Shown: piece after piece, positions 1 to 64,000 of the stretch
Layout of the letters: each line of letters starts with the position of its first letter
Numbering within the stretch: position 1 is the first letter of the stretch
NCBI GenBank assembly: GCA_041674805.1
Contig: JBAYVA010000001.1
Span: forward strand, 326,612-390,611
From: Candidatus Magasanikiibacteriota bacterium
GTDB lineage: Bacteria; Patescibacteriota; Patescibacteriia; Magasanikbacterales; UBA922
Length of the DNA stretch: 64,000 nt
Direction of reading: 5' to 3'
Notes under the pieces: generated by a model
Databases searched by the model: none
The model's input: the letters and a program-made list of their open reading frames with translations, nothing else
Told to the model about the DNA's origin: nothing
Position numbers and translations under genes: made by a program

Positions 1-570
1 GTCTCTCAAACTAAGTTCATAAACCACTTTTTCAATTTTTTGAGCAGCCATTTTTGCTTGATCAAACTTGTTGCGTAAATAACTAGTCAAATTAAATTCA
101 ATCAATTCTCCTGTAATTTCTTCAGCCATTCTAGCACACTCTTTTACTTTTTTCATATTTTTTTCAGTAGCTGATTTGATAGCATAACGATATAATTCAC
201 CAGGCACATCACAAAGACCACCAACAAAACTACGTTCTGGAATCTTTATCCCCATCACTTTACCAATTTTACCATTAGTCAAAAACTGATAAAACAATGT
301 AGCTTCAACATATTCCTCCAAAGCTGCTTTGAAAGAACCTTCTTCTTCGGTTTCTGTATGCTTAGAATATTTTTTCATAATACCTTCCAACAACTTTTTA
401 CTATTGTCTAATTTTTCGGTTGCTTCTTTCATATCATCTCTATGCATAGCAAAAATAGCTCTTTTGGCATTGTGCAAAGCATCATCAGATGATTTGATAA
501 TATCTCGACGTACTTCTGCATAAACTAATAAATGCTTTTTTAATTCACTCAAATATTTTTTGTCCAACAT
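1..570 (-). CDS. translin-family protein (partial; C-terminal part of the gene lies beyond the window start)
   Basis: Minus-strand ORF with ATG at 568-570 runs off the window start. Its N-terminal segment reads ...LRNKFDQAKMAAQKIEKVVYELSLR (recalled similarity to translin family, not computed). The six-frame track only shows a spurious 64-aa plus-strand ORF here. Confidence 0.45.
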   Translation of the reverse strand, partial: MLDKKYLSELKKHLLVYAEVRRDIIKSSDDALHNAKRAIFAMHRDDMKEATEKLDNSKKLLEGIMKKYSKHTETEEEGSFKAALEEYVEATLFYQFLTNGKIGKVMGIKIPERSFVGGLCDVPGELYRYAIKSATEKNMKKVKECARMAEEITGELIEFNLTSYLRNKFDQAKMAAQKIEKVVYELSLRD

Positions 571-707
571 AGTTTTTTGTCTTAAATAAGAATAAAATTG
601 CCAAATTTTTTAAGCTGAGGATAAATACATCAATAAATACTATAAACCTTAGATATTATGTGCTATAATATGCAAGTAATATTTTTGAGAAAACCACAGG
701 CCGAGAC

Positions 708-741
708 TTGACTTTTGTACAAGAGTATTATATCATATAAA
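708..741 (+). promoter_or_regulatory. putative sigma70-like promoter for tRNA-Lys
   Basis: TTGACT at 708-713, then TATTAT/TATATC/TATAAA-like -10 candidates at 726-741, just upstream of the tRNA at 764. Spacer and exact -10 are ambiguous. Confidence 0.25.
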
Positions 742-763
742 GCGTAATTTTCAACCTAATTAT

Positions 764-836
764 GGTCTGGTAGCTCAGCTGGTAGAGCAGTAGCCTTTTA
801 AGCTAACGGTCGTGGGTTCGAACCCCACCCGGATCA
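764..836 (+). tRNA. tRNA-Lys (anticodon TTT)
   Basis: Cloverleaf folded by hand: 7-bp acceptor GGTCTGG/CCGGATC, D-loop with GG, anticodon loop CTTTTAA, T-arm GTGGG-TTCGAAC-CCCAC, discriminator A. No encoded CCA. Confidence 0.85.
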
Positions 837-842
837 CAAAAA

Positions 843-872
843 GAAACATCCTTCAAAAAAGGATGTTTTTTA
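843..872. terminator. Rho-independent terminator hairpin (bidirectional; tRNA-Lys and greA)
   Basis: aacatcctt-caaaa-aaggatgtt stem-loop followed by a T-run. It lies between the tRNA-Lys 3' end and the greA stop on the opposite strand. Confidence 0.6.
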
Positions 873-891
873 TATTTAATATTTAAGAGAA

Positions 892-1389
892 TCAATTTAT
901 CTCCAAAATCTCATACTCCACTTCCCTATCCTTCAACTTCAAAACAACTTTGTCTCCAACTATTTTACCCATCAAAATTTGTCCAATCGGTGAAGTGTGA
1001 GAAATAACTCCATTGTCTGGGTCGCTTTCAGATGAACCTAATATTTCATATTGTTTTTCTTTACCATTTACTCTCACTATCACAATACTACCCAAATCTA
1101 CAAAATGTTTATTATCTTTATTATTTATCACTACAGCATTTCGCAATTGATTTTCAATTTTACTAATAGCACTATTCAAGCCACGCAATTTACCTTTGGC
1201 AAGCTGATATTCTACGTTTTCCGAAAAATCACCCAATTCTGCCAATCTGCTTACTTCTGATGCCAAAAAAGGACGTTGTTTCAATAATCTATCCAAATCT
1301 TTTTGCAAAGACAAAAACTTATCTTGACTTAGATAAGGATCATTTGGTTGAAGTGCATATTTGCCTGGTTTGCGGTAAGGTGTTTGCAT
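892..1389 (-). CDS. greA: transcription elongation factor GreA
   Basis: 165-aa product with an N-terminal coiled-coil and a C-terminal FKBP-like domain (…ISHTSPIGQILMGKIVGDKVVLKLKDREVEYEILEI), typical of GreA. Confidence 0.85.
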   Translation of the reverse strand: MQTPYRKPGKYALQPNDPYLSQDKFLSLQKDLDRLLKQRPFLASEVSRLAELGDFSENVEYQLAKGKLRGLNSAISKIENQLRNAVVINNKDNKHFVDLGSIVIVRVNGKEKQYEILGSSESDPDNGVISHTSPIGQILMGKIVGDKVVLKLKDREVEYEILEIN

Positions 1390-1447
1390 AGTAAGATAAA
1401 AGATAATATAATGAATTATATCTGAAAATTAACATTAAAACAAATAT

Positions 1448-2452
1448 ATGGGAGAAACAACTAATCCAGAGCTACAAGCAACACAAGAAATACAAGAAAG
1501 AAAACAAAAAAAGTGGGAGACACATACAAATTTGTTAGAACAAAGTGATATAGAAAACAGTGCTGTTCCTTTTGTAAAAGATCTAAAAAATGTAAAATTA
1601 TCTGACAAAGAAAAAGCAAGATTTTTACAAATTAATTTAAGAATAAATTTACAAACTGGCTCAGGAATTTTTGGTTATCTAAGTTCTTCTACCGATTATG
1701 ATAGAGAAAAAGAATTGAAATCAGCTACTTTTGTAGCCAGATGTTTTACTCAAAAAGAAGATGCATGTGTCAAACCTGTCGTAGTCCCTATAGACAATTT
1801 TTTCCAATTTATACCTGAAGAAACTTCCCTTGTAATAAAAACAGAATCTTTTCGTGGAATGAATGATATAAAAGATCCAAATCAAGATTACGCTTTAATT
1901 TTAACAGGTTTTACTGATTCAACCATATTTACAGAAGATGTTGTCAAACAAGTACCTACACAAGAAAATGCCGGACTAAAATTTCTTCAAGAGACTGATT
2001 TTGGTAAAAAATTATATAGCTTTGCAAAAGGTTTAAAATTAAAAAAAATCATTGAAAATAATAATGGTGATTTGAAAAAGACTCTAGAATACCTCACAGA
2101 TAATGGACAATTTAGCAAAGAAGATGCTCAACTTTTATTAGTGACAAGTTTACTTTTAGCCGATGCACAAAATTGGCATAATCTTATTTTTAAACAAGAA
2201 AGACAAATACATACTGCATTATACATTGTGGCCCCACAACCTTTTCATAATGCTATGATAAGACTAAATTTAAATTGGGGAAATGGAGAAGATGAATACA
2301 GCTACAGAGCAATTGGCTCACTTGGTGCAACACTTTTAGAAAATGACAAACAAAAAAACCAAATGGGTAGACATTTGAAAGGAGGTCTATCTGCGGAAGA
2401 ATTCGAAAGAAGAATTGGACCTATTTTAGATAGATTTTTGGAAACCACATAA
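1448..2452 (+). CDS. hypothetical protein
   Basis: 334-aa ORF with no recognisable motifs. It ends just before a weak hairpin. Confidence 0.45.
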   Translation: MGETTNPELQATQEIQERKQKKWETHTNLLEQSDIENSAVPFVKDLKNVKLSDKEKARFLQINLRINLQTGSGIFGYLSSSTDYDREKELKSATFVARCFTQKEDACVKPVVVPIDNFFQFIPEETSLVIKTESFRGMNDIKDPNQDYALILTGFTDSTIFTEDVVKQVPTQENAGLKFLQETDFGKKLYSFAKGLKLKKIIENNNGDLKKTLEYLTDNGQFSKEDAQLLLVTSLLLADAQNWHNLIFKQERQIHTALYIVAPQPFHNAMIRLNLNWGNGEDEYSYRAIGSLGATLLENDKQKNQMGRHLKGGLSAEEFERRIGPILDRFLETT

Positions 2453-2471
2453 AAAAACAAATATTATAAAA

Positions 2472-2501
2472 AACACACTACCATAACGATGGTGTGTTTT
2501 C
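2472..2501 (+). terminator. possible terminator hairpin
   Basis: cacactaccat-aacg-atggtgtg imperfect stem followed by TTTT. Confidence 0.35.
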
Positions 2502-2592
2502 ATATTTTCATAAATCACCCACAATTGCCGATCTACCCAAAATATAGTAAAATACAATAGTTATAAAACTGAATCTGCTTAATAAATATAGT

Positions 2593-4209
2593 GTGCTCAC
2601 CAAAAAACTAGAACAATACTTCAATTTCAAATCTTTTCGACCTGGTCAAGAAGAAATAGTCCAAGCTATTGTAAATGGACAAGATGTCATAGCCCTCATG
2701 CCTACTGGTGGTGGCAAATCTTTGTGCTACCAACTTCCTGCTTTAGCTAGTCAAAAAATGACTATCGTAATCTCCCCTCTTATCGCTCTGATGAAAGATC
2801 AAGTAGACAGTCTAAAAGCACGAGGACTCAATGCTGTACTTATCAACAGCTCATTGGATTTGCAAGAAATAAAAAGTTATCTAAAAGAAATAGCAGATGG
2901 TAAGACACACATTGTTTATCTAGCACCAGAAGGACTAAACAACAAATTACTACAAGATTTACTAAAAAAAATAAAAATAGATATTATTGCTATTGACGAA
3001 GCGCATTGTGTGTCACAATGGGGACATGATTTTCGTCCACAATATAGACTTATCAAAAATTTTATTGATTCTCTGCCAACACGACCTACTGTCACCGCTT
3101 TTACTGCCACAGCCACGCCAGAAGTCCGTGATGATATTATAAAAAATTTAGGATTAATCAAACCTCAAGTTTTCATACGTGGTTTCGATAGACCAAATCT
3201 GAAATTTTTTGTCAGAAAAAATCTAAAGAAAAAAGCTCGTGAACACGAAGTCCTACGACTAATAAAATCTATGCAAGGTTCTGGTATTGTCTATGCCCTT
3301 AGTCGCAAAGAAACCGAAAAAATTGCCAACTTTTTGAATGCCGAAAATATCAAAGCTGTAGCTTATCATGCTGGACTCTTGCCTGACGAAAGAAAAAAAG
3401 TCCAAGAAAAATTCATGGAAAATAGATTCAAAGTCATTGTTGCAACGGTTGCTTTTGGTATGGGCGTGGACAAAGCTGATATTCGCTTTGTTATTCACTC
3501 TGGCATGCCAAATAGTATGGAAGGTTATTATCAAGAAGCTGGACGTGCTGGACGTGATGGTGAAAAAGCTTATTGTATTCTTTTGCACAGTGGAGCTGAT
3601 GTCGGACTTCGTCATTTTTTCATCCGCAAAAGTCGAGAAGAAATGAAAAAACAAGGCAAAAATATAGCAGAGATAGAAAAAATTACCAATGCCCAATATG
3701 ACAAATTGGAAGCTATTACCAATTATGTTGAAAATAATAAATGTCGTAGAGATACAATCCTTAGCTATTTTTCTGATCCTGATGTCATTCGCATCCGTCA
3801 AAATGGTGGTTGTAACAATTGCGATATTTGTCTGAATTTTGAATGGGAAGAAATAAAAACCAAAGATACAAAAAAATCTCCAACTGTTTTTCAAAGTCTT
3901 TCCAATACGGTCCTTGAAAGTGTTCAAATGTACCAAGAAGGAAAAACGCTAGAACAAATTGCCAAAATACGTTCGCTCGGTGTTAATACCATTTTGCAAC
4001 ATTTAATACGCTGGTATGTAGAAGATGATGGCGAACTAAACATTGAAAATTTTGTTACAGTTGACGAAGAAAAACAAATTCTAAAAGCTATGAGTGAAGC
4101 TGAAGATTATACCAAGCTCTCCCCTATCAAAACAAAACTACCAGACAATATTAGTTATGAACAAATTAGATTAGTGATGGCGAAAATTCAGAAAATAAAG
4201 TTGTGGTAA
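2593..4209 (+). CDS. recQ: ATP-dependent DNA helicase RecQ
   Basis: GTG start. Walker A MPTGGGKSLCYQLPAL, DEAH box IDEAHCVSQWGHDFRPQY, RecQ C-terminal zinc-binding cysteines (CRRDTILSYF…CNNCDIC) and an HRDC-like tail. Confidence 0.85.
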   Translation: MLTKKLEQYFNFKSFRPGQEEIVQAIVNGQDVIALMPTGGGKSLCYQLPALASQKMTIVISPLIALMKDQVDSLKARGLNAVLINSSLDLQEIKSYLKEIADGKTHIVYLAPEGLNNKLLQDLLKKIKIDIIAIDEAHCVSQWGHDFRPQYRLIKNFIDSLPTRPTVTAFTATATPEVRDDIIKNLGLIKPQVFIRGFDRPNLKFFVRKNLKKKAREHEVLRLIKSMQGSGIVYALSRKETEKIANFLNAENIKAVAYHAGLLPDERKKVQEKFMENRFKVIVATVAFGMGVDKADIRFVIHSGMPNSMEGYYQEAGRAGRDGEKAYCILLHSGADVGLRHFFIRKSREEMKKQGKNIAEIEKITNAQYDKLEAITNYVENNKCRRDTILSYFSDPDVIRIRQNGGCNNCDICLNFEWEEIKTKDTKKSPTVFQSLSNTVLESVQMYQEGKTLEQIAKIRSLGVNTILQHLIRWYVEDDGELNIENFVTVDEEKQILKAMSEAEDYTKLSPIKTKLPDNISYEQIRLVMAKIQKIKLW

Positions 4210-4310
4210 ATTTCATGAAAACACTAGAACATTAAAACATTAAAACAAACTTAAACACTATTTGCAAAATTGTTTAGTAAAAATGCACCAATCCATCAAA
4301 ATTTAAAAAA

Positions 4311-4345
4311 CACCCCGTCTTTCACGAAAAGCGGGGTGTTTTTAT
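4311..4345. terminator. bidirectional Rho-independent terminator (recQ / ftsX convergent)
   Basis: caccccg-tctttcacgaaaag-cggggtg stem followed by TTTTT. It is flanked on both sides by 'ttttaatg'-type short repeats. Confidence 0.7.
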
Positions 4346-4372
4346 GTTTTAATGCTTTAATGTTTTTATGAG

Positions 4373-5284
4373 TTACGTCCTAAGATATCTATTCATTGCA
4401 AAACCACTAGAAATCATAGTGAGTAACAAAACTATCACAAATTCTCCTCCCAAAACAAAAAGTAAATTTTCTGATAAATATGATGACAACAAATTTTGTT
4501 TTTCAAAGATAACACCAATATATGGATCCAAAATTTTCAAAAAGAAATTTACCATCACATAAGTCAAAGATACACTAATAACACTAAATATAAAAGATTC
4601 TATCAAATAAGGGCCTCTAATAAACCAACTTGTAGCCCCTACAAGGCGTTTTATGCCTATTTCAGCACGTTGGGTATATATTGCGACTCTTATAGTATTA
4701 AAGATGATTATAAACGAAATTATCGCAAATAAAATTGTTAGAAAATACGTAAATTTTTGTACATTGGTAGTGATAGAATGAATTCTATTTATAGCCGTCT
4801 GAGTGTCTCCAAAAGTCTTGGCTTCAATAATATTTTCATATTCTGGCACACTCAAAGCTTCTATTATTTTTTCATAATCTTTTGGCTCACGAGTTTTGAT
4901 AATCAAAGTTGGACCCAAAGGATTTTCTGTCAATTCATTCAAAGAATCCAAAACATCTGGATTGTCAGCATAAACTGTTTTGAAATTTTCAAAAACTTCT
5001 TCTCTTGTCATAAAAGTTTCTTTTTCTACTTCTGGAAAAGAACCAACATAATCTCTAATTTCAGTAATTTCTTCTTCGGTTGCTTCTGGATCAAAATAAA
5101 TACTCACGTCTATTTGTTTTTTTACAGCAATGATAGATTCATCGGTCAAAATTTTTACCACCACCAAAGTATTAATAGATAAAAGCATCAAAACCAAAAT
5201 AAGTACTGTCATAATAGACAAACTCATATTGCGTACAATTTCTTGAAAAGAAAATTTTATAATACGAAAAAATCCTGCAAACAT
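4373..5284 (-). CDS. ftsX: cell division ABC transporter permease FtsX
   Basis: FtsX-like topology: a TM helix, a large extracytoplasmic domain and three C-terminal TM helices. The track ORF extends to 5353 and would overlap ftsE by 65 nt, so the internal Met at 5282-5284 (MFAGFF…) immediately after the ftsE stop is the more likely start. Confidence 0.7.
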   Translation of the reverse strand: MFAGFFRIIKFSFQEIVRNMSLSIMTVLILVLMLLSINTLVVVKILTDESIIAVKKQIDVSIYFDPEATEEEITEIRDYVGSFPEVEKETFMTREEVFENFKTVYADNPDVLDSLNELTENPLGPTLIIKTREPKDYEKIIEALSVPEYENIIEAKTFGDTQTAINRIHSITTNVQKFTYFLTILFAIISFIIIFNTIRVAIYTQRAEIGIKRLVGATSWFIRGPYLIESFIFSVISVSLTYVMVNFFLKILDPYIGVIFEKQNLLSSYLSENLLFVLGGEFVIVLLLTMISSGFAMNRYLRT

Positions 5285-5288
5285 AAAA

Positions 5289-5969
5289 TTATAATCTATA
5301 TTTACCGTTGTCTTCGTCAGAAATGATTCTACCATCATGAATAGTGACGACACGACGCTTAAGTTGATTTACGACTTCCCTATTGTGAGTAACTAACAAA
5401 ATAGTAGTACCAAATTCATTTATTTTTTTCAAAATATCAATAATTTCTTGAGTATTTATAGAATCAAGATTTCCTGTTGGTTCATCAGCTAATAATATTT
5501 TTGGTCTATGTACAAGAGAACGTGCCATAGCCACACGCTGTTGTTCACCACCAGATAATTGATGAGGATATCTGTCATGTTTATGAAATAAACCTACAAT
5601 ATCTAATACTCTTGGTACAACCTGTTTGATACGGGCGACTTTTTCACCAGCAACTTCTAAAGCAAAAGCAACATTTTCAGCTACAGTCTTCTTTGGTAAA
5701 AGTTTGAAATCTTGAAAAATAACACCTATTTGACGACGCAAAAGTGGAATATCCGCATTAGATATTTTGGTGATATCCCATCCACCAACTTCGATAAAAC
5801 CAGAAGTTGGTCTTTCTTCTGCAATTAATAATTTGACCATGGTAGTTTTTCCTGTACCACTTTGTCCAACAATAGAAACAAACTCTCCAGCTTCAACATG
5901 AAGATCTACACCATTTAGTCCAATACTATCAGCAGAATATTTTTTTGTTACACTTTTTAAAGTAATCAT
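5289..5969 (-). CDS. ftsE: cell division ATP-binding protein FtsE
   Basis: ABC ATPase motifs: Walker [10 protein letters not shown], signature [15 protein letters not shown], Walker [13 protein letters not shown]. It lies immediately upstream of ftsX. Confidence 0.85.
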
Positions 5970-6029
5970 ATGTAAAATATTATAACATAAAAAAAAATTT
6001 TACGCTATAAATTTTTTTGATTAAAATTG

Positions 6030-6102
6030 AGCCACCCACGAGGATCGAACTCGTGACCTATTGTTTACGATACAATTGCTCTACCAGCTGAGCTAGAGTG
6101 GC
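6030..6102 (-). tRNA. tRNA-Thr (anticodon CGT)
   Basis: Reverse complement folds by hand as GCCACTC acceptor, D-arm AGCTCAGCTGGTAGAGC, anticodon stem ATTGT/ACAAT with loop ATCGTAA, T-arm CGAGTTCGATCCTCG, discriminator T. Confidence 0.8.
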
Positions 6103-6183
6103 GTAAAAAAATACAAATTACAATTTATAAAATACTTTTATAATAATTGAAATTTTTTTATTTTTAATTGTAATTTTTTATAG

Positions 6184-6268
6184 TGCGGATAAGAAGATTC
6201 GAACTTCTATTTTTGATTACAAAAAAATTTTTTCTATAATCAACGTAATGCCATTATACTATACCCGC
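6184..6268 (-). tRNA. aberrant tRNA-like gene with a 14-nt insertion in the anticodon-loop region (identity unresolved; possible pseudo-tRNA)
   Basis: Reverse complement shows canonical acceptor GCGGGTA/TATCCGC, T8, D-loop AATGGCA with G18G19, G26 and T-arm AGAAG-TTCGAAT-CTTCT. Between the anticodon stem halves TTGAT…ATCAA lie 21 nt (tatagaaaaaatttttttgta) instead of 7. The arm can also fold as a 7-bp stem ttgatta/taatcaa with a 17-nt A6T7 loop. Confidence 0.45.
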
Positions 6269-6301
6269 ATATACTCTAAACTTTTAGAGTATATTTTTAT
6301 T

Positions 6302-7441
6302 CTATTTTTGAGCTTCTGTATCTTCTACCACCTCTTCTGAAACTTCTAGATTTTCCAAATTATCTACATTATCTACTTGTGGATCAGCAAATAATTCTGC
6401 AAAAGGATTATGAATGTTTAAAAGAACTTCAATTTTAGCAGACATCAATTTTTCATTCATAAAAGTACGGAAATTGTTCATATTAGCATCTTCAATTCCA
6501 CTAAATGGGAAAAGAATATGTCTAGCTTTAACTTGTTCTACATCTTCACCTGTTGTTTCATCTTTTTCTACTTTTTTATCAGTAACTTGTAAAATATGAT
6601 AACCAAAAGTAGTTTTTACCAAATCTTCGTTCAACTCACCTTTTTTCAAAGAAAAAGCCACTTCTTCAAATTCAGGTACCATCATACCACGACTAAACCA
6701 ACCTAAATCACCACCTTGTGTAGCAGTACCATCAGTACCATATTCAGCTGCCATTTTTGCAAAATCTTCTCCTTCTTTGATAGCTTTCAAAATTTCCAAA
6801 GCTTGCATACGAACTGTTTCTTCATCATTATTTTCAATAGGATTTTCTTCTACATATTTAGCAGCTAACTTCTTTTCTAATTCTGTTGGATAAACTATTT
6901 TTGAAACAAATTCATCCAAAGTCCAACCATATCTAGCCATTATTTCTGTTTCAGCTTCTTCTTTACTAGCAAAACTTGGCAAAATTTGTTCATCTACAAT
7001 CTTTTGTAAATCTTCATCACTTACAGAAACTTTCATTTCTTTGGCAACTTCTTCTACTAATGTATTTATCAATAAACGACTCAAAACAAAATCTGATTTT
7101 TCTTCTTCTTTTGGAGCTACTTCACCAGAAGTATCTGTAGCATAAAATTTTTCCATTGCTTGAATATTATCAATATAATCACTATATTTTATTTTTTGAT
7201 TATTGATACTAGCTACAGGCATAGCAAAAAAATCAGCTGTTTTCAAAACTACTTCCCCTCTTGATAAATTTTTGACTTGACTAAAAGTTACGGCATAAAA
7301 AATACCGACACCAATAATAAGAGCGGCAACAAAACCACCACCTATAATAATTAAAGGATTTTTTTTATTTGGTGTTTCTACAGATTGGACAGGCTGTGTT
7401 GACAACTCCTCTTGTGGAGTCATTTTTTGTTCTTCTGACAT
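6302..7441 (-). CDS. membrane-anchored PpiC/parvulin-type peptidyl-prolyl cis-trans isomerase (PrsA/SurA-like)
   Basis: N-terminal TM helix. C-terminal parvulin signature GGDLGWFSRGMMVPEFEEVAFSLKKGE…TTFGYHILQV. Confidence 0.75.
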   Translation of the reverse strand: MSEEQKMTPQEELSTQPVQSVETPNKKNPLIIIGGGFVAALIIGVGIFYAVTFSQVKNLSRGEVVLKTADFFAMPVASINNQKIKYSDYIDNIQAMEKFYATDTSGEVAPKEEEKSDFVLSRLLINTLVEEVAKEMKVSVSDEDLQKIVDEQILPSFASKEEAETEIMARYGWTLDEFVSKIVYPTELEKKLAAKYVEENPIENNDEETVRMQALEILKAIKEGEDFAKMAAEYGTDGTATQGGDLGWFSRGMMVPEFEEVAFSLKKGELNEDLVKTTFGYHILQVTDKKVEKDETTGEDVEQVKARHILFPFSGIEDANMNNFRTFMNEKLMSAKIEVLLNIHNPFAELFADPQVDNVDNLENLEVSEEVVEDTEAQK

Positions 7442-7458
7442 AAATAAATTTACTTAAA

Positions 7459-7881
7459 TTATTCCTCTTTATTTAGAGGCTTATGAATAAAATAATAAAA
7501 CCATTTTACTGGATTTGCTATAAATTGTCCACTTTCACTATTATCTACATTACCTTCGTTTTTTTCATCCAAAGAATTATTCAAAAATAATACATTTTCA
7601 CCAGGTTTTTTCATATTAAGTTCAATACGAGCTTGATCTTCTACATAAGAGCTACTAGACACATATTTTAATAAATCAATTGTTTTTATTTTCTTTTGCT
7701 TCAAAGAATTTACTTCATTCTGCAAAGATTTTATTTCTTGATTTATTTTGTAAGCCTGATAATAAGCACGTGCATAACCAAGTGCCACAAGTAACGTAAT
7801 ACCAAACAAAATAAACAAAAACAAGCGAGAACTAAAAAAACGCTTTTTCAAACTTTGTTGTTCTTTATTATCAATAGACAT
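7459..7881 (-). CDS. septum formation initiator family protein (FtsB/DivIC-like)
   Basis: 140 aa with one N-terminal TM helix, a coiled-coil (KINQEIKSLQNEVNSLKQKK) and a conserved YVEDQARIELNMKKPGE-like tail. Confidence 0.55.
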   Translation of the reverse strand: MSIDNKEQQSLKKRFFSSRLFLFILFGITLLVALGYARAYYQAYKINQEIKSLQNEVNSLKQKKIKTIDLLKYVSSSSYVEDQARIELNMKKPGENVLFLNNSLDEKNEGNVDNSESGQFIANPVKWFYYFIHKPLNKEE

Positions 7882-7937
7882 GTAATTTGAGATTTATTAC
7901 AATTACATTATATCATAAAAAAGCAAAGTAAAATAGT

Positions 7938-8552
7938 CTACTTTTTCAACATTTTGCTCACAAGATTATCTAAGACTTTTTTTACTCTGTATAAATCTGG
8001 CAATTCCAATTCATACAATTTGTCAATAATAGCATTGGCAACATCACCACGAAAATCTTGACTATATTTAGTCAAATATCTCTCTTGTACTTCATTGATC
8101 TGTTGTTGCAAAACCAATGGTCTTTTGACTTTTGGTAAAACAATTTTTACTTGTCCAGCACCAGTCTGTATGACTACACTGCCAAAACGCAAAATCATCC
8201 CCCAAAAACCAGTTATTTTGCCATGGACATCTTCTATCTTATCATACGTAATTTCTGACACAATTCTTTCAAAAAAACCCCGTTGTTCTATATCTATCAA
8301 ACGATGCGTCGTAATATAAAAAACATTTTTTTTCCAAAGATAATAATTTCTAAAAATAATAAAAAAACCCAAAACAATTAAAAAACCAAAAGCAATACTC
8401 CCATACAGACCTTTATCAAAAAACCAAAACATAAAAAAGAAGGCTAAAGTAATCAACAAAAAACCTACTAAATATTGCCAAATCTTTGTTACACCATACT
8501 GCAAAATTTCATCCAATACTTTTTCTTGTTCTTTTAATTTTATATCAAGCAT
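7938..8552 (-). CDS. membrane protein with bacterial PH (bPH_2/YdbS-like) domain
   Basis: Two TM helices followed by YITTHRLIDIE…GFWGMILRFGSVVIQTGAGQVKIV, typical of bPH_2 family proteins. Confidence 0.45.
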   Translation of the reverse strand: MLDIKLKEQEKVLDEILQYGVTKIWQYLVGFLLITLAFFFMFWFFDKGLYGSIAFGFLIVLGFFIIFRNYYLWKKNVFYITTHRLIDIEQRGFFERIVSEITYDKIEDVHGKITGFWGMILRFGSVVIQTGAGQVKIVLPKVKRPLVLQQQINEVQERYLTKYSQDFRGDVANAIIDKLYELELPDLYRVKKVLDNLVSKMLKK

Positions 8553-8573
8553 ATTTTTTAATAAAAAATAATT

Positions 8574-9731
8574 TTATTTTTTTATATCTGACAAATATGG
8601 CTTCAATTTTGCCAATTGTCTATGCCAAATAAATTCACTTTCTATCCTTTCTTTGGCATTTTTGGCTAAAGAAAGCGCATATTTTCTATCTTGTAACATC
8701 GCAACGACACTTTCATCCATCGCCAAAGCGTTTTGTCGAATATCAATCACAATACCAGTTTGTGCATGCAAAACAGCTTCTTCTACTCCCCCACTTTTGC
8801 CAGCGACAACAGGCAAACCACAACTTTGTGCTTCCAAAAAAACCAAACCCAAACCTTCTTCACGTCCTTCATCTGGATGCGTAAACAAGACAAACAAATC
8901 AGCCAAATAATAATATTTTTTTATTTCATTATGAGGTACATTACCCAGATAACGCACAACATTTTGCAAAGAAAATTTTTGAATATCTTTCATTACTTCT
9001 TCTTTTTTTGGTCCATCACCAATTATAATCCACACAACATGAGGTTCTTTTTTCAAAATTTCTGGCAAAGCTCTAACTAAATGAGGGAAACCTTTGCCAT
9101 CTTCCATACGAGCCACTGTCAAAATGACTTTTTTACCTTGCAAAGCCAATTTTTCTCGCAAAGATATAATTTCTTTTTCAGGTGGAGGTAAAAAGAAGTC
9201 AGCGTCTGGACAAGGATACAAAACCAAAGATTTGTTTTGAAATTCTGGCAATTTCTCCAAAAATCTTCTTTTCAAAGATTCACTATTGAAAACAACTTGT
9301 TCACTTTTGGCTATTATTTTTTTCAATTTTTTTTCTTTCCACTTTGTTCTAGTTGCATACAAAACATCTGTACCATGAGAAATTATCAAAAAAGGAATCT
9401 TATAAAAAAAGTTTATAAGTTTTCCTATATAACCAACAGGCAAAACATGATTTATCAAAATCACTTCAATTTTTTCTTCTTTGACAATTTTTTTTACTTG
9501 CCAAAATAACTTGAGCCATCTTGGCCAAATAAATTTTGGATACAAAAAAATTTTTCTAATAATTTTGTAACTTCTATTTTTATCAAATTCTTGTGTTAAT
9601 AAAGAATTATCTTTTGGAGCTAAAACTACTGTTTTTTCTGGATTCAAAGCCAAAGCAAATTGATCCACATAAGTGGCAATTCCACCTATTTGTGGCGGAA
9701 ACTCCATAGTAATTATTAATGTTTTTTTCAT
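8574..9731 (-). CDS. glycosyltransferase family 4 (GT-B) protein
   Basis: GT4 C-terminal motif EGLGLVFLEAQSCGLPVVAGKSGGVEEAV and a GT-B two-domain layout. Confidence 0.75.
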   Translation of the reverse strand: MKKTLIITMEFPPQIGGIATYVDQFALALNPEKTVVLAPKDNSLLTQEFDKNRSYKIIRKIFLYPKFIWPRWLKLFWQVKKIVKEEKIEVILINHVLPVGYIGKLINFFYKIPFLIISHGTDVLYATRTKWKEKKLKKIIAKSEQVVFNSESLKRRFLEKLPEFQNKSLVLYPCPDADFFLPPPEKEIISLREKLALQGKKVILTVARMEDGKGFPHLVRALPEILKKEPHVVWIIIGDGPKKEEVMKDIQKFSLQNVVRYLGNVPHNEIKKYYYLADLFVLFTHPDEGREEGLGLVFLEAQSCGLPVVAGKSGGVEEAVLHAQTGIVIDIRQNALAMDESVVAMLQDRKYALSLAKNAKERIESEFIWHRQLAKLKPYLSDIKK

Positions 9732-9770
9732 AAAATAGATGCTAGTTATTAGGTATTAGGTTTTAGGTAA

Positions 9771-11204
9771 TTATTTAGAAGTTAACCTCATCATTTCTAA
9801 AATCTGTTTTTTGGTAATAGTCTTAGTCAAAAACACCATTACAAGATATATCAAAGATCCAATCAAGAAAGCCCAAAAAAATCCAAAAAATTTATCTGTA
9901 AAAAAAGTAAAAATAATTATGAAAATAATTATAAAAAACAATTGCATGAATAATTTATTTAAAAAATCAAAATCAAATTTTACAAATTTAGCTATAAAAA
10001 ATATACTAAACAATGACATAGCAATATTGCCAATTGTAGCAGCCAAAGCAGCACCCACAGCCCCAAATTTTGGTATCAAAAACAAATTTAAAACTATATT
10101 GATTAACATAATTGTACCTATCAATGAAGTTTGCGTTTTTTGTCTATCACAAGCATTTAACAATGAACCGAAAACAAAGTTCAAATAAGCAAAAATTACG
10201 CCTACCAATAAAATTTGCAATGGCAATACTGAATTCAAATATTCACTCTTAAAAAAATAAACTATAATGTCTTTGGCAAGCAAAGAAACTAAAATTACAA
10301 AAGGTATAGAAACCAATAATAAATACTTGATACTTTGATGAAAAACAAAACTTAATTTATTTTTATCTTTCAAAAAATATTCACTAAATTTAGGATACAA
10401 AGCTGCTATCAAAGCCATAGGTACAAAATTCAAAGCATAAGCAATTTTCGATGGAATACTATACCAACCTAAAACTTCATCACCTGCCATTTTTGACAAA
10501 AATATAGAATCTATAAAAGAATAAACTCTAGCAAAAATAGCAGCTAAAGCAAAAGGAATTACTAATGTAATAAGATAAGTAAAAACTTCTTTGTTGTATT
10601 TCAATTTAAAATTTAAATTGTACTTGAAAATCACAATTAGACTAGCAAACAACACATTGCAAATACTAGGTATCAAAAAGGCATACATCAAAAAAATAAG
10701 AGGTTTGCCAGTAAATAAAAAAAATGTTCCCAAAATTAAAGTTAGAGCTTGGCTTACTATAATAGCAATAGACTCATAAAATAAATTTCCAAAAGCACGC
10801 AAAGTTCCATACAAAGTCAAATGCAACGAATCAAACAACATCGTAATAGCTGAGATGTAAACTAATTGCTTTGTTTCCAATTCATAGCCCATCAAATTTA
10901 TGACAACTACCACTGCTAAAAAGCTAACAAAACCTAAAAATAATTTTATAAATAAAATATTTGAAAAATATTCTTGTATTTTATCTTTTAATTTTGCACC
11001 TTCTCTAATCAAAATATTACTAAAACCCAAATCTACAAAAACTACAAAAATAGTAGTGAAAGATAAAGCAAAAAAATACTTACCAGTACTCTCAGCGCCC
11101 AGTTGTCTAGCAACAATTGCAAAGTAAACAAAAGATATGACCTTCTGCAAAACAGAGGCCATTGTCATAAACATAGTGTTTTTGGCGATTGAATGATTTT
11201 TCAT
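9771..11204 (-). CDS. polysaccharide biosynthesis protein / Wzx-like oligosaccharide flippase (MOP superfamily)
   Basis: 477 aa with about 12-14 TM helices. The N-terminal region LQKVISFVYFAIVARQLGAESTGKYFFALSF is typical of the Polysacc_synt family. Confidence 0.65.
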   Translation of the reverse strand: MKNHSIAKNTMFMTMASVLQKVISFVYFAIVARQLGAESTGKYFFALSFTTIFVVFVDLGFSNILIREGAKLKDKIQEYFSNILFIKLFLGFVSFLAVVVVINLMGYELETKQLVYISAITMLFDSLHLTLYGTLRAFGNLFYESIAIIVSQALTLILGTFFLFTGKPLIFLMYAFLIPSICNVLFASLIVIFKYNLNFKLKYNKEVFTYLITLVIPFALAAIFARVYSFIDSIFLSKMAGDEVLGWYSIPSKIAYALNFVPMALIAALYPKFSEYFLKDKNKLSFVFHQSIKYLLLVSIPFVILVSLLAKDIIVYFFKSEYLNSVLPLQILLVGVIFAYLNFVFGSLLNACDRQKTQTSLIGTIMLINIVLNLFLIPKFGAVGAALAATIGNIAMSLFSIFFIAKFVKFDFDFLNKLFMQLFFIIIFIIIFTFFTDKFFGFFWAFLIGSLIYLVMVFLTKTITKKQILEMMRLTSK

Positions 11205-11261
11205 GTACTTATATTTTACTATAAAACCTTACTTAAAACAATATTTGATTTTATAATAAAA

Positions 11262-11348
11262 AGCTTACAAAGCCTACAAGGCTCACAAGGCTTACAATCA
11301 TAAACAAAAAGCCTTGTTGGCTTTGTAAGCCTCGTAAGCCTTGTAAGC
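11262..11348. repeat. long imperfect inverted repeat built from aagcctacaagg-type short direct repeats
   Basis: agcttacaaagcctacaaggctcacaaggcttacaa … gccttgttggctttgtaagcctcgtaagccttgtaagc. Related motifs occur at about 21456-21500 and 29284-29390. Confidence 0.5.
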
Positions 11349-11361
11349 CCATAGAAAACAA

Positions 11362-11392
11362 AAACTCCAGATAATACAATCCGGAGTTTGAA
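11362..11392 (-). terminator. Rho-independent terminator downstream of rpsI
   Basis: On the minus strand, aaactccgg-attgtattat-ctggagttt followed by a T-run, immediately after the rpsI stop. Confidence 0.55.
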
Positions 11393-11416
11393 ATTTGAAT
11401 TTTGAAATTTTTGTGT

Positions 11417-11821
11417 TTAACGTTTTCTCCATTGGTGAGCACGACGAGCTTTGTGCAAACCTGGTTTCTTTCTTTCTTTTGCTCTAGAATCACGTGTCAT
11501 AAAGCCTTTAGCTTTTAAAGTAGGTTTGAAATCTTCATTCCATTCTACCAAAGCTCTAGCAATACCATGACAGACTGCATCAGCTTGACCACGAATACCA
11601 CCACCAGCAACTTTTACAGAAACATCTGTATCTTTTTCTTTGCCAATAGCCACAAGTGGAGAAACAACACGTTCTTGTAATAATTTTGTAGTGAAATAAT
11701 TATTTAATTCTCTATCGTTGATAACAATTTTACCTTTACCAGGTGTGATACGAACACGGGCAGAAGCTGTTTTTCTTCTACCTACGGCTCTTGCTTTGTT
11801 AGCATCTGATTTCTGTACCAT
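11417..11821 (-). CDS. rpsI: 30S ribosomal protein S9
   Basis: GGGIRGQADAVCHGIARAL…KARRAHQWRKR, the characteristic S9 C-terminus. Confidence 0.9.
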   Translation of the reverse strand: MVQKSDANKARAVGRRKTASARVRITPGKGKIVINDRELNNYFTTKLLQERVVSPLVAIGKEKDTDVSVKVAGGGIRGQADAVCHGIARALVEWNEDFKPTLKAKGFMTRDSRAKERKKPGLHKARRAHQWRKR

Positions 11822-11841
11822 AATTATATATTATTTATATT

Positions 11842-12201
11842 TTAAGCATTGATACTTAGGCGTTTCATCATCCCAGTTCTCAATTTGTTCTTTGGCAACA
11901 TACTGTAAATAGCTCTACGCATTACATCTGTTGAATCAATATCAAAAATTTTTTTCATTGAAGTAGTCTTCAATCCACCTGGATGACCAGAATGTTGATA
12001 ATAATCTTTTTGTACTAATTTTTTACCGGTAAATTTTACCAACTTTGCGTTGTTAATTATCACAAAGTCTCCAGTATCGATATGACGAACAAAGGTAGGT
12101 TTGTTTTTTCCCATCAAAATTTTGGCAGCTTCAGTAGCTACACGACCTACAGCTCTATCAGTGGCATCGATTTGAATTTTTTCACGTTTTATTTCTTGCA
12201 T
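11842..12201 (-). CDS. rplM: 50S ribosomal protein L13
   Basis: L13-like sequence (…IDATDRAVGRVATEAAKILMGK…HIDTGDFVIINNAKLVKFTGKK…YYQHSGHPGG) in the conserved L13-S9 gene pair. Confidence 0.85.
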   Translation of the reverse strand: MQEIKREKIQIDATDRAVGRVATEAAKILMGKNKPTFVRHIDTGDFVIINNAKLVKFTGKKLVQKDYYQHSGHPGGLKTTSMKKIFDIDSTDVMRRAIYSMLPKNKLRTGMMKRLSINA

Positions 12202-12212
12202 ATTTTATCTTT

Positions 12213-12563
12213 TTAAACGAATTCAATTTTTACTTTTTCAGCACCGTCAGTAGGACGAGTACCTAATTTGATAATGCGAGTATAACCACCTTGTCTATCT
12301 TTATAACGAGGAGCAATTACATCAATCAATTTTGCTACAGCTCTACCTGTATACAATACAGAATTTATAATTTCTCTATCCACAGGGCGATTCTTTTTGG
12401 CTTTTGTTACCAATGGTTCTACTACTGTACGCAAAGCTTTAGCTTTGGCTTTTGTAGTAATAATAGCATCATGCAATACCAAACTCTCTGCAAGATTTCT
12501 AAGCAATGCTACTCTAGGAGCTTTGGTTCTACCTAATTTTATATTTTTCTTTTGGTGTCTCAT
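12213..12563 (-). CDS. rplQ: 50S ribosomal protein L17
   Basis: MRHQKK…LLRNLAESLVLHDAIITTKAKAKALRTVVEPLVTKAK…GGYTRIIKLGTR, located downstream of rpoA as in the canonical operon. Confidence 0.9.
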   Translation of the reverse strand: MRHQKKNIKLGRTKAPRVALLRNLAESLVLHDAIITTKAKAKALRTVVEPLVTKAKKNRPVDREIINSVLYTGRAVAKLIDVIAPRYKDRQGGYTRIIKLGTRPTDGAEKVKIEFV

Positions 12564-12587
12564 ATTTTATACAAAATTTCTTTTTTA

Positions 12588-13325
12588 TTATTCTTCATCA
12601 CTGTTTTTTTTATCTTTTTTAGATACTTTTATAGTACTAGAAGAAGATAAAACCAAACTAAAATGGTCCATCAAAATCTTAGTGGCACGTTCTACAGTTT
12701 CTTTTGGTGCAATTGTGCCATTTGTTTCAATAGTCAAGGTTACTTTTTCGTAATCAGTGATATCACCAACACGAGTATTTTCGACTTTATAACCGACATC
12801 TTTTACCGGGGAATAAAAAGAGTCAATTAAAATAGTACCCAAATCTAAATTTTTACTTTCTTTTTCAGATACAGGTACGTAACCTAAACCTTTACCAATA
12901 ATAATTTCTAAACTTAATTCTTTCTTGTCATCAGTAATTGTAGCAATAGTCAAATCAGGATTTACAATTTCAATATCTGAATTTTTTTCAAAATCAGAAG
13001 CTTTTACTTCGCCTTTACCTTTTTTTGTTAAAGACAATGTAACTGGAGTTTCACTATGAGATATAATAGATAATTGTTTCAAATTTTGAGATAGTTCAAT
13101 CACATCTTCCATTACACCTTCAATAGCTGAAAATTCATGTTGTACACCGTCTATTTTTACAGCTTCAACAGCTGCACCTTCAATAGAAGACAATAATACA
13201 CGTCTCAAAGAATTACCAATTGTGGTACCATAACCTTGGTGACAAGGTGTAATGATCAGTTCAGCTGTATTTGCTTTACTTGTATCTTTGAATTCTATTG
13301 TTGAGGGTAGAAGAATATAATCCAT
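12588..13325 (-). CDS. rpoA: DNA-directed RNA polymerase subunit alpha (N-terminal domain only; no alpha-CTD)
   Basis: alpha-NTD sequence (…ITPCHQGYGTTIGNSLRRVLLSSIEGAAVEAVKIDGVQHEFSAIEGV…). Only 245 aa, ending shortly after the NTD. The conserved neighbourhood rpsD-rpoA-rplQ is intact. Confidence 0.85.
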   Translation of the reverse strand: MDYILLPSTIEFKDTSKANTAELIITPCHQGYGTTIGNSLRRVLLSSIEGAAVEAVKIDGVQHEFSAIEGVMEDVIELSQNLKQLSIISHSETPVTLSLTKKGKGEVKASDFEKNSDIEIVNPDLTIATITDDKKELSLEIIIGKGLGYVPVSEKESKNLDLGTILIDSFYSPVKDVGYKVENTRVGDITDYEKVTLTIETNGTIAPKETVERATKILMDHFSLVLSSSSTIKVSKKDKKNSDEE

Positions 13326-13356
13326 ATGTTTTTTAAATTAACAGACATTTTAAAAA

Positions 13357-13980
13357 TTATCTTGTAGAGTAATACTCTGTGATAAGCTTAACATCAAAGA
13401 CTTTTTCAAAATCTTTTGAACTAGGCTTAGTAAGTATTTTACCAGATTTAGCAGCAGAATCAACAGATACCCAAGATGGTAATTCTTGAGATTGTAATTT
13501 ATCACTAACATTTTCAAAAATTTGTTTCTTTTGTTTTGTAGGTTTTAAAGAAACAACATCACCAATACGCACAATGTGTGAAGGAATGTTCATTTTTTTA
13601 CTATTTAGCAAAAACATACCATGACTAACAAATTGTCTTGCTTGAGCACGAGTAACAGCAAAACCCATACGATAGACAACATTGTCCATACGCATTTCTA
13701 GCATTTCTTGCAAGTTTACACCAGAGTCACCTGTCATGTTACTTGCTTTTTCTACGTATTTGCGAAATTGACCTTCGCGAATACCATAAACAACTTTAGC
13801 TTTTTGTTTTTCAACTAATTGCTTACCAAAAGCTGACAAAGAAGGACGTTTTTGTTTTGGTCCGTGTACGCCAGGTGCTTGGTTAAGACGACGAGCTACT
13901 TTTGTAGAATTTGTTTTCAAACCTAAATTAGTTTTGAAACGTCTTGCAATTTTATTTTTTGGTCCAATATTTCTTCCCAT
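13357..13980 (-). CDS. rpsD: 30S ribosomal protein S4
   Basis: MGRNIGPKNKIARRF…KQLVEKQKAKVVYGI… S4 N-terminus and S4 domain. Confidence 0.9.
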   Translation of the reverse strand: MGRNIGPKNKIARRFKTNLGLKTNSTKVARRLNQAPGVHGPKQKRPSLSAFGKQLVEKQKAKVVYGIREGQFRKYVEKASNMTGDSGVNLQEMLEMRMDNVVYRMGFAVTRAQARQFVSHGMFLLNSKKMNIPSHIVRIGDVVSLKPTKQKKQIFENVSDKLQSQELPSWVSVDSAAKSGKILTKPSSKDFEKVFDVKLITEYYSTR

Positions 13981-14000
13981 ATTTTAAATATCAAATTATA

Positions 14001-14393
14001 TTATACACGTCTTCTTTTTGGTGGACGACAACCATTGTGTGGAATAGGTGTAATATCTTTTACAGACAATACTTGAATTCCATTTGAATTCAAAGCACGG
14101 ATAGCACCTTCACGGCCGCCACCAATACCTTTTACAAATACACTAACTTCTTTTACACCAAAAACTTTGATAGCTTCAGCAACTTCTTTGACAACTACGC
14201 CAGCAGCATAAGGTGTAGATTTTTTAGGTCCTTTGAAACCTGCTTTACCAGCAGATGACCAACCTAGAACATCACCATTTTGATCTGTTACAGATACAAT
14301 AGTGTTATTAAATGTAGCTTGAATAAAAGCTTTGCCGTGAGATACGGAACGCAAACTTTTCTTTTTAGCTTTTTTTACTTTTTTAGTAGCCAT
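14001..14393 (-). CDS. rpsK: 30S ribosomal protein S11
   Basis: …GWSSAGKAGFKGPKKSTPYAAGVV…GIGGGREGAIRAL…PHNGCRPPKRRRV. Confidence 0.9.
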   Translation of the reverse strand: MATKKVKKAKKKSLRSVSHGKAFIQATFNNTIVSVTDQNGDVLGWSSAGKAGFKGPKKSTPYAAGVVVKEVAEAIKVFGVKEVSVFVKGIGGGREGAIRALNSNGIQVLSVKDITPIPHNGCRPPKRRRV

Positions 14394-14436
14394 AATAAAT
14401 TATTTTTTCGTTTTTTTTAATTCAATTTATCAAACA

Positions 14437-14823
14437 TTAAGTCTTTTGTGCAACTGGTTTTTTACCACTAGTTGCTACATTTCTCTTGTTACCACGAGTA
14501 GTACGACTATTAGTTTTTGTTCTTTGTCCACGAGAAGGCAATCTTTTTGCATGACGTGTACCACGGTATGATTTGATATCTTTCAAACGTTTGATGTTTG
14601 AAGAAACTTCACGACGTAGGTCACCTTCTGTTTTATAAGTTTTTTCTACTAAATTACGAATTTTATCTTCTTGATCTTGTGTAAGATCTTTGGTACGTGT
14701 AGTTAATGGAACTTGAGACAAGTCCATAATTTTTTTAGCTGTGGTAGGTCCAATACCATACACATAAGTAAGAGCAACTACTACTCTTTTTTCTCTTGGT
14801 ATATTTACACCTGAAATACGCAT
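14437..14823 (-). CDS. rpsM: 30S ribosomal protein S13
   Basis: [32 protein letters not shown]… with a basic C-terminal tail. Confidence 0.9.
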
Positions 14824-14851
14824 ATCTTATTTCTAAAAACTTTAATTAAAT

Positions 14852-14989
14852 TTAAGCAGCTTTTACACGCTGTTTAGCACCTTGTCTTTGTTTGTGACGA
14901 GGATTTTTACAAATTACAAAACGTGCACCACGACGGATGACAATCTTGCAATCTTTACATCTTGTTTTAACTGATGCTTGTACTTTCAT
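14852..14989 (-). CDS. rpmJ: 50S ribosomal protein L36 (45 aa, with a short C-terminal extension)
   Basis: Hand translation gives [45 protein letters not shown]. It is absent from the ORF track (<60 aa) and sits in the canonical position between infA and rpsM. Confidence 0.75.
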
Positions 14990-15097
14990 ATTAATAAAAC
15001 TTCAAATAAATATATTTTTTAATAAAAAATCATCAATCACTGCCGCGATATCGACACCCTTATAAAAAAGGCTACACCGCACTGATTGAGATTTATT

Positions 15098-15316
15098 TTA
15101 AAATCTGTATGTTATACGTCCTTTGGACAAATCGTAAGGAGTAATTTCTACTTTGACTTCATCGCCAACATTTAATCTAATGTTGTTCATACGAAGTTTT
15201 CCTGCCAAATGACAAACTAATTCATGTTCATTTTCTAAAACTACACGAAATTTAGCACTTGGTAGAAGTTCGATAATTTTACCCCAGACTTCTATAACGT
15301 CTTGTTTGTTACCCAT
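15098..15316 (-). CDS. infA: translation initiation factor IF-1
   Basis: S1-like OB fold sequence …[63 protein letters not shown]. The likely start is MGNKQ (track ORF starts 9 nt upstream). Confidence 0.85.
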
Positions 15317-15564
15317 GTAAATCAAATTAACGACGGTATTTTAACCTAAAGTCAAAATATTGTCAAGTTTTAATTAGTGGATAAGGTCTAGCACATAGTA
15401 CGAGACAAATATCACGAAACATACTATATCAATATTTGGCTAAAAATGCAAGGAATTAGTTAAAAGTTCATAAAGTTTCTAAAGTCCATAAAGTCAAAAA
15501 TCTATAAAATGTCTTTTAAATTTTATAAAATATTATTAATTTACTAATATTAATACTCTTAAAA

Positions 15565-15592
15565 TTGGCAGACTTACAATTGCCAATACAAT
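15565..15592 (-). terminator. possible terminator hairpin downstream of the 161-aa gene
   Basis: attggca-gacttaca-(a)ttgccaat stem-loop, 40 nt after the stop of the 15636-16121 gene. Confidence 0.35.
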
Positions 15593-15635
15593 CCTTTCAA
15601 CTTTCTATCGTTACCCTTTATTATTTACAAAAAAA

Positions 15636-16121
15636 CTAAAAACGGTAAACTCTTGGACCTTCACTATTTGAACCTTCTCTCTTCATATCATCAGTATTTT
15701 TATCTTCTGGTGAACATTCACTTTTTACCCAGTCCAAAAAAGTCCACAATTCATCTTTCACTTTTCTAAAATCTACTCTATGTTCAAAACTACCATCTAT
15801 TTCAAACCTACCTTTCAAAAATTCATGAGCATACAGATACTGATTAATACGTTCTCTAACTTTTGTTCCGTCATCTGATTTATCAGAAAAGACACCATCT
15901 CTTTTTATATGATGAAGCATTTGTAACAAAAAAGAAAAAGCTTCTTCCCTAATATCAGTAGCATCACTATTTTTACTTTGTAAAAATTTTTGTGCCTTTT
16001 CAGATAAAACAACTACCTTTTCTTCAAGCTTCTTAAATTCTTCAATAGAACCCCTTCTATTTTTCAATATACCTCTAATTTCATTTATAAGGTATTCATC
16101 TTGTGGTGTTAATTTTTTCAT
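15636..16121 (-). CDS. hypothetical protein
   Basis: 161-aa charged, soluble-looking ORF with no recognisable motif. Confidence 0.4.
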   Translation of the reverse strand: MKKLTPQDEYLINEIRGILKNRRGSIEEFKKLEEKVVVLSEKAQKFLQSKNSDATDIREEAFSFLLQMLHHIKRDGVFSDKSDDGTKVRERINQYLYAHEFLKGRFEIDGSFEHRVDFRKVKDELWTFLDWVKSECSPEDKNTDDMKREGSNSEGPRVYRF

Positions 16122-16233
16122 ATAAATTATATAGTTAAATAATATATATTAATTTTATACATTTTTAATTTCTTTATAAACCAGATAAAATTATACATTG
16201 GACAAGCTGGCGCTTGTCATTCCTTTCGTTCCT

Positions 16234-16671
16234 CTATTCTCTTTCCACATTCCCCGTTCCACATTCCTCTCTATACACCCAATACTTATACAAAAAGAAA
16301 TTCCAAGATACCATCACAACAATTGTCGCAATACGAACTAAACGATAATCAAATTCTAAAATATAATTGAATAGATACATCACACCCACGGAAAATAAAT
16401 AGTTAAAACCTGCTAAAGCTAAATAACGCACAATTTGTTTGTGTGGCATTTCTTTGTTTTTGAAAGACCAGTATTTATTCAATAGAAAATTGTAAGTAAG
16501 CATTATAACTTGATTGCATATCACAGCAATAGTCGCATTTAAACCAAAAAATTCCTTGAAAAAAATCAAAGTAGCCAAATCCAAAAATAATCCCGAAAAA
16601 CCAACGATGAAGTATTTGGTGAATTGGTGACGGACGGACCAAGCGTATAAAACTATTTTTTTAAATTGCAT
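16234..16671 (-). CDS. GtrA-family membrane protein (polysaccharide synthesis-associated)
   Basis: About 145 aa with 4 TM helices. KYFIVGFSGLFLDLATLIFFKEFFGLN…NFLLNKYWSF matches the GtrA-like pattern. Confidence 0.6.
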   Translation of the reverse strand: MQFKKIVLYAWSVRHQFTKYFIVGFSGLFLDLATLIFFKEFFGLNATIAVICNQVIMLTYNFLLNKYWSFKNKEMPHKQIVRYLALAGFNYLFSVGVMYLFNYILEFDYRLVRIATIVVMVSWNFFLYKYWVYREECGTGNVERE

Positions 16672-16687
16672 AAATTTTTAATAAACA

Positions 16688-16800
16688 ATTTCAAAATTAC
16701 AAATTACAAATAATATACAATAAACAAATAACAAAATCACTGAATATTGAAAATTGTAATTTGTTTGGAATTTGTTTATTTAGTATTGTTTATTTTATTC
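16688..16800. repeat. AT-rich palindromic intergenic repeat (copy 1 of a family; near-identical 3' arm to copy at 29845-29970)
   Basis: …caaaattacaaattacaaataatatacaataaacaaataacaaaatc…attgtaatttgtttggaatttgtttatttagtattgtttatttt. The 3' ~45 nt is almost identical to 29925-29970. Confidence 0.55.
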
Positions 16801-18648
16801 TAAGATTGCTTTAATTCTCCTAATACCCGCACTTGAGGATTCTTCTTTCATAATTTTGAAATGTCCCATTACACCAGTATGCTCTACATGAGGACCACCA
16901 CAAATTTCTCGACTAAAAGTAAGACTATTCTCACTAGCTTTGGCTGAAATCTCATTTGGATCACCAACAGTGTAAACTTTTACCATTTCACCATATTTGT
17001 CACCAAAAAGACCAATCGCATTTTTGGTACGAGCTTCTTCTACTTTCATTTCAGAAAAAGTTACTGGATAATCATTTTTTATAGCAGAATTGACCAAATT
17101 TTCTACTTCTTTTATTTGTTCATCTGTCATTTTGTCAGTATAAGAAAAATCAAAACGAAGTCTTTCAGCTGTAATATTACTACCTTTTTGTTCTACGTGA
17201 TTACCCAAAACTTGGCGCAAAGCAGCGTGCAATAAGTGAGTAGCAGTATGATATTTTACACTCATTTCACCATGATCAGCTAGACCACCTTTGAATTTTT
17301 GTTCAGCACCTTGACGAGAAAGTTCTTGATGAGCTGTATAAGCTTCGTCAAAACCAGCTTTATCAATTGTCAGATTATTTTCACTAGCAAGTTCTTCTGT
17401 CATTTCAATTGGAAAACCAAAAGTATCATAAAGTTTGAAAGCTTGTTTACCAGAAATTTCCGTAATAGCACGACCAGTTTTTTCCAAAGCCATTTGAAAA
17501 CCTTTTAGTAATTTTTCAAATTCTTTGATACCTTGTTCAAGTGTCACACGAAATTTTGTTTCTTCTTTTTCCATTTCATTCAAAGCAAATTCTTGATTGC
17601 GATTAACCTCTGGATAAACATCAGCAAAAATACTGATAACAACTTTTGACAATTCTACACAAAAATTATTTTGCAATCCCAAATTACGTCCATGGCGAAC
17701 AGCACGACGAATCAGACGACGCACGATATAGCCTTGATCCACATTACTTGGAGCTACTCCCCTATCATCAGTCATAATCATAGTAGAAGTACGAATATGA
17801 TCAGCTACTACACGCATAGACTTTGTCACACTGTCTGATTCTTTGTATTTCTTGCCACTAAGCTCTTCAATTTTGTTTATAATAGGTTTCAAAGTATCTA
17901 CTTCAAAAGCATCCGAAAATTTGTTGAGGACGGCAGTCGTACGCTCAAGACCCATACCTGTATCTACATTTTGTTTTTCAAGCAATTTAAAAGTTCCATC
18001 TTCTTGCTTGAAATATTGCATAAAAACATCGTTCCAGATTTCTAACCAATTGTCTTCATCATTTCCTGGATTACTACCAGATGGTGGCAATTCTTCTTTT
18101 CCTACCCAAAAAAACATTTCAGTATCAGGACCACAAGGACCAGTGATACCAGCCGGACCCCACCAATTATTTTTCTTTGGTAATTTGGCAATACGTTCTT
18201 CTCTAATTCCCAAAGATTTCCATTTTTCAAATGATTCTGAATCAAAAGGTGCATCACTGTCACCTGCAAAAACTGAGACAGCCAATTTGTTTATATCAAT
18301 TCCTAAATAATCTTTTGAAGTCAAAAATTCAAAACTCCATTCAATAGCTTCTAGTTTGAAATAGTCCCCTAGTGACCAATTACCAAGCATCTCAAAAAAT
18401 GTCAAATGACTTCTGTCGCCAACTTCGTCAATGTCGCCAGTACGTACACATTTTTGGACATCAGTCAGTCTCACTCCAGCTGGATGTTTTTCACCAAGCA
18501 AATATGGGACAAGTGGATGCATTCCAGCAGTAGTAAAAAGTACTGTTGGATCATTTTCAGGCAATAGTGATGCTGAAGAAATCACAGCATGATTCTTACT
18601 AGCAAAAAATTCTAAATATTTTTTTCTAAGTTCTTGTGCGTTTAACAT
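16795..18648 (-). CDS. alaS: alanine--tRNA ligase (short form: catalytic + editing domains, no C-Ala domain)
   Basis: The N-terminal class II core (…FTTAGMHPLVPYLLGEKHP…FEMLGNWSLGDYFK…) and the editing-domain HxxxH/CxxxH motifs (HTATHLLHAALRQVLG…CGGPHVEHTG) are present. At 617 aa it is far shorter than the ~870-aa canonical enzyme. Confidence 0.85.
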   Translation of the reverse strand: MLNAQELRKKYLEFFASKNHAVISSASLLPENDPTVLFTTAGMHPLVPYLLGEKHPAGVRLTDVQKCVRTGDIDEVGDRSHLTFFEMLGNWSLGDYFKLEAIEWSFEFLTSKDYLGIDINKLAVSVFAGDSDAPFDSESFEKWKSLGIREERIAKLPKKNNWWGPAGITGPCGPDTEMFFWVGKEELPPSGSNPGNDEDNWLEIWNDVFMQYFKQEDGTFKLLEKQNVDTGMGLERTTAVLNKFSDAFEVDTLKPIINKIEELSGKKYKESDSVTKSMRVVADHIRTSTMIMTDDRGVAPSNVDQGYIVRRLIRRAVRHGRNLGLQNNFCVELSKVVISIFADVYPEVNRNQEFALNEMEKEETKFRVTLEQGIKEFEKLLKGFQMALEKTGRAITEISGKQAFKLYDTFGFPIEMTEELASENNLTIDKAGFDEAYTAHQELSRQGAEQKFKGGLADHGEMSVKYHTATHLLHAALRQVLGNHVEQKGSNITAERLRFDFSYTDKMTDEQIKEVENLVNSAIKNDYPVTFSEMKVEEARTKNAIGLFGDKYGEMVKVYTVGDPNEISAKASENSLTFSREICGGPHVEHTGVMGHFKIMKEESSSAGIRRIKAILE

Positions 18649-18687
18649 AAAATAAATGTTCTAAATGTTGAAATTGTTAAAAATGTT

Positions 18688-20175
18688 TTAATTATTCGTT
18701 TTCCAAAGTTTATTTACACTAAAATTAAATTCTTTCCATGATTTAATCTTATATTTTTCTTTCCATTCAGAAATTATGACATTACTGACATTGTAACCAA
18801 AATTTCCAGAATATATACTTTCAACAGATACATCTTTTTCATCTATTTTTTTATTTATTTTTTTCACTTCCTCAAATGCATCAGTAGATAAACTCACTAA
18901 ATAATGTGTATCAATTCTTTTACCTTCATATAAAAATCTATCAACATTTTTACTTGCAATCATCCTGTCTACATTTATTGAACTAACCACACAAAGAGCA
19001 GCTATTCCTAATAATACAGTCATGTTGAAAAATTTTCTAAATTCAAAATCAATAGATAAACTAACAGCCGTGAAAGTCAAAATGGCAATACAAAAATAAA
19101 TAAACCACTCAACATAAAGACGCATCGTTGTAAAACCGTAAGCCTCTTGATAAAGATTCATTCTCTTCAAAGCTGACATGACAATCACAGCCACTTGCAA
19201 AATCAAAAATATTTTGAGCAATTTAAGAGCAATATGACTACCATGTTCAGAAGCTGAACGATAAAAAATAACTAAAAAAATTGCTGAAAAAATAATTACC
19301 CAAACAAGTTGAAAAAAACCTTGTCTAGCATAATCAGCAAAGACTAGACCTTGTTCAAGTACAAAGTTGGTAGAACCAAACAAATATTGCAATTGAATTA
19401 CCACAAATGTGGCAAAAAGAAAATTCACTAGAGACAAGACAACTATAGCGACTGCTTTGTCAATTTTCAAAACAAGTTTTTTACTATATTCCAATTTATG
19501 TGAATTATCCACCAAAATATAGAAAAAAGAACCAAGAATCAAAGTCAAAAACAAAGTCTTAAAAATTCTAAAAACTAAATCTGGTTCAACGTGAAAATTA
19601 AATAAACTATGTACTTTTTTGGCAAAAACTGGATCCGCACTAAGAAAAAGAGCTAAAAAGATAAAAAGAATTGGAACAGAAATCACAACACCTATTAATA
19701 TTTTTTTGTATAATTCACTATTCTTTACTTTAGAAGAAGAACCCAAATCACTAAAAATTTGTTTTAATTTATTTACTCCTTTTCTAAAATTATCAGACAA
19801 ACTCAACTTAAAAAAATCAAATTTTAATTTATCAGGATTACGTAAAGTCAAAAGAAAAGGATAGACTAATAGTAAAATAGCGACTAACAAAGGTACCAAA
19901 CCCGTCACAAATTCATTGTTTAGTAACAAAATATCCAAAGAAAAAATAAATATTGGCAACAAAAGCCACAGTGCCTTAGGTTGGTGTAGTTGTTTGCTCA
20001 AAAAAGTAATAAGCGTAAAACCTAAAGTATAAATTGAAACAAACAAAAAGAAACCCAAACCAAAAACGTTTACATCCCAAAAGAAAAAGTCAAAAGCCAA
20101 AGCTATTAACAATGCAAAAGCTAGATAAATCAAACGAGATTTTCTAGATAAATTTTCATTTAAGATAGCAAACAT
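18688..20175 (-). CDS. hypothetical polytopic membrane protein
   Basis: 495 aa with about 12 predicted TM helices and no recognisable catalytic motif. Confidence 0.45.
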   Translation of the reverse strand: MFAILNENLSRKSRLIYLAFALLIALAFDFFFWDVNVFGLGFFLFVSIYTLGFTLITFLSKQLHQPKALWLLLPIFIFSLDILLLNNEFVTGLVPLLVAILLLVYPFLLTLRNPDKLKFDFFKLSLSDNFRKGVNKLKQIFSDLGSSSKVKNSELYKKILIGVVISVPILFIFLALFLSADPVFAKKVHSLFNFHVEPDLVFRIFKTLFLTLILGSFFYILVDNSHKLEYSKKLVLKIDKAVAIVVLSLVNFLFATFVVIQLQYLFGSTNFVLEQGLVFADYARQGFFQLVWVIIFSAIFLVIFYRSASEHGSHIALKLLKIFLILQVAVIVMSALKRMNLYQEAYGFTTMRLYVEWFIYFCIAILTFTAVSLSIDFEFRKFFNMTVLLGIAALCVVSSINVDRMIASKNVDRFLYEGKRIDTHYLVSLSTDAFEEVKKINKKIDEKDVSVESIYSGNFGYNVSNVIISEWKEKYKIKSWKEFNFSVNKLWKTNN

Positions 20176-20182
20176 ATAATTT

Positions 20183-20284
20183 TTATTTAAAATATTTCAA
20201 ACCTAAAAATAACAAAACACCAACTACCAACAAAATTGGTAAAGCTGACCAAATAAATCCACCTAAATTCATTGTAGGTTCCAT
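20183..20284 (-). CDS. possible 33-aa single-TM micro-protein
   Basis: Hand translation gives MEPTMNLGGFIWSALPILLVVGVLLFLGLKYFK, located in the 113-nt gap between mnmA and the membrane protein gene. This is speculative. Confidence 0.2.
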   Translation of the reverse strand: MEPTMNLGGFIWSALPILLVVGVLLFLGLKYFK

Positions 20285-20288
20285 AAAA

Positions 20289-21434
20289 TTAGATAATTAC
20301 ACCACCACCAAGGCATTCACCATCTTTGTAAAAAACAGCAAATTGTCCAGAAGTAGCAGCTCTTTGTTTGTTTAAAAATTTTAATTTGTAAATATTATCA
20401 TTTTTCTCAACAATCACTTCTTGCAAAGCTTGTCTATGACGTAATCTTACTGTACATTTTAACGGAAAAACTGGTATTTGTCCACTTATCCAATTTATAT
20501 CATCAACATCAATTTCATCTTTATTCAATAACTCACTATCTTCATATCCAACAACCAATTGATTAGCCTCAAAATTTTTGGCAACAACAAACAATGGTTT
20601 ATTATCACTCTTAATTCCGAACTGTGAACTCTGAACTCCAATATGACGTTGACCAATAGTATAAAAAGCCAAGCCTTCATGTTCACCTATTAATTCTCCA
20701 CTTTCTGTTACAATTTCACCTGGATTTTTCTTCAAATCACGCTGCAAAAATTCTTTCATATCAAGTTCACCCACAAAACAAATTCCCATACTTTCTTCTT
20801 TCGTAGCTGTAGGCAAATCAAATTTTTTGGCTAATTCTCTAACTTCAGGTTTGGTATAATCACCCAAAGGAAATAAAGTTTTGGAAAGTTGTTCTTGATT
20901 TAGTTGATGCAAAAAATAAGTCTGATCCTTGTTATCGTCCTTTGCTTGCATTAATTTATATTCCTCATTCCCCATTCCTCGTGCCTCTACTTTCGCGTAA
21001 TGTCCTGTCGCAATATAATCAAAACCCAATTCTTGTATTTTTTCTAGCCAAACACCAAATTTAATAAACTTATTACACATCACATCAGGATTTGGAGTGT
21101 TGCCTTTCTTATATTCAGCCAACATATAATCCAAAACTTTTTCTTTATATTCTTTTTGAAAATCAAGCTTCAAAAGTGGAATTCCAAGCTTAGCGGAAAC
21201 TCTCAAAGCATCTCTATAATCCGGTACCCAACAAATATTACCCATGTTTTCTTCACTGTTTTTTTCCCATTCCTCATTCCTCATTCCTCGTTCCTCGTAG
21301 TTGATCATATACGCTCCGGTCACATCAAAACCAGCTTCAACCAAAAGAGCTGCGGCTACAGAAGAATCTACACCACCAGACATAGCGACGAGAATTTTCT
21401 TATTTTTATCAATATTTTGAAACATAATAAGCAT
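20289..21434 (-). CDS. mnmA: tRNA-specific 2-thiouridylase MnmA
   Basis: PP-loop ILVAMSGGVDSSVAAALL and catalytic cysteines (…GICFVGE…). The DNA encoding two Glu/Arg/Gly-rich segments contains (c)gaggaatg(a/g)ggaatgaggaa repeats. Confidence 0.85.
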   Translation of the reverse strand: MLIMFQNIDKNKKILVAMSGGVDSSVAAALLVEAGFDVTGAYMINYEERGMRNEEWEKNSEENMGNICWVPDYRDALRVSAKLGIPLLKLDFQKEYKEKVLDYMLAEYKKGNTPNPDVMCNKFIKFGVWLEKIQELGFDYIATGHYAKVEARGMGNEEYKLMQAKDDNKDQTYFLHQLNQEQLSKTLFPLGDYTKPEVRELAKKFDLPTATKEESMGICFVGELDMKEFLQRDLKKNPGEIVTESGELIGEHEGLAFYTIGQRHIGVQSSQFGIKSDNKPLFVVAKNFEANQLVVGYEDSELLNKDEIDVDDINWISGQIPVFPLKCTVRLRHRQALQEVIVEKNDNIYKLKFLNKQRAATSGQFAVFYKDGECLGGGVII

Positions 21435-21547
21435 ATCTTAGCGGAAAAAAGTCTTTTTGTCAAAAGTATATTACAAGGCTTACGAGGCTTATACGCATTG
21501 TAAGTACAAAAAAACAAAACTGTCTCAAAAAATAATTCTTAAAAATA

Positions 21548-21579
21548 AAAGAAATCTCACAAAATGAGATTTCTTTTTG
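21548..21579 (-). terminator. Rho-independent terminator downstream of the zinc-ribbon gene
   Basis: agaaatctca-caaaa-tgagatttct stem followed by a T-run on the minus strand. Confidence 0.6.
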
Positions 21580-21595
21580 AATTTCAAAGTAAAGA

Positions 21596-21889
21596 TTACT
21601 CTTTATTTTTCATATAGCATTCACGACAGAAAATGTCACTACCTGCTTTAGGTTCGAAAGGCAATTGTGTGATGTGAGTACCACAACCAGCACAATTTAC
21701 ATCTACATCGAACATTCTTTTTTGAGGGCGAGCTCCGCCATTACGTTCATCACGATGAGCGCGATTACAATCTTGACAGAAAACTGGACGGTCTCCTGAA
21801 GGTTGAAAAGGCAATTGTGAAATGTGAGTACCACATTTTGCACAACTTAGATCAACGTTGAACATTTCTCTTGGTCCTTGATTATACAT
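21596..21889 (-). CDS. tandem zinc-ribbon (2 x CxxC…CxxC) small protein
   Basis: 97 aa made of two near-identical halves: CAKCGTHISQLPFQP…FCQDC and CAGCGTHITQLPFEP…FCRECY. Confidence 0.5.
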   Translation of the reverse strand: MYNQGPREMFNVDLSCAKCGTHISQLPFQPSGDRPVFCQDCNRAHRDERNGGARPQKRMFDVDVNCAGCGTHITQLPFEPKAGSDIFCRECYMKNKE

Positions 21890-22097
21890 AGTATACGTTC
21901 CAAATTGGTTATTAATAAATTTTCCGACCTTTTGGGAACGTACTATTTTTTTCTAAAAACATAAAGGGAATTAAAAATCTCGTTACCCATAAATATAATA
22001 GCAAATTTACTATTTTTAGTCAATTATTCTATAAACAGGTAATATACAATAAGCAAATTACAATAATTTTTTGTATATTAAAAATTATAATTTTATA

Positions 22098-23141
22098 CTA
22101 AAGTCCTTTAAAAACAGGCAAACCATTGCTACCAGTTGGCACATAAATAGTTCCTTCTCTATCTTTCAAACTATTGATATACAAATATTCCAAATAACGA
22201 TCTGACAAACTTTCATTGATAATCTTTTGAGCATCACGTTGTCCTTCTGCTTCTATACGTTTACGTTCCGCTTCTTTTTGTTCTTTTTCCAACAAGAAAT
22301 TATAACGTTCAGTTTCTTGTTCTGCTTGTAATTTTTGTTGAATACTACTTGCCAAATTAGCTGGTAACTCTACATGACGAAATAAGACTTCTTCAAGAGA
22401 AATGCCTCTTGGATCCATACGTTCTTTTAGCCTTTTTTCAATTTCAGCTGCAACATCTTGTCTCTTGTCAGAATAAATATCTTTGACATTGTAATTAGCC
22501 ACTACTTCACGAATCACACTACGAATTTGTGGACGAATAATACTCTCTTCATAAGAAAGACCAAGATCACGATAAACATCACTAGCTTTTTCTTCTACCA
22601 AATGATAAAGAACCGTAATATCCAAATCCACACTAAGACCTTCTTTGGTCAAAGCAGTAATAGCATCAGCACCCGATCTATTACCTTCACCTTGGGCAAT
22701 ACTCATTGTATAATCACGAGTACGAATACCTACTTTGGTAATTTTTACAAAAGGATTCTTGAAATGAAAACCAGAAGAAAGTTCTTCATCCATCACTTTA
22801 CCAAACAAAGATTTGACACCTGTCTCACCTGCTCCAACTACTATCCAAAATGAACTAGCAAAACTAAGTAAAATAAAAAATAAAAAAATAGAAAATATTA
22901 CAACCAAGGTTTTTTTCATACTATATTTATTTGGATTTATTGTTTCCATATTTGATTTGAAATTATTTTTTTTGAAATTAGGAAATATATTTTGTAAATT
23001 AAAAAAAACATTTTTGTCTATTTTTTTTCTTGTCAAAAATAATAATATTACTAACAAAAATAAAAACAAACCAATATTATTTATAATCACTGAAATTACT
23101 AACAAAATAATTACCGCCGTGACAACTTTTTGCAATTTCAT
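22098..23141 (-). CDS. SPFH/band-7 (prohibitin/HflC-like) domain membrane protein
   Basis: SPFH core (…GVKSLFGKVMDEEL…ITVLYHLVEEKASDVYRDLGLSYEESIIRPQIRSVIREV…) plus a C-terminal coiled-coil QAEQETERYNFLLEKEQKEAERKRIEAEGQRDAQKI. The true start may be an internal Met (about aa 65). Confidence 0.75.
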   Translation of the reverse strand: MKLQKVVTAVIILLVISVIINNIGLFLFLLVILLFLTRKKIDKNVFFNLQNIFPNFKKNNFKSNMETINPNKYSMKKTLVVIFSIFLFFILLSFASSFWIVVGAGETGVKSLFGKVMDEELSSGFHFKNPFVKITKVGIRTRDYTMSIAQGEGNRSGADAITALTKEGLSVDLDITVLYHLVEEKASDVYRDLGLSYEESIIRPQIRSVIREVVANYNVKDIYSDKRQDVAAEIEKRLKERMDPRGISLEEVLFRHVELPANLASSIQQKLQAEQETERYNFLLEKEQKEAERKRIEAEGQRDAQKIINESLSDRYLEYLYINSLKDREGTIYVPTGSNGLPVFKGL

Positions 23142-23153
23142 ATGAAGTATAAA

Positions 23154-23549
23154 TTATTTATCAGTATCCACAGTAAAAGTAGCATCAAATTCATAACCAG
23201 CGTAAGTAGTCAAAACTAATACTTCCAACATACCAATATATAATGTCCAGTCAGAATAATAAACACTAAATGATTTTACAAAAACTGGTACTGTAATAAT
23301 CATATCCAACAAAGTACCAACAAGTACTGCCACAATACCCAACATTAAACCTTTTTTGCTAGTAGGCTCGTCTTTACGAAAATACCATTTAGCAAGTAAC
23401 ATTACAAAAGGAATTAGTAATACCCACAAAATTAGATTTTGAAACAAATCAGAATCTTTGACACCTGGCAAAAACATCAAAACAGAAATTATCACAAAAA
23501 TAAAAATCCACAAAAATAAACCAAACAAACCAGCTCTTAAATATTTCAT
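23154..23549 (-). CDS. hypothetical small membrane protein (4 TM)
   Basis: 131 aa, mostly hydrophobic. It lies directly downstream of the VirD4-like ATPase gene on the same strand. Confidence 0.4.
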   Translation of the reverse strand: MKYLRAGLFGLFLWIFIFVIISVLMFLPGVKDSDLFQNLILWVLLIPFVMLLAKWYFRKDEPTSKKGLMLGIVAVLVGTLLDMIITVPVFVKSFSVYYSDWTLYIGMLEVLVLTTYAGYEFDATFTVDTDK

Positions 23550-23666
23550 ATAATTTTAAATTATATCCTTAATAAGGATAATTTATTATTTTAAAGATAA
23601 AATACTATAAATAATAGCGACTCTTGTATCTTTATTCTGTATTAATCTTAACATCATAAATGATGA

Positions 23667-25394
23667 TTAATCAAATTTTACTAATTCATCTTCATTCATT
23701 TTTTTTACATTATTTTCTACAGAAACATTTTCATTATTTGTTTTTTTCTTTCTCTTTCTTTTTCTTTTTTTCTTTTGAGTTTCAAAATTAGCATCACTAA
23801 TATTTTGTGGAGACAAACCTGGCAATAAATCCAAATTTTCATCTTGTATATCTAATTTTGTCTCTACTTTTTTATATACTTGTGTATCTACTACTGGTTC
23901 TACTTGATTTAGATCAATTACATTTTCTGTTTTTTCTGGAACTTCGGCAACTGTTTCTTTTACTACCACCTCTTTTTCTACATTTTTTTCTACACTTATT
24001 GTTTCTCTATTTATTGTTTCTTTGGTACTAGTTTTTTCTTCATATACAACATCATTTTCATCATTAGCAAGTTCATCTCCACCCATACCACTCCAACGTA
24101 AAATTTTGTCAGCGATAATATCACGATGACGACCATATCTTTCTCTTGAAACTCTGATAACTTTTTGTGCTGAACCAGTTTCTTGTGCAATTGGTGGCAT
24201 AGTCATCGCTGAAAAAGGATGAGAAGCCAAACCATCTATCATAAGTTTCAATAATATTTTGTATTTTGCCAAATTGACAATATCTTGCTCTATAAAATTA
24301 GGTGCAAATTCTTTGGCCAAAATTTCAGCATCGGAAGCACCAACACGAAAAGTCACAATACTGCCCACATTACCAAAAACAGCACCAGATACTATTTCAT
24401 CCAGCTGTGTGACATATTGATGCGCCATAATCAGACTAAGACGATATTTACGAGCTTCTGACAAAATATTAGCAAAACTAGGTGTAGCAAAATTTTGGAA
24501 TTCATCAACATACAAGAAAAAATCTTTACGTTCATTTTCTGGAGTATCTACTCTTTCCATAGCGGCAAGCTGTATTTCGGTAATAAGCATACCACCAAGC
24601 AAACGACTATTATCTTCTCCAATTCTACCTTTGGACAAATTCATGATAAAAATTTTGCCACTATCCATAATTTCACGAACATTGATAGTAGATTTGACTT
24701 GAGCTACCATATTACGAATAACAGAAGCAGACAAAAATTGACCAATTTTGTTTTGGATAGGAGCGACAGCTTCTTGAGCATATCTGTCATTGTAACTTGC
24801 AAATTCTGTTTGCCAAAAAGCTTTGACAACAGGATCTTTCAACTGCTTGACGACTTTGCGTCTATAATCTTTGTCAGCCAAAAGACGATTGATACCAAGC
24901 AAAGTAGAACCTGGATAATCAAGCAAAGCCAAAATAGTATTATTCAAAATATATTCCATTCTGGAACTCCAGACATCTGGCCAAATTTTCTTGAAAATGC
25001 CCATCAAACCTGAAGCTACTAAATGTTTTTGTTCTTCAGAACGTACTTCCAAGATATTGAAACCAATTGGAAATTCTACATCAGAAGGATTGAAATAAAC
25101 CACGTCATTGATACGATGTGGCGGAATGTAATTGATAATTTTTTCAGCAAAATCTCCATGAGGGTCCACAATACCCACACCATGCCCTTTGTAAATATCA
25201 TTCAAAACCATGTTTTCCATCATGGTAGTCTTACCCATACCAGTCTTACCAATGATATACATATGTCGTCTTCTATCATCAGTTTTGATACCAAATCTAC
25301 GCAATTGATTACGATAATTAGTTTGTCCAAAAAGACAAATATCATCTTTTTTTTCTTTTTCTTGACCTTTTTGTTGTAAATGAATATTAGGCAT
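23667..25394 (-). CDS. VirD4/TraG/TraD-like coupling-protein family P-loop ATPase (type IV secretion-like)
   Basis: Walker A IIGKTGMGKTTMMEN and Walker B FFLYVDEFQNFAT. It has a lysine/glutamate-rich low-complexity C-terminus (KKKRKRKRKKK) and resembles the 'type IV secretion system DNA-binding domain' ATPases widespread in small-genome bacteria. Confidence 0.55.
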   Translation of the reverse strand: MPNIHLQQKGQEKEKKDDICLFGQTNYRNQLRRFGIKTDDRRRHMYIIGKTGMGKTTMMENMVLNDIYKGHGVGIVDPHGDFAEKIINYIPPHRINDVVYFNPSDVEFPIGFNILEVRSEEQKHLVASGLMGIFKKIWPDVWSSRMEYILNNTILALLDYPGSTLLGINRLLADKDYRRKVVKQLKDPVVKAFWQTEFASYNDRYAQEAVAPIQNKIGQFLSASVIRNMVAQVKSTINVREIMDSGKIFIMNLSKGRIGEDNSRLLGGMLITEIQLAAMERVDTPENERKDFFLYVDEFQNFATPSFANILSEARKYRLSLIMAHQYVTQLDEIVSGAVFGNVGSIVTFRVGASDAEILAKEFAPNFIEQDIVNLAKYKILLKLMIDGLASHPFSAMTMPPIAQETGSAQKVIRVSRERYGRHRDIIADKILRWSGMGGDELANDENDVVYEEKTSTKETINRETISVEKNVEKEVVVKETVAEVPEKTENVIDLNQVEPVVDTQVYKKVETKLDIQDENLDLLPGLSPQNISDANFETQKKKRKRKRKKKTNNENVSVENNVKKMNEDELVKFD

Positions 25395-25451
25395 AATATA
25401 GTATTTTATTATGGAGAAATTATATCACAAACAAAAAAATTTGGCTACTAA

Positions 25452-25482
25452 AAAAGCACTCCTTTTTCGAGGAGTGCTTTTG
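25452..25482 (-). terminator. Rho-independent terminator downstream of the lipoprotein gene
   Basis: agcactcct-ttttcg-aggagtgct stem flanked by A/T runs. Confidence 0.6.
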
Positions 25483-25492
25483 AGGAAAAAAA

Positions 25493-25900
25493 TTATTGTC
25501 TTTCCAATGTGAAAATTTGACCACCTGAACTTGTTAATTCAAGTACCAATTTAGCACCATTCATACTATATTTGTAAACAAAAGGATTTGTCATACCTTC
25601 AAAAGCTACAGTCATTTGTGAATCTGTTTTTGAAGTGATAGTACCTTTAGTTTCAATGATACCAAGCTTTGTTGTCAATTTATCGCCAGCAAAGATATAT
25701 TTTGTACCTTTGTTCATTTCAGCGTATTGACCTACAGCTTCAGTGATAACCCAAGTGCCGTCAAGGCCTTGTGCTTTTTCACTTCCTACTTCAACTTTAC
25801 TACCTGTACTAGTAGTATCTGAAGTTGTTGTAGATGAACAACCTGCTCCCACTAAAGCTAGCACGCTCAAAGCGGCTACGATAGAAACTTTTTTATTCAT
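25493..25900 (-). CDS. hypothetical lipoprotein
   Basis: Signal peptide with lipobox LVGAGC followed by a Ser/Thr-rich linker. Paralogous N-terminus to the next gene. Confidence 0.5.
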   Translation of the reverse strand: MNKKVSIVAALSVLALVGAGCSSTTTSDTTSTGSKVEVGSEKAQGLDGTWVITEAVGQYAEMNKGTKYIFAGDKLTTKLGIIETKGTITSKTDSQMTVAFEGMTNPFVYKYSMNGAKLVLELTSSGGQIFTLERQ

Positions 25901-25936
25901 AATATATATATTATGTTAATTAAATAAATTAATAAA

Positions 25937-26464
25937 TTATTTTAAATAAATTTTGTCAATTGTCAATTCGTATTCTTTTTTACTGTTATCTTTTACTGTA
26001 TATTTTTCACCATTTACAGCCATAACTTCAGCACTATAATATGGATAGATAGTTTTACCACCAAACATTTCACCTTTGCCAATATTAGCTATGACTTTTG
26101 CACCTACTACTAAAGATTCAGCACTTGGTGTAACTGGTTTTACTAATTTATCTTCAGTGATACAACTTGCACTAAGACCTTTGTATCTTACATAAAAACC
26201 AGTCTCACAAGCAAATTCTTCTACTTTACCTTCATACCAACCATAACCTAAGTCAACAAGCACATTTTCGCCTGTTTTGAATTTTGCTTCTGCTTGAGCT
26301 ACTACTTCTACATCTTTTACATTTAGATCCACTTCTGAAACCACAACATCACCAGAAGAAGTTTCAACACTTACATTTGGAGTAGTGTCTGTAGTAGAAG
26401 AACAACCTGCACCAACCAAAGCTATTACCCCCATACTAGCTAACAAAGAAAGTTTTACTTTCAT
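25937..26464 (-). CDS. hypothetical lipoprotein (paralog of the preceding gene)
   Basis: The same LVGAGCSSTTDTT lipobox/linker. The mature part contains conserved Cys residues. Confidence 0.5.
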   Translation of the reverse strand: MKVKLSLLASMGVIALVGAGCSSTTDTTPNVSVETSSGDVVVSEVDLNVKDVEVVAQAEAKFKTGENVLVDLGYGWYEGKVEEFACETGFYVRYKGLSASCITEDKLVKPVTPSAESLVVGAKVIANIGKGEMFGGKTIYPYYSAEVMAVNGEKYTVKDNSKKEYELTIDKIYLK

Positions 26465-26529
26465 AGTTTTTTATAATTAACTGATTTAAACTATCCAAAT
26501 TATAACAATTAATATCATTAAGGTCAAAA

Positions 26530-27603
26530 TTATTTTAACAACTTTTCCACAATAGATAAAATATCTTGTTTTTTGGCTACTGGTAAAAGTCTTTTTAAGT
26601 TGTTAGACAACATATTATTTTCTTCTTTATCATCCAAAATTCTTTTGATAATTTTAGCCAAAAATAATCCATCTGAAGTAACTTCATTTACTAAAATTGC
26701 TGAATTATTTTTTTCCAAGAATCTAACATTTTCTACTTGATGACCAGGCTTTGGGATAATGACAGCTGTTTTACCAAGAGCCGCTATTTCTGACAAAGTA
26801 CCAAAACCACCACGAGACACCACAATATCTGAAACAGCATAAGCATGTTTCATTTCACTCGTAAAAAATTGATAAACATGATAATCAGCAAAATATTTTT
26901 GTGCACGTTCTACCAATTCTTGAGGTCTGTCTCTACCAGACAAATGTATAATTTGTATTTTATCTTTCAAATGTCCCATTGCTTCTACAATCATTTGATT
27001 GACACGAATAGAACCAGTACCACCACCGGTAGCAAAAACTACTGGCAAATCTTTTTTCAAAGAAAATATTTTGTAAGCCTCTTCCCTACTTCCTTGCAAA
27101 ATATCTTGTCTCACTGGATTGCCCAACCAAAAAGTTTTTTTCTTTTTAAAATTTTTGACATTGGCTTCTACTGAAGTAGTCACCACTCTTGCCAAAGGTG
27201 CCATAAGTTTACTAGAAAGTCCAATTACAATATCTTGACTGTGAATCCACGTCGGAATACCCAATATCCAAGCTGCAAAATGCAATGGTACAGATACAAA
27301 GCCACCTGCTGAAATACACATGTCTGGATTTTCTCGCCACAAAATTTTGAAGGCTTGAAAAAAACCAGCAATAATTCTAAAAATATCAAAAATATTTAAA
27401 AAAGAAAAATAACGACGAAATTTGCCAGACGTAATACTACAAAATTTTACATTATTTTCTTCTACCAATTTTTGTTCAGGACCAGTCTTAGTACCAACCC
27501 AAACAAACTCTAAATCTGAATAATTTTCTTTGATAGTCTCACGAATAGCCAAAAGTGGTGTTACTGGACCAAGAGTACCTCCACCGGAAAATAAAACCTT
27601 CAT
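26530..27603 (-). CDS. murG: undecaprenyldiphospho-muramoylpentapeptide beta-N-acetylglucosaminyltransferase MurG
   Basis: MKVLFSGGGTLGPVTPLLAI N-terminus and GT28 C-terminal domain (…ATGGGTGSIRVNQ…SRGGFGTLSEIAALGKTAVIIP). Adjacent to ftsW. Confidence 0.85.
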   Translation of the reverse strand: MKVLFSGGGTLGPVTPLLAIRETIKENYSDLEFVWVGTKTGPEQKLVEENNVKFCSITSGKFRRYFSFLNIFDIFRIIAGFFQAFKILWRENPDMCISAGGFVSVPLHFAAWILGIPTWIHSQDIVIGLSSKLMAPLARVVTTSVEANVKNFKKKKTFWLGNPVRQDILQGSREEAYKIFSLKKDLPVVFATGGGTGSIRVNQMIVEAMGHLKDKIQIIHLSGRDRPQELVERAQKYFADYHVYQFFTSEMKHAYAVSDIVVSRGGFGTLSEIAALGKTAVIIPKPGHQVENVRFLEKNNSAILVNEVTSDGLFLAKIIKRILDDKEENNMLSNNLKRLLPVAKKQDILSIVEKLLK

Positions 27604-27663
27604 AATACACTGATTTAAACTGATTAAATTGATTACACAGACAATATTCTACTATTTTTAAAT

Positions 27664-27712
27664 AATTTTCATAATTATAATAAAAACATTTCCTCCCACA
27701 GCCCAAGGCGTG
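27664..27712 (+). repeat. GC-rich hairpin element sharing a 20-nt core with the tRNA-Ser locus repeat
   Basis: cccacagcccaaggcgtgct…cagcctggggctg. The core cccacagcccaaggcgtgct recurs as its reverse complement at 45269-45288. Confidence 0.45.
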
Positions 27713-27800
27713 CTAAGCAAGGCGGATCAGCCTGGGGCTGAAAAAATGAAAACATTAAAACAAAATTTTAGATAAAAATTGTTTTTATGTTCTTGTGTTT

Positions 27801-28913
27801 TTATGCTTTCATGTCAGCATGTTTTGAAACACTCACCACAATCCCCATACTAGCCATACCAATCATCAGCGCACTACCACCGTGACTAACAAATGGCAAA
27901 GGCACACCAGTCAAAGGCAATAATCCCACAATAGCGCCAATATTCAAAAAAGATTGCACAAAAAGCCACGACATCACACCAGTCACCAATAATCTACCAA
28001 ATTCATCTTTAGTATTTACCGCAATACTAAACCCACGTTTTAACAACAAAAACAAAAGAGACAAAAAACCTACAACCATGACAAAACCCATTTCTTCGGA
28101 CATAATCGCAAAAATACTATCACCATGTACTTCTGGCAAATACTGAAACTTTTGTCTAGAATGACCAAAACCAAGTCCAAACAAACCACCCGAACCTACA
28201 GCCAAAAAAGCTTGATTGATTTGATAACCTTGTCCTTGAGGATCAAGCTCTGGATGCAAAAAAGTGGTAAGTCTATGTGCTCTATATGGTGCGATAATAA
28301 CCAAAAAAATAAAACCAATTACCGCTGCCAAAACCAAACCAGACATATGAGAAAATTTGGCACCAGCAAAAAAGAGCATTGCAAACAAAATACTAAATAA
28401 AATAGCTGTTGTACCAATATCTGGCTGTAAAATTACCATCGCAATAGGAAGCATTCCCACTCCCAAAGCTACTAAAAAACCTTCTTTGAAATCTTTTATT
28501 TTGTCACCCATCTTGGCAAAAAAAGCTGCCATATAAATAATCAAAGACATTTTCATTGCTTCAGCTGGCTGAAAAGAATAACCAAACAAATTGATCCAAC
28601 TACTACTACTAGTATTATTGGTAGAACCAATTCCTGGCACAAAAACCAAAAATAATAAAAACAAACCAAGCAAAAATATTGGCGCTGACAATTTTCTCCA
28701 AAAATTATAATTTATTTTTGATAAAATAATAAACAAAAAAAATCCTGGCAAAAAACCAAGAAAAAATTGTCTTTTAACAAAAAAATAAGGATCATCAAAA
28801 CTATTTATCCCCACAGCAACTGAAGCAGAACTAAGTACCATCATACCAAAAATCAGCAGGATAAAAAAAAGTGAAATAAAATTGTAATCAGCTTTTTTTG
28901 AAGTAGTACTCAT
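27801..28913 (-). CDS. ftsW: SEDS-family peptidoglycan glycosyltransferase FtsW/RodA
   Basis: 10-TM SEDS protein with …LPEVHGDSIFAIMSEEMGFV…, the conserved FtsW/RodA motif. Located directly upstream of murG. Confidence 0.8.
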   Translation of the reverse strand: MSTTSKKADYNFISLFFILLIFGMMVLSSASVAVGINSFDDPYFFVKRQFFLGFLPGFFLFIILSKINYNFWRKLSAPIFLLGLFLLFLVFVPGIGSTNNTSSSSWINLFGYSFQPAEAMKMSLIIYMAAFFAKMGDKIKDFKEGFLVALGVGMLPIAMVILQPDIGTTAILFSILFAMLFFAGAKFSHMSGLVLAAVIGFIFLVIIAPYRAHRLTTFLHPELDPQGQGYQINQAFLAVGSGGLFGLGFGHSRQKFQYLPEVHGDSIFAIMSEEMGFVMVVGFLSLLFLLLKRGFSIAVNTKDEFGRLLVTGVMSWLFVQSFLNIGAIVGLLPLTGVPLPFVSHGGSALMIGMASMGIVVSVSKHADMKA

Positions 28914-28917
28914 AAAG

Positions 28918-29280
28918 CTATACGTTCAAAAATACCAAAATAAAAGTCACCATCACAATAAATACCTGACAAACAAAAGCTACAAAATTCAAAACTTGTG
29001 ACATAAACTTGTCTTTTTTGAACAAAAGCCAACCCATAAAAAAATTACTAAGAATAATCATCAGACCCATAAACGGTACCAAAAAGACTTTCCAACTTTC
29101 ACCTATTAAATCTACACCAAACAAAACATTGTAATGCAAAAACAAATCAGATTCTGAAACTGGCAATTGGAATTTGAGCCAAAACCAAGAAAACAAATTC
29201 AATAGCAATGACAAACTAACCATCAACATGATAGGGAAAGAGAAGAAATAAAGTTTCAATGGATAAAGACGTAATTTCAT
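28918..29280 (-). CDS. hypothetical small membrane protein
   Basis: 120 aa with 3-4 TM helices; 4-nt gap to ftsW. Confidence 0.35.
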   Translation of the reverse strand: MKLRLYPLKLYFFSFPIMLMVSLSLLLNLFSWFWLKFQLPVSESDLFLHYNVLFGVDLIGESWKVFLVPFMGLMIILSNFFMGWLLFKKDKFMSQVLNFVAFVCQVFIVMVTFILVFLNV

Positions 29281-29283
29281 AAA

Positions 29284-29390
29284 AAAAGCTTAAAAAGCTT
29301 AAAATGCCTAAAAGGCTTAAAAGGCTCTTTAAACAAAAGGCCTTTCTGGCTTTTCCAGCATTTTAAGCCTTTCAAGCCTGTACAAATTAT
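29284..29390. repeat. inverted repeat built of aaaagcttaaaa / ttttaagcctt short repeats
   Basis: agcttaaaaagcttaaaatgcctaaaaggcttaaaaggctc … aggcctttctggcttttccagcattttaagcctttcaagcct. Confidence 0.45.
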
Positions 29391-29491
29391 ACCCCACATT
29401 TAATCTCTTGACAAGCAAGTTCAATTACGATATAATGTCCCCGATTCACTTTTTATATAAATTTTTAAAATTTAGTAATAATAAACCCATT

Positions 29492-29779
29492 ATGGCACAT
29501 AAGAAAGCCGGTGGAACCACCAGGTTGGGACGAGACTCAAATCCACAGTACCTAGGCGTTAAGGTCAGTGATGGCCAAACAGTCAAAACAGGTATGGTCT
29601 TAGTTCGTCAACGTGGCAGTAAAATCCACCCAGGAAAAAATGTAAAAAAAGGTAAAGATGACACTTTGTTTACTCTATCAAACGGTAAAGTAAAATTCCA
29701 AACTAAAAAAAGAATGAGTTTCATCGGCAAATTAAAAACTGCCAAATATTTACATGTTGTTCCTGAAGAAGTAAAATAA
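29492..29779 (+). CDS. rpmA: 50S ribosomal protein L27
   Basis: [24 protein letters not shown]…[14 protein letters not shown]…[11 protein letters not shown]. The track ORF starts earlier at 29408, but the canonical MAHKK start is at 29492. Confidence 0.85.
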
Positions 29780-29785
29780 TATTTC

Positions 29786-29818
29786 AAAAAACGACCTTAT
29801 CAAATGGGCCGTTTTTTT
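29786..29818 (+). terminator. terminator hairpin after rpmA
   Basis: aaaacgacc-ttatcaaat-gggccgtttt followed by TTT. Confidence 0.5.
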
Positions 29819-29844
29819 ATTATTTGAGAGATTTGTGATACAAT

Positions 29845-29970
29845 ACAAATAATACACAACCTCAAAATTACAAATTCCAAATAATAAACAAATAACAAAT
29901 CTCAAATTACTTTATTATTGTATATTGTAATTTATTTGGAATTTGTTTATTTAGTATTGTTTATTCTATA
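29845..29970. repeat. AT-rich palindromic intergenic repeat (copy 2 of the family seen at 16688-16800)
   Basis: …caaaattacaaattccaaataataaacaaataacaaatctc…attgtaatttatttggaatttgtttatttagtattgtttattc. The 5' arm (acaaattccaaata) is the reverse complement of the 3' arm (tttggaatttgt). Confidence 0.55.
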
Positions 29971-29975
29971 CAACT

Positions 29976-30776
29976 ATGCTTCAATTCTTCACAACTCTCC
30001 TCCAAGCCGTTCTCCTCCAACTAACCGGTTTATTCGGTATCTTTTTTATCATTGGTTTCTTCCAATCAATCATTCAACAAAAAACACTAGAGAATTATCA
30101 GCGCAGTCTTGGTTGGAAAGGAATACTCTGGACCGCCTGGATGGGTACTCCAATTCATGAGATGGGACATTATTTTTTTGCCAAAGTATTTCATCATCGA
30201 GTGGACAAAGTAAGCATTTTTGCGCCAAATGAAGAATCTGGCAATCTTGGGCATGTTGACCACAGCTACAACACCAAAAGTATTTACCAAAGACTTGGCA
30301 ATTTTTTTATCGGCGCCGCGCCCATGATCTTTGGGTCAATCGTGCTTGTCATTTTTCTCTATTTCTTCGTACCAAATGCCAAAGAAATCTTCAATCCCCT
30401 TTTTGCTAGTTTCAACAATCCTCTAGAATTTCTAAAAGCAATTTATGAAAGTCTAAAAAATCTCTTTGCAATAGACAATATCAACAAATGGAACTTCTGG
30501 CTATTCTTCTATCTATCTCTTGCTGTAGCCTCTCACATGGCGCCAAGCAAGCCGGACAGACGTGGGATGTGGAGTGGATTCTTCTGGATTGTGTTACTGA
30601 TGATTATAGTCAACATCATCACTCTCCTACTTGGCGTGGACATCACTGTTTATATTTTGAATCTTAGTCAATTTCTTGGATTATTTATCGCCATATTTGT
30701 CTATGGTCTTTTACTTTCATTTTTACATTATTTGATTTCTATTTTATTGTTGGTTTTGTTTAGGAAGAGGTTTTAA
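29976..30776 (+). CDS. hypothetical membrane protein with HExxH motif (putative membrane zinc metalloprotease)
   Basis: 266 aa with about 6 TM helices. IHEMGHYFFAKVFHH is followed by conserved acidic residues. Confidence 0.45.
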   Translation: MLQFFTTLLQAVLLQLTGLFGIFFIIGFFQSIIQQKTLENYQRSLGWKGILWTAWMGTPIHEMGHYFFAKVFHHRVDKVSIFAPNEESGNLGHVDHSYNTKSIYQRLGNFFIGAAPMIFGSIVLVIFLYFFVPNAKEIFNPLFASFNNPLEFLKAIYESLKNLFAIDNINKWNFWLFFYLSLAVASHMAPSKPDRRGMWSGFFWIVLLMIIVNIITLLLGVDITVYILNLSQFLGLFIAIFVYGLLLSFLHYLISILLLVLFRKRF

Positions 30777-30793
30777 AGATTTTGGAGAAAATA

Positions 30794-30825
30794 AAAAACA
30801 GACGATGGGTCTGTTTTTTTGTGTT
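30794..30825. terminator. bidirectional terminator (HExxH gene / hsdR convergent)
   Basis: aacagac-gatgg-gtctgtt stem followed by TTTTTT. Confidence 0.6.
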
Positions 30826-30831
30826 TATATT

Positions 30832-33144
30832 TTATTTAGCAATTTTCGCGTAAAGATTTTTTTGGAAAGTGAAAAACATTTTACGAATTTGATCCACATT
30901 GCCCAAATGTTTTTCAGCATCAGCCAAAGCATGATATTTGAGATTAAGTAAAACTGGCAATTGATCTTCACCAAGTTCTTCCACACCTTTTTCAGTATAT
31001 TTATCCAAAATAAAATCTATAAAGTCTTTTTGCTTATCATCAAGTTTTTCCAAAATTTTGTCTTTTGTTTTAGATACTCTTTCCTCACGAGAAACTTTTG
31101 GATTGAGAAAAGAAATATAATTGAGGACATCAAACAAATCACTATTTTCAGCGTCAACGATTTTTTGCAAAGTTTCCAGCTCTACTGGACCAAAGCCAAG
31201 TTCAGCAATACTATCAAGAAAAGCTTTTCTAGTCGTAGGATTTGACCAAATTTTTCGCAGTTCTTCTTCACTTTTGAAAAAGTCTGGCATTTTTTCAAAC
31301 ATATTGTTCATAAATTCTTCGACAGAAATTGGCTTGCCATCAGCACTCCAAAAAGAAGTAGAAATCATATGTTGAATTTCTCTTTCTTTACCATCACGAA
31401 GCTTTATTTTCAATTTTGGTTTTGGTTCTTGTCGTGGTTCTGGTTCAGTAATTATTTTAGCAATTTCTTTATCTTTTGGTTCTTTTATTTTTTTGTCTAT
31501 AGTCACTTCAATTGGTTCACCATCCCATTCTGGATCAGAAAAATGTTTGTAAGCATCGACAAAATCATAAATAGTAAAATATTCTTTGCCATCAAAAAGT
31601 CTGGTACCGCGTCCGACAATTTGTTTGAATTCAATCATCGAATTGACTGGACGCATCAGGACAATATTGCGGACATTGCGCGCGTCGACGCCGGTAGAAA
31701 GTTTTTGTGATGTAGTAAGAATTGTTGGAATAGTCTTTTCATTGTCTTGAAACTCACGCAAAAATTGTTCACCATGAGCACCGTCATTGGCAGTGACACG
31801 CACACAATAATTTGGGTCTTTACTATCTTTCATTTGGTTTATCAAATCACGAACAGCCAAAGCATGATCTTGATTGGCACAAAAAATAATTGTTTTTTCT
31901 TGTTTGTTTATTTCATCCAAAACAATTCTCACTCTTTTGGCTTCACGTTCTTTGATGTGTATTATTCTATTGAAATCTGGTTCTTCATAAATACGACCTT
32001 CTTCTATATCACCTTCAATAATCTGATCGTCAGATGTATAAACATAAGTATCTAAAGTAGTTTGTACACGTTTTACTTTGAAAGGAGTAAGAAAACCATC
32101 GTTGACACCTTCTTTGAGAGAATACGTATAAACTGGTTTACCAAAATAATCATAAGTATCAGCATTGTCTTTTCTTTTTGGTGTAGCGGTAAGACCAAGT
32201 TGCACAGCAGGTGAAAAATAATTCAAAATTTCACGCCAAGTACTTTCGTCATTTGCTCCGCCACGATGACACTCATCAATAATAATAAAATCAAAAAAGT
32301 CTTTAGGATATTCGCCAAAATATGGTGCGCCATTTGGACCACTCATGAAAGTCTGAAAAATAGTAAAAAATATACTACCACTTTTTGGCACGCCGCCTTT
32401 TTTACGAATATCTAGTGGGTTGATACGTACGAGAGCATTTTCTTCAAAAGCTGAAAAAGAGTTGAAAGCTTGATCTGCCAAAATATTTCTATCAGCCAAA
32501 AACAAAATGCGAGGACGACGTTTACCATTTCTTTCTAGATTCCAACGACTTTGAAACAATTTCCAAGCTATTTGAAAAGAAATAAAAGTCTTACCAGTAC
32601 CTGTTGCCAAAGTAAGAAGTATTCTGTTTTTTTCTTCAGCCACAGCAGACAAAGCATTGTTGACTGCAATTTCTTGGTAATATCTAGGAGTTTTGCCACT
32701 ACCAGCATCTTCAAACGGTACAGCATCAAATTTTTCTTTCCAAGTATTTTCTGCACCAAAAGTCTTGTGCCAAAGTTCTTCAGGTGTCGGAAAATGCAAA
32801 ACAGTTTTTTCTTCACCAGTTTCTAGCGACATTTCATAAATTTCACGACCATTGCTAGCGTAAGTATAATTGATTTGTAATTTGTGAGCATAAGCTTTGG
32901 CTTGGGCAACACCTTCACCAACGGCAATCTCCAAAGACTTCGCTTCTACGACTGCCAATTTACGATTTTTGTATACCAAAATATAGTCGGCTATTTCCGC
33001 TTTATTATTAAACAAACCAACACTACCAACACGATCATTAGTAATGCGGAATTCACGCAAGATTTTTGAATTTTCTAATACTCCCCAGCCAGCCTCCTTG
33101 AGCTTTGGGTCGATGTACTCAGCCCGTGTTTCGGCTTCATTCAT
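30832..33144 (-). CDS. hsdR: type I restriction enzyme R subunit HsdR
   Basis: HsdR N-terminal EAETRAEYIDPKLKEAGW; helicase motifs I LATGTGKT and II IIIDECHRG; ATP-dependent translocase domain. The track start at 33210 is probably too early; MNEAETR at 33144 is more likely. Confidence 0.8.
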   Translation of the reverse strand: MNEAETRAEYIDPKLKEAGWGVLENSKILREFRITNDRVGSVGLFNNKAEIADYILVYKNRKLAVVEAKSLEIAVGEGVAQAKAYAHKLQINYTYASNGREIYEMSLETGEEKTVLHFPTPEELWHKTFGAENTWKEKFDAVPFEDAGSGKTPRYYQEIAVNNALSAVAEEKNRILLTLATGTGKTFISFQIAWKLFQSRWNLERNGKRRPRILFLADRNILADQAFNSFSAFEENALVRINPLDIRKKGGVPKSGSIFFTIFQTFMSGPNGAPYFGEYPKDFFDFIIIDECHRGGANDESTWREILNYFSPAVQLGLTATPKRKDNADTYDYFGKPVYTYSLKEGVNDGFLTPFKVKRVQTTLDTYVYTSDDQIIEGDIEEGRIYEEPDFNRIIHIKEREAKRVRIVLDEINKQEKTIIFCANQDHALAVRDLINQMKDSKDPNYCVRVTANDGAHGEQFLREFQDNEKTIPTILTTSQKLSTGVDARNVRNIVLMRPVNSMIEFKQIVGRGTRLFDGKEYFTIYDFVDAYKHFSDPEWDGEPIEVTIDKKIKEPKDKEIAKIITEPEPRQEPKPKLKIKLRDGKEREIQHMISTSFWSADGKPISVEEFMNNMFEKMPDFFKSEEELRKIWSNPTTRKAFLDSIAELGFGPVELETLQKIVDAENSDLFDVLNYISFLNPKVSREERVSKTKDKILEKLDDKQKDFIDFILDKYTEKGVEELGEDQLPVLLNLKYHALADAEKHLGNVDQIRKMFFTFQKNLYAKIAK

Positions 33145-33152
33145 AAATAAAA

Positions 33153-33338
33153 TTATTTTCCTCCGTATCTTTTTTCTGCTTCTCCTTCTTTTAATTCTTT
33201 GCCAGACCATCTGCCAAAACGTGCCCCACAGTCTTTACAATCAATTTCACTGACACCATCATAACGTTCAGGACTGTCATAAGAGTACTCTACATAAATA
33301 ATATTTTTACTACCACATTTTTTACATTTTTTGTCCAT
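33153..33338 (-). CDS. small zinc-ribbon protein
   Basis: 61 aa with CKKCGS…CKDCGA (CxxC-x29-CxxC), wedged between the Fic gene and hsdR and overlapping the hsdR start. Confidence 0.4.
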   Translation of the reverse strand: MDKKCKKCGSKNIIYVEYSYDSPERYDGVSEIDCKDCGARFGRWSGKELKEGEAEKRYGGK

Positions 33339-33342
33339 ATGG

Positions 33343-34536
33343 TTAATTTTTATTATTTAAAGATGCTGGAATAAAACTATTTTTTTCAAGTATATGTATA
33401 GCCCCTCGCAATAAATAATTATTGGCAAATCCTAAAGTATATACTCTTCCTTTGGGATTGATAGAAATAAGCATTTTTTTGTCTTTAAGCCTTTTTAGAA
33501 TTCTAGAACGCTGTACAGAAGATTCTTCTCCAATTATTTTTTCTAAATCTGAAGATTTGATAATCATATCTTTACTTTTAACCAAGTATGCAAGTATTTC
33601 ATGTTCACGTTTTGTAATATGTTCATTATCCAAAGCAAAAGACAACATAGGTAACAAAATATTATTTGTCATATATGAAAGGTCTAACAATTTATCAATT
33701 TTTTCTATTTCTTCACGCAAACCTTCCAAAACATAAGAACACCACTGCAAAGTTTTTTCCTCTTCTCCTGTATCTGCCAAAGATAACATTTGATAATATT
33801 TATCACGGTCCATGCAAAAGACAGCTGTTGGATTCAAAATCCTACCATTTTTTACTTGAAAACGTTGTTTTATCAAAAGTGCATAAGTAAACATTCTCAC
33901 AAGACGACCATTGCCATTGTCAAAAGGATGAATCCAAGCCATACGATGATGTGACAAAGCAACAACCAAAAGATGATATTGAGAATCCAGAGGTTGGTTT
34001 ATGAATTTTATAAATTCCTCAAAATAATCTGGAACTTTCATAAAATCAGGAGGAACATGTTCTGCTTTACCAATAGAAACATTTACTGGTCTTAATTGAC
34101 CTGGGTATCTTGATCCCTCACCATTTGGTGAAGGTGTGAGACCTTCTACCAATATCTTGTGAATTTCAGAAATCAAAGCTCTATCTATTTTTGTTTTATT
34201 ATTTACATTATTTTCTATAAATTCAATAGCTCTTTCAATATTAGAGATCTCTCTGTCTTTTTCGGATTTACTATTTTTTGCTTTATTTTCAATAATCTTT
34301 TCTACATATTCAGCCAAAGTAGTTCTATTTCCTTCAATACGGGCAGAACCTATACTTTCTAAAATCTGAAAAATATTCTTTAATTGAAAGAATATATAAG
34401 GAGGAACTGGACCGCCAAGTTGTTTTACACGCAATTTTTCTAATTCAATAATAGTATTGGCCAGTTTGCTATTCCATTTTGGCTCATAAAGCTTAAAAGG
34501 AATATCTTTGAATTTTGGCTTATTTTCAGAAGTCAT
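33343..34536 (-). CDS. Fic/DOC family protein (AMPylase-like) with C-terminal winged-helix
   Basis: Canonical Fic motif HPFDNGNGRLVRMF with Fic_N-like N-terminus. It is embedded in the hsd operon. Confidence 0.8.
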   Translation of the reverse strand: MTSENKPKFKDIPFKLYEPKWNSKLANTIIELEKLRVKQLGGPVPPYIFFQLKNIFQILESIGSARIEGNRTTLAEYVEKIIENKAKNSKSEKDREISNIERAIEFIENNVNNKTKIDRALISEIHKILVEGLTPSPNGEGSRYPGQLRPVNVSIGKAEHVPPDFMKVPDYFEEFIKFINQPLDSQYHLLVVALSHHRMAWIHPFDNGNGRLVRMFTYALLIKQRFQVKNGRILNPTAVFCMDRDKYYQMLSLADTGEEEKTLQWCSYVLEGLREEIEKIDKLLDLSYMTNNILLPMLSFALDNEHITKREHEILAYLVKSKDMIIKSSDLEKIIGEESSVQRSRILKRLKDKKMLISINPKGRVYTLGFANNYLLRGAIHILEKNSFIPASLNNKN

Positions 34537-34645
34537 ATAGACTATTTAACATATATAGCTATATATTAGCTTATATTAGCTATTTTGTCAAGTGGATAGA
34601 TTATTGTCATTTAACATTTATCTTTTTAGACATTTAACATCTTTT

Positions 34646-35860
34646 TTACAACTCCCCTGCAAAGGCCTTTTTCAAAACAGATTTCTTGAGTTCTTCGAGA
34701 CTAGCCAATTTCTTCATATATATTTCCTCTAGTTTCTTAGTTTCAGCTGAAAGTGCGTCGAGCTTGGCGACGATGGATTTTTGTTCGGTGAGAGATTTTG
34801 GATAATTTAAAATAATTTGTTTTAAAGCACCACCATTAAATTGAGGTTGAGCTGAACCTGCAGAAAGTTGATTGACTTGATCCCAATAGATTTTAGATTT
34901 TGAAAAATGCCAATATAATTTACTAAAAATTTCTTTTTTAAATTTCATTCTAATAAGATATGATGCAAAAACTGAGGGTTCATCATTTTCAAAAAGCAAA
35001 ACATTTCCAGCAGAAGCTCCTGTTCTCGCCATTAACAAATCATTATTATTTAAAAGATATTTTTCAGCCTCTTTAAAAGAATCAACATACATCTTATTTT
35101 CTTTTGTAAGTAAACCATTTTCATCAGTATCTGTAATTCTTACAAATCGGTACTTTCCTTTATTTTTAGCTTTGGTAGTATAACCATATTCTACATCACA
35201 AATATCTCCTAAACTTTTTTCTTCCCACTTTTGACCTTCGACTTTTGACTTTTGACTTGTGAAAACACTATTCAAATAACTCTCAAAGACCTCCTTACTA
35301 TTTTTCAAATTCTTTTCAGTATTTGCTTTGGCTGTTTCAATGCCAGCGAAGACTTCGTCGAGTATTTTTACGATGTGGTGTTGGGTGGGGAGAGGAGGGA
35401 GAGGGATTTCAAAATTTTTTATTTGTTCTGTACTCAAATTTGGTTGGGCTGAGCCCATTGATATTTTTAAATTTTCTTCAATTTTAGTTGATAAAAAATA
35501 ATATAAATAATCCTTCACTAAATCTTTTTTTGGTTTAAATTTTCCTACACGCTGATTCAAATAAAATATTTCATCAGTATCACAAACAGCTAACTTTCCA
35601 GTTGTTGCGCCAGACATTGCAATTACCAGATCACCTTTTAAAACTTGATATTTATCAAAATTTTCTTTATAACTTTTTTTGTCAAAAAATACAAGTCTAT
35701 TATAAGAAATTCCATCATTTTGAATATTCGAAATTCTTAAAACAGGAAAACCATTCTCCTTAAATAATTTACTCTTAAAAGCAAATCCATTTTGAAAATC
35801 ACAAACTTCACTAAGTTTTTTTGTTTGCCAATTATTTTTTGTCATAGTAAAACTTTCCAT
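34646..35860 (-). CDS. hsdS: type I restriction-modification specificity subunit HsdS
   Basis: Two target-recognition domains separated and followed by conserved coiled-coil spacers (…PLPPLPTQHHIVKILDEVF… and …QKSIVAKLDALSAETKKLEEIY…). Confidence 0.8.
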   Translation of the reverse strand: MESFTMTKNNWQTKKLSEVCDFQNGFAFKSKLFKENGFPVLRISNIQNDGISYNRLVFFDKKSYKENFDKYQVLKGDLVIAMSGATTGKLAVCDTDEIFYLNQRVGKFKPKKDLVKDYLYYFLSTKIEENLKISMGSAQPNLSTEQIKNFEIPLPPLPTQHHIVKILDEVFAGIETAKANTEKNLKNSKEVFESYLNSVFTSQKSKVEGQKWEEKSLGDICDVEYGYTTKAKNKGKYRFVRITDTDENGLLTKENKMYVDSFKEAEKYLLNNNDLLMARTGASAGNVLLFENDEPSVFASYLIRMKFKKEIFSKLYWHFSKSKIYWDQVNQLSAGSAQPQFNGGALKQIILNYPKSLTEQKSIVAKLDALSAETKKLEEIYMKKLASLEELKKSVLKKAFAGEL

Positions 35861-36452
35861 TTTCTATTCTATTAGGTAAATTATTGAATATCTCTAATAC
35901 AAAATCATGGTAGTCTTCAATAATTTTTATTAAGTCAGATATTAAAAGATATCTATTATTTATACATATACTTTTATAATCTTCGCTTACATCCAAAAAT
36001 AAATCTTTTTTAAAAGTATTATAAAAAATATCTTCATTTATATGCTCTACTCTATTACGTATTTTAGAGACATTATATTTTTTTAGTCTATTTATAGTTT
36101 TTTTATCTATATATTTTAATAGATTTATTTTTCTTTTATCATCATTCTTACCATTTATTATAATATCAAAAATTTTTATAAATCTATTTATAGCATAAAG
36201 GCAATCTTCTAAATTATTTATAATATTTATTCTATAAATTAATTTGTCACCTGTTTTTATTTCTTCTTCTAAAGATTCTTTTACTTCTTCATATTTAAAC
36301 CAAGATTTATCAACTAACCTAAAAAGTAATCTTATATACAATTTACTTTTTTCATCTAAAACTTTTTCAGATCCGACTAAAATAATAGGTAAAAACCTAC
36401 TAACTAAAGGAAAATCAATTTTAATGTTGGGAATTTTATTATTATTTTTCAT
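35832..36452 (-). CDS. hypothetical protein (partner of the RelA/SpoT-domain gene; very AT-rich)
   Basis: 206 aa, Lys/Asn/Ile-rich with no known motif. It overlaps the upstream RelA/SpoT gene by 11 nt and hsdS by 29 nt, so the genes are translationally coupled. Confidence 0.4.
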   Translation of the reverse strand: MKNNNKIPNIKIDFPLVSRFLPIILVGSEKVLDEKSKLYIRLLFRLVDKSWFKYEEVKESLEEEIKTGDKLIYRINIINNLEDCLYAINRFIKIFDIIINGKNDDKRKINLLKYIDKKTINRLKKYNVSKIRNRVEHINEDIFYNTFKKDLFLDVSEDYKSICINNRYLLISDLIKIIEDYHDFVLEIFNNLPNRIENGKFYYDKK

Positions 36453-37482
36453 AATCTATTATTTTTTCTTCAATCACATCTAATAACTTTACAAATTCCT
36501 GTGTATCAAGAAAATAATTTGGATAAAGTTTTTCTAAATTATTTATATCATCTACAGAAACTAACACAATCTCCGTGTTTTTATCATTTAGATACTTTTT
36601 TTCTAACTTCGTATATTGATTATTTGCTTGATCTAATTTTGACTCAGAATATCGTTCAATATTTAATAATTTATTTTTAAAATTTAAAGAAATAAGGTAA
36701 TATTTACCTCTTTCTTTCTTTGTTTCTTTAGTAGAAATTTGAGTAGCAACCGAAAAACCTTCTATTTTATCTCTTAATTTTAATTCTTTAATTCTTTTAG
36801 ATATTTTTTGAAAAAATATTATATCAATATCATCATATTCCAACATGATAAATGCTTTGCTAATTTCTTTAAATAAATCAAGTAATTCTGCATCACCAAA
36901 ACTTTGTTTTAATGGTTGTCTTAAATATGTTCCTATAACTTCAACCGCTGTTGCCCAGGCATGATGTATTTTTGTTCTTAATTGAATTTCAATTCTGCAT
37001 TGACAATCTATAGAAACTTTTTTGTCATATTTATAAATTAAATGGATACTTCTATATCCACTTTCTTTTGGTTCTTTTATATAATCTTTTTCTTTTAAAA
37101 AAGTTGATTTGAAAGCTGCTTCTTGTTCTCCTTTTTTTAATAAATCTCTTAATTTATAGACCTCTTCTAAATTATCAACAACTGCACGTAAACCACCAAC
37201 ATCTTGCATTTGAGATAAAGACATGTTTTCTTGAATTTTTAACTTACTGATTATCGATGGTGCTCGCTTTAATCTCTGAGAAATTAAAACGTTACTATTT
37301 ATTGATTTAGATTTTCTTATTAAAGACATTCTAAAAACAATCAATGGATGGATATGAATTGATCTAAAGTTTTCTAAAATTTCAATAGCTAAATCTTGTG
37401 TTATTTTTTCATCAGATATACCAGCAAGAACATCCCCAGCTTTATCTATTTCCTTTTTTGAATATTTTAAAAATGACTTCAT
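36442..37482 (-). CDS. RelA/SpoT-domain nucleotide pyrophosphokinase (small alarmone synthetase-like; toxSAS/CapRel-like) with about 140-aa C-terminal extension
   Basis: Synthetase-fold motifs RLKRAPSIISKLK, DVGGLRAVV, YRSIHLIYKY and EIQLRTKIHHAWA. An unrecognisable C-terminal domain of about 140 aa follows. It overlaps hsdM by 4 nt. Confidence 0.7.
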   Translation of the reverse strand: MKSFLKYSKKEIDKAGDVLAGISDEKITQDLAIEILENFRSIHIHPLIVFRMSLIRKSKSINSNVLISQRLKRAPSIISKLKIQENMSLSQMQDVGGLRAVVDNLEEVYKLRDLLKKGEQEAAFKSTFLKEKDYIKEPKESGYRSIHLIYKYDKKVSIDCQCRIEIQLRTKIHHAWATAVEVIGTYLRQPLKQSFGDAELLDLFKEISKAFIMLEYDDIDIIFFQKISKRIKELKLRDKIEGFSVATQISTKETKKERGKYYLISLNFKNKLLNIERYSESKLDQANNQYTKLEKKYLNDKNTEIVLVSVDDINNLEKLYPNYFLDTQEFVKLLDVIEEKIIDYEK

Positions 37483-38930
37483 AATATATTCTTAATCTTC
37501 TCAAAAATTTCTCCACTATCCTCATCCAAACCCTTTATTTCCTCCAAAATCTCCTTCGGCTCCCTCAAAACATCCTCTTCTTTCTTGTTTGGGTTCTTCA
37601 CTGATAAATCAAAAGTAGCTTGATCAATATTTTTCACATCCACCATCCAAGAATTAGCACTACTTTCCTTCTTTTCTTGAAGCTTCACAAACTCAGCTAA
37701 GTCCACTTCACTCAATGGATTGCCCTTGCCAAGATTTCTATCTAGATTGAGCTGATAATACCAGATTTTTCTTGTTGGAGCGCCTTTTTCAAAAAATAAG
37801 ACAATAGTCTTCACACCCGCACCCTGAAAAGCACCACCTGGTAGATCTAGGATAGTATGCAGATTGCAAGTCGTAAGTAATTCTTTGCGTAGTGAGACAC
37901 TGGCATTGTCAGTGTTGCTCAAAAAAGTATTTTTGATGACAATCCCAGCTCGTCCACCAGCTCGGAGCATCTTGATAAAATGTTGTAAAAAGAGAAATGC
38001 TGTCTCGCCAGTTTTTATCGGGAAATTTTGTTGAATTTCTCTACCAATACCTGCTCCAAAAGGTGGATTTGCTAAGATAACATCTTTTCTGTCTTTTTCT
38101 TGTATGTCATTGATATTTTCTGCTAGTGTGTTCATGTGACGGATATTTGGTGCCTCAATACCATGTAAAATCATATTCATAATACCAATAATGTAGGCAA
38201 GAGATTTGATTTCTTTTCCGTAAAAAGTTTTGTTTTGCAAAGTTGTCATTTGACTTGAAGAAAGCTTGGCTTGATTTTCTGTCAAATATTTATATGCCTC
38301 CACCAAAAATCCAGCACTTCCACAAGCACCATCATAAATTGTTTCTCCAATTTTTGGATCTACTATTTTAACAATTGTTTTGATGAGTGGACGTGGTGTG
38401 TAATATTCACCACCATTTCGCCCAGCATTGCCCATATTTTTTATTTTTGACTCATAAAGATGTGAAAGTTCATGTTTTTCTTCATAAAGTCGAAAATGCA
38501 TTTTGTCTACCACGTTCAAAATTTCTCGTAATTTATAACCACTAGAAATTTTGTTTTTGAGTTCACTAAAAATTTCACCGATTTTGTATTCAATAGTATT
38601 TGGATCTTCAGCTTTAAATTTTTTTAAATAAGGAAAAAGTTTATTATTTACAAAGTCTCTCAAATCGTCACCATCAAGTGCTTTATTGTAATCCAATTTT
38701 TCATCACCATTTTTAGGACAAGCCCAAATATTCCAGAGATATTCTGGAGACAAAATATATTCATAATTTTTACCTGACAAAATGGCCGACTTTCTTTTGT
38801 CTTCTTCTAAATCATCAAGGTATTTCAAAAATAAAATCCAAGAAGTTTGTTCTACATAATCTAACTCCGTTCCGCAACCAGAGTCAGTATGAAGTATACT
38901 GTCAATGCTTTTGAATGATTGTTCAAACAT
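37479..38930 (-). CDS. hsdM: type I restriction-modification N6-adenine DNA methyltransferase HsdM
   Basis: HsdM N-terminal domain, SAM-binding motif DGACGSAGFL and catalytic motif LANPPFG. Confidence 0.85.
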   Translation of the reverse strand: MFEQSFKSIDSILHTDSGCGTELDYVEQTSWILFLKYLDDLEEDKRKSAILSGKNYEYILSPEYLWNIWACPKNGDEKLDYNKALDGDDLRDFVNNKLFPYLKKFKAEDPNTIEYKIGEIFSELKNKISSGYKLREILNVVDKMHFRLYEEKHELSHLYESKIKNMGNAGRNGGEYYTPRPLIKTIVKIVDPKIGETIYDGACGSAGFLVEAYKYLTENQAKLSSSQMTTLQNKTFYGKEIKSLAYIIGIMNMILHGIEAPNIRHMNTLAENINDIQEKDRKDVILANPPFGAGIGREIQQNFPIKTGETAFLFLQHFIKMLRAGGRAGIVIKNTFLSNTDNASVSLRKELLTTCNLHTILDLPGGAFQGAGVKTIVLFFEKGAPTRKIWYYQLNLDRNLGKGNPLSEVDLAEFVKLQEKKESSANSWMVDVKNIDQATFDLSVKNPNKKEEDVLREPKEILEEIKGLDEDSGEIFEKIKNIL

Positions 38931-38975
38931 AGTTTTTTATTGTTTTAGTGATACTATTTTAACAGAGATCAGAGG

Positions 38976-39062
38976 TTTTGTAAATCTAACAAAAAATCAC
39001 CTTTTAAGATGATTTTTGCTAAAAAAATTTCAGTTGGTGACAATTTGTCACCGACTCACCTA
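38976..39062. promoter_or_regulatory. conserved ~85-nt intergenic element, copy A (terminator hairpin + perfect 17-nt palindrome) upstream of hsdM
   Basis: Hairpin aaaatca-ccttttaaga-tgatttt with a T-run, plus palindrome ggtgacaatttgtcacc (39036-39052). It is near-identical to 41123-41207. Confidence 0.5.
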
Positions 39063-39992
39063 ATCCGCATTAGACAATCCCTCAAATACCTCAGTAGCAT
39101 AGACCACTTCGGCAAAATCCACCATCGTCGCATAATCTTTGACAGCAAACCAACCCTTCAGACCATCTTTCTTCTCAATCTGACACCATTTTTTGTTGTC
39201 ACAAGCAATGATTTTTACTATCTCATCTTTTTGAAGTGTTGTGATTATAGTACTGTCGTCTTGTGGTGATCTCTTAAGAGCTAAGGCTTGCAAAAGTGTT
39301 ACTTCTGTATCTCTCGCATAAAAATCTTTTGGAATATTTACCAATATATTATTTGTAGAAAGACTATAATCATCAGCAAAAAACCAAGTATCCAAAATAC
39401 TTCCACGAGTTTGGGTTGTCAATTTTCCTTTACCATCAAAAAGCATGTTTTCATAAATACCTTGTATAGTTCCTAATGACTTCAAATTTTTTCCGTCATA
39501 TTGATAAAAAGTTGTCGCATAATCACTACTAGGACCTTCGTCAGTGACAGCAATCTCTTTTAGCTTGTCACTTTTGTCTATATCCACAATACCAAAATAT
39601 CCCGCAGGCACATTTCCTGGTGTGGTAGTCCCCATATCGTCAATATGTAATATTGCGACATAACTATAATTTATTTGTTTGAATTCAATACTAATGTTTT
39701 CTTTTTTGCCATCACCATTTAGATCTTCTGCCTTTTCACGATATTGATTAGATTCCAAAGGTTTTGATTCCAAATAATTATTGTAAGCATCTAGATCTTG
39801 TGGAAATTGTTCTTGTTTTTCAGAAAACATAACATCTTGATTTTGTTCTTTTTCCAAATTCAAAACATCTTTTGAAAAGAAAAATTTGTTCATTATCAAA
39901 AAAAATAACACCAAAAAAATGATACCACCTCCCAAATATATATTAATTTTTTTATTACGAGACATACAAATGATTAGAATAAAACATAACAA
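39060..39992 (-). CDS. hypothetical membrane-anchored protein with C-terminal bacterial SH3-like domain
   Basis: N-terminal TM helix. The C-terminus …LQKDEIVKIIACDNKKWCQIEKKDGLKGWFAVKDY resembles SH3b. Confidence 0.45.
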   Translation of the reverse strand: MLCFILIICMSRNKKINIYLGGGIIFLVLFFLIMNKFFFSKDVLNLEKEQNQDVMFSEKQEQFPQDLDAYNNYLESKPLESNQYREKAEDLNGDGKKENISIEFKQINYSYVAILHIDDMGTTTPGNVPAGYFGIVDIDKSDKLKEIAVTDEGPSSDYATTFYQYDGKNLKSLGTIQGIYENMLFDGKGKLTTQTRGSILDTWFFADDYSLSTNNILVNIPKDFYARDTEVTLLQALALKRSPQDDSTIITTLQKDEIVKIIACDNKKWCQIEKKDGLKGWFAVKDYATMVDFAEVVYATEVFEGLSNAD

Positions 39993-40085
39993 CCTTTGAT
40001 ACTTATCATACTACTCTAGTTTAGTTATTTAAGCAATAAAAAATCACACTAAAGTTAATATAGTTCAATAATTTTTGAAGATAAA

Positions 40086-41075
40086 CTATTTCTTCATATT
40101 GAGCAAAGTCGTAACCAAACTTGTCATTTGATCCTTTTTGCTTGGATGACTCTCCGCAATAAGCAAAGTAAGAGCTGTCAACGCACTTGGATTGATATTT
40201 ACTCTTCCTTTTATCTTAGCTTTACGTAAAAACCAAACAAAAGCAAAAGCTCCACTACGCTTATTGCCGTCGGTAAAAGGATGATTTTTGACCATAAAAT
40301 ATAATAGATGAGATGCCTTTTCTTCAGCTGTCTTATACAAAGAATTACCACCAAAAGACTGCATCACATTACCAACAATACCTTCTACACTAGCCACATT
40401 TTTTTCTTGAGCAAATAACTCTGAGGCTTCACCTTTTTTGATAAGTTCTTGACGAAGTTTGGAGATAGCCTCTGTCAATTCTTGACTTGTCAATTTTACT
40501 GCTTTTCTACTGCTTCCAATCTTATTTAATTTGTCTTTGTCATAAGCGTCCAGTGCCACCCAAGTACTAGCAAATTCTTTTATTAAATCCAAAACCATTT
40601 TTGGATCAAGAGCTACATGTTCTGGCAATAAATTTTGGATACTATTTACAGTCTTCAAAAAAGAATTGTAATTTTTTACAATCTGTTTGCGATTGATAGT
40701 ATAACCTTTTGTTATATGTTCTTTTAAAATATTTGTTGCCCACTTACGAAAATTAGTTGCTGTTTTAGAATTTACTCTGTAGCCAACTGAAATTATAGCA
40801 TCTAAATTATAATATTCTATATTACGTCTAATCTGACGATTTCCTTCTAATTGAACTGTTGCATTTTTTGCAACAGTTGACTTTTTATCTAACTCTTTTT
40901 CTTTGTATATTTTACTCAAATGACGTGAAATAACAGATTTATCACGTTCAAAAACAGTAGCTATTTGATCTAAATTTGCCCAAATTGTATCATTTGAAAA
41001 ATCATTGCGTAATTCAATAGAACCATCTTTTGCTTGATAAATTACAACATCATTTTTTAATTTTTTGTTTTTCAT
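40086..41075 (-). CDS. RhuM-family / Doc-type Fic-fold protein
   Basis: N-terminus VVIYQAKDGSIELRNDFSNDTIWANLDQIATVFERDKSVISRHLSKIYKEKEL (RhuM-like) and C-terminal Doc-type motif HPFTDGNKRSGAFAFVWFL. Confidence 0.6.
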   Translation of the reverse strand: MKNKKLKNDVVIYQAKDGSIELRNDFSNDTIWANLDQIATVFERDKSVISRHLSKIYKEKELDKKSTVAKNATVQLEGNRQIRRNIEYYNLDAIISVGYRVNSKTATNFRKWATNILKEHITKGYTINRKQIVKNYNSFLKTVNSIQNLLPEHVALDPKMVLDLIKEFASTWVALDAYDKDKLNKIGSSRKAVKLTSQELTEAISKLRQELIKKGEASELFAQEKNVASVEGIVGNVMQSFGGNSLYKTAEEKASHLLYFMVKNHPFTDGNKRSGAFAFVWFLRKAKIKGRVNINPSALTALTLLIAESHPSKKDQMTSLVTTLLNMKK

Positions 41076-41122
41076 AAATTTGTAAATTATTTTATATATA
41101 AACTATAGCAAAATTTAGTAAT

Positions 41123-41207
41123 TTTGTAAAAAACAAAAAACCACCTTTTTCAGATGATTTTTTGAAAAAAATTTTCAACCGGTGACAAATTGTCACCAAC
41201 TCACTTA
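41123..41207. promoter_or_regulatory. conserved ~85-nt intergenic element, copy B (hairpin + perfect palindrome) upstream of the RhuM/Doc gene
   Basis: aaaacca-cctttttcaga-tgatttttt hairpin and palindrome ggtgacaaattgtcacc (41181-41197), in the same orientation and arrangement as copy A. Confidence 0.5.
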
Positions 41208-41218
41208 TTTTTAATTCC

Positions 41219-43381
41219 CTACTTCCTCCTTACCAAGGAGTACCACCATAACAAAAAAATACTAAGCAAAATTTCTAATACTAACAAACTATAAAAAACA
41301 AATTTCAAATTACTTTTGTCAGGCTGAAACCAAGCGATATCCACTTTGCTATACTTCTCTATATTCATTTTTACATCATAAAAACTAACATCCTTTTCTC
41401 CTCTTAGCCAACGAAACCAAGTCTGTTCAGAATAGACCAACAACGATTCTTCTTTGGTGAAATAGCTAGAAAATAATTGATGATTGACTTGTATATGTCC
41501 GAGTTGTGGTACAAAACGCATATTTTGCAAAGTATCCAAATTGGCTTCTCGCAAGATATCCAATTGTTTGCCATAATAATAACTAGCTCCCAAAAACTGA
41601 ACATAAAAAGAAAAAACAAACAAAAATAAAAATACTATTTTTTTGCTAACTGACATGACCTTTTCTTCAAAAAAATAAATCAAAGGAAGATGCAATAATA
41701 CCATAATAGCGACCAGCTTCCTCACAGACCAAGTCTCATCTGTCCAATAACTAAAAGGAGCAGTAATCAGCAAAAGCAATAAAAAAGACACCAAGAGAAA
41801 AACAGCCGTTTCTTTTTGTTCACGCCAAAATCTTTTCCAGACAAACAAAGTCAAAATAAGCCAAGGACTAAACAAAAAAATACTTTTGCCTATAGAAAAA
41901 AATATACCATAAAATCCTTCCCACCAAGTCCAAATTTGGAATTCATGACTAAGCGAATACACGCCAGTCCAAGCACCATATACTAAATATTGAGCAAGCA
42001 AGACAGATAAGATAGCTACAAAAGCTGGTAAAAATAATATTATGAAATGCTTCAGATAATCTTTTTTTGTCAAAGATTTGTTTTGTCTATCTACCAAAAA
42101 AACAAACAGTAGCACAGGCAAAGCAAAAATTATGGCATAAGATTTAGCCGTGACAAGTAAAGCAAAAGTTATAGCCACCCACCACAAAGAAACTCTGTTA
42201 TTTTTCCACTTGAGCAACATCAACAATAATAATGTCAAATAAAAAGTTTGTTGGTATTCCATACCCAAATTGCTATAAGGCCAAATAATGGAACCAGTAG
42301 CTATCACCACAGGAAGCAACAAAGACGGATACAACTTTTTGCGCAAATACCAAACTACATAAACTAGCAACCAAACAGTCAAAGCAGAATAAAAAATAGG
42401 TACAATACTCAAAAAAGTAAAATTAGAAAAAGCAAATAATTTAAAAATTAAAATAAAAGGAACATACAAAAACAAAGAAGATATTCCAGCTCTTTTCGCC
42501 GCATATTCACCAGAAAACAATGACATAGCTGAATCAGCTGTTTCTTGTTCATAGCCACCAAAATTCATTTGCCAAGTCAAAGTAAAAAGAAACAAAACAA
42601 AAATAAAAACTAAAAAAGCCTGCAAATGCAACAAAATATTTGGAAAACGAAGACGCAAAAGAGTCCAAATAGCTACGACCCCATCACGCCAATTTATTTT
42701 TTTGCCTTCATCTTTCGATCTTGGATTATACGAAATAGCAATTTCTGGAATCTTGATACCATCTTTGGCTAGATAAGAAGTCACTTCAGGACAAAAAGCA
42801 AAACCCTTTTCACACAGTGGCATGCTTTGCAATTTTTTTGTTGCTATCAGTTTGTAGCAAGTCGCTTCATCTGTCATCTTTTGACCAAACAAAAAATTGG
42901 CAACGTAAGTAACCAATTTGCCACCCCAATAAAAAAAGAAAGTACCACGTTTATTATTTTCTTTATTTCGAGAACCATAAACTACTGGCAAATTTTCATT
43001 TTTAGCGTATTTGTACAATCTTATGATATCATCAGGATCATACTCCAAATCAGCATCTTGTATGATAGTATATTCACCCACAGACTCTTTCAATCCCGTA
43101 TGTATAGCCCCGCCTTTGCCTTGGTTTTTTTCATGCAAAATAACCTTGAAATTTTCCAAATTATTAATTTGTTTTTGGTAATCCAACAAAATATTTATAC
43201 TCTTGTCAGACGAACCATCGTCAACAGCTATTACCTGATACATCAAACCAGATTTTTCTAGTGATACAAACAATTTATCCAAAAGTAGTAGTAGAGTCTT
43301 TTCTTCGTTATATACAGGCACAATTACACTAATATCTATGTTCATAAAATATGTGTTTAAATAACGCTTACACTTTAACAA
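41219..43381 (-). CDS. fused GT2 glycosyltransferase / large GT-C-like (ArnT/PMT-like) polytopic membrane domain protein
   Basis: N-terminal GT-A motifs ISVIVPVYNEEKT…AVDDGSSDKS…DADLEYDP, followed by about 450 aa with many TM helices. Confidence 0.7.
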   Translation of the reverse strand: MLKCKRYLNTYFMNIDISVIVPVYNEEKTLLLLLDKLFVSLEKSGLMYQVIAVDDGSSDKSINILLDYQKQINNLENFKVILHEKNQGKGGAIHTGLKESVGEYTIIQDADLEYDPDDIIRLYKYAKNENLPVVYGSRNKENNKRGTFFFYWGGKLVTYVANFLFGQKMTDEATCYKLIATKKLQSMPLCEKGFAFCPEVTSYLAKDGIKIPEIAISYNPRSKDEGKKINWRDGVVAIWTLLRLRFPNILLHLQAFLVFIFVLFLFTLTWQMNFGGYEQETADSAMSLFSGEYAAKRAGISSLFLYVPFILIFKLFAFSNFTFLSIVPIFYSALTVWLLVYVVWYLRKKLYPSLLLPVVIATGSIIWPYSNLGMEYQQTFYLTLLLLMLLKWKNNRVSLWWVAITFALLVTAKSYAIIFALPVLLFVFLVDRQNKSLTKKDYLKHFIILFLPAFVAILSVLLAQYLVYGAWTGVYSLSHEFQIWTWWEGFYGIFFSIGKSIFLFSPWLILTLFVWKRFWREQKETAVFLLVSFLLLLLITAPFSYWTDETWSVRKLVAIMVLLHLPLIYFFEEKVMSVSKKIVFLFLFVFSFYVQFLGASYYYGKQLDILREANLDTLQNMRFVPQLGHIQVNHQLFSSYFTKEESLLVYSEQTWFRWLRGEKDVSFYDVKMNIEKYSKVDIAWFQPDKSNLKFVFYSLLVLEILLSIFLLWWYSLVRRK

Positions 43382-43434
43382 AAAAAGCCTTCTTTGTAAA
43401 CAAAAACTACCTTTCTCAGGTAGTTTCTTAATAT

Positions 43435-44421
43435 CTATTTTTTCTTAATCTTCACCACAAAAAACCCTTCAACATACTTGTCCGGCAAAATACGTAAAGA
43501 ACTTGCCAATTCTTTGCTAAATTTCTCCCCTTTCCACTCTCCTAGACTCTTTCCTTTTAATAAACCATTTAGCTCTACTTTTTCAATCTCTACTTCTGCC
43601 CCAAACTTTTCTTTTAGCCAAGCAATTTGCCCTTCATTTTCCTCTGGCGCAAAAGTACAAGTAGAATAGACAAGTGTGCCACCAACTTTCAGACAAGTCC
43701 AAGCCGAAAATAACAATTTCTTTTGTAAAAAAGCATGATCTTTGATATTTTTTTCATTCCAATAACTATAACTGCGTCTGTCAGACAAATCAATTCTCGC
43801 TTCCGCACTACATGGCGCATCAAGCAACACTTTGTCAAAATAATTACTATATTTTTCAAAAATCTTGATTCCATCTTCGTTTACTAGCTCAAACTTCCAA
43901 ACTTCTTTTTCCGCATCTTCTACACCGAGCAACTTCATATTGTGAGCAAGCTTTTCAAAACGAATTTTGTCGAGTTCATTGGCAACTAGCTCACCATCTT
44001 TGCCCATCATCATAGCAATTTGACTGGTCTTACTGCCTGGAGCTGAAGTCAAATCTAATATTTTTTCTCCTGGTTTTGGATCGAGCACCACGACTGGCAC
44101 CATACTAGCTAGACTTTGCAAATATATTTTTCCGTCAGTAAACAAATCTGTTTTCATCAATTCAGACTGACTTTTGTTTTCCAAAATAAAAGCATCAGCA
44201 AACCAAGGCACTCTTTTTACCTTGAAACCTTTTTGTTGCAAAATTTGTAGTACTTCGTCTCTCTTGTTTTTTATGGTATTCACACGAAAAGTAGTCGGAC
44301 GTGCTTTGAAAGTACTGACAATTTTGTCGGCTTCACTGCGGCCAAAAATTTCTTGGAGACGAGTAAGGAATTTTTCAGGTAATTTTGATTGATTTTGGGA
44401 CATAATAATAAAAAATGACAA
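43435..44421 (-). CDS. NOL1/NOP2/Sun (RsmB/RsmF-like) rRNA cytosine-C5 methyltransferase
   Basis: SAM pocket ILDLTSAPGSKTSQIA and catalytic motifs LLDAPCSAEARI and YSTCT. Confidence 0.75.
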   Translation of the reverse strand: MSFFIIMSQNQSKLPEKFLTRLQEIFGRSEADKIVSTFKARPTTFRVNTIKNKRDEVLQILQQKGFKVKRVPWFADAFILENKSQSELMKTDLFTDGKIYLQSLASMVPVVVLDPKPGEKILDLTSAPGSKTSQIAMMMGKDGELVANELDKIRFEKLAHNMKLLGVEDAEKEVWKFELVNEDGIKIFEKYSNYFDKVLLDAPCSAEARIDLSDRRSYSYWNEKNIKDHAFLQKKLLFSAWTCLKVGGTLVYSTCTFAPEENEGQIAWLKEKFGAEVEIEKVELNGLLKGKSLGEWKGEKFSKELASSLRILPDKYVEGFFVVKIKKK

Positions 44422-44423
44422 AC

Positions 44424-45185
44424 TTATTTTATTAATCCAGAAATTTTATAAAATATTTCACCTTGAATATTAGATTTTTTTACAAATCCAAATTTGCGAG
44501 AATCAAAACTCTCACTTCTATTATCACCCAAAACAAAATATTGATCTTGCTCTAGTTGTATAGAAACATCACCGACAGTATCTCCTTCTACATAAGATTC
44601 ATTCAATATTTGTCCATTTATCATAACTTTGTTATCTTTGATTTCTACTTTTTCTCCAGGAAGACCAATTATTCTTTTAATATGAAATGCTCCTTGTTCT
44701 GCTTTAGATTTGAATACCACGATATCTTCTCTAGCAAAATCCTGATTAATTTTGTCTACCAAAAGATAATCACCACTATTGTATGTAGGACTCATACTTA
44801 CTCCATTAACAAGAAAAGGAGTAAATACATAAAAACGAATAAAACTAACGATAATTATAGTAGAAATTATATTAAATAAAATAAATACTACATATATACT
44901 CAAAGATTTCTTCCAATTACACAAATAATATTTTTTGTAAAAGTAATGAAATACAAAAAATGTGACAACACTTATTAGAATACTATAAGAAAAACCAAGA
45001 CCTATAACATAAAAGATAGCTAAAAGAAATGCATTTACAAGCGCTACGATAAGATGAATTACAAATGACTTTTTATAAGTTAGATTTTCTATTTTGAAAA
45101 GTTTTGAAACTAAAAAAAGAAGACCAGCAAACAAAAAAAATGTAAATGCCAAAACAAATAAAATAAGAAAAATAATAAATTCCAT
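44424..45185 (-). CDS. lepB: signal peptidase I
   Basis: Catalytic Ser box GVSMSPTY, Lys box VVFKSK, IKRIIGLPGEKVE and GDNRSESFDSRKFG. It has an extended multi-TM N-terminus. Confidence 0.8.
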   Translation of the reverse strand: MEFIIFLILFVLAFTFFLFAGLLFLVSKLFKIENLTYKKSFVIHLIVALVNAFLLAIFYVIGLGFSYSILISVVTFFVFHYFYKKYYLCNWKKSLSIYVVFILFNIISTIIIVSFIRFYVFTPFLVNGVSMSPTYNSGDYLLVDKINQDFAREDIVVFKSKAEQGAFHIKRIIGLPGEKVEIKDNKVMINGQILNESYVEGDTVGDVSIQLEQDQYFVLGDNRSESFDSRKFGFVKKSNIQGEIFYKISGLIK

Positions 45186-45306
45186 AGTACTTTATTTAAA
45201 GTGTATGAATAAAAATTATTGGCGGAGAATGAGGGATTCTCCGCCCTAGGCGGACCAACCTCGCAAAGCACGCCTTGGGCTGTGGGCTGGCAAGGTTCTC
45301 AACTAG

Positions 45307-45393
45307 CGGAGAATGAGGGATTCGAACCCTCGATACGGTTTCCCGTATACCGCCTTTCCAAGGCGGCGCACTCGACCACTATGCGAACTCTCC
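45307..45393 (-). tRNA. tRNA-Ser (anticodon GGA), type II with long variable arm
   Basis: Reverse complement folds by hand as GGAGAGT acceptor, D-arm, anticodon stem CCGCC/GGCGG with loop TTGGAAA, variable-arm hairpin TATACGG-GAAA-CCGTATC, T-arm GAGGG-TTCGAAT-CCCTC and discriminator G. Confidence 0.85.
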
Positions 45394-45394
45394 A

Positions 45395-45661
45395 TTATTT
45401 ATTATTTTCTTCTAAAAAATTTTTTAACAAATATTTTAATCTTTCACGACCTTGTCCAGTCTTCAAAAACATTTCTTCAGCTTGTGCATCTTTTTTATTT
45501 AAAAATGCTTGATAATAAACCAATTTCCAAGGTCTTCCTTTCTTAGTAAATATTGAACCATCTCCACTATTATGTTCTTTCAATCTATTCTTCAAATCTT
45601 CTGTAAAACCAATATACTTTTTATTTAATTTATGACTATATAATATATAAACATAATACAT
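45395..45661 (-). CDS. GIY-YIG nuclease-domain protein (homing-endonuclease-like, 88 aa)
   Basis: MYYVYILYSHKLNKKYIGFTEDLKNRLKEHN… carries the canonical GIY-x10-YIG motif with the conserved R and E. The stop lies 1 nt from the tRNA-Ser 5' end. Confidence 0.75.
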   Translation of the reverse strand: MYYVYILYSHKLNKKYIGFTEDLKNRLKEHNSGDGSIFTKKGRPWKLVYYQAFLNKKDAQAEEMFLKTGQGRERLKYLLKNFLEENNK

Positions 45662-45730
45662 AATAAAAATATGATTAGTCTAGATAAACAACCACCTTTC
45701 TCCGCCCTAGGCGGACCAGCCTCGGGCTGG

Positions 45731-45765
45731 CAAGGCGGCGCACTCGACCACTATGCGAACTCTCC
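45731..45765 (-). pseudogene. partial duplicate of the tRNA-Ser 5' half (positions 1 to ~34)
   Basis: ggagagttcgcatagtggtcgagtgcgccgccttg matches the first 35 nt of the complete tRNA-Ser at 45393 exactly, then diverges into the GC-rich repeat ccagccc…tggtccgcctagggcggaga. Confidence 0.6.
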
Positions 45766-45859
45766 AGGTACTAGTTATAAAGTTTATAAAGTTTATAAAG
45801 TTAAAAGTTTATAAAGTACGTGAGAATTTTAACCAATTTAAGCCTTTTTGTCAATCTCA

Positions 45860-45888
45860 ATAAAAAACCCTGAAATATATCAGGGTCA
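45860..45888. terminator. bidirectional terminator hairpin flanked by ataaagttt repeats
   Basis: accctga-aatatat-cagggt stem with a T-run on the minus strand (downstream of the LOG gene). Both flanks carry (t)ataaagttt x4 direct repeats in inverted arrangement. Confidence 0.5.
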
Positions 45889-45933
45889 AATTACTTTATA
45901 ACTTTACAAACTTTATGAACTTTACAAACTACG

Positions 45934-47289
45934 TTACTTTCTAAACTCCTTTATCAAATCTATCGCGCTATCCACATTATCTACTATCTGATAAAGCTCA
46001 TCATCTTCATCCCCTGTTGTTTCAAACTTATGTACAAATATTTTTTTGATAAAAATATGAAGTGGTCCCCAAAATTCATGACCAAAAAGAATAACTGGAA
46101 TACGCTCCATTTTTTTGGTTTGAATAAGAGTCAATACTTCAAACAATTGATGCAAAGTACCAAAACCACCCGGAAAAAAGACAAATGCTTTTGATGGCGC
46201 GGTAATAATCAGCTTGCGAGTAAAAGGAAAATTGAAACTAATCGCTTTTTTGACATAAGCATTATAATTTTCTTTGACACCATGTTTCATATTGATACCA
46301 ATAGAATCACCTCCCATTTCAAAAGCACCTTTGTTGGCAGCTTCCATAATTCCAGTACCACCACCAGTCACAGTAGCAAATTTGTTTTCAGCCAAAGCTC
46401 GACCAAGTTGGTAAGCTGATTCATAATACGGTGAATCTTTTTTCATAGATCTCGTACCAAGCACAGTTACATCTTCAACAAGGCCTGTCAAAAATTCAAA
46501 GCCTTCTACTAGCTCAGCCATGATTTTGAAAATTTTCCAATCCGTACCACCAGTTTCACAACGAAAATTGGTAGGGTCAAGTTCACAAATATTCTCTATA
46601 TCTTTTTGATCTTTGATAAATTCAAAAGCTTCTTCGGCTGTTTCTACTATGTGCCATCTATCTACATCTTTGTTTTTGATAGAACCAAATTTCATAGACT
46701 TTTCTTTTACAAAATCTACCAAAGGTTGCCAAAATTCTTTTCCAACCAAAATTATTGGTGAATGTTGCATATGTCCCAATTCCATCAAATCTACTACTTC
46801 AAAAAATTCATCCATCGTACCAAAACCGCCAGGAAAAAGCACAAAAGCATTGGACGGTGAAATAAGCATTACTTTACGAGTAAAGAAATAATAAAAAGCC
46901 GTCGAACTTTTTACGTAAGGATTGATACGTTGTTCAAAAGGAAGCTGAATATTTATACCAACAGAATCTCCACCTGCTTCAAAAGCTCCTTTGTTGGCAG
47001 CTTCCATAACGCCTGGTCCACCACCTGTCAAAGTCGTGAATCCACCTTTGGCCAACAAAGCACCAAGCTTTTCAGCCACTTGATAATATTTGTTTTCCGG
47101 TTTCAAACGAGCAGAACCCAAGATAGTTACTTCATTTTTCAATGATGACAAAAATTGATAACCTTCAACAAACTCAGACATGATACGAAAAATACGCCAT
47201 GACTCACGAAAATCTCCACTTTCATTCAAAGAATAACTAAAATCTTTTTTGGCGTTTTTTTGAATTTTTTCTATTGTTTCTTTTTTCAT
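45934..47289 (-). CDS. tandem-LOG (TIGR00730-like) fusion protein
   Basis: Two complete LOG-family domains, each with TGGGPGVMEA…PGGFGT(M/L)(D/H)E(F/L)FE motifs. Confidence 0.75.
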   Translation of the reverse strand: MKKETIEKIQKNAKKDFSYSLNESGDFRESWRIFRIMSEFVEGYQFLSSLKNEVTILGSARLKPENKYYQVAEKLGALLAKGGFTTLTGGGPGVMEAANKGAFEAGGDSVGINIQLPFEQRINPYVKSSTAFYYFFTRKVMLISPSNAFVLFPGGFGTMDEFFEVVDLMELGHMQHSPIILVGKEFWQPLVDFVKEKSMKFGSIKNKDVDRWHIVETAEEAFEFIKDQKDIENICELDPTNFRCETGGTDWKIFKIMAELVEGFEFLTGLVEDVTVLGTRSMKKDSPYYESAYQLGRALAENKFATVTGGGTGIMEAANKGAFEMGGDSIGINMKHGVKENYNAYVKKAISFNFPFTRKLIITAPSKAFVFFPGGFGTLHQLFEVLTLIQTKKMERIPVILFGHEFWGPLHIFIKKIFVHKFETTGDEDDELYQIVDNVDSAIDLIKEFRK

Positions 47290-47356
47290 AGAGTTTTCTC
47301 ATCCCGAGCTGGCGAAAGCACAGCGAGGGATCTTTCCTAAATTAAAATATTTTAAA

Positions 47357-48796
47357 TTAGACCCCCTCCACCAAACTCGCAAAATTTAATAATTTTTCTT
47401 CACCAAGTCTTGGTGCGATGATTTGCATACCAACTGGTAGATTTTTGCTATCTTTACCAACAGATATAGAAATACCAGGTAAGCCAGCAACAGCAGAAGG
47501 ACTAACAAAAATATCAGCTAAGTACATCGCCATCACATCGTCTTTTTTGGCACCAATCCCAAAAGCAGTAAAAGGTGAAGTCGGAGTAATAAGTAAATCT
47601 ACTTGAGCAAAAGCTTGATTAAAATCTTCAATAATAAGCGTGCGAACTTTTTGCGCTTTGGAGTAATAAGCATCATAATAACCAGATGACAAACTATAAG
47701 TTCCGACCATGATACGACGCTTCACTTCTTCTGGGAAACCTTCTCCACGTGATTTTGCATAAATATTGTACAAATCTTTGGCTTCTTCTGATCTTACACC
47801 ATAGCGGACACCATCAAGACGACCAAGATTCGAACTGTCTTCACTAGGCACAATAATATAATAAACAGGAATACCATATTTAGTATATGGCAAAGAAACT
47901 TCTTTGAACTCTACTTCCAATTCTGTATGAGCTTTTATTTTTTCAATTTTTTCTTCAACAATTTTTCTAGTTTCTTCATTCATACCATCAATGTTGAAAT
48001 ACTCTTGTGGTAAACCAATAACAAATTTTTCTTTTTTATTTAAATTTTTACTATATTCTGGCACTTCATCTGACACAGTCGTAGCATCTTTTGCATCTAT
48101 TCCAGCTATTACTTCCATAAGTATCGCAATATCTTCCACCGTCTTACCCATCGGTCCAACAGTATCTAGTGAACTAGCCATCGGCATAATACCATAGCGA
48201 GAATTACGACCATAACTAGGACGAAGTCCGACAATTCCACAAAAACTAGCTGGCTGACGAATAGAACCACCAGTATCTTCGGCAATACTAAAAATACACT
48301 GATGATCAGCTACCGCAGCAGCAGAACCACCAGAAGAGCCACCAGCAACTTTGGTCAGATCATGTGGATTGGCGACTGGTCCATACATCGAATTTTCATT
48401 ACTAGCTCCATGTCCAAAAGCATCACAATTATTTTTACCAAGTAGCACTGCACCTTGAGCACGAATTTTGGAAATGACAGTAGCTTCAAAAGGTGGAATA
48501 TAATTATCCAAAATTTTCGCCGATCCAGTAGAACGTAAATCAAGAGTATCAATAGCATCTTTGACCGCAAAAGGAATACCAGTCAATATTTGTTGTTGAC
48601 CATCAGCAATCATCTTATCGGCTTTCGCAGCTTCCGACAAAGCACTTTCTTCAAAAACTGAAATAAACGCATTTATTTCTCCATTACGTTCTTTTATTCT
48701 TTCCAAACAGCTTTTAGTCAATTCAACTGAGGTAAATTCCCCACTCTTCAAACCTTCGTAAGCTTGTTTGATTGTAAGTTCATTCAAATTTTTCAT
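47357..48796 (-). CDS. gatA: Glu-tRNA(Gln)/Asp-tRNA(Asn) amidotransferase subunit A
   Basis: Amidase signature GGSSGGSAAAVA with the Ser-cisSer-Lys triad context. gatC lies immediately upstream. Confidence 0.9.
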   Translation of the reverse strand: MKNLNELTIKQAYEGLKSGEFTSVELTKSCLERIKERNGEINAFISVFEESALSEAAKADKMIADGQQQILTGIPFAVKDAIDTLDLRSTGSAKILDNYIPPFEATVISKIRAQGAVLLGKNNCDAFGHGASNENSMYGPVANPHDLTKVAGGSSGGSAAAVADHQCIFSIAEDTGGSIRQPASFCGIVGLRPSYGRNSRYGIMPMASSLDTVGPMGKTVEDIAILMEVIAGIDAKDATTVSDEVPEYSKNLNKKEKFVIGLPQEYFNIDGMNEETRKIVEEKIEKIKAHTELEVEFKEVSLPYTKYGIPVYYIIVPSEDSSNLGRLDGVRYGVRSEEAKDLYNIYAKSRGEGFPEEVKRRIMVGTYSLSSGYYDAYYSKAQKVRTLIIEDFNQAFAQVDLLITPTSPFTAFGIGAKKDDVMAMYLADIFVSPSAVAGLPGISISVGKDSKNLPVGMQIIAPRLGEEKLLNFASLVEGV

Positions 48797-48836
48797 AATA
48801 TAAAAATTTCCGCGTCTATCCGCGTTTGTATCTTAA

Positions 48837-49139
48837 TTATTCCGCGTCTACAAAAACGGCATCCACCTTCAACAAATCACCAGACTTTTTAGGAAAAAGA
48901 TCAATCAATTTTTGTCTCTTTTCTTCAGATGATTCAATGACAATATCTTCACGAACCACATCTTCTAGACCAGTTACTTGGGTAGTTTCTTTGACACCAT
49001 CAGTATTCACTTCGGACAACATATTGATATAACCAAAAACAGCGGACAATTGTTCACTATACATCTCTACTTTTTCCTCCTCTAACTGCAAACGAGCCAA
49101 AGTAGCTATTTGCTGTATTTGTTCTTTATCTAGATTCAT
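48837..49139 (-). CDS. gatC: Glu-tRNA(Gln) amidotransferase subunit C
   Basis: About 100 aa, MNLDKEQIQQIATLARLQLEEEK… typical GatC, upstream of gatA. Confidence 0.8.
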   Translation of the reverse strand: MNLDKEQIQQIATLARLQLEEEKVEMYSEQLSAVFGYINMLSEVNTDGVKETTQVTGLEDVVREDIVIESSEEKRQKLIDLFPKKSGDLLKVDAVFVDAE

Positions 49140-49337
49140 AAATAAGATTTATAATAGAAATATTATAACAAGATGGTATAGATATTGCAAGATAACAAAA
49201 ACTTGACTGATTCTGTATAAAATAATATGATAAATACAGCACGGAGAAAGGTGGTATAATCGACCCCCATCGATTGAGTACCCACTCACCACTTCTCTCC
49301 GTGCCCCCTTCATATATTGAAAAAAATCTCTAAAAAC

Positions 49338-49373
49338 AAAACATTCCTTTTTATTTAAGGAATGTTTTTTTAT
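49338..49373. terminator. bidirectional terminator hairpin
   Basis: aaacattcctt-tttattt-aaggaatgttt stem followed by TTTTT. Confidence 0.6.
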
Positions 49374-49384
49374 CAAAATCTTAA

Positions 49385-49813
49385 TTATTTCAAATATTCT
49401 TTTACACTAAGTATTGCTTTCCTGTCTTGAGGCAAAAAATTATATTCTTCCATATTATCCATATTTACCCATGCATAATTTTTATGTTCATGACTCAGCT
49501 TAACTTCTGAGACATCATCACATTCACATAAATAATAAACTCCAACAATCTGCCAATTTTCCTCTGGAAAAGGTTTTGGCATCCAATGATCCACAAAAAA
49601 TGGCTTATAGTTTTTTACTTTTAAACCAGTTTCTTCAAATACTTCACGCTCTAATCCTTCGAAAGGATGCTCTCCAAAATTCAGACGTCCACCAGGAAAT
49701 TGCCATTTACCATCATTTACATGTTCTCTGTCGCTTTTTCCTTCTTGCAAAACAAGAGTTTTACCATCATGTATAATTATCCCCTTACTGGCAACAAATA
49801 ATTTTTGTATCAT
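49385..49813 (-). CDS. NUDIX hydrolase
   Basis: Nudix box GGRLNFGEHPFEGLEREVFEETGL. Confidence 0.75.
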   Translation of the reverse strand: MIQKLFVASKGIIIHDGKTLVLQEGKSDREHVNDGKWQFPGGRLNFGEHPFEGLEREVFEETGLKVKNYKPFFVDHWMPKPFPEENWQIVGVYYLCECDDVSEVKLSHEHKNYAWVNMDNMEEYNFLPQDRKAILSVKEYLK

Positions 49814-49817
49814 ATGT

Positions 49818-51887
<2,070 letters not shown>

Positions 51888-51952
51888 TTAATAAAATTGA
51901 GATAAAATAGAGATACGTCGAGATAAATTTAATGTGTAATTAGTACCGAATG

Positions 51953-52729
51953 TCAAAATATCAATCGTAAATACCACTCCAAAATCTGATTACCCAAAAA
52001 CATAGTAATAATAGTAGCCACAGTTAAATATGTTCCAAAAGCTACTTCTGCTTTCATTTCTTTTTTCTTACGCATTACCAAGAATATACTAATAATACCA
52101 CCAATGACATAAGCAAGCCAGAGAGCTAAAATAACTAATTTCCAACCCAATAAAATACCCATCAAAAAGCCAATTCTAATATCACCACCACCAACCCATT
52201 TACCTTTGGAAACTACAAATTGCAAAAGAAAAAAACCAGCACCAATCATCGCCCCAAGCAACATAGACAACCAACTAGAACCCAAAAACAAAGCTAAAAC
52301 AAAAAATATTACAGCGCTTCCCATTGTCATAATATCTGAGACTTCCAAATATTTCATATCATAAACAAAAATAAATACCAAGACAAACATAGCCAAACAA
52401 TCTCTCACAATAGACAAAACTGAAAAATCACCAATAAATGTATAATAATAAAAAACAAAAGAAAACAATAAACCCAAAATCAATTCGACTCTAGGATACT
52501 GACAAGAAATCTTGGTCTGACAATTACGACATTTACCACGCAAAAAAATAAAACTAAATAACGGAATATTATCATACCATTTGATATTACTTTTACAATT
52601 TGGACACATAGACCTAGTAGTCAGAGAAATATTATTTTTCAATCTCCATTCCAAAGCATTGAGAAAACTCCCAAAAACAATACCAAGTACAAACAATAAT
52701 AAAAAACCTAAAAAAGTATAAACAAACAT
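51953..52729 (-). CDS. pilD: prepilin peptidase (A24 family, PilD-like)
   Basis: N-terminal zinc-binding CxxC pairs (CPNCKS…CRNCQT) and the conserved membrane aspartate context …KWVGGGDIRIGFLMG. Confidence 0.75.
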   Translation of the reverse strand: MFVYTFLGFLLLFVLGIVFGSFLNALEWRLKNNISLTTRSMCPNCKSNIKWYDNIPLFSFIFLRGKCRNCQTKISCQYPRVELILGLLFSFVFYYYTFIGDFSVLSIVRDCLAMFVLVFIFVYDMKYLEVSDIMTMGSAVIFFVLALFLGSSWLSMLLGAMIGAGFFLLQFVVSKGKWVGGGDIRIGFLMGILLGWKLVILALWLAYVIGGIISIFLVMRKKKEMKAEVAFGTYLTVATIITMFLGNQILEWYLRLIF

Positions 52730-52793
52730 AAATTAAAGATAATAAATAATCAGCACTTTTGACTAACAAATTATAACATATTTTTTCAACTTA

Positions 52794-52822
52794 AAAAAGT
52801 CCTTTTTCAAGGACTTTTTTAA
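52794..52822 (-). terminator. Rho-independent terminator downstream of the pilin gene
   Basis: aaagtcctt-tttca-aggacttt stem flanked by A/T runs. Confidence 0.6.
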
Positions 52823-52841
52823 CAAGTATAATATGATAATA

Positions 52842-53291
52842 TTATTGCATCATACCTGATTCAGTAGCTGTAACAAAACCAGCATCAAAACCACCAGTAC
52901 CCAATTCTAAATCAACAGAAATAGTATAAGAATCACCATTATTTACTGAATTGTAAACATAACTTTTATCAGCATCAGGATCAGCAGGAACTAGACCCAT
53001 ATAAAGTGATGCATCAGGTGATGTACAAGTAGCTGCAAAACCACTAGAGTCTAAACATACAGAACTAGCTGTTGCACTTCCTAACACTAAGTTAGTACTT
53101 GTAGGATATGAATTTTGATCTGTGTAAAATAATTCCAAAGCAGTTTGAATTTGCTTAACATCAGAAAGACGTTTAGCATCATTAGCTTTTTGACGTGCTG
53201 AACCCAAAGCAACTACCGCTAAAGTAGACAAAACACCTATGATAGCGATAACAACCAAAAGTTCAATCAACGTAAAACCTTTTTTATTCAT
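52842..53291 (-). CDS. type IV pilin / pseudopilin (prepilin-type N-terminal cleavage/methylation domain)
   Basis: KGFTLIELLVVIAIIGVLSTLAV class III signal and N-terminal helix. The likely start is MNKKG. Confidence 0.75.
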   Translation of the reverse strand: MNKKGFTLIELLVVIAIIGVLSTLAVVALGSARQKANDAKRLSDVKQIQTALELFYTDQNSYPTSTNLVLGSATASSVCLDSSGFAATCTSPDASLYMGLVPADPDADKSYVYNSVNNGDSYTISVDLELGTGGFDAGFVTATESGMMQ

Positions 53292-53343
53292 TTTTATCAC
53301 CCCCTTCCACTGTTTTATATAATAAATTCATAACAACTTATTA

Positions 53344-53724
53344 CTAAATTTGTAAAATCTTTTTGACTTTTTCTACAGTTTCAGAAGGCTTAAAATGAGC
53401 CTTGATTAGATAATCTACAGCACCCAACTCAAGACCTTTTTCTACATCATCCTTTTGACCTAAATTAGTCAATAATATAACAGGTATATTTACAGTATTC
53501 TTATCTTTTTTCAAATTTTCTAAAACAGTAAAACCATCCATCTTTGGCATTAGTACATCAAGCAAAATTATATCTGGTTTTTTCTTTTTTGCCATTTCCA
53601 ATCCTTCTTGTCCATCTTTGGCCAAAATTATTTTAAATTTTTCTAATTCAAATTTAGTTTTGTAGATATTTCCTAAAAAATTATCATCTTCTACCAAAAG
53701 TACTGTTGGAACTGTATTTTTCAT
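53344..53724 (-). CDS. response regulator receiver (CheY-like, single domain)
   Basis: VLLVEDDNFLGNIY…IILLDVLMPKMDGF…LLTNLGQKDD…, with the phospho-acceptor Asp in LDVLMP. Confidence 0.7.
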   Translation of the reverse strand: MKNTVPTVLLVEDDNFLGNIYKTKFELEKFKIILAKDGQEGLEMAKKKKPDIILLDVLMPKMDGFTVLENLKKDKNTVNIPVILLTNLGQKDDVEKGLELGAVDYLIKAHFKPSETVEKVKKILQI

Positions 53725-53802
53725 AATTTAATTATTTAACTATATACATTTAGATTATAACAAAATATAACTATAAACAACAAGTCTTCTGTGGATAATA
53801 CT

Positions 53803-54948
53803 TTAAAAATTTCTTAAAGCCAAACCAATAGAAACAGACATTCTTGGACCCAAATCATCTAACATTTTTTTTATTCCATCTTGATGTATAACTCTTGCCC
53901 AAGGATTGCCAACAAAAATTTTCATATCAAATTCTTTGGCTATATAATCTTTTATCAAAGGAAACAAACTAGAACCACCTGTCAAAATAATTTTTTCTGG
54001 TTTTTTGCCAATATTACCACTTTGTCGCAAATACAAGTCAAAACTATATTTTATTTCTTTGATAATTGGATCCAAAACTGGTAAAAAATCATCCAAACTC
54101 AATTGATTATGAATACCTGATAAACTTATTTTTATTTTTTTAGCTTCTTCTACTGAAGTACCCAAAGAAGTGGCTAAAACTTTATCAAAATCATTACCAC
54201 CAATATGCAAACTTCTATAAGTCATTGGCGTAGCATTGTCTACAATAAAAAAATTAGTACGCTCTGCTCCTACGTCCAAAACCATAGTAACCATCTTGTC
54301 TAAACCAACCAAAGATCTAGTCAAAGCAAAAGCTTCTGTTTCTAGTTCCATCAATTCAAGACCAGCTTTTTGAAAAATAATAGAATAAAAAGAAATCAAT
54401 ATTTTTGGGGCAGCTGTCACTAGCATTGTAATGTTACCATTGTTATTTTCTGTTGGAATTCTTTGGGGAATAATTTGCATTTCTTCTATAGGAAAAGGAA
54501 TCATCTTCGCTACTTCTGCTTTTATAATATTTGGGATCATTTTTTCTTCTACTTTCGGCAAATTGATAACTGTATGAAAAACTTGTGAAACAGGCAAACT
54601 AGCAGAAGAATACTTAGTATCTACTTTACTTTGTTTGACCAAAAATTTTAGCATCTCAGCATATTCATTGATACGTGTATCTTTTGATAAAATATCTTGA
54701 ATAACATTCAAATCTAATTTAGAATTATTATTTTTGACTTCTTGTAAAGGATTTACATTATCAGAAATTCTAGACAATTCTTCAATATCTTTATTTTTGA
54801 CATAAACACTACTAAGATGTACATCTAGATTTTTGTCCAAAATACCATAAGTCCAAAGTTGTGGACGACCTTTGGTATTTTTGATTTCTACCAACTTGAT
54901 ACCATGAGCACCAATATCTACACCTAAATAACTTTTTGCTTTTGACAT
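53803..54948 (-). CDS. pilM: type IV pilus assembly protein PilM
   Basis: Actin-like ATPase fold; N-terminus SYLGVDIGAHGIKLVEIKN typical of PilM. Confidence 0.75.
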   Translation of the reverse strand: MSKAKSYLGVDIGAHGIKLVEIKNTKGRPQLWTYGILDKNLDVHLSSVYVKNKDIEELSRISDNVNPLQEVKNNNSKLDLNVIQDILSKDTRINEYAEMLKFLVKQSKVDTKYSSASLPVSQVFHTVINLPKVEEKMIPNIIKAEVAKMIPFPIEEMQIIPQRIPTENNNGNITMLVTAAPKILISFYSIIFQKAGLELMELETEAFALTRSLVGLDKMVTMVLDVGAERTNFFIVDNATPMTYRSLHIGGNDFDKVLATSLGTSVEEAKKIKISLSGIHNQLSLDDFLPVLDPIIKEIKYSFDLYLRQSGNIGKKPEKIILTGGSSLFPLIKDYIAKEFDMKIFVGNPWARVIHQDGIKKMLDDLGPRMSVSIGLALRNF

Positions 54949-55030
54949 AAAAAAATAAATTAGATATTTGTATTATATCACAAACTACTACAAACACACA
55001 ACAATCTTTACAACTAATTACTAAACAAAA

Positions 55031-55987
55031 TTAATTGGCAGACATCTGCAAACCACTTTCATCCAAATTCAAAGATATATCACCTTGCAAATCTGTACGC
55101 CAAATAGTACTAGAAGTAACAATTCTTTCCAGACGTTTCAAAACACGACGAGAAGGATGACCAAACTTATTTTCCAAACCACAAGAAACAACAGATTGTT
55201 CTGGAGTTACTACCTGCAAAAATTCTTCAATAGAAGAACTATCACTACCATGATGTCCTAATTTCAAAATATCACTATCCAATTGTTTGCCATATATTGA
55301 AAGAAGATACTTTTCTAATTCTTCTTCAGCATCACCCATAAAAAGTAAATTCTTGTCTAAATAAAACAATTTGAAAACAATCGAAGTATTATTGCCATTG
55401 GCCTCTGACTTAGTATTGGGAATATTTTTGTTTTCTTTCAAGGAATGATCCGGATAAAAAAAATGCAAAGTTGTACTAGCAATATCTACGACTTCTTCTT
55501 TGTCTACTTCTATATAATTTGCTCCTTCATTTTGCACAGCTTGCCAAAATGACAACCACATTTTATCAGAATTTTTTTCCAAACCATTATAAATAATATT
55601 TTTGATACTAAACCTTTGCAAGACTTCTTCACAACCACCATAGTGATCCAAATCTGGATGAGTAATCATCAAATAATCCAAATCTTTGTCATAATAAGGC
55701 ATCACTCTTTCCAGAGCCTCTAAAACACGTCCATCCATAGAACAATCAATCAACATTTGTTCACCATTGGGAAAATTGACAAAACTAGCATCTCCTTGTC
55801 CAATATCTAAATAAGTTACTTGCAAAGTATCTGTTATCTTTTTACTTGCCACTTCTTCTAACTTGTTATTTTCAGTTATTTTTTCTTTTTTCAAAAAAAA
55901 TAACATAAATAAAATCACACACAAAACAATAAAGACAAACCAAAATATTTTTTTCATATTTTTTAAAATATAATTTATAAAAAACAA
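55031..55987 (-). CDS. MBL-fold metallo-hydrolase (ComEC C-terminal lactamase-like domain, stand-alone)
   Basis: N-terminal TM helix and metallo-beta-lactamase motif LQVTYLDIGQGDA…ITHPDLDHYGG. Confidence 0.65.
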   Translation of the reverse strand: MFFINYILKNMKKIFWFVFIVLCVILFMLFFLKKEKITENNKLEEVASKKITDTLQVTYLDIGQGDASFVNFPNGEQMLIDCSMDGRVLEALERVMPYYDKDLDYLMITHPDLDHYGGCEEVLQRFSIKNIIYNGLEKNSDKMWLSFWQAVQNEGANYIEVDKEEVVDIASTTLHFFYPDHSLKENKNIPNTKSEANGNNTSIVFKLFYLDKNLLFMGDAEEELEKYLLSIYGKQLDSDILKLGHHGSDSSSIEEFLQVVTPEQSVVSCGLENKFGHPSRRVLKRLERIVTSSTIWRTDLQGDISLNLDESGLQMSAN

Positions 55988-56035
55988 ACACCACTCATTA
56001 GTGCTGTTTGAAAAAAACTCCTACTTTCATAAATA

Positions 56036-56623
56036 TTATTTAAAACTAGCCACAAAAGTTCCTTTGGCCTTTGTCTTTGCACTACTCAAATCAAAAGTAC
56101 CACAAACTTGAGAATCATTCATCGCCAAAATTTCTGCTTGACCAGCATTCATACCCAAAAGAGCATTAGTAGCATTTGGACCAACTGGCAAATACATTTC
56201 AGCTGTTACCCAATAAGAATTACCATAACCAGAAGTTGGATCATAAATAGCTACGTCTACTGCAGAACTAGCATTACTAAACACTAGGCCAAAGACACCA
56301 ACACCATTTTCTTCACCTTTTACAGGACTATTTAAACCTGTTAATTTACTAATAGAAAAATCTTTGTTAGAAATATATATATACAATCTACCACTTTGTT
56401 TTTTTGCTTTGGCATAGACAAAAGTTGTCGCATCAAATGGTCCACCTTCCACAAAAGAAACATCTGATGAAATCAAATTTTCTATAGTTGTGATACTAGG
56501 ACAACCTACTAAATTTTCAGACACAGGCAATTCTGCACTATTGTTTTCTACTGAACTACAACCAGCACCAACAAACAAAAATATTATTAAAAATACAAAT
56601 ATTTTACTAAAATTTTTTATCAT
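56036..56623 (-). CDS. hypothetical lipoprotein
   Basis: Signal peptide with lipobox FVGAGCSS; about 170-aa mature part with no known motif. It lies between the two ComEC halves. Confidence 0.45.
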   Translation of the reverse strand: MIKNFSKIFVFLIIFLFVGAGCSSVENNSAELPVSENLVGCPSITTIENLISSDVSFVEGGPFDATTFVYAKAKKQSGRLYIYISNKDFSISKLTGLNSPVKGEENGVGVFGLVFSNASSAVDVAIYDPTSGYGNSYWVTAEMYLPVGPNATNALLGMNAGQAEILAMNDSQVCGTFDLSSAKTKAKGTFVASFK

Positions 56624-56653
56624 AAAAATATTTAAAAATAAGACTTATTTAGT

Positions 56654-58162
56654 TTATCTTTTTATAATTTTCTTGTCAAATTTTTTTATATAAAAAACAA
56701 GTAACAAGTATAAAGTAATCATGAGCCACAAAGGAATAGACAAATCAATCGTCGCAAAATGCAAATTTGAAAAAAAAGTTACTACCACCACAATATACTT
56801 CATTGCAACAAAAGACAACCAAGACAACACCTCAGCCACAGGTGCAAAAATAAAACTGAAAACTAAAACAAAAAAACCACTAAACATTATCCAAGGTAAA
56901 ATCCATAAAATCAAAATATTTACCACAGGCGCGACAATAGACAAACGATTGAATTGATAAAGTATTAGTGGCAAAGTAGCTACAATCGCTGAAATAGTGG
57001 TTAATAAAGATGCTTTGATACCAAAAAATTCTGGAATTTTTTGAAATTTACGCTCCAAAATTGGTGACAAATAAACAAGACCCAAAGTAGAAATAAAAGA
57101 CAATTGAAAACCAGCATCCCAAATCAAAACATAAGGATTTTGTAAAGCCATAATAAAAGCTGTCAAAATCAACACATTGGCAATATGAGCTTTTCGACCA
57201 ATTTGTTTTGTGAGTAAAACAATAATTCCCATAATCCCCGCTCTCACTACTGAAGCACTTGCACCTGCAAAAATTACAAAAGTAATTATACCAAAAACAA
57301 TCAAATAAAAAGCTTTCTTACGTGGGATATACAAATAAGTACAAAGTGAAATCAAAATAGAAGAAACAATAGTAATATTATAACCAGAAATAGCCACAAT
57401 ATGAGTGACACCTGTCCGACTAAATAATTCATTCAATTCTCCCAGTCCACCACGATAACCATACAAAAGTCCAGCCATAAAACTAGCATAAGGTTCGTGC
57501 CAAATAATATTTATTTTACTAGCGATGCTACTTTTAAAAGCAAATATTTTGGAAAAAAACCACTTACCTTGATTGATAGCTATTCTTTCTATACTACTAG
57601 GCATACAAACCACAAAAACATCATAACGAGCCAAATATTTGTCATAACGAAAAGATTCTACTGGTTCTGGTTTTTGCAAAGTACAGGCTACTTTCAATTT
57701 GTCACCGTAATTATAACGTGGATACAAACTATGTTTTAAATACACTTTACCTTTTACTTCTGTTTTATTTATAAAAAAATTTTTATTATTTTGATCATAG
57801 ATATTTTCTACAGATAAAATATATCTTACTCCATCTAGTCTAATATCTGGTTCTGCACTTACCACAGCTTCTACTATTTTATTTTCCCCTAAATAAAATA
57901 GTAAATTATTTTGATTATTATTAGGTATAGTAACCAGATAACGCCAAATACCTAAAGAAAAAAACAAACAACACAATAAAACAAAACGCGTTTTTTTATT
58001 TTGCCAAAAAATAACTAACAAAAATAATAAAACAAAAAAAATTAGATACAAGTAAAATTTATCAAAATGCGAATCATAAATAGATTGGAAAGCAACAGAC
58101 AATAAAAAAGAAAAACAAAACATAAAAAATGTTTTGCTTTTTGAATTCAATAATTTAGACAT
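56654..58162 (-). CDS. comEC: ComEC/Rec2 DNA-uptake channel (membrane competence domain, lacking the C-terminal MBL domain)
   Basis: N-terminal OB/DUF4131-like region followed by a polytopic 'Competence' domain (…SRTGVTHIVAISGYNITIVSSIL…). Confidence 0.7.
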   Translation of the reverse strand: MSKLLNSKSKTFFMFCFSFLLSVAFQSIYDSHFDKFYLYLIFFVLLFLLVIFWQNKKTRFVLLCCLFFSLGIWRYLVTIPNNNQNNLLFYLGENKIVEAVVSAEPDIRLDGVRYILSVENIYDQNNKNFFINKTEVKGKVYLKHSLYPRYNYGDKLKVACTLQKPEPVESFRYDKYLARYDVFVVCMPSSIERIAINQGKWFFSKIFAFKSSIASKINIIWHEPYASFMAGLLYGYRGGLGELNELFSRTGVTHIVAISGYNITIVSSILISLCTYLYIPRKKAFYLIVFGIITFVIFAGASASVVRAGIMGIIVLLTKQIGRKAHIANVLILTAFIMALQNPYVLIWDAGFQLSFISTLGLVYLSPILERKFQKIPEFFGIKASLLTTISAIVATLPLILYQFNRLSIVAPVVNILILWILPWIMFSGFFVLVFSFIFAPVAEVLSWLSFVAMKYIVVVVTFFSNLHFATIDLSIPLWLMITLYLLLVFYIKKFDKKIIKR

Positions 58163-58198
58163 AGCCCCTCTTCTATGATTTAAATTTTAATTTAATAA

Positions 58199-59626
58199 CT
58201 AAAAATCTTTGGTATAAACTTCATCTCCACTGTCTGTAATAATTTTACGATTACCCAAATTACCATTATTTTCAAGATCTTCCACAGGTAAACTAGCAAA
58301 AACTTCTAGAGGTAAATCAGATGGTGGTTCTGCCGCTTTAGTAGTTGCTTTTTGAACCAAAGGAGTTTTGACATGAGACATAGGAAAATGCCAGAGTGTG
58401 GCTAATTCTTCAATATTTAACACAAACCATTTTGAAGCATAACCAATTTTTCTTTTACGATAAGCCTTTATAAACTCAGTTTGTTTTTGTCCTTTTTTCT
58501 TTGGGTTGCGAATACCACCAGTAGAAGATTTTTCAACAATAGAATTGGAAGTCGGACTATTGAACTGATTAATAGCACCTTTGAGAGCGTTGACTCCTCT
58601 TTCTGTTTTGAATACTTCTTTTCTCGCTACATAGACACCACGCATTTTAGTTTTGAAACCAATTTTAGAAATTTTCTTTTCCATATCTTCCACCAATTTC
58701 ATCTGACCTGGAGTCAAATATTTCAATTGGTTTTTTTCACTACTACCAGAGTCAGCGTCTCCACCACTACTTCTCTCAGTACCAACTACTTGAGCATTTA
58801 TTTCTTCAAAACTTTTCCAAACTTCTTTGGTCAAAACATTGTCAGTAATAAAAGAAAATGGACCACCTTTTTTAGCACCACCACTTTCTCCAATCATTTC
58901 TTTTATTTTACTAATAGTTTTTTCTTTCCAACTATTATCAATTGGTTCTACTATAATCTGAAACCACATTTGTTCACCAGGTCCAATACGAGTAAAACTT
59001 TCCAAAAATGTTCCCATTGGATCTTTCAAAACTGTATCTTTGGAAATATTATGTTCAAATTCACGATAACTACGCAAAGGAAAAGCATAATCTTCTGACA
59101 AACTAAAATCACCAATCCAAGCGTCATATTCTTTGTTTGGAAACTGTTGTGGTACAAAATTGACATAATCCTCTACTTCTGTGATTTCTGCATCTGGATA
59201 TTGTGCATACACAGAAGCTTCTACTAAGTCACGGAATTCTTCTTCAGTCCAAACCAAAAATTGGATATAACCTTCTATACTAACAATTTCCATACTATAC
59301 CATTTTTGTTTGTAACCTTTGCGAAACTTGTCATAAAAACCAGCTTTATCAAAAGCACCCGATAGATGAGCAAACATTTGTTCTACAGCCAAAGGTGTTT
59401 GCACATTTTCTGGAGGTATATCTATAGCCAACAAAACAGATTTCCACTTATTGGTATTTTTGGTATTTTGAATATAATCAGCATAAAAATTTACCACCAC
59501 AAAAGCAAGCAACCATACAAAAAACAACCAACCAAATATAGCATAAAATTCTAATATGACTGTACCTGTAGCTTGGTTGAAAAAATCAATAATAGTGTTC
59601 AATACCAAATTTATATAGTATTCCAT
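58199..59626 (-). CDS. hypothetical membrane protein (N-terminal 2-TM hairpin + large soluble domain)
   Basis: 475 aa with no recognisable catalytic motif. Confidence 0.4.
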   Translation of the reverse strand: MEYYINLVLNTIIDFFNQATGTVILEFYAIFGWLFFVWLLAFVVVNFYADYIQNTKNTNKWKSVLLAIDIPPENVQTPLAVEQMFAHLSGAFDKAGFYDKFRKGYKQKWYSMEIVSIEGYIQFLVWTEEEFRDLVEASVYAQYPDAEITEVEDYVNFVPQQFPNKEYDAWIGDFSLSEDYAFPLRSYREFEHNISKDTVLKDPMGTFLESFTRIGPGEQMWFQIIVEPIDNSWKEKTISKIKEMIGESGGAKKGGPFSFITDNVLTKEVWKSFEEINAQVVGTERSSGGDADSGSSEKNQLKYLTPGQMKLVEDMEKKISKIGFKTKMRGVYVARKEVFKTERGVNALKGAINQFNSPTSNSIVEKSSTGGIRNPKKKGQKQTEFIKAYRKRKIGYASKWFVLNIEELATLWHFPMSHVKTPLVQKATTKAAEPPSDLPLEVFASLPVEDLENNGNLGNRKIITDSGDEVYTKDF

Positions 59627-59628
59627 AA

Positions 59629-59790
59629 TTAAACTTTCAATAATTTAAAAACTATTGGAAACAAAACTAATACTCCCAAAAATAATAAATACCAACCATT
59701 GCTTCCAGCAATATAGCCAGCAAAATAAACCAAAAACAATATAATGACAATCAAAACTGTAGTCAAAATATGTAAAAAACTATCACTCAT
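59629..59790 (-). CDS. possible small membrane protein (53 aa)
   Basis: MSDSFLHILTTVLIVIILFLVYFAGYIAGS… with the start at 59788-59790, downstream of the secF terminator. The longer track ORF (59629-60015) would overlap secF and is discounted. Confidence 0.3.
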   Translation of the reverse strand: MSDSFLHILTTVLIVIILFLVYFAGYIAGSNGWYLLFLGVLVLFPIVFKLLKV

Positions 59791-59829
59791 ATTAATTAGA
59801 TTAAATATGTAAGTATTATAACACAAAAC

Positions 59830-59857
59830 AAAAATCCCCGAAACTACGGGGATTTGA
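59830..59857 (-). terminator. Rho-independent terminator downstream of secF
   Basis: aaatccccg-aaacta-cggggattt stem with a T-run on the minus strand. Confidence 0.6.
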
Positions 59858-59875
59858 AACTGTGAACAAATGATT

Positions 59876-60880
59876 TTACTTCTTAGAAATCTTTTGCCAG
59901 AAAACCAACAAAGGACTAGCAATAAAGATAGAAGAATAAGTACCAAAAGAGATACCAATGATAAGTGCCAAAACAAAATAATGAATAGTACTACCACCAA
60001 AAAAGAATAACGCAATTAATACTAATAAAGTCGTGAAAGAAGTATTGATAGAACGAGAAATTGTCTCATTGACACCTTTGTTAACAATATTTTCAAAATC
60101 ATCATAACCATATTTGATCAAATTTTCACGAATTCTGTCAAATACGATAATAGTATCATTGACTGAATAACCCAAAATAGTAAGAAGAGCAACCACAAAA
60201 GGTATATCTACCTCTACACCCATATATTTGCCAAGAAAGGCAAAAACACCCATAGTAATAAATACATCGTGGATAAGAGCCACTACAGCGGTTACACCGT
60301 ATTTCCAAGAATGTATTGGCTTTGAAACTTTTCTAAAAGCATAAGTAATATACAAAACAATGGCAATAACTACAGCGATACCAGCTTCAAAAGTTCTACT
60401 TTTCATTTGTGAACTTACTGATGAACCAATTACTTCCAAACGTTCTTCTATCAATCTATTTTCTGGTTTTTCAGCATCAAACTTATCTTCTACTGCTACA
60501 AAATTAGGATCCTTTACAGCTTCTGGATCAATCATTACATCTACCATTATGTTTTCAAATTCAGAACGTAAATTTGCCAAAATTTCTTGATGTTCATCTT
60601 CTGAAATAAATCTCATTTTCAAAATATAAGCATTTTCACCAGTTGGTTGTACCAAAACACTACCATAAGTACCATCAGCAAATTGAGCTTGCATACTTTC
60701 CAAATCAGGTCTTTCACTAGTAAAACTTATTTCCATAAGTGAACCACCAGTAAAATCAATACCTGGTTTCAAACCAAATGTAATAACTGCAAACAAACTT
60801 ACTAGCAATAATACTCCCGAGAAAATAAAGAATATATTTCTATTTTTTACGATATTGAGCATATTTTTATTCTTTTTCAT
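59876..60880 (-). CDS. secF: protein translocase subunit SecF
   Basis: SecF N-terminal TM helix plus periplasmic domain and the conserved 5-TM C-terminal SecD/SecF region. Overlaps secD by 14 nt. Confidence 0.85.
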   Translation of the reverse strand: MKKNKNMLNIVKNRNIFFIFSGVLLLVSLFAVITFGLKPGIDFTGGSLMEISFTSERPDLESMQAQFADGTYGSVLVQPTGENAYILKMRFISEDEHQEILANLRSEFENIMVDVMIDPEAVKDPNFVAVEDKFDAEKPENRLIEERLEVIGSSVSSQMKSRTFEAGIAVVIAIVLYITYAFRKVSKPIHSWKYGVTAVVALIHDVFITMGVFAFLGKYMGVEVDIPFVVALLTILGYSVNDTIIVFDRIRENLIKYGYDDFENIVNKGVNETISRSINTSFTTLLVLIALFFFGGSTIHYFVLALIIGISFGTYSSIFIASPLLVFWQKISKK

Positions 60881-62912
60881 TATTAATAAAAGTACCTAGA
60901 AACAACCAACCACCATCACGCTTTTTGAACCAAGGTACTACAAATCTAAGCATCACACGAGTAATGATAATCGCACTAAACATAGACAAAGATACACCAA
61001 GGAAAAGAGTAATAGCAAAACCTTTGACAAAACTTGTACCAAACCAAATCAACAATAAACAAGTAATCAAAGTTGACATATTACCATCAAAAATAGATGA
61101 CCACGCACGTTTGAAACCTTCTTCTACTGCTGCTTTTAAACTTTTACCACTTCTCAATTCTTCTTTTAGACGTTCAAAAATAAGAACATTAGCATCAACT
61201 GCCATACCAATAGAAAGTATGAAACCAGCAATACCAGCCAAAGTCAACGTAACTCCTATCAACTTGAAAATAGCCAAAGTCAACGTAATATAAAGAGATA
61301 AAGCAATGACAGACAACAAACCAGGCAATCTATAATAAAACAACATAAATAACATGACCAAAATCACACCAACAATACCAGCATACAAACTAGAAGAAAC
61401 AGATCTATCACCTAGACTTGCTCCGACTGTTTGTTGAGAAATAAGATTTACAGGTACTGGCAAAGCACCAGCATTCAATCTTTGTGAAAGCAATCTAGCT
61501 TCTTGTAAGGTAAAACTACCAGTAATAACAGCACGTCCATCAGTAATAGCAACTTGTACAACTGGAGCACTAATTATTTCATTGTCCAAAAATATTGCAA
61601 CTTGTTGACCAACATTACGTTTGGTAATATCTGCAAAAAAATCTTTACCTTCACTATCAAAATTCAAAGCTACTTGAATAGCACCAGTTTGACCATCACT
61701 AACTACTTCAGAACGTTCTAGATTTTTACCAGATAAACTAGTATTTTTCCAAGGTTCTTGTGGAGGCAAAATATCTGTAGAAGATTTGGTATTTACCAAA
61801 ATTCTCCACATTTCGTATTCTTTGGTAGTTCTTTCATCTTTTTTGAAAATGACATGATAACCAAATTGAGTTTCTACTGGTCCAATGATTTGACCTTTTT
61901 CTGCAGGAAATATAGCATTTTCAAATTCTGTTACCATCATACCAGCAGAAAACCAGCCAAGTTCACCACTGTTTTGTGCTACACTTGGATCTGTAGAATT
62001 AGTTTTGGCTAATTCAGCAAAATTATCAGCAGTCGCTTGATCATAAATTTCTTGAGCTTTTGCCAAAGCTTGTTCTTTGGTAAAATTTTCTGTATTACAA
62101 TTGGTAGCACCAGTATAACAAATCAAAATATGACTTGCTTCAACTTCTTTTTGTCCTTCACGTTCCTCACCTCTTTTGACGATATTGAAACCTTCAGTAT
62201 TTTCAATCAAAGTTTTACTGACTTCATTTACTTTGGCAGTCTTTGCCCAATCGTATAATTCAGTATAAACAGAACTACTACCAACATAATCTAAATATCC
62301 ACCATTGTTTTTACTATTTTCATCCTCAGAACTTTCACGTGCAATATCTTCAAAAACACTATTTTTTACTTTTGTTTTTTTCAATAAATCATTTGCTTTT
62401 ATTTTTGCTTCTTTATTATAAGTATCTAATTCTTTTTGTTCATCAGCGGTCAATTCACGAGCTGGTTCATTGTTTATTTCTTTGAATTCCAAAATAGGTG
62501 TAGTACCAATCATCGCAATAGCTTGATCTACATCAGAGACACCTGGTAATTCAATAATAATTCTATGTGCATTTCCTACTTCTGTTGTTTGTACTTGTGC
62601 TTCAGAAACACCAAGACCATTTATTCTTTTTTCAATTACATCACGCACACCTTCTACAGCAGCACCTTCTTCACCAGCTTGAATATTACTTGTGTCAGCT
62701 TCATAAACCAAATGAGCACCACCTTGCAAATCAAGACCTAAACGAAATTGTTTTTCAGGAAAATGAGGCAAACCTAATTTGACAGTAGTATTCACCCAAT
62801 CAATACCTTTGTTAAAAAATTGTGGACTAACAAATACACTAGATATGAATAAAAGTGCAATGATTCCAAAAATTCCCCATCTTAATTTGCCACGAATATT
62901 TGCTTTTGTCAT
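60867..62912 (-). CDS. secD: protein translocase subunit SecD with an embedded PpiC/parvulin-type PPIase domain
   Basis: SecD N-terminal TM helix, P1-domain sequences and C-terminal 5-TM region (…LSIGMAVDANVLIFERLKEE…). The periplasmic domain contains a complete parvulin signature: ASHILI…NSGELGWFSAGMMVTEFENAIFPAEKGQIIGPVETQFGYHVIFK. Confidence 0.85.
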   Translation of the reverse strand: MTKANIRGKLRWGIFGIIALLFISSVFVSPQFFNKGIDWVNTTVKLGLPHFPEKQFRLGLDLQGGAHLVYEADTSNIQAGEEGAAVEGVRDVIEKRINGLGVSEAQVQTTEVGNAHRIIIELPGVSDVDQAIAMIGTTPILEFKEINNEPARELTADEQKELDTYNKEAKIKANDLLKKTKVKNSVFEDIARESSEDENSKNNGGYLDYVGSSSVYTELYDWAKTAKVNEVSKTLIENTEGFNIVKRGEEREGQKEVEASHILICYTGATNCNTENFTKEQALAKAQEIYDQATADNFAELAKTNSTDPSVAQNSGELGWFSAGMMVTEFENAIFPAEKGQIIGPVETQFGYHVIFKKDERTTKEYEMWRILVNTKSSTDILPPQEPWKNTSLSGKNLERSEVVSDGQTGAIQVALNFDSEGKDFFADITKRNVGQQVAIFLDNEIISAPVVQVAITDGRAVITGSFTLQEARLLSQRLNAGALPVPVNLISQQTVGASLGDRSVSSSLYAGIVGVILVMLFMLFYYRLPGLLSVIALSLYITLTLAIFKLIGVTLTLAGIAGFILSIGMAVDANVLIFERLKEELRSGKSLKAAVEEGFKRAWSSIFDGNMSTLITCLLLIWFGTSFVKGFAITLFLGVSLSMFSAIIITRVMLRFVVPWFKKRDGGWLFLGTFINNEKE

Positions 62913-63234
62913 AAACTTATTTTTTTCAACAAAATCGTTGAATTATTATTTTTTAAATACTTAAAACTTCTCTACTAAAATAATAGTAGTCAATTGGTCA
63001 ATATTGTATCTATTTACCAATAAAAAGTCAAGCATACTTAGTAACAATAATAGCTTGACAAGTTATATAGCTCTATTTAGCAATACGCTTTCAAATTGAT
63101 TATTATTTCAATCTAAAATTTACAACTCCAAATACCAACTTCTAAATTTAAAATAATTTATATTTAAAGTTTTAAATATTAAAAAAACAACACCAAATAT
63201 AAGTGTTGTTGCAAAAAATAAAAAAGATTTTTGT

Positions 63235-63272
63235 CGCCCGCCGTCGCCCCAAAGTTTGGGACGGCGGCGAGC
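63235..63272 (-). terminator. GC-rich Rho-independent terminator
   Basis: On the minus strand, cgccgccgtccc-aaacttt-ggggcgacggcgggcg followed by acaaaaatcttttttatttttt. Confidence 0.5.
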
Positions 63273-63282
63273 ATGACGCAGT

Positions 63283-63424
63283 TCATTGATGCCTTCTTTT
63301 TGTCTTGAGCACCACCCACCTTCCTCTCGTTCGTCTGAGCCAGCGGACGAAACGGAAAGTTGAATAGCACACCAAAACTGAAAAGCAAACAGCAATTACT
63401 GCGAAAATGATCAAAATAATCATG
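63283..63424 (-). CDS. candidate small hydrophobic peptide (46 aa, basic C-terminus) in GC-rich island
   Basis: MIILIIFAVIAVCFSVLVCYSTFRFVRWLRRTRGRWVVLKTKRRHQ. The track gives longer alternatives (63283-63492 and overlapping frames), so the frame choice is uncertain. Confidence 0.3.
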
Positions 63425-63629
63425 CCCAACTCCTTTGTCTCTGCCCCTCGCAGAGAACACCTAAAATTAGCATATTTTTTCAAAAATGTCAATAAAAAAA
63501 GACAGCCACAAAGCTGTCATAATAATCTGTGTAATCTTTTTAAACTCAGTAAAATCAGTGTCTGAAGTGAAGGCGCGCCCGGATTGTGGATCCAGGCGGG
63601 CCATAATTTTTTTTCTGAAATAGACGACG

Positions 63630-63812
63630 CTAGTCGCTTTCGTCTGGTTCAGAAGCCCTCTCTCGCTTGTCTACCATCCATGACCAAACGAGGCAGGCGA
63701 CAGCAAGAACAGCGAGAATGATTTTGTACTCCATGGTTCCCTCACTACCCGCGAATTGCAGGATTAACAAAATAATAGCAAAAAACAGCCAAAAAGTCAA
63801 TGCTTTAGCCAA
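63630..63812 (-). CDS. candidate small membrane peptide(s) (60 aa or two shorter peptides) in GC-rich island
   Basis: MAKALTFWLFFAIILLILQFAGSEGTMEYKIILAVLAVACLVWSWMVDKRERASEPDESD. A GC-rich hairpin (ggcgcgcccgg…ccaggcgggcc) follows. Confidence 0.3.
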   Translation of the reverse strand: MAKALTFWLFFAIILLILQFAGSEGTMEYKIILAVLAVACLVWSWMVDKRERASEPDESD

Positions 63813-63877
63813 AATTTGAGTATTTTAGTATGATTCTTTTAAAATAAAAAACTCTCGTTTTTGACGAGAGTTTGTAT

Positions 63878-63960
63878 TCAAGATACAAGTTACAAGAAAC
63901 AAATTCCAAATACCAATTTATTTTTGATTTAGGATTTATGATTTTTGATTTGTTTGTATC
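63878..63960. repeat. AT-rich palindromic intergenic repeat (third member of the acaaattccaaata family)
   Basis: caagatacaagttacaagaaacaaattccaaatacc … ttgtttgtatcttgtttcttgtt, with inverted arms. Confidence 0.45.
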
Positions 63961-64000
63961 TTGTTTCTTGTTATTTAAACAACTATTTAGGATCCATGAC

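Follow-up and report, generated by a model that had tools for sequence, protein, structure and literature searches.

A probable intron-less GIY-YIG element in a tRNA-Ser(GGA) gene of a Patescibacteria bacterium

Homing endonuclease genes in essential genes normally survive hidden in self-splicing introns or inteins. In the 64,000-nucleotide stretch of a Candidatus Magasanikiibacteriota contig analysed here (the window), an 88-aa GIY-YIG ORF lies between an incomplete and a complete copy of tRNA-Ser(GGA), which raises the question of how a nuclease gene came to occupy this site and what became of the tRNA gene. An earlier note, made from the letters of the sequence, had proposed the scar of a tRNA-targeting mobile element, with a homing-endonuclease-driven event at the anticodon loop, and as alternatives a degraded integrative element or an intron. 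The comparisons described below suggest that the tRNA-Ser(GGA) gene was probably invaded by a selfish, intron-less GIY-YIG element, whose nuclease would cut and home and whose hairpins would take part in that process.

Layout of the tRNA-Ser(GGA) locus

Read along the minus strand, the locus begins with a promoter followed by nt 1-35 of tRNA-Ser(GGA), a 30-nt hairpin pair, 9 further tRNA nucleotides and the GIY-YIG ORF. Behind the ORF stands the complete tRNA-Ser(GGA), followed by a composite hairpin element of 51 nt and by the final 18 nt of the tRNA, which form part of a terminator-like hairpin. The features are as follows.

45826..45854, minus strand: sigma-70-like promoter, TTGACA-17-TAAAAT, 11/12 matches
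45731..45765, minus strand: tRNA-Ser(GGA) copy that covers nt 1-35, up to and including anticodon base 34, 35/35 identical to the complete tRNA
45701..45730, minus strand: hairpin pair CCAGCCcgaGGCTGG TCCGCCtagGGCGGA, each hairpin with a 6-bp stem and a 3-nt loop
45692..45700, minus strand: continuation of the tRNA copy, GAAAGGTGG, anticodon-loop positions 35-38 and the 3' stem strand
45662..45691, minus strand: AT-rich spacer that links the tRNA remnant to the start codon of the ORF
45395..45661, minus strand: GIY-YIG nuclease ORF, 88 aa, with a Pfam match
45306..45393, minus strand: complete tRNA-Ser(GGA), found by ARAGORN, Rfam tRNA 56.4 bits
45291..45305, minus strand: linker TAGTTGAGAACCTTG, a relic of a tRNA 5' end (TGAGA) joined to the 5' side of an anticodon loop (ACCTTG, of the type in L091 and L001)
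45240..45290, minus strand: composite hairpin element, a hairpin pair in which the loop of the first hairpin bears a 21-nt nested insertion
45222..45239, minus strand: tRNA 3'-end copy GAATCCCTCATTCTCCGC, from T-loop position 57 to the discriminator base, 18 nt identical to 45306-45323
45211..45245, minus strand: terminator-like hairpin GGCGGAGAA-tccctca-TTCTCCGCC with a T-rich tail, DNA fold z-score -4.5
27691..27741, plus strand: second composite hairpin element, intergenic, with no tRNA or ORF nearby

All the elements that the earlier note had listed are present, none displaced by more than 1-2 nt. The complete tRNA-Ser(GGA), reported to start next to the ORF stop, is recognised by both ARAGORN and Rfam, with a single base between the stop codon and the tRNA; this is the functional copy. 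The 5' tRNA copy is an exact repeat, as had been noted: together with one preceding T it forms a 36-nt direct repeat (45731-45766 and 45359-45394), and it appears to be the displaced 5' part of the invaded tRNA gene. It had also been described as ending within the anticodon loop, but the copy does not end at the GC-rich repeat, as GAAAGGTGG resumes it after the 30-nt hairpins. Since tRNA sequence continues past them, the hairpin pair interrupts a truncated tRNA copy within its anticodon loop, as an insert that separates positions 34 and 35. When folded as RNA, 45692..45700 pairs with the 5' stem strand and encloses both hairpins. The interrupted copy has neither a variable arm nor the 5' half of the T arm.

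The two flanking copies of a GC-rich repeat are likewise real (27 nt at 96% identity, 45237-45263 and 45698-45724), and the 19-mer GGTCCGCCTAGGGCGGAGA occurs twice in the window compared to 0 occurrences in 100 shuffles. Within the 64 kb there are three copies of the hairpin pair; the one at 27691..27741 has the 20-nt CCCACAGCCCAAGGCGTGCT in common with 45290-45240. Further copies of the ORF or tRNA fragments were searched for in the rest of the window and none were found.

The 18-nt exact copy confirms the reported duplication of the tRNA 3' end; it represents the 3' part of an invaded copy, now displaced. It is joined to the end of the hairpin element such that the two assemble the terminator-like hairpin at 45211..45245. 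The locus has an expression frame, with a promoter upstream of the 5' fragment and a terminator after the 3' fragment. The linker TAGTTGAGAACCTTG is homologous to GATTGGAGAACCTTG of the related locus L001.

Empty and filled alleles of the same gene

Alignment with related genomes, a check that the earlier note had recommended, located the empty site in two loci, L091 and L093; all of the DNA compared comes from metagenome assemblies. Loci L001-L010 derive from groundwater, L001 from sample 3300025005, and L092 and L093 from the samples behind Ga0210006 and Ga0210009. In L091 an uninterrupted tRNA follows the same promoter, with neither hairpins nor ORF, and the neighbouring gene there is 92% identical to that of the window in protein sequence. 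The alignment of the window with L091 breaks exactly at tRNA nt 35. The promoter at 45826..45854 is that of the native tRNA-Ser gene, as the identical sequence precedes the intact tRNA in L091; in the window it now precedes the 5' tRNA fragment as well as the ORF and the complete tRNA. The continuation GAAAGGTGG retains the GGTGG of the L091 type, while the complete window tRNA has GGCGG; between the complete tRNA and that of L091 the changes are compensatory and the anticodon stem stays paired.

A second comparison places the junction at the same base. The empty locus L093 and the filled locus L001 are identical over 2,932 of 2,932 nt, with 0 mismatches, and the identity ends exactly at tRNA nt 35; a further contig, L092, terminates at this base. 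The point of insertion differs among relatives. Counted linearly, the last nucleotide of the orthologous tRNA gene before the hairpin pair is nt 14 in L095, nt 17 in L099 and nt 35 in the window, L001 and L116. To judge from these sequences, insertions at differing points of the orthologous gene were independent events.

The ORF has moved recently. In the one genome pair compared, its synonymous divergence is far below that of the adjacent LOG-family gene (Pfam Lysine_decarbox), with dS 0.109 versus 1.18. Between the same two hosts, nucleotide identity is 94% for the ORF versus 80% for both flanking genes, and the tRNA adjoining the ORF is just 67% identical. The ORF is under purifying selection (dN/dS 0.16), and it is missing from most relatives with the same gene order.

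The surroundings of the tRNA also vary. Downstream of this tRNA lies a signal-peptidase-like gene in the window, rsmB directly in L001 and L094, and other genes in L091 and L093. At L001 and L018 the tRNA adjoining the ORF differs in sequence from the invaded tRNA, the remainder of which lies downstream, behind a second hairpin pair.

The nuclease, the hairpin pair and their family

Recognition of the 88-aa ORF as a GIY-YIG protein, already made in the earlier note, is borne out by Pfam (PF01541, 60.1 bits against a cut-off of 22.6, E = 2.6e-16). The exact sequence of the window ORF had no match in the look-up and a protein 98% identical to it, P0001, was used as a stand-in. Residues Y3, Y5, G18, R26, H30 and E63, the conserved catalytic residues of the superfamily among them, are invariant in 32 homologues. 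The AF2 model (pLDDT 91.6) adopts the GIY-YIG fold, a three-stranded sheet with helices, for which Foldseek retrieved UPF0213 (1zg2) and the SLX1 nuclease domain as the best matches (rmsd 1.8-2.1 Å over ~70 residues), then I-TevI, and also UvrC; by sequence, the PDB matches were 1zg2, 1ywl and SLX1. The catalytic domain spans the whole length of the ORF and there is no separate DNA-binding domain. Sequence and model together point to a putative nuclease consisting of the catalytic domain only, closest to UPF0213 and SLX1. To our knowledge, every characterised GIY-YIG homing endonuclease has a separate DNA-binding domain. As the window protein has none, sequence-specific homing is not expected of the protein alone.

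The architecture is not peculiar to the window. Among 80 Patescibacteria (candidate-phyla-radiation) loci drawn from species-level genomes, it recurs in ~90%. A tRNA on the same strand adjoins 69 of 76 ORFs, starting -45 to +130 nt from the stop codon, and the target preference is clear: 61 of these tRNAs are Ser (all four anticodons), with 3 Tyr, 2 Thr, 2 Asp and 1 Cys. The ORF frequently ends on a TAG inside GCATAGTGG of the tRNA. A hairpin pair lies no more than 120 nt upstream of the ORF in 70 of 78 cases. Within the subset of 60 loci whose ORF has an adjacent tRNA, 56 have a strict hairpin pair, and in 42 of these the hairpins are preceded by a stretch that repeats the adjacent tRNA from its nt 1 onwards, with an identity of 80% or more (29 of them perfect). 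The end points of the 5' copies in this subset cluster at nt 12-16, 20-23, 35-36 and 57. The copies are usually cut in the D, anticodon or T loop; outside the window the cut falls mostly in the D loop and at times in the T loop, and in most family members the fragment is just 12-23 nt long. Between 2 and 12 tRNA nucleotides trail the hairpin pair, most often 6, and the distance from the hairpin pair to the ATG, this short remnant included, is 9-39 nt.

The protein family, searched for with 9 close sequences, is present in hundreds of species, and one genome may hold several invaded tRNA-Ser genes, for example two in tandem at L064. A neighbour-joining tree of 65 ORFs showed only loose clustering with insertion position and tRNA type, the automatic position labels used for it being unreliable. 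An origin in phages was considered and set aside, as just 8 matches were obtained in viral contigs, all of them distant (at most 43% identity). No description of a GIY-YIG ORF arranged with tRNA-Ser and a hairpin pair was found in the searchable literature. Three aspects go beyond the earlier note: membership of the element in a large family, the nature of the GC-rich repeat as a covarying hairpin pair, and the intact tRNA as a component of the element's design and not a bystander.

Matches to the hairpin pair numbered 123 in 812 kb of loci, compared to 0 in shuffled sequence. In the family alignment, double changes affect 11 of the 12 stem pairs, which is covariation and bears out the two-hairpin model, in a set that had been selected for pairing. 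When the 30-mer was treated as a single long palindrome, covariation was no greater than in shuffles. The pair is inserted 5' of a purine in 82 of 90 cases, 43 of them before GA, and at several positions within the loops. Solo hairpin pairs without an ORF occur in the D, anticodon and T loops of tRNA fragments, and nested insertions within hairpin loops are found at L026 as well as at 45240-45290 and 27691-27741 of the window. Distant homologues have a hairpin pair of another sequence that also adjoins the ORF. On the ORF strand, stem mismatches are G-T in 6 cases versus A-C in 1, too few to separate RNA from DNA folding.

A homing-like model, its rivals and known relatives

The principal proposal of the earlier note, a mobile-element scar produced by a homing endonuclease at the anticodon loop, is supported by the empty sites, by the synonymous divergence (0.11 versus 1.18) and by the recurrence in ~90% of 80 loci. 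In the model that we favour as probable, the element comprises the 30-nt GC-rich hairpin pair, a short stretch (a few nucleotides) of the interrupted tRNA, an AT-rich spacer, the ~85-aa GIY-YIG ORF and a complete tRNA gene directly after the stop codon. A resident tRNA gene would be invaded in one of its loops, which in the window is the anticodon loop at 34/35. The resident 5' part and its promoter would stay upstream, and an intact tRNA would be regenerated or delivered downstream, so that the host does not lose its serine tRNA. The ORF most likely forms the leader of a transcript that starts at the tRNA promoter; an RNase P cut at the 5' end of the tRNA would release this leader. Spread would resemble homing: the nuclease may break an uninvaded tRNA gene, and repair from the invaded copy, with tRNA sequence as homology, would recreate the duplicated 5' part. 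In the variants represented by L001, L018 and the window, a whole cassette is bounded by repeats that consist of the hairpin pair and loop flanks. The position of the hairpin pair at the junctions and its covarying stems suggest a folded recognition structure, probably of DNA, that a structure-specific nuclease would recognise and that would disrupt the target in the invaded copy.

Several observations sit uneasily with homing. The intact tRNA beside the ORF retains the presumed target, which leaves self-cleavage unexplained, and the 88-aa protein has no separate DNA-binding domain. Simple homing explains neither the constant presence of the hairpin pair at the junction and the 2-12 tRNA nucleotides behind it, nor the 30-nt pairs that stand alone or are nested in other hairpin loops. 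With the layout of L001 and L018, plain gene conversion agrees less well than does either an inserted cassette with bounding repeats or recombination at the hairpins. Moreover, a low dN/dS and a wide distribution are also compatible with a protein that is useful to the host.

A more specific version, which we put forward tentatively, is that hairpin pair and SLX1-like mini-nuclease form a structure-targeted mobile system. The nuclease would open the tips of DNA stem-loops, both the arms of tRNA genes and its own hairpins, and the hairpin pair, with or without the ORF, would be copied into the break. The host would be spared by the intact tRNA and not by splicing, and the system might be an intron-less descendant of intron-encoded tRNA homing endonucleases. 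We have not encountered a description of a system of this kind.

Closely related is the idea, possible though rather unlikely in our judgement, that the hairpin pair is itself the true mobile unit, a palindrome of 30 nt that the SLX1-like nuclease would move in trans into DNA stem-loop tips, with ORF and tRNA as the master copy, in the manner of a RAYT gene to its REPIN. The ORF-less tRNA fragments with solo pairs in D, anticodon and T loops argue for it, as do the nested insertions (L026 and both composite elements of the window), the one copy away from any tRNA, the distant homologues with their own hairpin pair beside the ORF, and the closeness of the protein to structure-specific SLX1. The preference for a site 5' of a purine (82/90) at varied loop positions further suggests that structure, and not sequence, is recognised. 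However, copies are few (three in 64 kb), nearly all of those at the loci are tied to tRNA genes adjoining an ORF, and hairpin pairs away from tRNA genes are rare. No target-site duplication was seen, and GIY-YIG enzymes hydrolyse DNA without rejoining it, which means that a step of ligation or copying must be postulated in addition.

The ORF could instead be a domesticated host gene, a small nuclease co-transcribed with tRNA-Ser, with the tRNA fragments and hairpins as old debris or a regulatory structure. Such a history would suit the dN/dS of 0.16, the occurrence of the family in hundreds of species, the constant orientation and spacing relative to the tRNA, and the chromosomal UPF0213 proteins of many bacteria. 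It is nevertheless improbable, as presence or absence of the ORF differs among near-identical strains, most relatives with the same gene order do not have it, three insertion points are found in the same orthologous gene, and its dS is tenfold below that of the neighbouring gene. The existence of ORF-less derivatives, and of several invaded tRNA-Ser genes in one genome (the tandem pair at L064), also weighs against it.

The degraded integrative element put forward in the earlier note, or a prophage, that used the tRNA gene as attachment site for its integrase and was later lost, is a highly improbable source. Partial tRNA copies do flank the locus (5' 35 nt and 3' 18 nt), and the DNA downstream of the tRNA varies among relatives. 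Yet there is no integrase in or beside the ~490-nt insert, where no ORF other than the GIY-YIG one matched a family. At integrase sites it is the 3' part of a tRNA that becomes duplicated and not nt 1-35; here an 18-nt 3' copy is present, but the main repeat is the 5' 35 nt. The recurrence of the same small GIY-YIG architecture in ~90% of loci would go unexplained.

An intron was the other alternative raised earlier, and the recommended Rfam search for group I and II introns detected no ribozyme; across the locus only the tRNA scored. With the Intron_gpI covariance model, 44800-46200 gave no match at E up to 10, and the same model detects at 80.7 bits the intron of L172, a distant homologue (55% identical) whose ORF lies within a group I intron that occupies the anticodon loop of a tRNA gene. 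L172 makes an intron ancestry conceivable. Despite this homologue, the insertion in the anticodon loop, the anticodon stem that the remnant can still form around the hairpins and the non-intron insertions encoding GIY-YIG proteins in CPR rRNA genes (PMC11270868), we regard a degenerate group I intron, or a split tRNA in which the 5' fragment, hairpins and distant 3' part are spliced into a second tRNA-Ser, as the least probable reading of all, because the exons lack the variable arm and T-arm 5' half and make no complete tRNA, the insert itself supplies a complete tRNA with that anticodon, which leaves no need for an archaeal-type split or intron-containing tRNA, and the fragment is only 12-23 nt in most family members.

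If the favoured homing-like model is confirmed, a minimal nuclease gene would persist inside tRNA genes with no ribozyme, borrowing the tRNA promoter and apparently avoiding a cost to the host by means of the intact tRNA copy. This would be a third route to harmlessness for homing endonuclease genes. It would account for many annotations of 'GIY-YIG nuclease family protein' and of tRNA pseudo-fragments in Patescibacteria, and would call for caution in reading tRNA-Ser loci of this group, which would be mosaic. An 85-aa nuclease with a defined 30-nt hairpin partner would be directly testable for structure-specific cutting.

Of the known systems, SegB, a GIY-YIG homing endonuclease of phages T4 and T6, is among the closest. 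SegB is ~220 aa long and has a DNA-binding region. The window gene resembles this free-standing gene of a tRNA gene cluster in that it too sits among tRNA genes; unlike the phage-hosted enzyme, its product is chromosomally encoded, 88 aa long and a catalytic domain only. T4 SegB cuts tRNA genes at the T-psi-C motif and homes, together with neighbouring tRNA genes, into alleles without SegB (PMC2330249), and the breaks that it makes lead to recombination-dependent duplication of a segment holding a full tRNA gene (PMC13096335). Neither paper describes a hairpin pair or a fixed arrangement of 5' fragment, ORF and intact tRNA.

With intron-encoded GIY-YIG endonucleases (I-TevI and the ORFs of tRNA group I introns) the window element shares the catalytic fold, a conserved target gene and insertion in the anticodon loop. 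Unlike them, it has neither a ribozyme nor a DNA-binding domain, and harm to the host is apparently avoided by an intact tRNA copy, whereas they rely on splicing. With GIY-YIG homing endonucleases in general it shares two traits: close relatives differ in whether they carry it at a conserved target gene, and there is evidence, from one genome pair, of horizontal spread.

Within the same host group, rRNA genes of CPR bacteria contain insertions that encode GIY-YIG proteins, belong to neither the group I nor the group II introns and sit for the most part at the top or base of a stem-loop (PMC11270868). There too the target is a structural RNA gene; the paper covers rRNA and never mentions tRNA.

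By sequence and fold, the best matches of the protein are UPF0213/COG2827 proteins (BH0048, EF2693) and the nuclease domain of eukaryotic SLX1, which are of similar size and resemble it as a catalytic domain alone. SLX1 cuts branched DNA; unlike SLX1, the window protein has no SLX4 partner or RING domain. No report linking UPF0213/COG2827 proteins to tRNA genes was found in the searchable literature, and the family would, if the model is confirmed, be a natural starting point for studying the action of small bacterial UPF0213 proteins.

Finally, REPIN-RAYT systems and the very small dispersed repeats of cyanobacteria combine short palindromic doublets with a single nuclease or transposase gene and show nested insertions of hairpin repeats. 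The RAYT enzyme belongs to the HUH Y1 transposases, and there are hundreds of REPINs. The window family is alike in having a palindromic doublet beside a single nuclease gene (70/78 loci), and unlike in that its enzyme is GIY-YIG, not HUH Y1, and its hairpin copies are few and tied to tRNA genes.

Layout of the invaded tRNA-Ser locus

Read along the minus strand of the window, the locus comprises the following features.

45854-45826, minus strand: promoter TTGACA-17-TAAAAT, upstream of the 5′ tRNA fragment
45731-45766, minus strand, identical to 45359-45394: 36-nt exact repeat: the base before the tRNA, then tRNA nt 1-35 (repeat search; BLAST)
45661-45395, minus strand: GIY-YIG ORF, 88 aa (Pfam GIY-YIG E = 2.6e-16)
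45306-45393, minus strand: complete tRNA-Ser(GGA) (ARAGORN; Rfam 56.4 bits)
45245-45221, minus strand: terminator from the hairpin element and 3′ tRNA fragment
45222-45239, minus strand, identical to 45306-45323: the last 18 nt of the tRNA 3′ end, repeated exactly (repeat search; BLAST)

Repeat search recovered the 5′ tRNA copy, 3′-end copy and GC-rich repeat described in an earlier note, the tRNA copies also being found by BLAST, and the GIY-YIG ORF and complete tRNA-Ser(GGA) it had proposed were likewise confirmed. ARAGORN reports one tRNA-Ser(GGA) at the locus. The GC-rich repeat spans 27 nt with 96% identity between its copies, and the 19-mer GGTCCGCCTAGGGCGGAGA within the window is present twice, versus 0 in 100 shuffles.

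Past the 30-nt CCAGCCcgaGGCTGG TCCGCCtagGGCGGA, the upstream tRNA copy resumes with GAAAGGTGG, which supplies what is left of the anticodon loop together with the 3′ strand of its stem. The GC-rich repeat is therefore a pair of hairpins that interrupts a truncated tRNA copy in the anticodon loop, after position 34 and before position 35. RNA folding closes the anticodon stem around both hairpins. On the 3′ side, the complete tRNA is followed by TAGTTGAGAACCTTG, a hairpin element and a piece running from the T loop to the 3′ end, an order suggestive of a deletion with one end at a hairpin pair in the anticodon loop and the other at a pair in the T loop. Two related loci from other genomes, L001 and L018, have direct repeats (loop flank, hairpins, loop flank) on either side of the ORF plus a foreign tRNA, and the remainder of the invaded tRNA downstream; in L001 this remainder carries an additional hairpin pair in its T loop. 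The window belongs to this repeat-bounded type.

On both sides of the upstream gene's terminator and of the tRNA promoter, at 45775-45930, lie AT-rich direct and inverted repeats with the unit (T)ATAAAGTT/AACTTTAT. Resembling these, 'cataaagt' repeats occupy the equivalent position in related loci L001, L091, L094 and L139.

Filled and empty alleles coexist

The gene upstream of the window locus encodes a 451-aa LOG-family protein (Pfam Lysine_decarbox matches). In relatives tRNA-Ser(GGA) comes next after this gene, and most of them lack the GIY-YIG ORF. One such locus, L091, whose neighbouring protein is 92% identical to that of the window, shares the promoter region but contains neither hairpins nor ORF, its tRNA being uninterrupted; since the promoter is shared, that of the window is the tRNA's own. 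The two sequences align near-perfectly through ...CCTTG (tRNA nt 35) and diverge there, and L091 serves as the empty counterpart of the window. L001 has the same gene order as the window and an ORF 98% identical. It matches L093 over 2,932 nt with 0 mismatches, ending exactly at tRNA nt 35, beyond which L093 continues as an intact tRNA. The contig of L092 terminates on the same base (tRNA nt 35), which is the assembly-graph behaviour expected at a polymorphic site. The search of related genomes for an empty site thus yielded L091 for the window, and L093 and L092 for L001; filled and empty alleles coexist. In other relatives that carry an element in this orthologous tRNA, the last nucleotide before the hairpin pair (linear count) is 14 in L095, 17 in L099 and 35 in L116; the insertions arose independently.

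Divergence between the window and L001, a single genome pair
Neighbouring LOG-family gene: nucleotide identity 79.9%, dS 1.18
rsmB: nucleotide identity 79.8%
GIY-YIG ORF: nucleotide identity 94.0%, dS 0.109
tRNA after the ORF: nucleotide identity 67%

The tRNA-Ser(GGA) following the ORF in the window and in L001 are two different tRNAs. By this comparison, the ORF entered one of the two genomes long after their lineages separated, and the element moves between lineages. The ORF dN/dS for the same pair is 0.16, and it therefore encodes a protein under selection.

Flanking DNA also differs. The spacer that follows the upstream gene's terminator and precedes the tRNA promoter is ~235 nt longer in L091 (3935-4170) than in the window. 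Downstream of tRNA-Ser, the window has a signal-peptidase-like gene (44424-45185). In L001 and L094 rsmB comes immediately next, L093 encodes a 498-aa secreted-looking protein there, and L091 and L139 have other genes. Such variation among close relatives makes the 3′ side of tRNA-Ser a rearrangement hot spot as well.

Family architecture and the hairpin pair

A family scan with one genome per species returned at least 516 relatives, from which 80 loci were kept, all from Patescibacteria-type metagenome genomes (some mislabelled). A same-strand tRNA starts -45 to +130 nt from the ORF stop in 69 of the 76 loci with enough downstream sequence (61 Ser, 3 Tyr, 2 Thr, 2 Asp, 1 Cys), the serine anticodons being 17 GGA, 15 GCT, 15 TGA and 14 CGA. 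An intact tRNA stays beside the ORF, and in many loci the ORF overlaps it, with the TAG in GCATAGTGG as its stop codon. In 70/78 loci with enough upstream sequence, a strict hairpin pair (two adjoining 15-nt hairpins) lies no more than 120 nt upstream of the ORF.

Junctions were analysed in a subset of 60 loci where a tRNA adjoins the ORF; 56 had a strict hairpin pair. The pre-hairpin sequence reproduces that tRNA from its nt 1 onwards in 42/56 (identity of 80% or more), perfectly in 29, despite the tRNAs differing between loci. The copies end at nt 12-16 (30 cases), 20-23 (6), 35-36 (5) and 57 (1), that is, in the D loop, anticodon loop and T loop. Beyond the hairpins lie 2-12 more tRNA nucleotides (commonest 6), and 9-39 nt, these included, separate the pair from the start codon. 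Taken together, these data show a small element that inserts in tRNA-gene loops, overwhelmingly of tRNA-Ser.

A structural scan found 123 hairpin pairs in 812 kb of loci and 0 after shuffling, with the consensus YSSGCC-CNA-GGCSSR then YSSGCC-TNG-GGCSSR. Double-sided changes occur at 11/12 stem positions among 70 distinct pairs, a set preselected for pairing, so that the percentage paired is circular while the variety of pair types is not. The covariation test did not support one long palindrome. The two loops are complementary in type, so that either strand of the pair gives the same reading, a symmetry that argues for a role in DNA; the excess of G-T among ORF-strand stem mismatches (G-T 6, A-C 1) hints weakly the opposite way. 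The base 3′ of the pair is a purine in 82/90 contexts (GA in 43). Pairs nested in the loop of another hairpin occur in L026 and at window 45240-45290, where the first hairpin holds a 21-nt insert. A 51-nt composite GC-rich hairpin element also lies at 27691-27741 (plus strand), between two unrelated same-strand genes and away from any tRNA or GIY-YIG ORF. It is the same composite as that at 45240-45290, and the two have a 20-nt nested insert in common.

Several loci depart from the common plan. L015 has the mirror order: complete tRNA-Tyr and terminator, ORF, GAGGTTC, hairpins, then tRNA 3′ end and the same terminator. In L073, L059 and L055, fragment, hairpins, short spacer and complete tRNA follow one another with the ORF absent, which is what ORF decay would leave. 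L064 (1355-2350) carries a tandem of two complete elements, both having a separate fragment, hairpin pair and ORF; tRNA-Ser(TGA) follows one and tRNA-Ser(GCT) the other, so several serine tRNA genes of one genome can be invaded. Downstream of tRNA-Ser in L026 (~2430-2520), L089 (~2440-2495) and L087 (~2500-2535), an insert that is different and longer precedes a second copy of the tRNA 3′ end, from the T loop on, and in L026 an inverted T-arm copy separates the tRNA from this second copy; another element type using the T loop may be responsible.

The nuclease, its proposed movement and wider relatives

By sequence, the nearest solved structures to the ORF product are the UPF0213 proteins BH0048 and EF2693, then SLX1. 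Its AlphaFold model is confident (pLDDT 91.6) and matches the folds of BH0048, the SLX1 nuclease domain (rmsd 1.8-2.1 Å over ~70 residues, ~30% identity), the I-TevI catalytic domain and UvrC. Y3, Y5, G18, R26, H30 and E63 are invariant among homologues. Known GIY-YIG homing endonucleases are two-domain proteins; the 88-aa window protein has no room for a DNA-binding domain and falls outside that definition.

Two alternatives from the earlier note were rejected: an Rfam search across the locus indicated that it is not a group I intron, and an integrase island was dismissed because the insert has no recombinase. The element instead behaves like a free-standing homing endonuclease gene with tRNA-gene regeneration in place of splicing. 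We propose that the ORF would be transcribed as a tRNA leader and then freed by RNase P. The nuclease would break uninvaded tRNA genes, and repair from the invaded copy, with tRNA sequence as homology, would reproduce the duplicated 5′ part. The hairpin pair may be the structure recognised by the nuclease, and would disrupt the target in the displaced tRNA copy. SegB of phage T4/T6 is a precedent for the element and its putative cleavage: this GIY-YIG enzyme cuts tRNA genes and homes with neighbouring tRNA genes (PMC2330249), and it leads, through recombination, to duplication of a segment that includes a tRNA (PMC13096335). For CPR rRNA genes, a study that leaves tRNA unmentioned reports GIY-YIG ORFs within insertions that are not introns and that sit at the tops and bases of stem-loops (PMC11270868); those insertions lie in rRNA genes, whereas the window element lies in a tRNA gene. 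No description of the tRNA-linked arrangement was found in the searchable literature. That hairpin pair and nuclease constitute a new, structure-targeted way of moving is conceivable, if rather unlikely.

Viral contigs gave only 8 distant matches to the ORF. Among distant relatives, L173 (58% identity) follows the common plan, at tRNA-Glu and with hairpins at 35/36, and L175 has the order complete tRNA-Gln, pair of different hairpins, ORF. In L172 (1390-2475; Omnitrophota, 55% identity), a tRNA-Met-like gene has its anticodon loop interrupted by a group I intron (80.7 bits), and the ORF lies inside this intron together with a PD-(D/E)XK ORF. A pair of long hairpins, totalling ~66 nt, separates the D arm of that gene from its anticodon stem. 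Elsewhere in the window, a tRNA-like gene (6184-6268, minus strand; Rfam tRNA 51.5 bits) adjoins tRNA-Thr(CGT) and has a 21-nt anticodon loop, TATAGAAAAAATTTTTTTGTA, with an AT palindrome. ARAGORN reports it as tRNA-??? with a 4-base anticodon, and it could be either a tRNA with a short anticodon-loop insertion or a pseudogene.

Follow-up and report, generated by a model that had tools for sequence, protein, structure and literature searches.

A SecD protein with a two-unit parvulin insert in Candidatus Magasanikbacteria and its relatives among the Patescibacteria

How exported proteins are handed over from the Sec channel to the helpers that fold them is still debated. The links known so far are non-covalent and have mostly been inferred from crosslinks and low-resolution maps; they include PpiD-YfgM and SurA with the holotranslocon, PrsA in Gram-positive bacteria and, from 2025-26, the Mycoplasma 'dome' on SecDF. 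Precursors bind to the P1 head of SecDF, which turns under the proton-motive force; PpiD-YfgM is in contact with SecY and enhances the release of substrates, and the parvulin of PpiD is inactive (PMC8082313). In Mycoplasma pneumoniae, a dome of PrsA-like parvulin proteins sits on SecDF-SecYEG, where substrate density touches the active PPIC domain (bioRxiv 10.1101/2025.04.25.650208; 10.1101/2024.09.05.611430). Solved parvulin structures have two histidines that hydrogen-bond one another (PMC2678132). Here, we describe a bacterial SecD in which such a folding helper is part of the same polypeptide, so that protein export and a folding helper are physically linked by gene fusion.

A SecD with an insert between P1 base and P1 head

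The 64,000-nucleotide stretch of DNA that was analysed (the window) carries a 681-aa SecD ORF of Candidatus Magasanikbacteria (Patescibacteria, candidate phyla radiation), which is 100% identical to the NCBI entry 'protein translocase subunit SecD [Candidatus Magasanikbacteria bacterium]' and adjoins a gene for SecF. The features of the two genes outside the insert are as follows.

60867 to 62912, minus strand: secD ORF, SecD with a tandem-parvulin insert (TIGR01129, Pfam, NCBI identity)
62829 to 62879, minus strand: TM1, residues ~12-28 (sequence; AlphaFold helix 2-28)
62472 to 62753, minus strand: N-terminal part of the P1 base, residues 54-147, Sec_GG and SecD_1st (PF07549, PF21760; T. thermophilus SecDF 26-120)
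61455 to 61748, minus strand: P1 head subdomain, residues 389-486, retained (PF22599, E 1.9e-29, profile positions 17-114)
60933 to 61448, minus strand: TM2-TM6 bundle, residues 489-660 (PF02355; T. thermophilus alignment)
59876 to 60880, minus strand: secF, 334 aa, overlapping secD by 14 nt (TIGR00966, 276 bits)

The original prediction, a complete parvulin fold within the periplasmic part (P1) of a genuine SecD, is borne out by profile searches and structure comparison alike. NCBIfam TIGR01129 (secD) scores 395.9 bits against a cut-off of 244.4, and Pfam places Sec_GG (54-74), SecD_1st (87-147), Rotamase_3 (243-356), SecDF_P1_head (389-486) and SecD_SecF_C (489-656) along the chain. The suggested search for Rotamase (PF00639/PF13616) and SecD domains returned both above their cut-offs: Rotamase_3 matches at E 7.3e-42 (143 bits, cut-off 22.5), Pfam Rotamase at E 2.9e-37, and PF21760, PF22599 and PF02355 each exceed their gathering scores. 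For this architecture, the Pfam and NCBIfam scores lie far beyond chance. All of it resides in a single ORF, with neither a stop codon nor a frameshift between the SecD parts and the parvulins.

The Pfam order and the AlphaFold secondary structure fit the topology expected of SecD, i.e. TM1 followed by a large extracytoplasmic P1 domain (base and head) and five TM helices. K3, R7, K9 and R11 ahead of TM1 suggest, by the positive-inside rule and by homology to SecDF, that the N-terminus lies inside and P1 outside. The top Foldseek matches of the protein are SecDF structures (5xan/5xap/3aqp), the best being the I-form. It shares TM1, P1 base, P1 head and five-helix TM bundle with the solved SecD/SecDF proteins (T. 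thermophilus 3AQP/5YHF, D. radiodurans 5XAN, E. coli 5MG3), as well as the TM4 aspartate (D573, corresponding to T. thermophilus D340) and an adjoining SecF with conserved motifs. The latter aligns to the SecF half of the D. radiodurans and T. thermophilus SecDF proteins, including the motifs 'GYSxND...DRIRE' and 'SR..TS'. D573 is invariant in 87 aligned sequences, and D340 is the conserved TM4 aspartate of the proton path. This aspartate and the conserved charged residues of SecF are reportedly essential. Judged by its sequence, the window SecD thus looks functional, with a SecF partner and with P1 base, P1 head and TM bundle intact.

What sets it apart is the junction between base and head. 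T. thermophilus SecDF 26-120 aligns to SecD 50-149 and 148-437 to SecD 380-670, so that ~230 extra residues run from the last strand of the P1 base (141-146, 'ILEFKE') to the P1 head, whereas T. thermophilus has ~27 residues at this point and all solved SecDFs lack a parvulin there. Because SecDF aligns on both flanks, the insert augments the P1 head rather than replacing it, which settles a point that the original prediction had left to structure prediction; a parvulin in place of the head is ruled out by the SecDF_P1_head match. The limits of head and base used here are taken from the alignment together with background on SecDF.

Pfam returned no match to SurA_N, SurA_N_2 or SurA_N_3 in the window SecD. 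The protein may work in a PrsA-like way while standing outside the PrsA/SurA/PpiD family.

The two parvulin units and their strand order

One parvulin domain had been predicted. That domain is real (ParvB, canonical), and the insert holds a second, degenerate unit (ParvA) as well.

62163 to 62465, minus strand: ParvA core, residues ~150-250, beginning at helix α1 and lacking the N-terminal β1 (Rotamase_3, profile positions 29-112 only)
61839 to 62147, minus strand: ParvB, residues ~256-358, in canonical order (Rotamase_3 E 3.9e-28 on its own, 98.8 bits against 22.5)
61791 to 61817, minus strand: strand β1', residues 366-374 'YEMWRILVN', after ParvB (AlphaFold strands; R370 at the place of a histidine)

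The strings on which the prediction was based, SHIL (260-263), GELGWFSAGMMVTEFENAIF (316-335) and FGYHVIFK (350-357), fall within ParvB, whose active site (H261, S306, D308, L318/M326/F330, T348 and H353) is conserved. Across 87 sequences, H261, S306, F330 and H353 are found in 87/87 and T348 in 83/87, while D308 is D in 77 and E in 10; the hydrophobic proline-pocket trio L318/M326/F330 is likewise kept, which confirms the signature residues that had been pointed out. ParvB also contains a cysteine pair (C265/C272). By Foldseek, it superposes on the parvulins of PrsA, Pin1 and SurA (TMt 0.76-0.83, rmsd 2.4-3.1 Å), with TMt 0.82 to both the PrsA PPIase 2jzv and SurA P2 4g2p. Together with the Pfam E of 7e-42, these matches contradict the possibility, raised with the original prediction, of a divergent P1 domain without a parvulin fold.

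ParvA is recognised by Rotamase_3 even when residues 150-257 are searched by themselves (E 4.4e-14, 53.5 bits against a cut-off of 22.5). It lacks the active-site histidine pair, having N243 and R370 instead, and retains S195/D197. N243 is present in 75/87 sequences and lies in 'GFNIVK', at the place of the β4 'GYHIIK'; R370, on strand β1', is present in 80/87. Pairwise identity averages 0.64 in ParvB and 0.50 in ParvA, compared with 0.73 in the P1 head, which means that selection constrains both units.

The order of secondary-structure elements in ParvB matches the canonical parvulin β-α3-β-α-β2 fold, in contrast to ParvA and to the single-parvulin inserts found in other SecDs (see below). 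The latter appear from their sequences to be circularly permuted, with the β1 motif 'xHILx' following β4: in 18/19 single-unit SecDs, 'G[YW]H..' is followed 16-35 residues on by 'xH[IL]L.', a motif that precedes β4 in 0/19. Re-permuted constructs reached position 1-2 of the Pfam Rotamase profile in 3/3. When the β1 segment was moved in a trimmed design and scored with our own HMM, single-unit SecDs gained 3.25 bits, as opposed to -0.34 for a reversed control, and the start of the HMM was reached in 13/19 after the move vs 1/19. The untrimmed re-permutation yielded zero gain with the same type of HMM for single-unit SecDs because a long linker remained between β1 and α1, and for the window protein, whose ParvA is degenerate, Pfam re-permutation of that unit gave 54.2 vs 53.6 bits.

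For the two-parvulin form, the histidine pattern and the models indicate that ParvB is nested within a permuted ParvA, inside its β4-β1' hairpin. Strand β1' occupies the position that the post-β4 'xHILx' strand has in single-parvulin SecDs, and it probably completes the ParvA sheet. The AlphaFold model of the insert by itself reaches pLDDT 93.1 and pTM 0.76, and unbroken 24-residue strands (241-264 and 351-374) occur in both this and the full-length model; the nested topology was read from DSSP strings and residue patterns. The inner histidine pair (261, 353) is H/H in 171/173 two-unit proteins, while the outer pair has His in only 2/173 (ParvA β4 position) and 5/173. In a distance/NJ analysis of the parvulin cores, ParvA forms a long-branch cluster, and ParvB lies about as near to canonical stand-alone parvulins (0.56) as to single-unit inserts (0.65), so that ParvB may descend either from a duplicated resident unit or from a foreign canonical parvulin that was inserted.

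The resident unit would accordingly be a permuted parvulin running from α1 to β4 and then to β1, as sequence and model suggest, and permutation brings its ends together so that it fits into a loop. ParvA might serve as a degenerate pedestal on the P1 hinge, attached by two short linkers (147-155 and 375-387), and ParvB as a distal head that keeps its active site, the two being joined by a continuous two-stranded β-ribbon into a fairly rigid 'lollipop'. In the literature searched, this would to our knowledge be the first natural parvulin that is both circularly permuted and nested, and the apparent permutation and domain-in-domain arrangement deserve attention in their own right from the side of protein evolution and engineering.

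Tandem parvulins of which one is degenerate and one catalytically competent are familiar from E. coli SurA (1M5Y), and both SurA parvulins align to the insert, in two stretches and, by Foldseek, over 213-281 columns. Yet, SurA is soluble, has an N/C chaperone core and carries its units one after the other on flexible linkers, whereas the models place ParvB inside ParvA by means of a β-ribbon. A SurA-like P1-P2 arrangement of the insert was ruled out (rmsd ~13 Å over ~220 columns). With PrsA of Bacillus, Staphylococcus and Listeria, the insert shares a parvulin that is not phospho-specific and has identical catalytic residues (TMt 0.82 between ParvB and 2jzv) and a location on the extracytoplasmic membrane face of a cell without an outer membrane. 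PrsA differs in being a separate, dimerising lipoprotein whose parvulin sits within an N/C chaperone (SurA_N-like) domain; the window SecD lacks such a domain, is itself the anchor and has a resident parvulin that appears permuted.

A second parvulin in the genome and distribution of the fusion

The fused parvulin is not the only extracytoplasmic one of this genome.

6302 to 7441, minus strand: membrane-anchored SurA_N and parvulin protein, PrsA/PpiD-like (Pfam SurA_N_2/3 and Rotamase_3 profile positions 29-116)

The proposed kinship of this protein with the SecD parvulin holds (BLASTP E 5e-14, 30% identity). It displays 'GYHIL' at 282-286 followed by 'KARHILF' at 305-311, and putting its β1 strand in front shifted the HMM start from 25 to 1 with a gain of 7 bits. 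By these sequence criteria, its parvulin is apparently circularly permuted too, a strand order it has in common with the single-parvulin SecD inserts.

A phylogenetic survey, which the original prediction had called for, revealed a lineage-wide fusion rather than a one-off. SecD-parvulin fusions are widespread in Patescibacteria and come in three forms: two-parvulin SecDs (Magasanik-, Uhrbacteria and "Parcubacteria"), single-parvulin SecDs (Falkow-, Komeili-, Buchanan- and Moranbacteria) and fused SecDF versions (Peribacteria, Peregrinibacteria and Gracilibacteria); Saccharibacteria and Minisyncoccia have no parvulin in SecD. In 80 GTDB loci plus the proteins collected, there were 173 two-unit, 19 single-unit and 8 insert-free cases, sequences that are phylogenetically related, so that counts and p-values overstate their independence. 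Insert length changes stepwise by lineage (about 0, 130, 240 and 340 residues). Both the Rotamase and SecD Pfam domains occur in the best 120/120 homologues of the window protein and, equally, in the best 120/120 of a distant high-GC relative, and the domain order is identical in ~20 of the best 150 clusters (50% identity). The named database entries among those listed are all called plain "SecD", and our literature search found no description of a SecD with inserted parvulin domains.

Some records with the fusion bear titles from Gammaproteobacteria, Bathyarchaeia or Binatia. An occurrence in these three groups was rejected, as the named relatives closest to such a locus belong to the Uhrbacteria and other Patescibacteria; these titles look like mislabelling.

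In a separate family of small proteins, a TM helix is joined to a P1-head-like domain and a parvulin resembling ParvB, which is an independent pairing of a P1 head with a parvulin.

Possible roles of the insert

We favour the view that this SecD is a translocon-tethered foldase, whose parvulin module probably acts on the emerging chain. As the proton-motive force swings the P1 head of SecDF and the head grips the polypeptide at the SecYEG exit, the module would ride beside the head and bind the same unfolded chain, although the full-length AlphaFold model (pTM 0.45) leaves its placement relative to P1 head and SecY exit uncertain. ParvB would catalyse prolyl cis/trans isomerisation while ParvA and ParvB together hold the chain, such that secreted proteins could begin to fold as they are pulled out. 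The arrangement, which would hard-wire folding catalysis to the translocon exit as originally proposed, may be seen as the covalent equivalent of PrsA, of PpiD-YfgM at SecYEG and of the M. pneumoniae SecDF dome. PpiD-YfgM likewise is a membrane-anchored parvulin factor that sits at the exit of E. coli SecYEG and aids chain release, but it is bound to SecY non-covalently, and PpiD has a catalytically inactive parvulin and a SurA-like chaperone domain (PMC8082313, PMC9643414). The M. pneumoniae dome (Mdp444/436/489 on SecDF-SecYEG) is similar in that PrsA-like parvulins sit directly on SecDF in a genome-reduced bacterium that has no outer membrane, with catalytic residues in only the one parvulin that contacts substrate density (bioRxiv 10.1101/2025.04.25.650208; 10.1101/2024.09.05.611430). 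It is, however, a non-covalent assembly of large separate lipoproteins, as opposed to the far smaller gene fusion in the P1 loop of Patescibacteria.

More tentatively, and with somewhat less than even confidence, the fusion can be read as a permuted parvulin that settled in the SecDF P1 hinge and into which, in some lineages, a canonical one was later nested, giving a minimal covalent 'translocation-folding machine' in which each swing of the P1 head would hand the emerging chain straight to a prolyl isomerase. If true, it would be a Rosetta-stone fusion, identifying SecDF and parvulin foldases as functional partners in general. That a fusion with a conserved parvulin active site in the moving arm of SecD has persisted in deep branches of a very large radiation is evidence of an independent, evolutionary kind that the two act together in time on one and the same substrate. 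The fusion could also serve as a lineage marker, might reflect adaptation of ultra-small, genome-reduced cells that rely heavily on surface and secreted proteins and, with a P1 domain of ~440 residues, provides a small one-chain system for the structure and biochemistry of export-coupled folding.

A foldase has to be weighed against a holdase or anti-backsliding arm, an ATP-independent chaperone surface that widens the grip of the P1 head and whose catalysis would be slight or could be dispensed with, as with PpiD and SurA P1. We consider this unlikely, albeit the strongest of the alternatives. The PPIase activity of Bacillus subtilis PrsA is reportedly dispensable in vivo. ParvA is conserved (identity 0.50; N203/G205 invariant, W222/A223 at least 90%) without either histidine, and a non-catalytic role has thus been selected in at least one unit. 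The inactive PpiD parvulin still aids release of translocated proteins (PMC8082313), and parvulin histidines, whose conservation is no proof of catalysis, may be mainly structural (PMC2678132). Nonetheless, essentially all 173 two-unit proteins keep the catalytic and proline-pocket residues of ParvB, and 18/19 single-unit SecDs have both histidines, a degree of retention typical of active parvulins such as PrsA and SurA P2 and unlike PpiD and SurA P1.

Quite improbable, in our estimate, is a mechanical or regulatory role in which the two domains form a rigid rod that adjusts or gates how the P1 head swings under proton drive, with no direct part in folding; we group with it a variant in which the rod contacts the cell wall, the S-layer, YidC or the stand-alone PrsA-like protein. 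A spacer would have no need of the complete active site and proline pocket that are found across deep lineages, and the P1-head-parvulin mini-proteins pair both substrate-handling modules in the absence of the motor. In favour of a rod are an insertion exactly at the base-to-head junction, in one of the two connections, a rigid arrangement predicted by the insert-only model (pTM 0.76) and the stepwise insert lengths (about 0, 130, 240 and 340 residues).

An artefact of the metagenome-assembled source, be it mis-assembly, a chimeric gene call or a divergent SecD P1 segment, can be dismissed given the uninterrupted architecture in hundreds of independent assemblies (NCBI, JGI, ENA, Logan), the Pfam E of 7e-42 and the match to solved parvulin folds (TMt 0.76-0.83, 2.4-3.1 Å).

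Finally, consensus scans picked up candidate signals on either side of the secD-secF pair, the terminator scan yielding 5 sites in the region vs 1.8 expected.

63003 to 63031, minus strand: promoter-like site TTGACT-17-TACAAT upstream of secD (weak)
59832 to 59855, minus strand: terminator-like hairpin and T-run directly past the secF stop

SecD and its insert

In this Patescibacteria (CPR) genome (31.7% GC), secD is a single ORF that overlaps the next gene, secF, by 14 nt. The locus and the Pfam domains of SecD are as follows.

60867-62912 (-): secD, single ORF, 681 aa
SecD residues 54-74: Sec_GG
SecD residues 87-147: SecD_1st
SecD residues 243-356: Rotamase_3, E 7.3e-42
SecD, after SecD_1st and before SecDF_P1_head: Rotamase, E 2.9e-37
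SecD residues 389-486: SecDF_P1_head (PF22599), E 1.9e-29
SecD residues 489-656: SecD_SecF_C
59876-60880 (-): secF, TIGR00966, 276 bits

A candidate promoter-like site lies 5′ of secD in the window, and a candidate terminator-like hairpin directly 3′ of secF. The protein is a SecD and has all the defining features of the family that could be tested: it scores 395.9 bits with TIGR01129 (secD, NCBIfam; cut-off 244.4), and an NCBI protein of 100% identity is named only 'protein translocase subunit SecD [Candidatus Magasanikbacteria bacterium]'. The motor portion of SecD/SecF looks intact from its sequence: D573, which pairs with T. thermophilus D340, does not vary across our alignment of 87 full-length homologues (60-81% identity), and the secF product retains motifs alignable with D. 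radiodurans SecDF. Two ORFs without a Pfam match lie just 3′ of secF: one of 475 aa (58199-59626, -) has a membrane segment at its N-terminus, and a hydrophobic one of 128 aa (59629-60015, -) as listed overlaps the secF 3′ end. ComEC follows beyond them (56654-58162).

When aligned with the solved T. thermophilus SecDF, whose residues 26-120 and 148-437 correspond to 50-149 and 380-670 of the window protein, SecD shows a gap in which ~230 residues (150-380) stand in place of ~27. This insert sits at the base-head junction of P1, the extracytoplasmic region of SecD: it follows 'ILEFKE' (141-146), the final strand of the base, and precedes the head. The original prediction had placed one complete parvulin (PpiC) domain in the periplasmic region of SecD and left open whether it replaces or augments the head. 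All the sequence strings it quoted are present in SecD, and the HMM searches bear out the parvulin but not the number, as Rotamase is matched in two stretches of the insert. Because the P1 head is kept, the parvulins were added to it, and their being a replacement of the head is ruled out.

Arrangement of the parvulin units

The insert domains are bona fide parvulin domains. Searched alone, residues 150-257 match Rotamase_3 with an E of 4.4e-14 (53.5 bits; profile positions 29-112 only) and residues 258-393 with 3.9e-28; among PDB sequences, the first half matches PrsA parvulins (6xd8, E 5.5e-6) and the second SurA P2 and PrsA. AlphaFold gave a mean pLDDT of 82.7 but a pTM of only 0.45 for full-length SecD, so that individual domains are confident and their relative placement is not; this model has SecDF as its top PDB matches, the I form first. 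The insert alone (residues 137-400) reached 93.1 and 0.76, respectively. A single unit superposes on PrsA-PPIase 2jzv (TMt 0.82, 2.9 Å) and on SurA P2 4g2p (TMt 0.82, 2.4 Å), whereas the two-domain layout of SurA differs from that of the insert (rmsd ~13 Å).

The second unit, ParvB (~256-358), is canonical and retains its active site: H261, S306, F330 and H353 are each found in 87/87 homologues, position 308 is D in 77 and E in 10, and T348 is kept in 83/87. The first unit, ParvA (~150-250), is degenerate; it keeps S195/D197 and the GG motif, and its β4 His position (243) is Asn in 75/87. A Cys pair in the ParvB β1-α1 loop (C265/C272; 62097-62120, -) is invariant in the 87 homologues and complete in roughly 150 of 173 collected SecDs with two units; Peribacteria and Gracilibacteria forms are without it. 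The pair may form an extracytoplasmic disulfide that staples this loop, which we take to correspond to the substrate-specificity loop of Pin1.

SecDs with a single unit suggest how these units are built. Their order runs from the base strand 'LLEFKE' through α1, β4 'G[YW]H[IV][IV]', 'xH[IL]L[ILF]' (16-35 residues after β4) and 'KTK..DI.P' to the P1 head in 18/19 cases, with an HIL-type strand ahead of β4 in 0/19. Since a parvulin without its central β1 must obtain the strand from elsewhere, the obvious candidate is the one after β4, which would make the single unit circularly permuted. The Pfam match begins at profile position ~8-10 (PF00639) or 27-32 (PF13616); when the post-β4 strand was shifted to the front, it reached position 1-2 with a gain of 2-4 bits in 3/3 tests. 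With a ParvB HMM, moving only this strand yielded a mean of +3.25 bits vs -0.34 for a reversed-segment control, and the HMM start was reached in 13/19 vs 1/19 (Wilcoxon p 1.3e-4, the sequences being related); a cruder re-permutation construct brought no bit gain. A chain that starts at α1 and ends at β1 would bring its termini together, as suits insertion into a loop.

The stand-alone PrsA-like protein at 6302-7441 (-), a membrane-anchored SurA_N plus parvulin, appears permuted like the SecD inserts: it has no β1 ahead of α1, its β4 'GYHIL' (282-286) precedes a β1-like 'KARHILF' (305-311), and moving the latter added 7 bits and shifted the HMM start from 25 to 1. The SecD insert may have come from this protein, or this protein from the insert.

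For the 173 two-unit SecDs, we read four strand positions: 243 (ParvA β4), 261 (between the units), 353 (ParvB β4) and 370 (after ParvB). The pattern x-H-H-x occurs in 171/173; position 243 is His in 2 proteins and position 370 in 5. In parvulins, the histidine pair consists of neighbours joined by a hydrogen bond (PMC2678132); joint retention at 261/353 and joint loss at 243/370 thus point to 256-264 as ParvB β1 and 366-374 (β1′) as ParvA β1. Together with unbroken 24-residue strands at 241-264 and 351-374 in both the full-length and the insert-only model, this pairing suggests that canonical ParvB is nested within ParvA, itself degenerate and permuted, in the hairpin formed by β4 and β1′. 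If these strands pair antiparallel, 264 would lie opposite 351 and 241 opposite 374. Two short linkers (147-155 and 375-387) would then tether the module to the P1 hinge through ParvA, leaving ParvB distal. A distance analysis of parvulins is compatible with ParvB arising by duplication or by insertion of a foreign canonical parvulin. Rare two-unit patterns keep an outer His (HHHH once, EHHH four times, HHHQ once), and an all-four-His SecD in the A3 set reads '...QGYHLLK...LSHILIK...'; such proteins could be intermediates with both parvulins still competent.

Distribution of the fusion

Rotamase and SecD domains co-occur in 120/120 of the best database homologues, and those with a source name are each labelled plain SecD; an artefactual architecture is excluded. 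When 1.84 billion cluster representatives were searched exhaustively by HMMER with only the insert as query, the best 150 matches included ~20 SecD fusions of identical domain order, SecDF-fused forms of ~1,015 aa among them. GTDB species representatives were scanned with a junction-spanning alignment (ParvB, linker and P1 head), giving 80 loci among the matches listed, and ORFs were classified with HMMs from the 87-homologue alignment. The survey called for by the original prediction reveals a fusion widespread in Patescibacteria, which may also occur outside them beyond the 80 loci covered; the collected proteins comprise 173 two-unit, 19 single-unit, 8 insert-free and 2 longer-insert SecDs.

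SecD architectures by lineage (as labelled)
Two parvulins, 670-750 aa: Magasanik-, Uhrbacteria, 'Parcubacteria group', one Gracilibacteria
One parvulin, 556-650 aa: Falkow-, Komeili-, Buchanan-, Moranbacteria
SecDF fused plus parvulin, 1,020-1,105 aa: Peribacteria, Peregrinibacteria, Gracilibacteria
Longer insert, 783-827 aa: Peribacteria
No parvulin, 460-530 aa: Saccharibacteria, Minisyncoccia

Judged by their sequences, the Peribacteria, Peregrinibacteria and Gracilibacteria versions suggest that the insert has continued to evolve by accretion. Loci L038, L050, L061 and L065 encode fused SecDFs (1,020-1,105 aa), the first unit being very degenerate in these three lineages, and L051 and L063 (783-827 aa) carry ~100 extra residues between the units. 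Patescibacteria-type fusion genes also occur in records titled 'uncultured Gammaproteobacteria', 'Hyphomicrobiales', 'Bdellovibrionales', 'Bathyarchaeia archaeon', 'Candidatus Binatia' and 'Eisenbacteria' (loci L001, L006, L007, L013, L019-L021, L029, L040 and L046; proteins P0294 and P0306). Such titles probably mislabel the taxonomy of MAGs assembled by third parties; for L019 (63% GC), where relatives were checked, the closest named ones are Uhrbacteria, Parcubacteria and Patescibacteria, with fusions in the best 120/120.

Neither a SecD-parvulin fusion nor a permuted parvulin is described in the full-text literature searched, which covered few subscription journals. Precomputed Pfam tables list both domains, with named entries stating only 'SecD', and the fusion is therefore visible there to anyone looking.

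Possible role at the translocon

Parvulins near the translocon have precedents. PpiD-YfgM is located at SecY and aids release (PMC8082313), SurA interacts with the holotranslocon (PMC9987972), and in M. pneumoniae a dome of PrsA-like parvulin lipoproteins sits on SecDF-SecYEG (bioRxiv 10.1101/2025.04.25.650208; 10.1101/2024.09.05.611430), where substrate density contacts the only catalytically competent PPIC domain (bioRxiv 10.1101/2025.04.25.650208). By analogy, these precedents favour a translocon-tethered foldase as the most likely role of the module: ParvB would isomerise prolyl bonds of the exported chain, and both units would hold the unfolded chain beside the P1 head while it is being drawn out. 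The module probably acts like PrsA, SurA and PpiD, although SecD is no member of these chaperone families, having no SurA_N-type chaperone domain and not being a separate polypeptide.

The strongest competing reading is a holdase or anti-backsliding device that does not catalyse. Less probable than both is that the module serves mechanically or as a regulator at the P1 hinge, from which it would hang.

In a further family, whose members are complete at ~290 aa, an N-terminal TM helix is joined to a SecDF P1-head-like domain (PF22599) and a canonical parvulin closely resembling ParvB, Cys pair included (P0155, at 2250-3143 of locus L081; P0169; P0237). These proteins resemble a 'P1 head + foldase' module standing on its own. 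The gene in L081 adjoins a Trypsin_2/PG_binding gene, not secDF.

Follow-up and report, generated by a model that had tools for sequence, protein, structure and literature searches.

Just upstream of secD, in a 64-kb stretch of a Candidatus Magasanikbacteria (CPR) genome (hereafter the window), lies a GC-rich island made up of two tandem paralogous units on the minus strand, units A and B. An earlier note on this DNA had described an island of about 600 nt with raised GC content, and the composition bears this out: 63230-63830 is the most GC-rich segment of that length in the window (0.441, against a mean of 0.317), the highest single 600-nt window starting at 63233 (0.443, z ~3.5). Among 200-nt windows, those at 63564 (0.52) and 63234 (0.505) rank second and third, and only a tRNA region is higher.

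Each unit comprises, from 5' to 3', a promoter, a 5' stem-loop, a Shine-Dalgarno (SD) sequence and ATG, a small ORF coding for one transmembrane (TM) helix and a charged tail, a long GC-rich hairpin, and a separate AT-rich terminator (Table 1). By motif prediction, each has its own promoter and terminator and yields an mRNA of about 270 nt, and these motifs are kept in the orthologues. The two short minus-strand ORFs described in the note, one with a basic and one with an acidic tail, are both present, as is the long GC stem-loop that follows each of them. A role for these stem-loops as terminators was rejected, however, as AT-rich intrinsic terminators are found further downstream, at 63210..63186 (unit A) and 63518..63501 (unit B), the ordinary terminator lying about 50 nt beyond the part of the mRNA that holds the GC hairpin and the anti-SD. 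The note had also left the reading frame uncertain on account of two longer overlapping ORFs, 63120..63395 and 63179..63460. These cross the hairpins and terminators and have neither an SD nor a conserved start, and the true frames are the two small ORFs.

Table 1. Features of the two units and of the sequence upstream of unit B (positions in the window)
Feature	Position	Strand	Basis or remark
Terminator hairpin upstream of unit B	63849..63873	-	Terminator scan; a near-identical hairpin in L001 ends the upstream gene
Unit B conserved upstream element ACTAAAATACTCAAATTTTGGCTAAAGCA	63801..63829	-	About -70 to -36 relative to the transcription start
Unit B promoter TTGACT, 17 nt, TATTAT, with TG ahead of the -10	63772..63800	-	Promoter scan, 10/12
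Unit B 5' stem-loop CCUGC-AAUUC-GCGGG, at the mRNA 5' end	63748..63762	-	Pairing probability >0.9
Unit B Shine-Dalgarno region AGUGAGGG, 4 nt before the ATG	63739..63746	-	Read directly in the sequence
Unit B ORF, 34 aa, MEYKIILAVLAVACLVWSWMVDKRERASEPDESD	63630..63734	-	ORF translation and hydropathy
Unit B 3' UTR GC-rich hairpin, 12 bp, one mismatch	63572..63602	-	Folding prediction
Unit B anti-SD CCUUCACU (CCUUCAC)	63573..63566	-	Predicted partner of the SD, 5'-3' long-distance interaction
Unit B conserved CGCCTTCACTTC after the GC hairpin	63564..63575	-	Invariant in 4/4 orthologues; unique in the window
Unit B intrinsic terminator GACAGCUUUGUGGCUGUC and U-run	63494..63518	-	Terminator scan; conserved in orthologues
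Unit A promoter, perfect -35 TTGACA, 17 nt, weak -10 TAATTT after TG	63464..63492	-	By eye; not flagged by the scan
Unit A 5' stem-loop UCUCUGC-GAGGG-GCAGAGA	63438..63456	-	In MFE and centroid structures
Unit A Shine-Dalgarno AAGGAG, 6 nt before the ATG	63430..63435	-	Read in the sequence; duplex energy -7.9 kcal/mol
Unit A ORF, 46 aa, MIILIIFAVIAVCFSVLVCYSTFRFVRWLRRTRGRWVVLKTKRRHQ	63283..63423	-	ORF translation and hydropathy
Unit A long imperfect hairpin within the CDS	63278..63402	-	In MFE and centroid structures
Unit A GC-rich hairpin right after the stop codon	63235..63273	-	Folding prediction
Unit A intrinsic terminator AACAACAC…GUGUUGUU and U-run	63179..63210	-	Terminator scan

The paralogy of the units is apparent both in the peptides, where IIFAVIAV in A corresponds to IILAVLAV in B with synonymous differences, and in the DNA, where the repeats D2-D4 recur at a spacing of about 310 nt. 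The unit B peptide consists of the TM helix IILAVLAVACLVWSWMV, a KRER motif beside the membrane and an acidic end (…EPDESD), and its best 17-residue mean Kyte-Doolittle (KD) hydropathy is 2.6. In the unit A peptide, the TM helix IILIIFAVIAVCFSVLV reaches 3.4 by the same measure and is followed by a very basic tail with a net charge of +10. GC3 is 0.47-0.62 in the small ORFs, compared with 0.23 genome-wide. For the 7-nt SD core of unit B, GUGAGGG, the duplex energy against the anti-SD is -6.1 kcal/mol. Elsewhere in this genome, strong SD sites are uncommon.

Homologues of the units were recovered with an exact 19-mer metagenome scan and a protein-seeded genome scan, which reach close relatives only. 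Orthologues of unit B occupy the same place, between secA and secD, in three other Magasanikbacteria lineages. In the loci L001, L004 and L115, and for a partial copy in L118, the module is found with secA (or a SET-domain gene) on one side and secD on the other, and those of L087, L090 and L119 are the L004 module except for one upstream nucleotide. SecD is 78-81% identical to that of the species carrying orthologous units. For the unit A ORF, no orthologue turned up elsewhere. Its -35 and flanking sequence are common to a second unit present in L001 and L115, but the idea that these are orthologues was rejected, since the promoter and two short motifs are all that they share; a MAFFT alignment of the two is unreliable.

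As to whether the island is absent from relatives, the answer is mixed. L001, L004 and L115 possess unit B, but neither unit occurs in L003 or L005, where secA and secD are kept and the gap holds different orphan genes. The Magasanikbacteria loci L006-L008 and L010-L012, which are more distant, lack the units too. No conserved small TM ORFs were found upstream of secD in more distant relatives. The secA-secD gap is a variable accessory hot spot in which the units are patchily distributed.

Within the orthologous units, conservation is distributed unevenly. The promoter and UTRs are 66-94% identical, compared with only 50-58% for the CDS, a difference that points to regulatory constraint at the RNA level. 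The unit B promoter is also found in L001, L004 and L115, and the block formed by it and the upstream element retains 85-94% identity over four orthologous units, again above the CDS. The element is unique in the window and is a candidate operator or UP element. At the protein level, the orthologous ORFs of L001, L004 and L115 encode peptides of 30-37 aa from the same ATG, each with a TM helix (KD 2.2-2.7), and the tails vary from acidic to basic to absent. None of them has lost the SD, the ATG or the open frame, which spans 30-37 codons; every peptide holds a segment of TM grade (KD 2.2-3.4), and the other two reading frames are mostly closed. The small ORFs are therefore coding, as the ATG, the open frame and a TM helix persist throughout and many of the changes are synonymous.

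Both transcripts are predicted to be exceptionally stable. Relative to shuffled sequences, their folding z-scores are -7.3 (unit A) and -3.9 (unit B), and their MFEs of -111.8 and -91.6 kcal/mol compare with -49.7 ± 7.7 kcal/mol (minimum -69.6) for the 272-nt 5' regions of 53 genes from the same window. In unit A, a U-rich arm coding for the TM helix pairs with a purine-rich arm coding for the tail. In unit B, the 5' stem-loop is 100% paired in the four orthologues, with two one-sided C-to-U (G.U) changes, and the GC hairpin is kept in all of them (91% paired, one-sided U/C changes). These structures rest on thermodynamic prediction and sequence conservation, with four distinct sequences.

The SD core of unit B has an unpaired probability of only 0.02, the lowest relative to the 53 genes. 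The probability of its pairing with CCUUCACU is about 0.9 in the window and 0.69 in L001, and it is weaker in L004 and L115, such that this SD lock is weakly predicted in those two loci as well as in unit A. The start region as a whole (-14 to +2) is not unusual in its accessibility (0.35-0.40, compared with 0.45 ± 0.14), and only the unit B SD core is exceptional. The lock helices are 87-100% paired in the four orthologues. They contain no double compensatory changes, which is uninformative rather than negative because only four distinct sequences are available. The modeled folds suggest that the SD and anti-SD of unit B form a 5'-3' lock like that of the hok or aapA1 mRNAs.

Type I toxins are described as having an mRNA of 150-400 nt, a hydrophobic peptide, a 5' stem-loop and an SD/anti-SD pair, and further by a 5'-3' long-distance interaction, a terminator and tandem repeats (PMC8594479). 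The peptides of 34 and 46 aa fall below the usual limit of about 60 aa for a hydrophobic TM toxin, the predicted units of about 270 nt fit the size of a stand-alone mRNA, and unit B is predicted to possess both the anti-SD lock and the 5' stem-loop. The likeness to a type I toxin that the earlier note had proposed is thus upheld in part, by the tandem hydrophobic peptides, the heavily structured independent mRNAs and the predicted SD lock, whereas no antisense or complementary antitoxin RNA, the component that defines such systems, was found. The units contain neither a sigma-70-like promoter nor a terminator that is conserved on the antisense strand, although promoter prediction is weak in an AT-rich CPR genome; a GC hairpin followed by T8 on the plus strand (63570-63612) occurs in this window only. 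No Rfam antitoxin family matched the island. The neighboring unit was considered as a trans-acting antitoxin and rejected: the 5' region of each unit has no significant complementarity to the RNA of its neighbor, the duplex energies are no better than those of shuffles, and the hypervariable segments of L001 and L115 show no cognate-specific pairing. A whole-transcript duplexfold between units is not meaningful.

No known protein family matched either. Against Pfam and NCBIfam, five peptides gave no family at cut-off and sub-threshold matches to generic TM segments only, and no profile of a known type I toxin family matched (Hok, Ldr, Fst, TisB, Ibs, ShoB, TxpA/BsrG and others in Pfam/NCBIfam). 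No homologues were found in sets of 5.8 billion and 1.84 billion proteins, the queries in the word-indexed searches being the 46-aa peptide and a 60-aa extended form of the 34-aa ORF. The sole phmmer match of the 46-aa peptide, a repetitive 344-aa protein, was discarded as spurious.

The best reading of these observations, at a little below an even chance, is that the variable secA-secD hot spot harbors a new family, restricted to this lineage, of membrane peptides that are translationally gated and resemble type I toxins. On this reading, translation would be gated, the peptides may be toxic to the membrane, and an antitoxin of some kind might exist. Each unit would give rise to an mRNA of about 270 nt whose GC content and tight folding are unusual in a 32%-GC genome, and the full-length transcript would most likely be stable but translationally locked. 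Opening of the lock, whether by 3' processing, by refolding or by a regulator that works through the conserved upstream element, would allow the peptide to be made. This single-pass peptide, probably oriented N-out/C-in with its charged tail, would insert in the membrane and behave as type I toxins do, disturbing the membrane or the proton-motive force and so causing growth arrest. As for its distribution, the module is an accessory cassette, restricted to a lineage and found in the variable secA-secD gap of only some Magasanikbacteria.

Among characterized systems, hok/Sok and AapA1/IsoA1 share with the units a short independent mRNA, a hydrophobic peptide of 30-50 aa, a 5' stem-loop, and tandem or multicopy loci with a patchy chromosomal distribution. 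In these mRNAs, and by prediction in unit B, an anti-SD near the 3' end, beside a stable hairpin, sequesters the SD and leaves the full-length transcript inert (PMC8594479). Unlike these systems, the units have no identifiable Sok- or IsoA-like antisense RNA, no mok-like leader ORF and no sequence similarity, and a 3'-processing step is purely conjectural here. In TisB/IstR-1, DinQ/AgrB and ZorO/OrzO, the antitoxin lies 5' of the toxin without overlapping it, and toxin transcription is under a regulator. Their resemblance to the units lies in the small TM peptide, in a structured primary transcript that is predicted to be poorly translatable, and in the conserved element upstream of the unit B promoter, which suggests transcriptional control. 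However, no LexA-like box was recognized, the divergent promoter-like motifs upstream of unit B (63806-63845, plus strand) are not conserved in L001, and an RNA made from them would have no complementarity to the unit B mRNA. In the Gram-positive systems Fst/RNAII, TxpA/RatA and BsrG/SR4, a convergent antitoxin overlaps the 3' end of the toxin. The units resemble these in their long structured 3' UTR (about 135 nt), where an antisense RNA overlapping the 3' end would typically act, and in a TM helix with a charged C-terminus, but they possess no conserved convergent promoter or bidirectional terminator, and read on the other strand their terminator lacks a U-run.

Type I toxin-like modules have been catalogued in T1TAdb for only 218 bacterial species (PMC8594479), and the literature searched yielded none from the Candidate Phyla Radiation. 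Given the tiny genomes and episymbiotic lifestyle of CPR bacteria, any 'selfish' or stress-response module that is retained is informative. If the peptides are gated membrane toxins, they would offer a first handle on RNA-based post-transcriptional control in these uncultivated bacteria, as well as on their mechanisms of growth arrest or competition.

Many small membrane proteins are not toxins; AcrZ, MgtS, KdpF and CydX, for example, are non-toxic and have conserved sequences and fixed partners. The peptides could be benign regulators or accessory subunits of this kind, with the mRNA structure serving stability or conditional expression, an explanation that is rather unlikely yet deserves serious weight. 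They resemble such proteins in their size, in their single TM helix and in being of a class often omitted from annotation. The ORFs are real, no antitoxin is detectable, the conserved upstream element suggests ordinary transcriptional regulation, and the secA/secD neighborhood fits a role in the membrane or in secretion. Conversely, a subunit bound to one fixed partner would not be expected to be hypervariable, with varying tails, within a conserved RNA frame, and the close relatives L003 and L005, which keep secA and secD, lack the units, as do the more distant loci named above. The extreme structure of the mRNA and the SD lock suggest that expression is prevented by default, and tandem duplication is more typical of toxin loci.

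A variant of the toxin-like reading dispenses with the antitoxin: the units might belong to a purely cis-gated system of membrane-peptide cassettes specific to CPR bacteria, which is improbable on present evidence. The ultra-conserved frame of RNA and promoter (upstream operator, 5' hairpin, GC clamp with anti-SD, and terminator) would here host a hypervariable CDS, and the cassette would be exchanged or diversified among strains. L001 and L115 are otherwise 95-100% identical, with troughs in the identity between them. Such exchange would point to conflict between strains or to a part in the interaction of episymbiont and host, resembling pherotype or bacteriocin-like diversification, rather than to classical toxin-antitoxin addiction. 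The hypervariability of the peptide CDS, sharply confined within the conserved RNA frame, offers a signal that population genomics could test. A diversity-generating retroelement was rejected as its cause, as there is no second copy within ±10 kb, the substitutions seen on inspection of the CDSs are of mixed base types, and they peak at codon position 3.

That the units are two structured non-coding RNAs in which the small ORFs are incidental is very unlikely. In its favor, a GC-rich island in an AT-rich genome often turns out to be an RNA gene, and folding is predicted to be very strong. In L001 and L115, the neighboring second unit, which has the promoter of unit A, does look non-coding: its folding z-score is -8.4, its stem keeps pairing through compensatory changes, and it has no TM ORF, its 70-aa ORF being without homologue. 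Yet the SD, the ATG and the TM-encoding frame are kept in the orthologues and the paralogue although nearly half of the nucleotides differ. Over 30 codons, L001 and L115 have 9 identical, 10 synonymous and 11 non-synonymous codons (the last mostly conservative), with differences at codon positions 1/2/3 of 9/6/15, an enrichment of synonymous and third-position changes. This coding-type conservation argues against a conserved structured RNA in place of either gene. With Rfam 15, only tRNAs exceeded the gathering score in the window, and no known non-coding RNA was detected in the island at E-values up to 10 or with ARAGORN; the best Rfam match there (E = 0.011, 23.7 bits against a cut-off of 38) was driven by the terminator. 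Islands of this type in AT-rich CPR genomes can thus mark unannotated small-protein genes as well as RNA genes.

The chance that the island is a recently acquired fragment from a phage or plasmid, or from a donor of higher GC content, as the earlier note had offered as an alternative, is very slim indeed. GC and GC3 are far above the genomic norm, strong SD sites are otherwise scarce, the cargo of the secA-secD gap differs among relatives, and an 18-nt direct repeat (16/18; 63124-63141 and 63902-63919) flanks the island. However, the repeat is near chance expectation (by the author's estimate, about 0.1-0.2 such pairs) and is missing from all other loci, the promoters and terminators are of the kind usual in the host, and the GC excess is explained by the stems. 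Two conserved DNA patterns were absent from viral contigs, no phage matched, and the plasmid matches were only chance AT-rich ones of 42 nt. Since same-position orthologues occur in at least three other Magasanikbacteria lineages, at the SecD identities given above, acquisition was not recent.

Least credible of all is the notion that the units encode SecM-, MifM- or VemP-like leader or arrest peptides that sense secretion or insertion into the membrane and regulate secDF: although secD lies directly downstream of the units (with secA upstream of them in L004 and L115) and they would present a hydrophobic nascent chain followed by RNA structure, coupling of that type to a downstream Sec/YidC gene is contradicted by the strong intrinsic terminator that ends each unit, by the opposite-strand 232-aa gene that sits between the units and secD in L001 and L115, by the relatives in which secA and secD persist alone, and by secD's own conserved promoter about 100 nt upstream, TTGACT-17-TACAAT at 63031..63003 (TTGACG-17-TACAAT in L004).

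The GC content of the island at 63230-63830 is 44.1%, against a window mean of 31.7%, and the richest 600-nt window of the entire 64 kb starts at 63233 (z about 3.5), which confirms the GC-rich island of the earlier note; the two 200-nt GC peaks of the island (0.52 and 0.505) are outranked by a tRNA region alone. Both minus-strand small ORFs and both GC hairpins were likewise recovered exactly where that note had placed them. One correction to it is that the hairpins are not terminators: a separate AT-rich intrinsic terminator lies about 25-55 nt downstream of each ORF-plus-hairpin. The minus strand of the island comprises two units in head-to-tail arrangement. GC3 is 0.47-0.62 in the small ORFs versus 0.23 in long ORFs, so that the GC excess lies in stem-building codon choice and not in amino-acid content.

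Features of the two mini-gene units of the island
Feature	Position	Strand	Remark
Unit B, whole	63829..63494	-	starts with conserved upstream block
Unit B promoter TTGACT-17-TATTAT	63800..63772	-	promoter scan 10/12, with TG
Unit B 5' stem-loop CCUGC/GCGGG	63762..63748	-	
Unit B SD AGUGAGGG	63746..63739	-	
Unit B ORF, 34 codons	ATG at 63734, end 63630	-	
Unit B GC hairpin	63602..63572	-	
Unit B CGCCTTCACTTC	63575..63564	-	AU-rich spacer, then terminator
Unit B intrinsic terminator, AT-rich	63518..63501	-	terminator scan
Unit A, whole	63492..63179	-	
Unit A promoter: perfect -35 TTGACA, weak TG-extended -10		-	
Unit A 5' stem-loop	63456..63438	-	then SD AAGGAG
Unit A ORF, 46 codons	ATG at 63423, end 63283	-	
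Unit A GC hairpin	63273..63235	-	
Unit A intrinsic terminator, AT-rich	63210..63186	-	terminator scan

Judged by their sequences, units A and B are paralogues: three segments are repeated at about 310-nt spacing, with 70% column identity overall, and the peptides have a common TM core (IIFAVIAV vs IILAVLAV) encoded with synonymous differences. Downstream of this core, CAGACGAA is common to both units but is read in different frames, as AGA-CGA (Arg-Arg) in unit A and GAC-GAA (Asp-Glu) in unit B, which would account for one strongly basic (+10) and one acidic tail. We infer this frame-shift origin from what is a short match. Both mini-ORFs carry strong, well-spaced SDs, unusual for a genome in whose window such sites are nearly absent: an SD duplex at least as stable as -6 kcal/mol was found at the annotated start of 1/53 ORFs of at least 120 aa, and at 10/53 when any in-frame start within the first 60 codons was allowed.

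To find homologues, GTDB genomes were scanned with the SecD protein as seed, and the loci obtained were then compared by blastn and nhmmer. Unit-B homologues occupy the same position, upstream of secD, in two relatives' loci, L001 (8335-8680) and L004 (4745-5100), with secA immediately upstream in the latter. An exact 19-mer scan of metagenomes yielded 39 stretches, 5 of which were confirmed by nhmmer; stretches L087, L090 and L119 are the L004 allele, and L118 holds a truncated unit-B copy. In the fifth, L115, the gene order is secA, unit a (the unit-B-like peptide unit), unit b and a reverse gene. Among the four alleles, identity is 85-94% in the upstream block plus promoter, 66-92% in the 5' UTR, 68-84% in the 3' UTR and 50-58% in the CDS. 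In L004, a near-consensus promoter directed toward secD (TTGACA-16-TATTAT, 11/12; 5071-5098) overlaps the peptide unit's terminator stem.

The predicted transcripts fold with minimum free energies of -111.8 (unit A) and -91.6 kcal/mol (unit B), or z of -7.3 and -3.9 relative to dinucleotide shuffles, while 272-nt segments at the starts of 53 other window genes gave -49.7 +/- 7.7 kcal/mol (minimum -69.6). A predicted hairpin of unit A spans about 125 nt and pairs the U-rich arm coding for the TM helix with the purine-rich arm coding for the tail. Directly 3' of the GC hairpin, CGCCTTCACTTC is identical in 4/4 alleles. In whole-transcript partition-function folds of the window unit B, the SD core pairs with CCUUCACU, the conserved anti-SD of the 3' UTR, at p about 0.9; this pairing has p 0.69 in L001, and competes with alternatives in L004 and L115. 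In unit B the SD core has an unpaired probability of 0.02, and in each of the 53 genes the best SD-like heptamer is more accessible than this; in unit A the value is 0.33. Averaged over -14..+2, the start regions of the units are not unusually closed. Of the pairs counted on the alignment of the four alleles, 93% are standard, and four one-sided C/U changes keep G.U pairs. Double compensatory changes are absent because only four sequences are available, so that covariation does not prove the predicted unit B structure, which is nonetheless plausible and conserved.

Features by which type I toxin loci are recognised include mRNAs of 150-400 nt, a hydrophobic peptide, 5' stem-loops, SD and anti-SD, 5'-3' long-distance interactions, terminator stem-loops and tandem repeats (T1TAdb paper, PMC8594479), and unit B and its orthologues display each of these in silico. 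The type I toxin-antitoxin reading proposed earlier is supported as regards small hydrophobic peptides, structured mRNAs and the toxin side, but an antitoxin RNA was not found. On the antisense side, the four alleles have no conserved sigma-70-like promoter or terminator in common. On the plus strand, ATAAT8 follows the unit B GC hairpin, and the two could form an antisense RNA end; the T-run is missing from L001, L004 and L115. Divergent promoter-like motifs at 63806-63845 are common to L115 but not L001, and the resulting RNA would lack complementarity to the mRNA. The RNA of the adjacent unit pairs with the 5' region no better than a shuffle. Rfam gave no antitoxin match for the island, and Pfam and NCBIfam gave no toxin family match for the peptides. 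On the toxin side, the locus thus behaves in silico like a type I toxin gene; that it belongs to the class is unproven, and its sequence excludes it from any known family. That the units are type-I-toxin-like gated membrane peptides is given a little under an even chance; the main rival, that they are benign small membrane proteins, is rather unlikely. As type-I-toxin-like genes, they would be new sequence orphans in a phylum for which the literature searched describes none.

That the ORFs are incidental features of a non-coding RNA is improbable. Despite the divergence, no allele has lost the SD or the ATG, whose position is the same throughout, and the frame stays open for 30-37 codons; in each peptide (those listed being MVGSTDYSGLSFSLIFVIALIWVLLQRPHV, MVEHGDYSGLLFSVMFLLALLWVLCQRPRVGRRRKRH and MVYVYTTLAMIPVCLLLVWCRRNDIRDGVSTRDDGD) a variable charged tail follows a hydrophobic segment of TM grade. 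Of 30 codons compared between L001 and L115, 9 are unchanged, 10 show synonymous differences and 11 non-synonymous ones, most of which exchange one of I, L, V and M for another. Codon positions 1/2/3 account for 9/6/15 of the differences, and alternative frames are mostly closed. This conservation, together with the synonymous pattern, argues for translated genes, and the small ORFs can with high confidence be considered real, unannotated small-protein genes. For unit A, the data searched contain no orthologue; its putative coding status rests on the SD and ATG, the clean TM helix and protein-level paralogy to unit B.

The genome is that of a Candidatus Magasanikbacteria member (CPR/Patescibacteria), and the 681-aa ORF at 60867..62912 (-) encodes SecD, followed by SecF and ComEC; the nearest SecD relatives (77-81% amino-acid identity) come from Magasanikbacteria or Patescibacteria-group MAGs. 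The secA-secD gap is variable. Loci L003 and L005 hold an unrelated orphan gene of 165-189 aa on the opposite strand, with a 94-aa orphan ORF also in L003, while in L001 and L115 unit a is accompanied by a different unit b and a 232-aa orphan gene; accessory genes seem to insert preferentially in this gap. As to whether relatives lack the island, the units are absent from the more distant Magasanikbacteria loci L006-L008 and L010-L012, which have neither gap nor such ORFs, and unit-B homologues are present at the same site in L001, L004 and L115. Searches of phage, plasmid and viral collections turned up nothing similar. The patchy distribution, fixed site and lack of mobile-element matches together indicate an accessory, lineage-restricted module that different species have inherited at one fixed site, and the earlier suggestion of a recently acquired foreign fragment is accordingly very doubtful. 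Also improbable is a SecM-, MifM- or VemP-like secDF leader, as each unit ends in a terminator and secD is served by a separate, conserved promoter.

The orphan genes at L003 8700-9750 and L005 3300-3900 are of elevated GC and have no Pfam match, and a GC-rich hairpin (…CCGACGACA…TGTCGTCGG…) adjoins the opposite-strand orphan gene. An 18-nt direct repeat flanks the island (63124-63141 and 63902-63919; 16/18, with exact 12-mer TCCAAATACCAA), and just upstream (63887-63976) is an AT-rich inverted repeat whose 24-nt arms are 79% complementary. The 12-mer has 0 occurrences in 119 fetched loci; the direct repeat is near chance expectation, and its role as an insertion scar is putative and unproven.

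L001 and L115 are 95-100% identical across 1.4 kb but for two sharp troughs, one over the unit a peptide CDS and the start of the 3' UTR (L001 8429-8577, 40-72% identity), the other over one unit b hairpin (L001 8738-8817, 72-80%), whose stem appears, on inspection of the two sequences, to be kept via compensatory changes. The pattern is not that of a diversity-generating retroelement, and no cognate RNA-RNA complementarity was found between the two variable segments. It suggests old-allele replacement by recombination (cassette swapping) in a conserved frame, or focused diversifying selection. The RNA of unit b itself (L001 8702-9065; L115 about 6670-7033) is GC-rich, about 330-360 nt long and folded into five hairpins (MFE -150.7 kcal/mol, z -8.4). 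The unit has a terminator and a TTGACA promoter of its own, and shares this promoter and two short motifs with window unit A. A TM ORF is lacking, Rfam gave no match, and none of the sets searched contained a homologue of the 70-aa ORF of the unit, which is probably a CPR ncRNA not described before or a peptide unit that has decayed.

Elsewhere in the window, SecD carries an inserted PpiC-type peptidyl-prolyl isomerase (rotamase) domain (residues about 243-356) between the P1 N-terminal and P1 head subdomains, which appears common to close Magasanikbacteria relatives (matching over residues 1-681). An 85-nt tRNA-like gene at 6183-6268 (-) (Rfam tRNA, 51.5 bits), to which ARAGORN assigns a four-base 'anticodon' (atag) but no amino acid, has an A/T-rich insertion in the anticodon arm (…GTTGATTATAGAAAAAATTTTTTTGTAATCAA…); the tRNA may contain an intron or be atypical in some other way. 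Finally, an ORF of about 90 aa at 21600-21890 (-), which lies between two larger genes where GC is locally raised, encodes two repeats of a CxxCG…FxP…CxxC zinc-ribbon-like motif.
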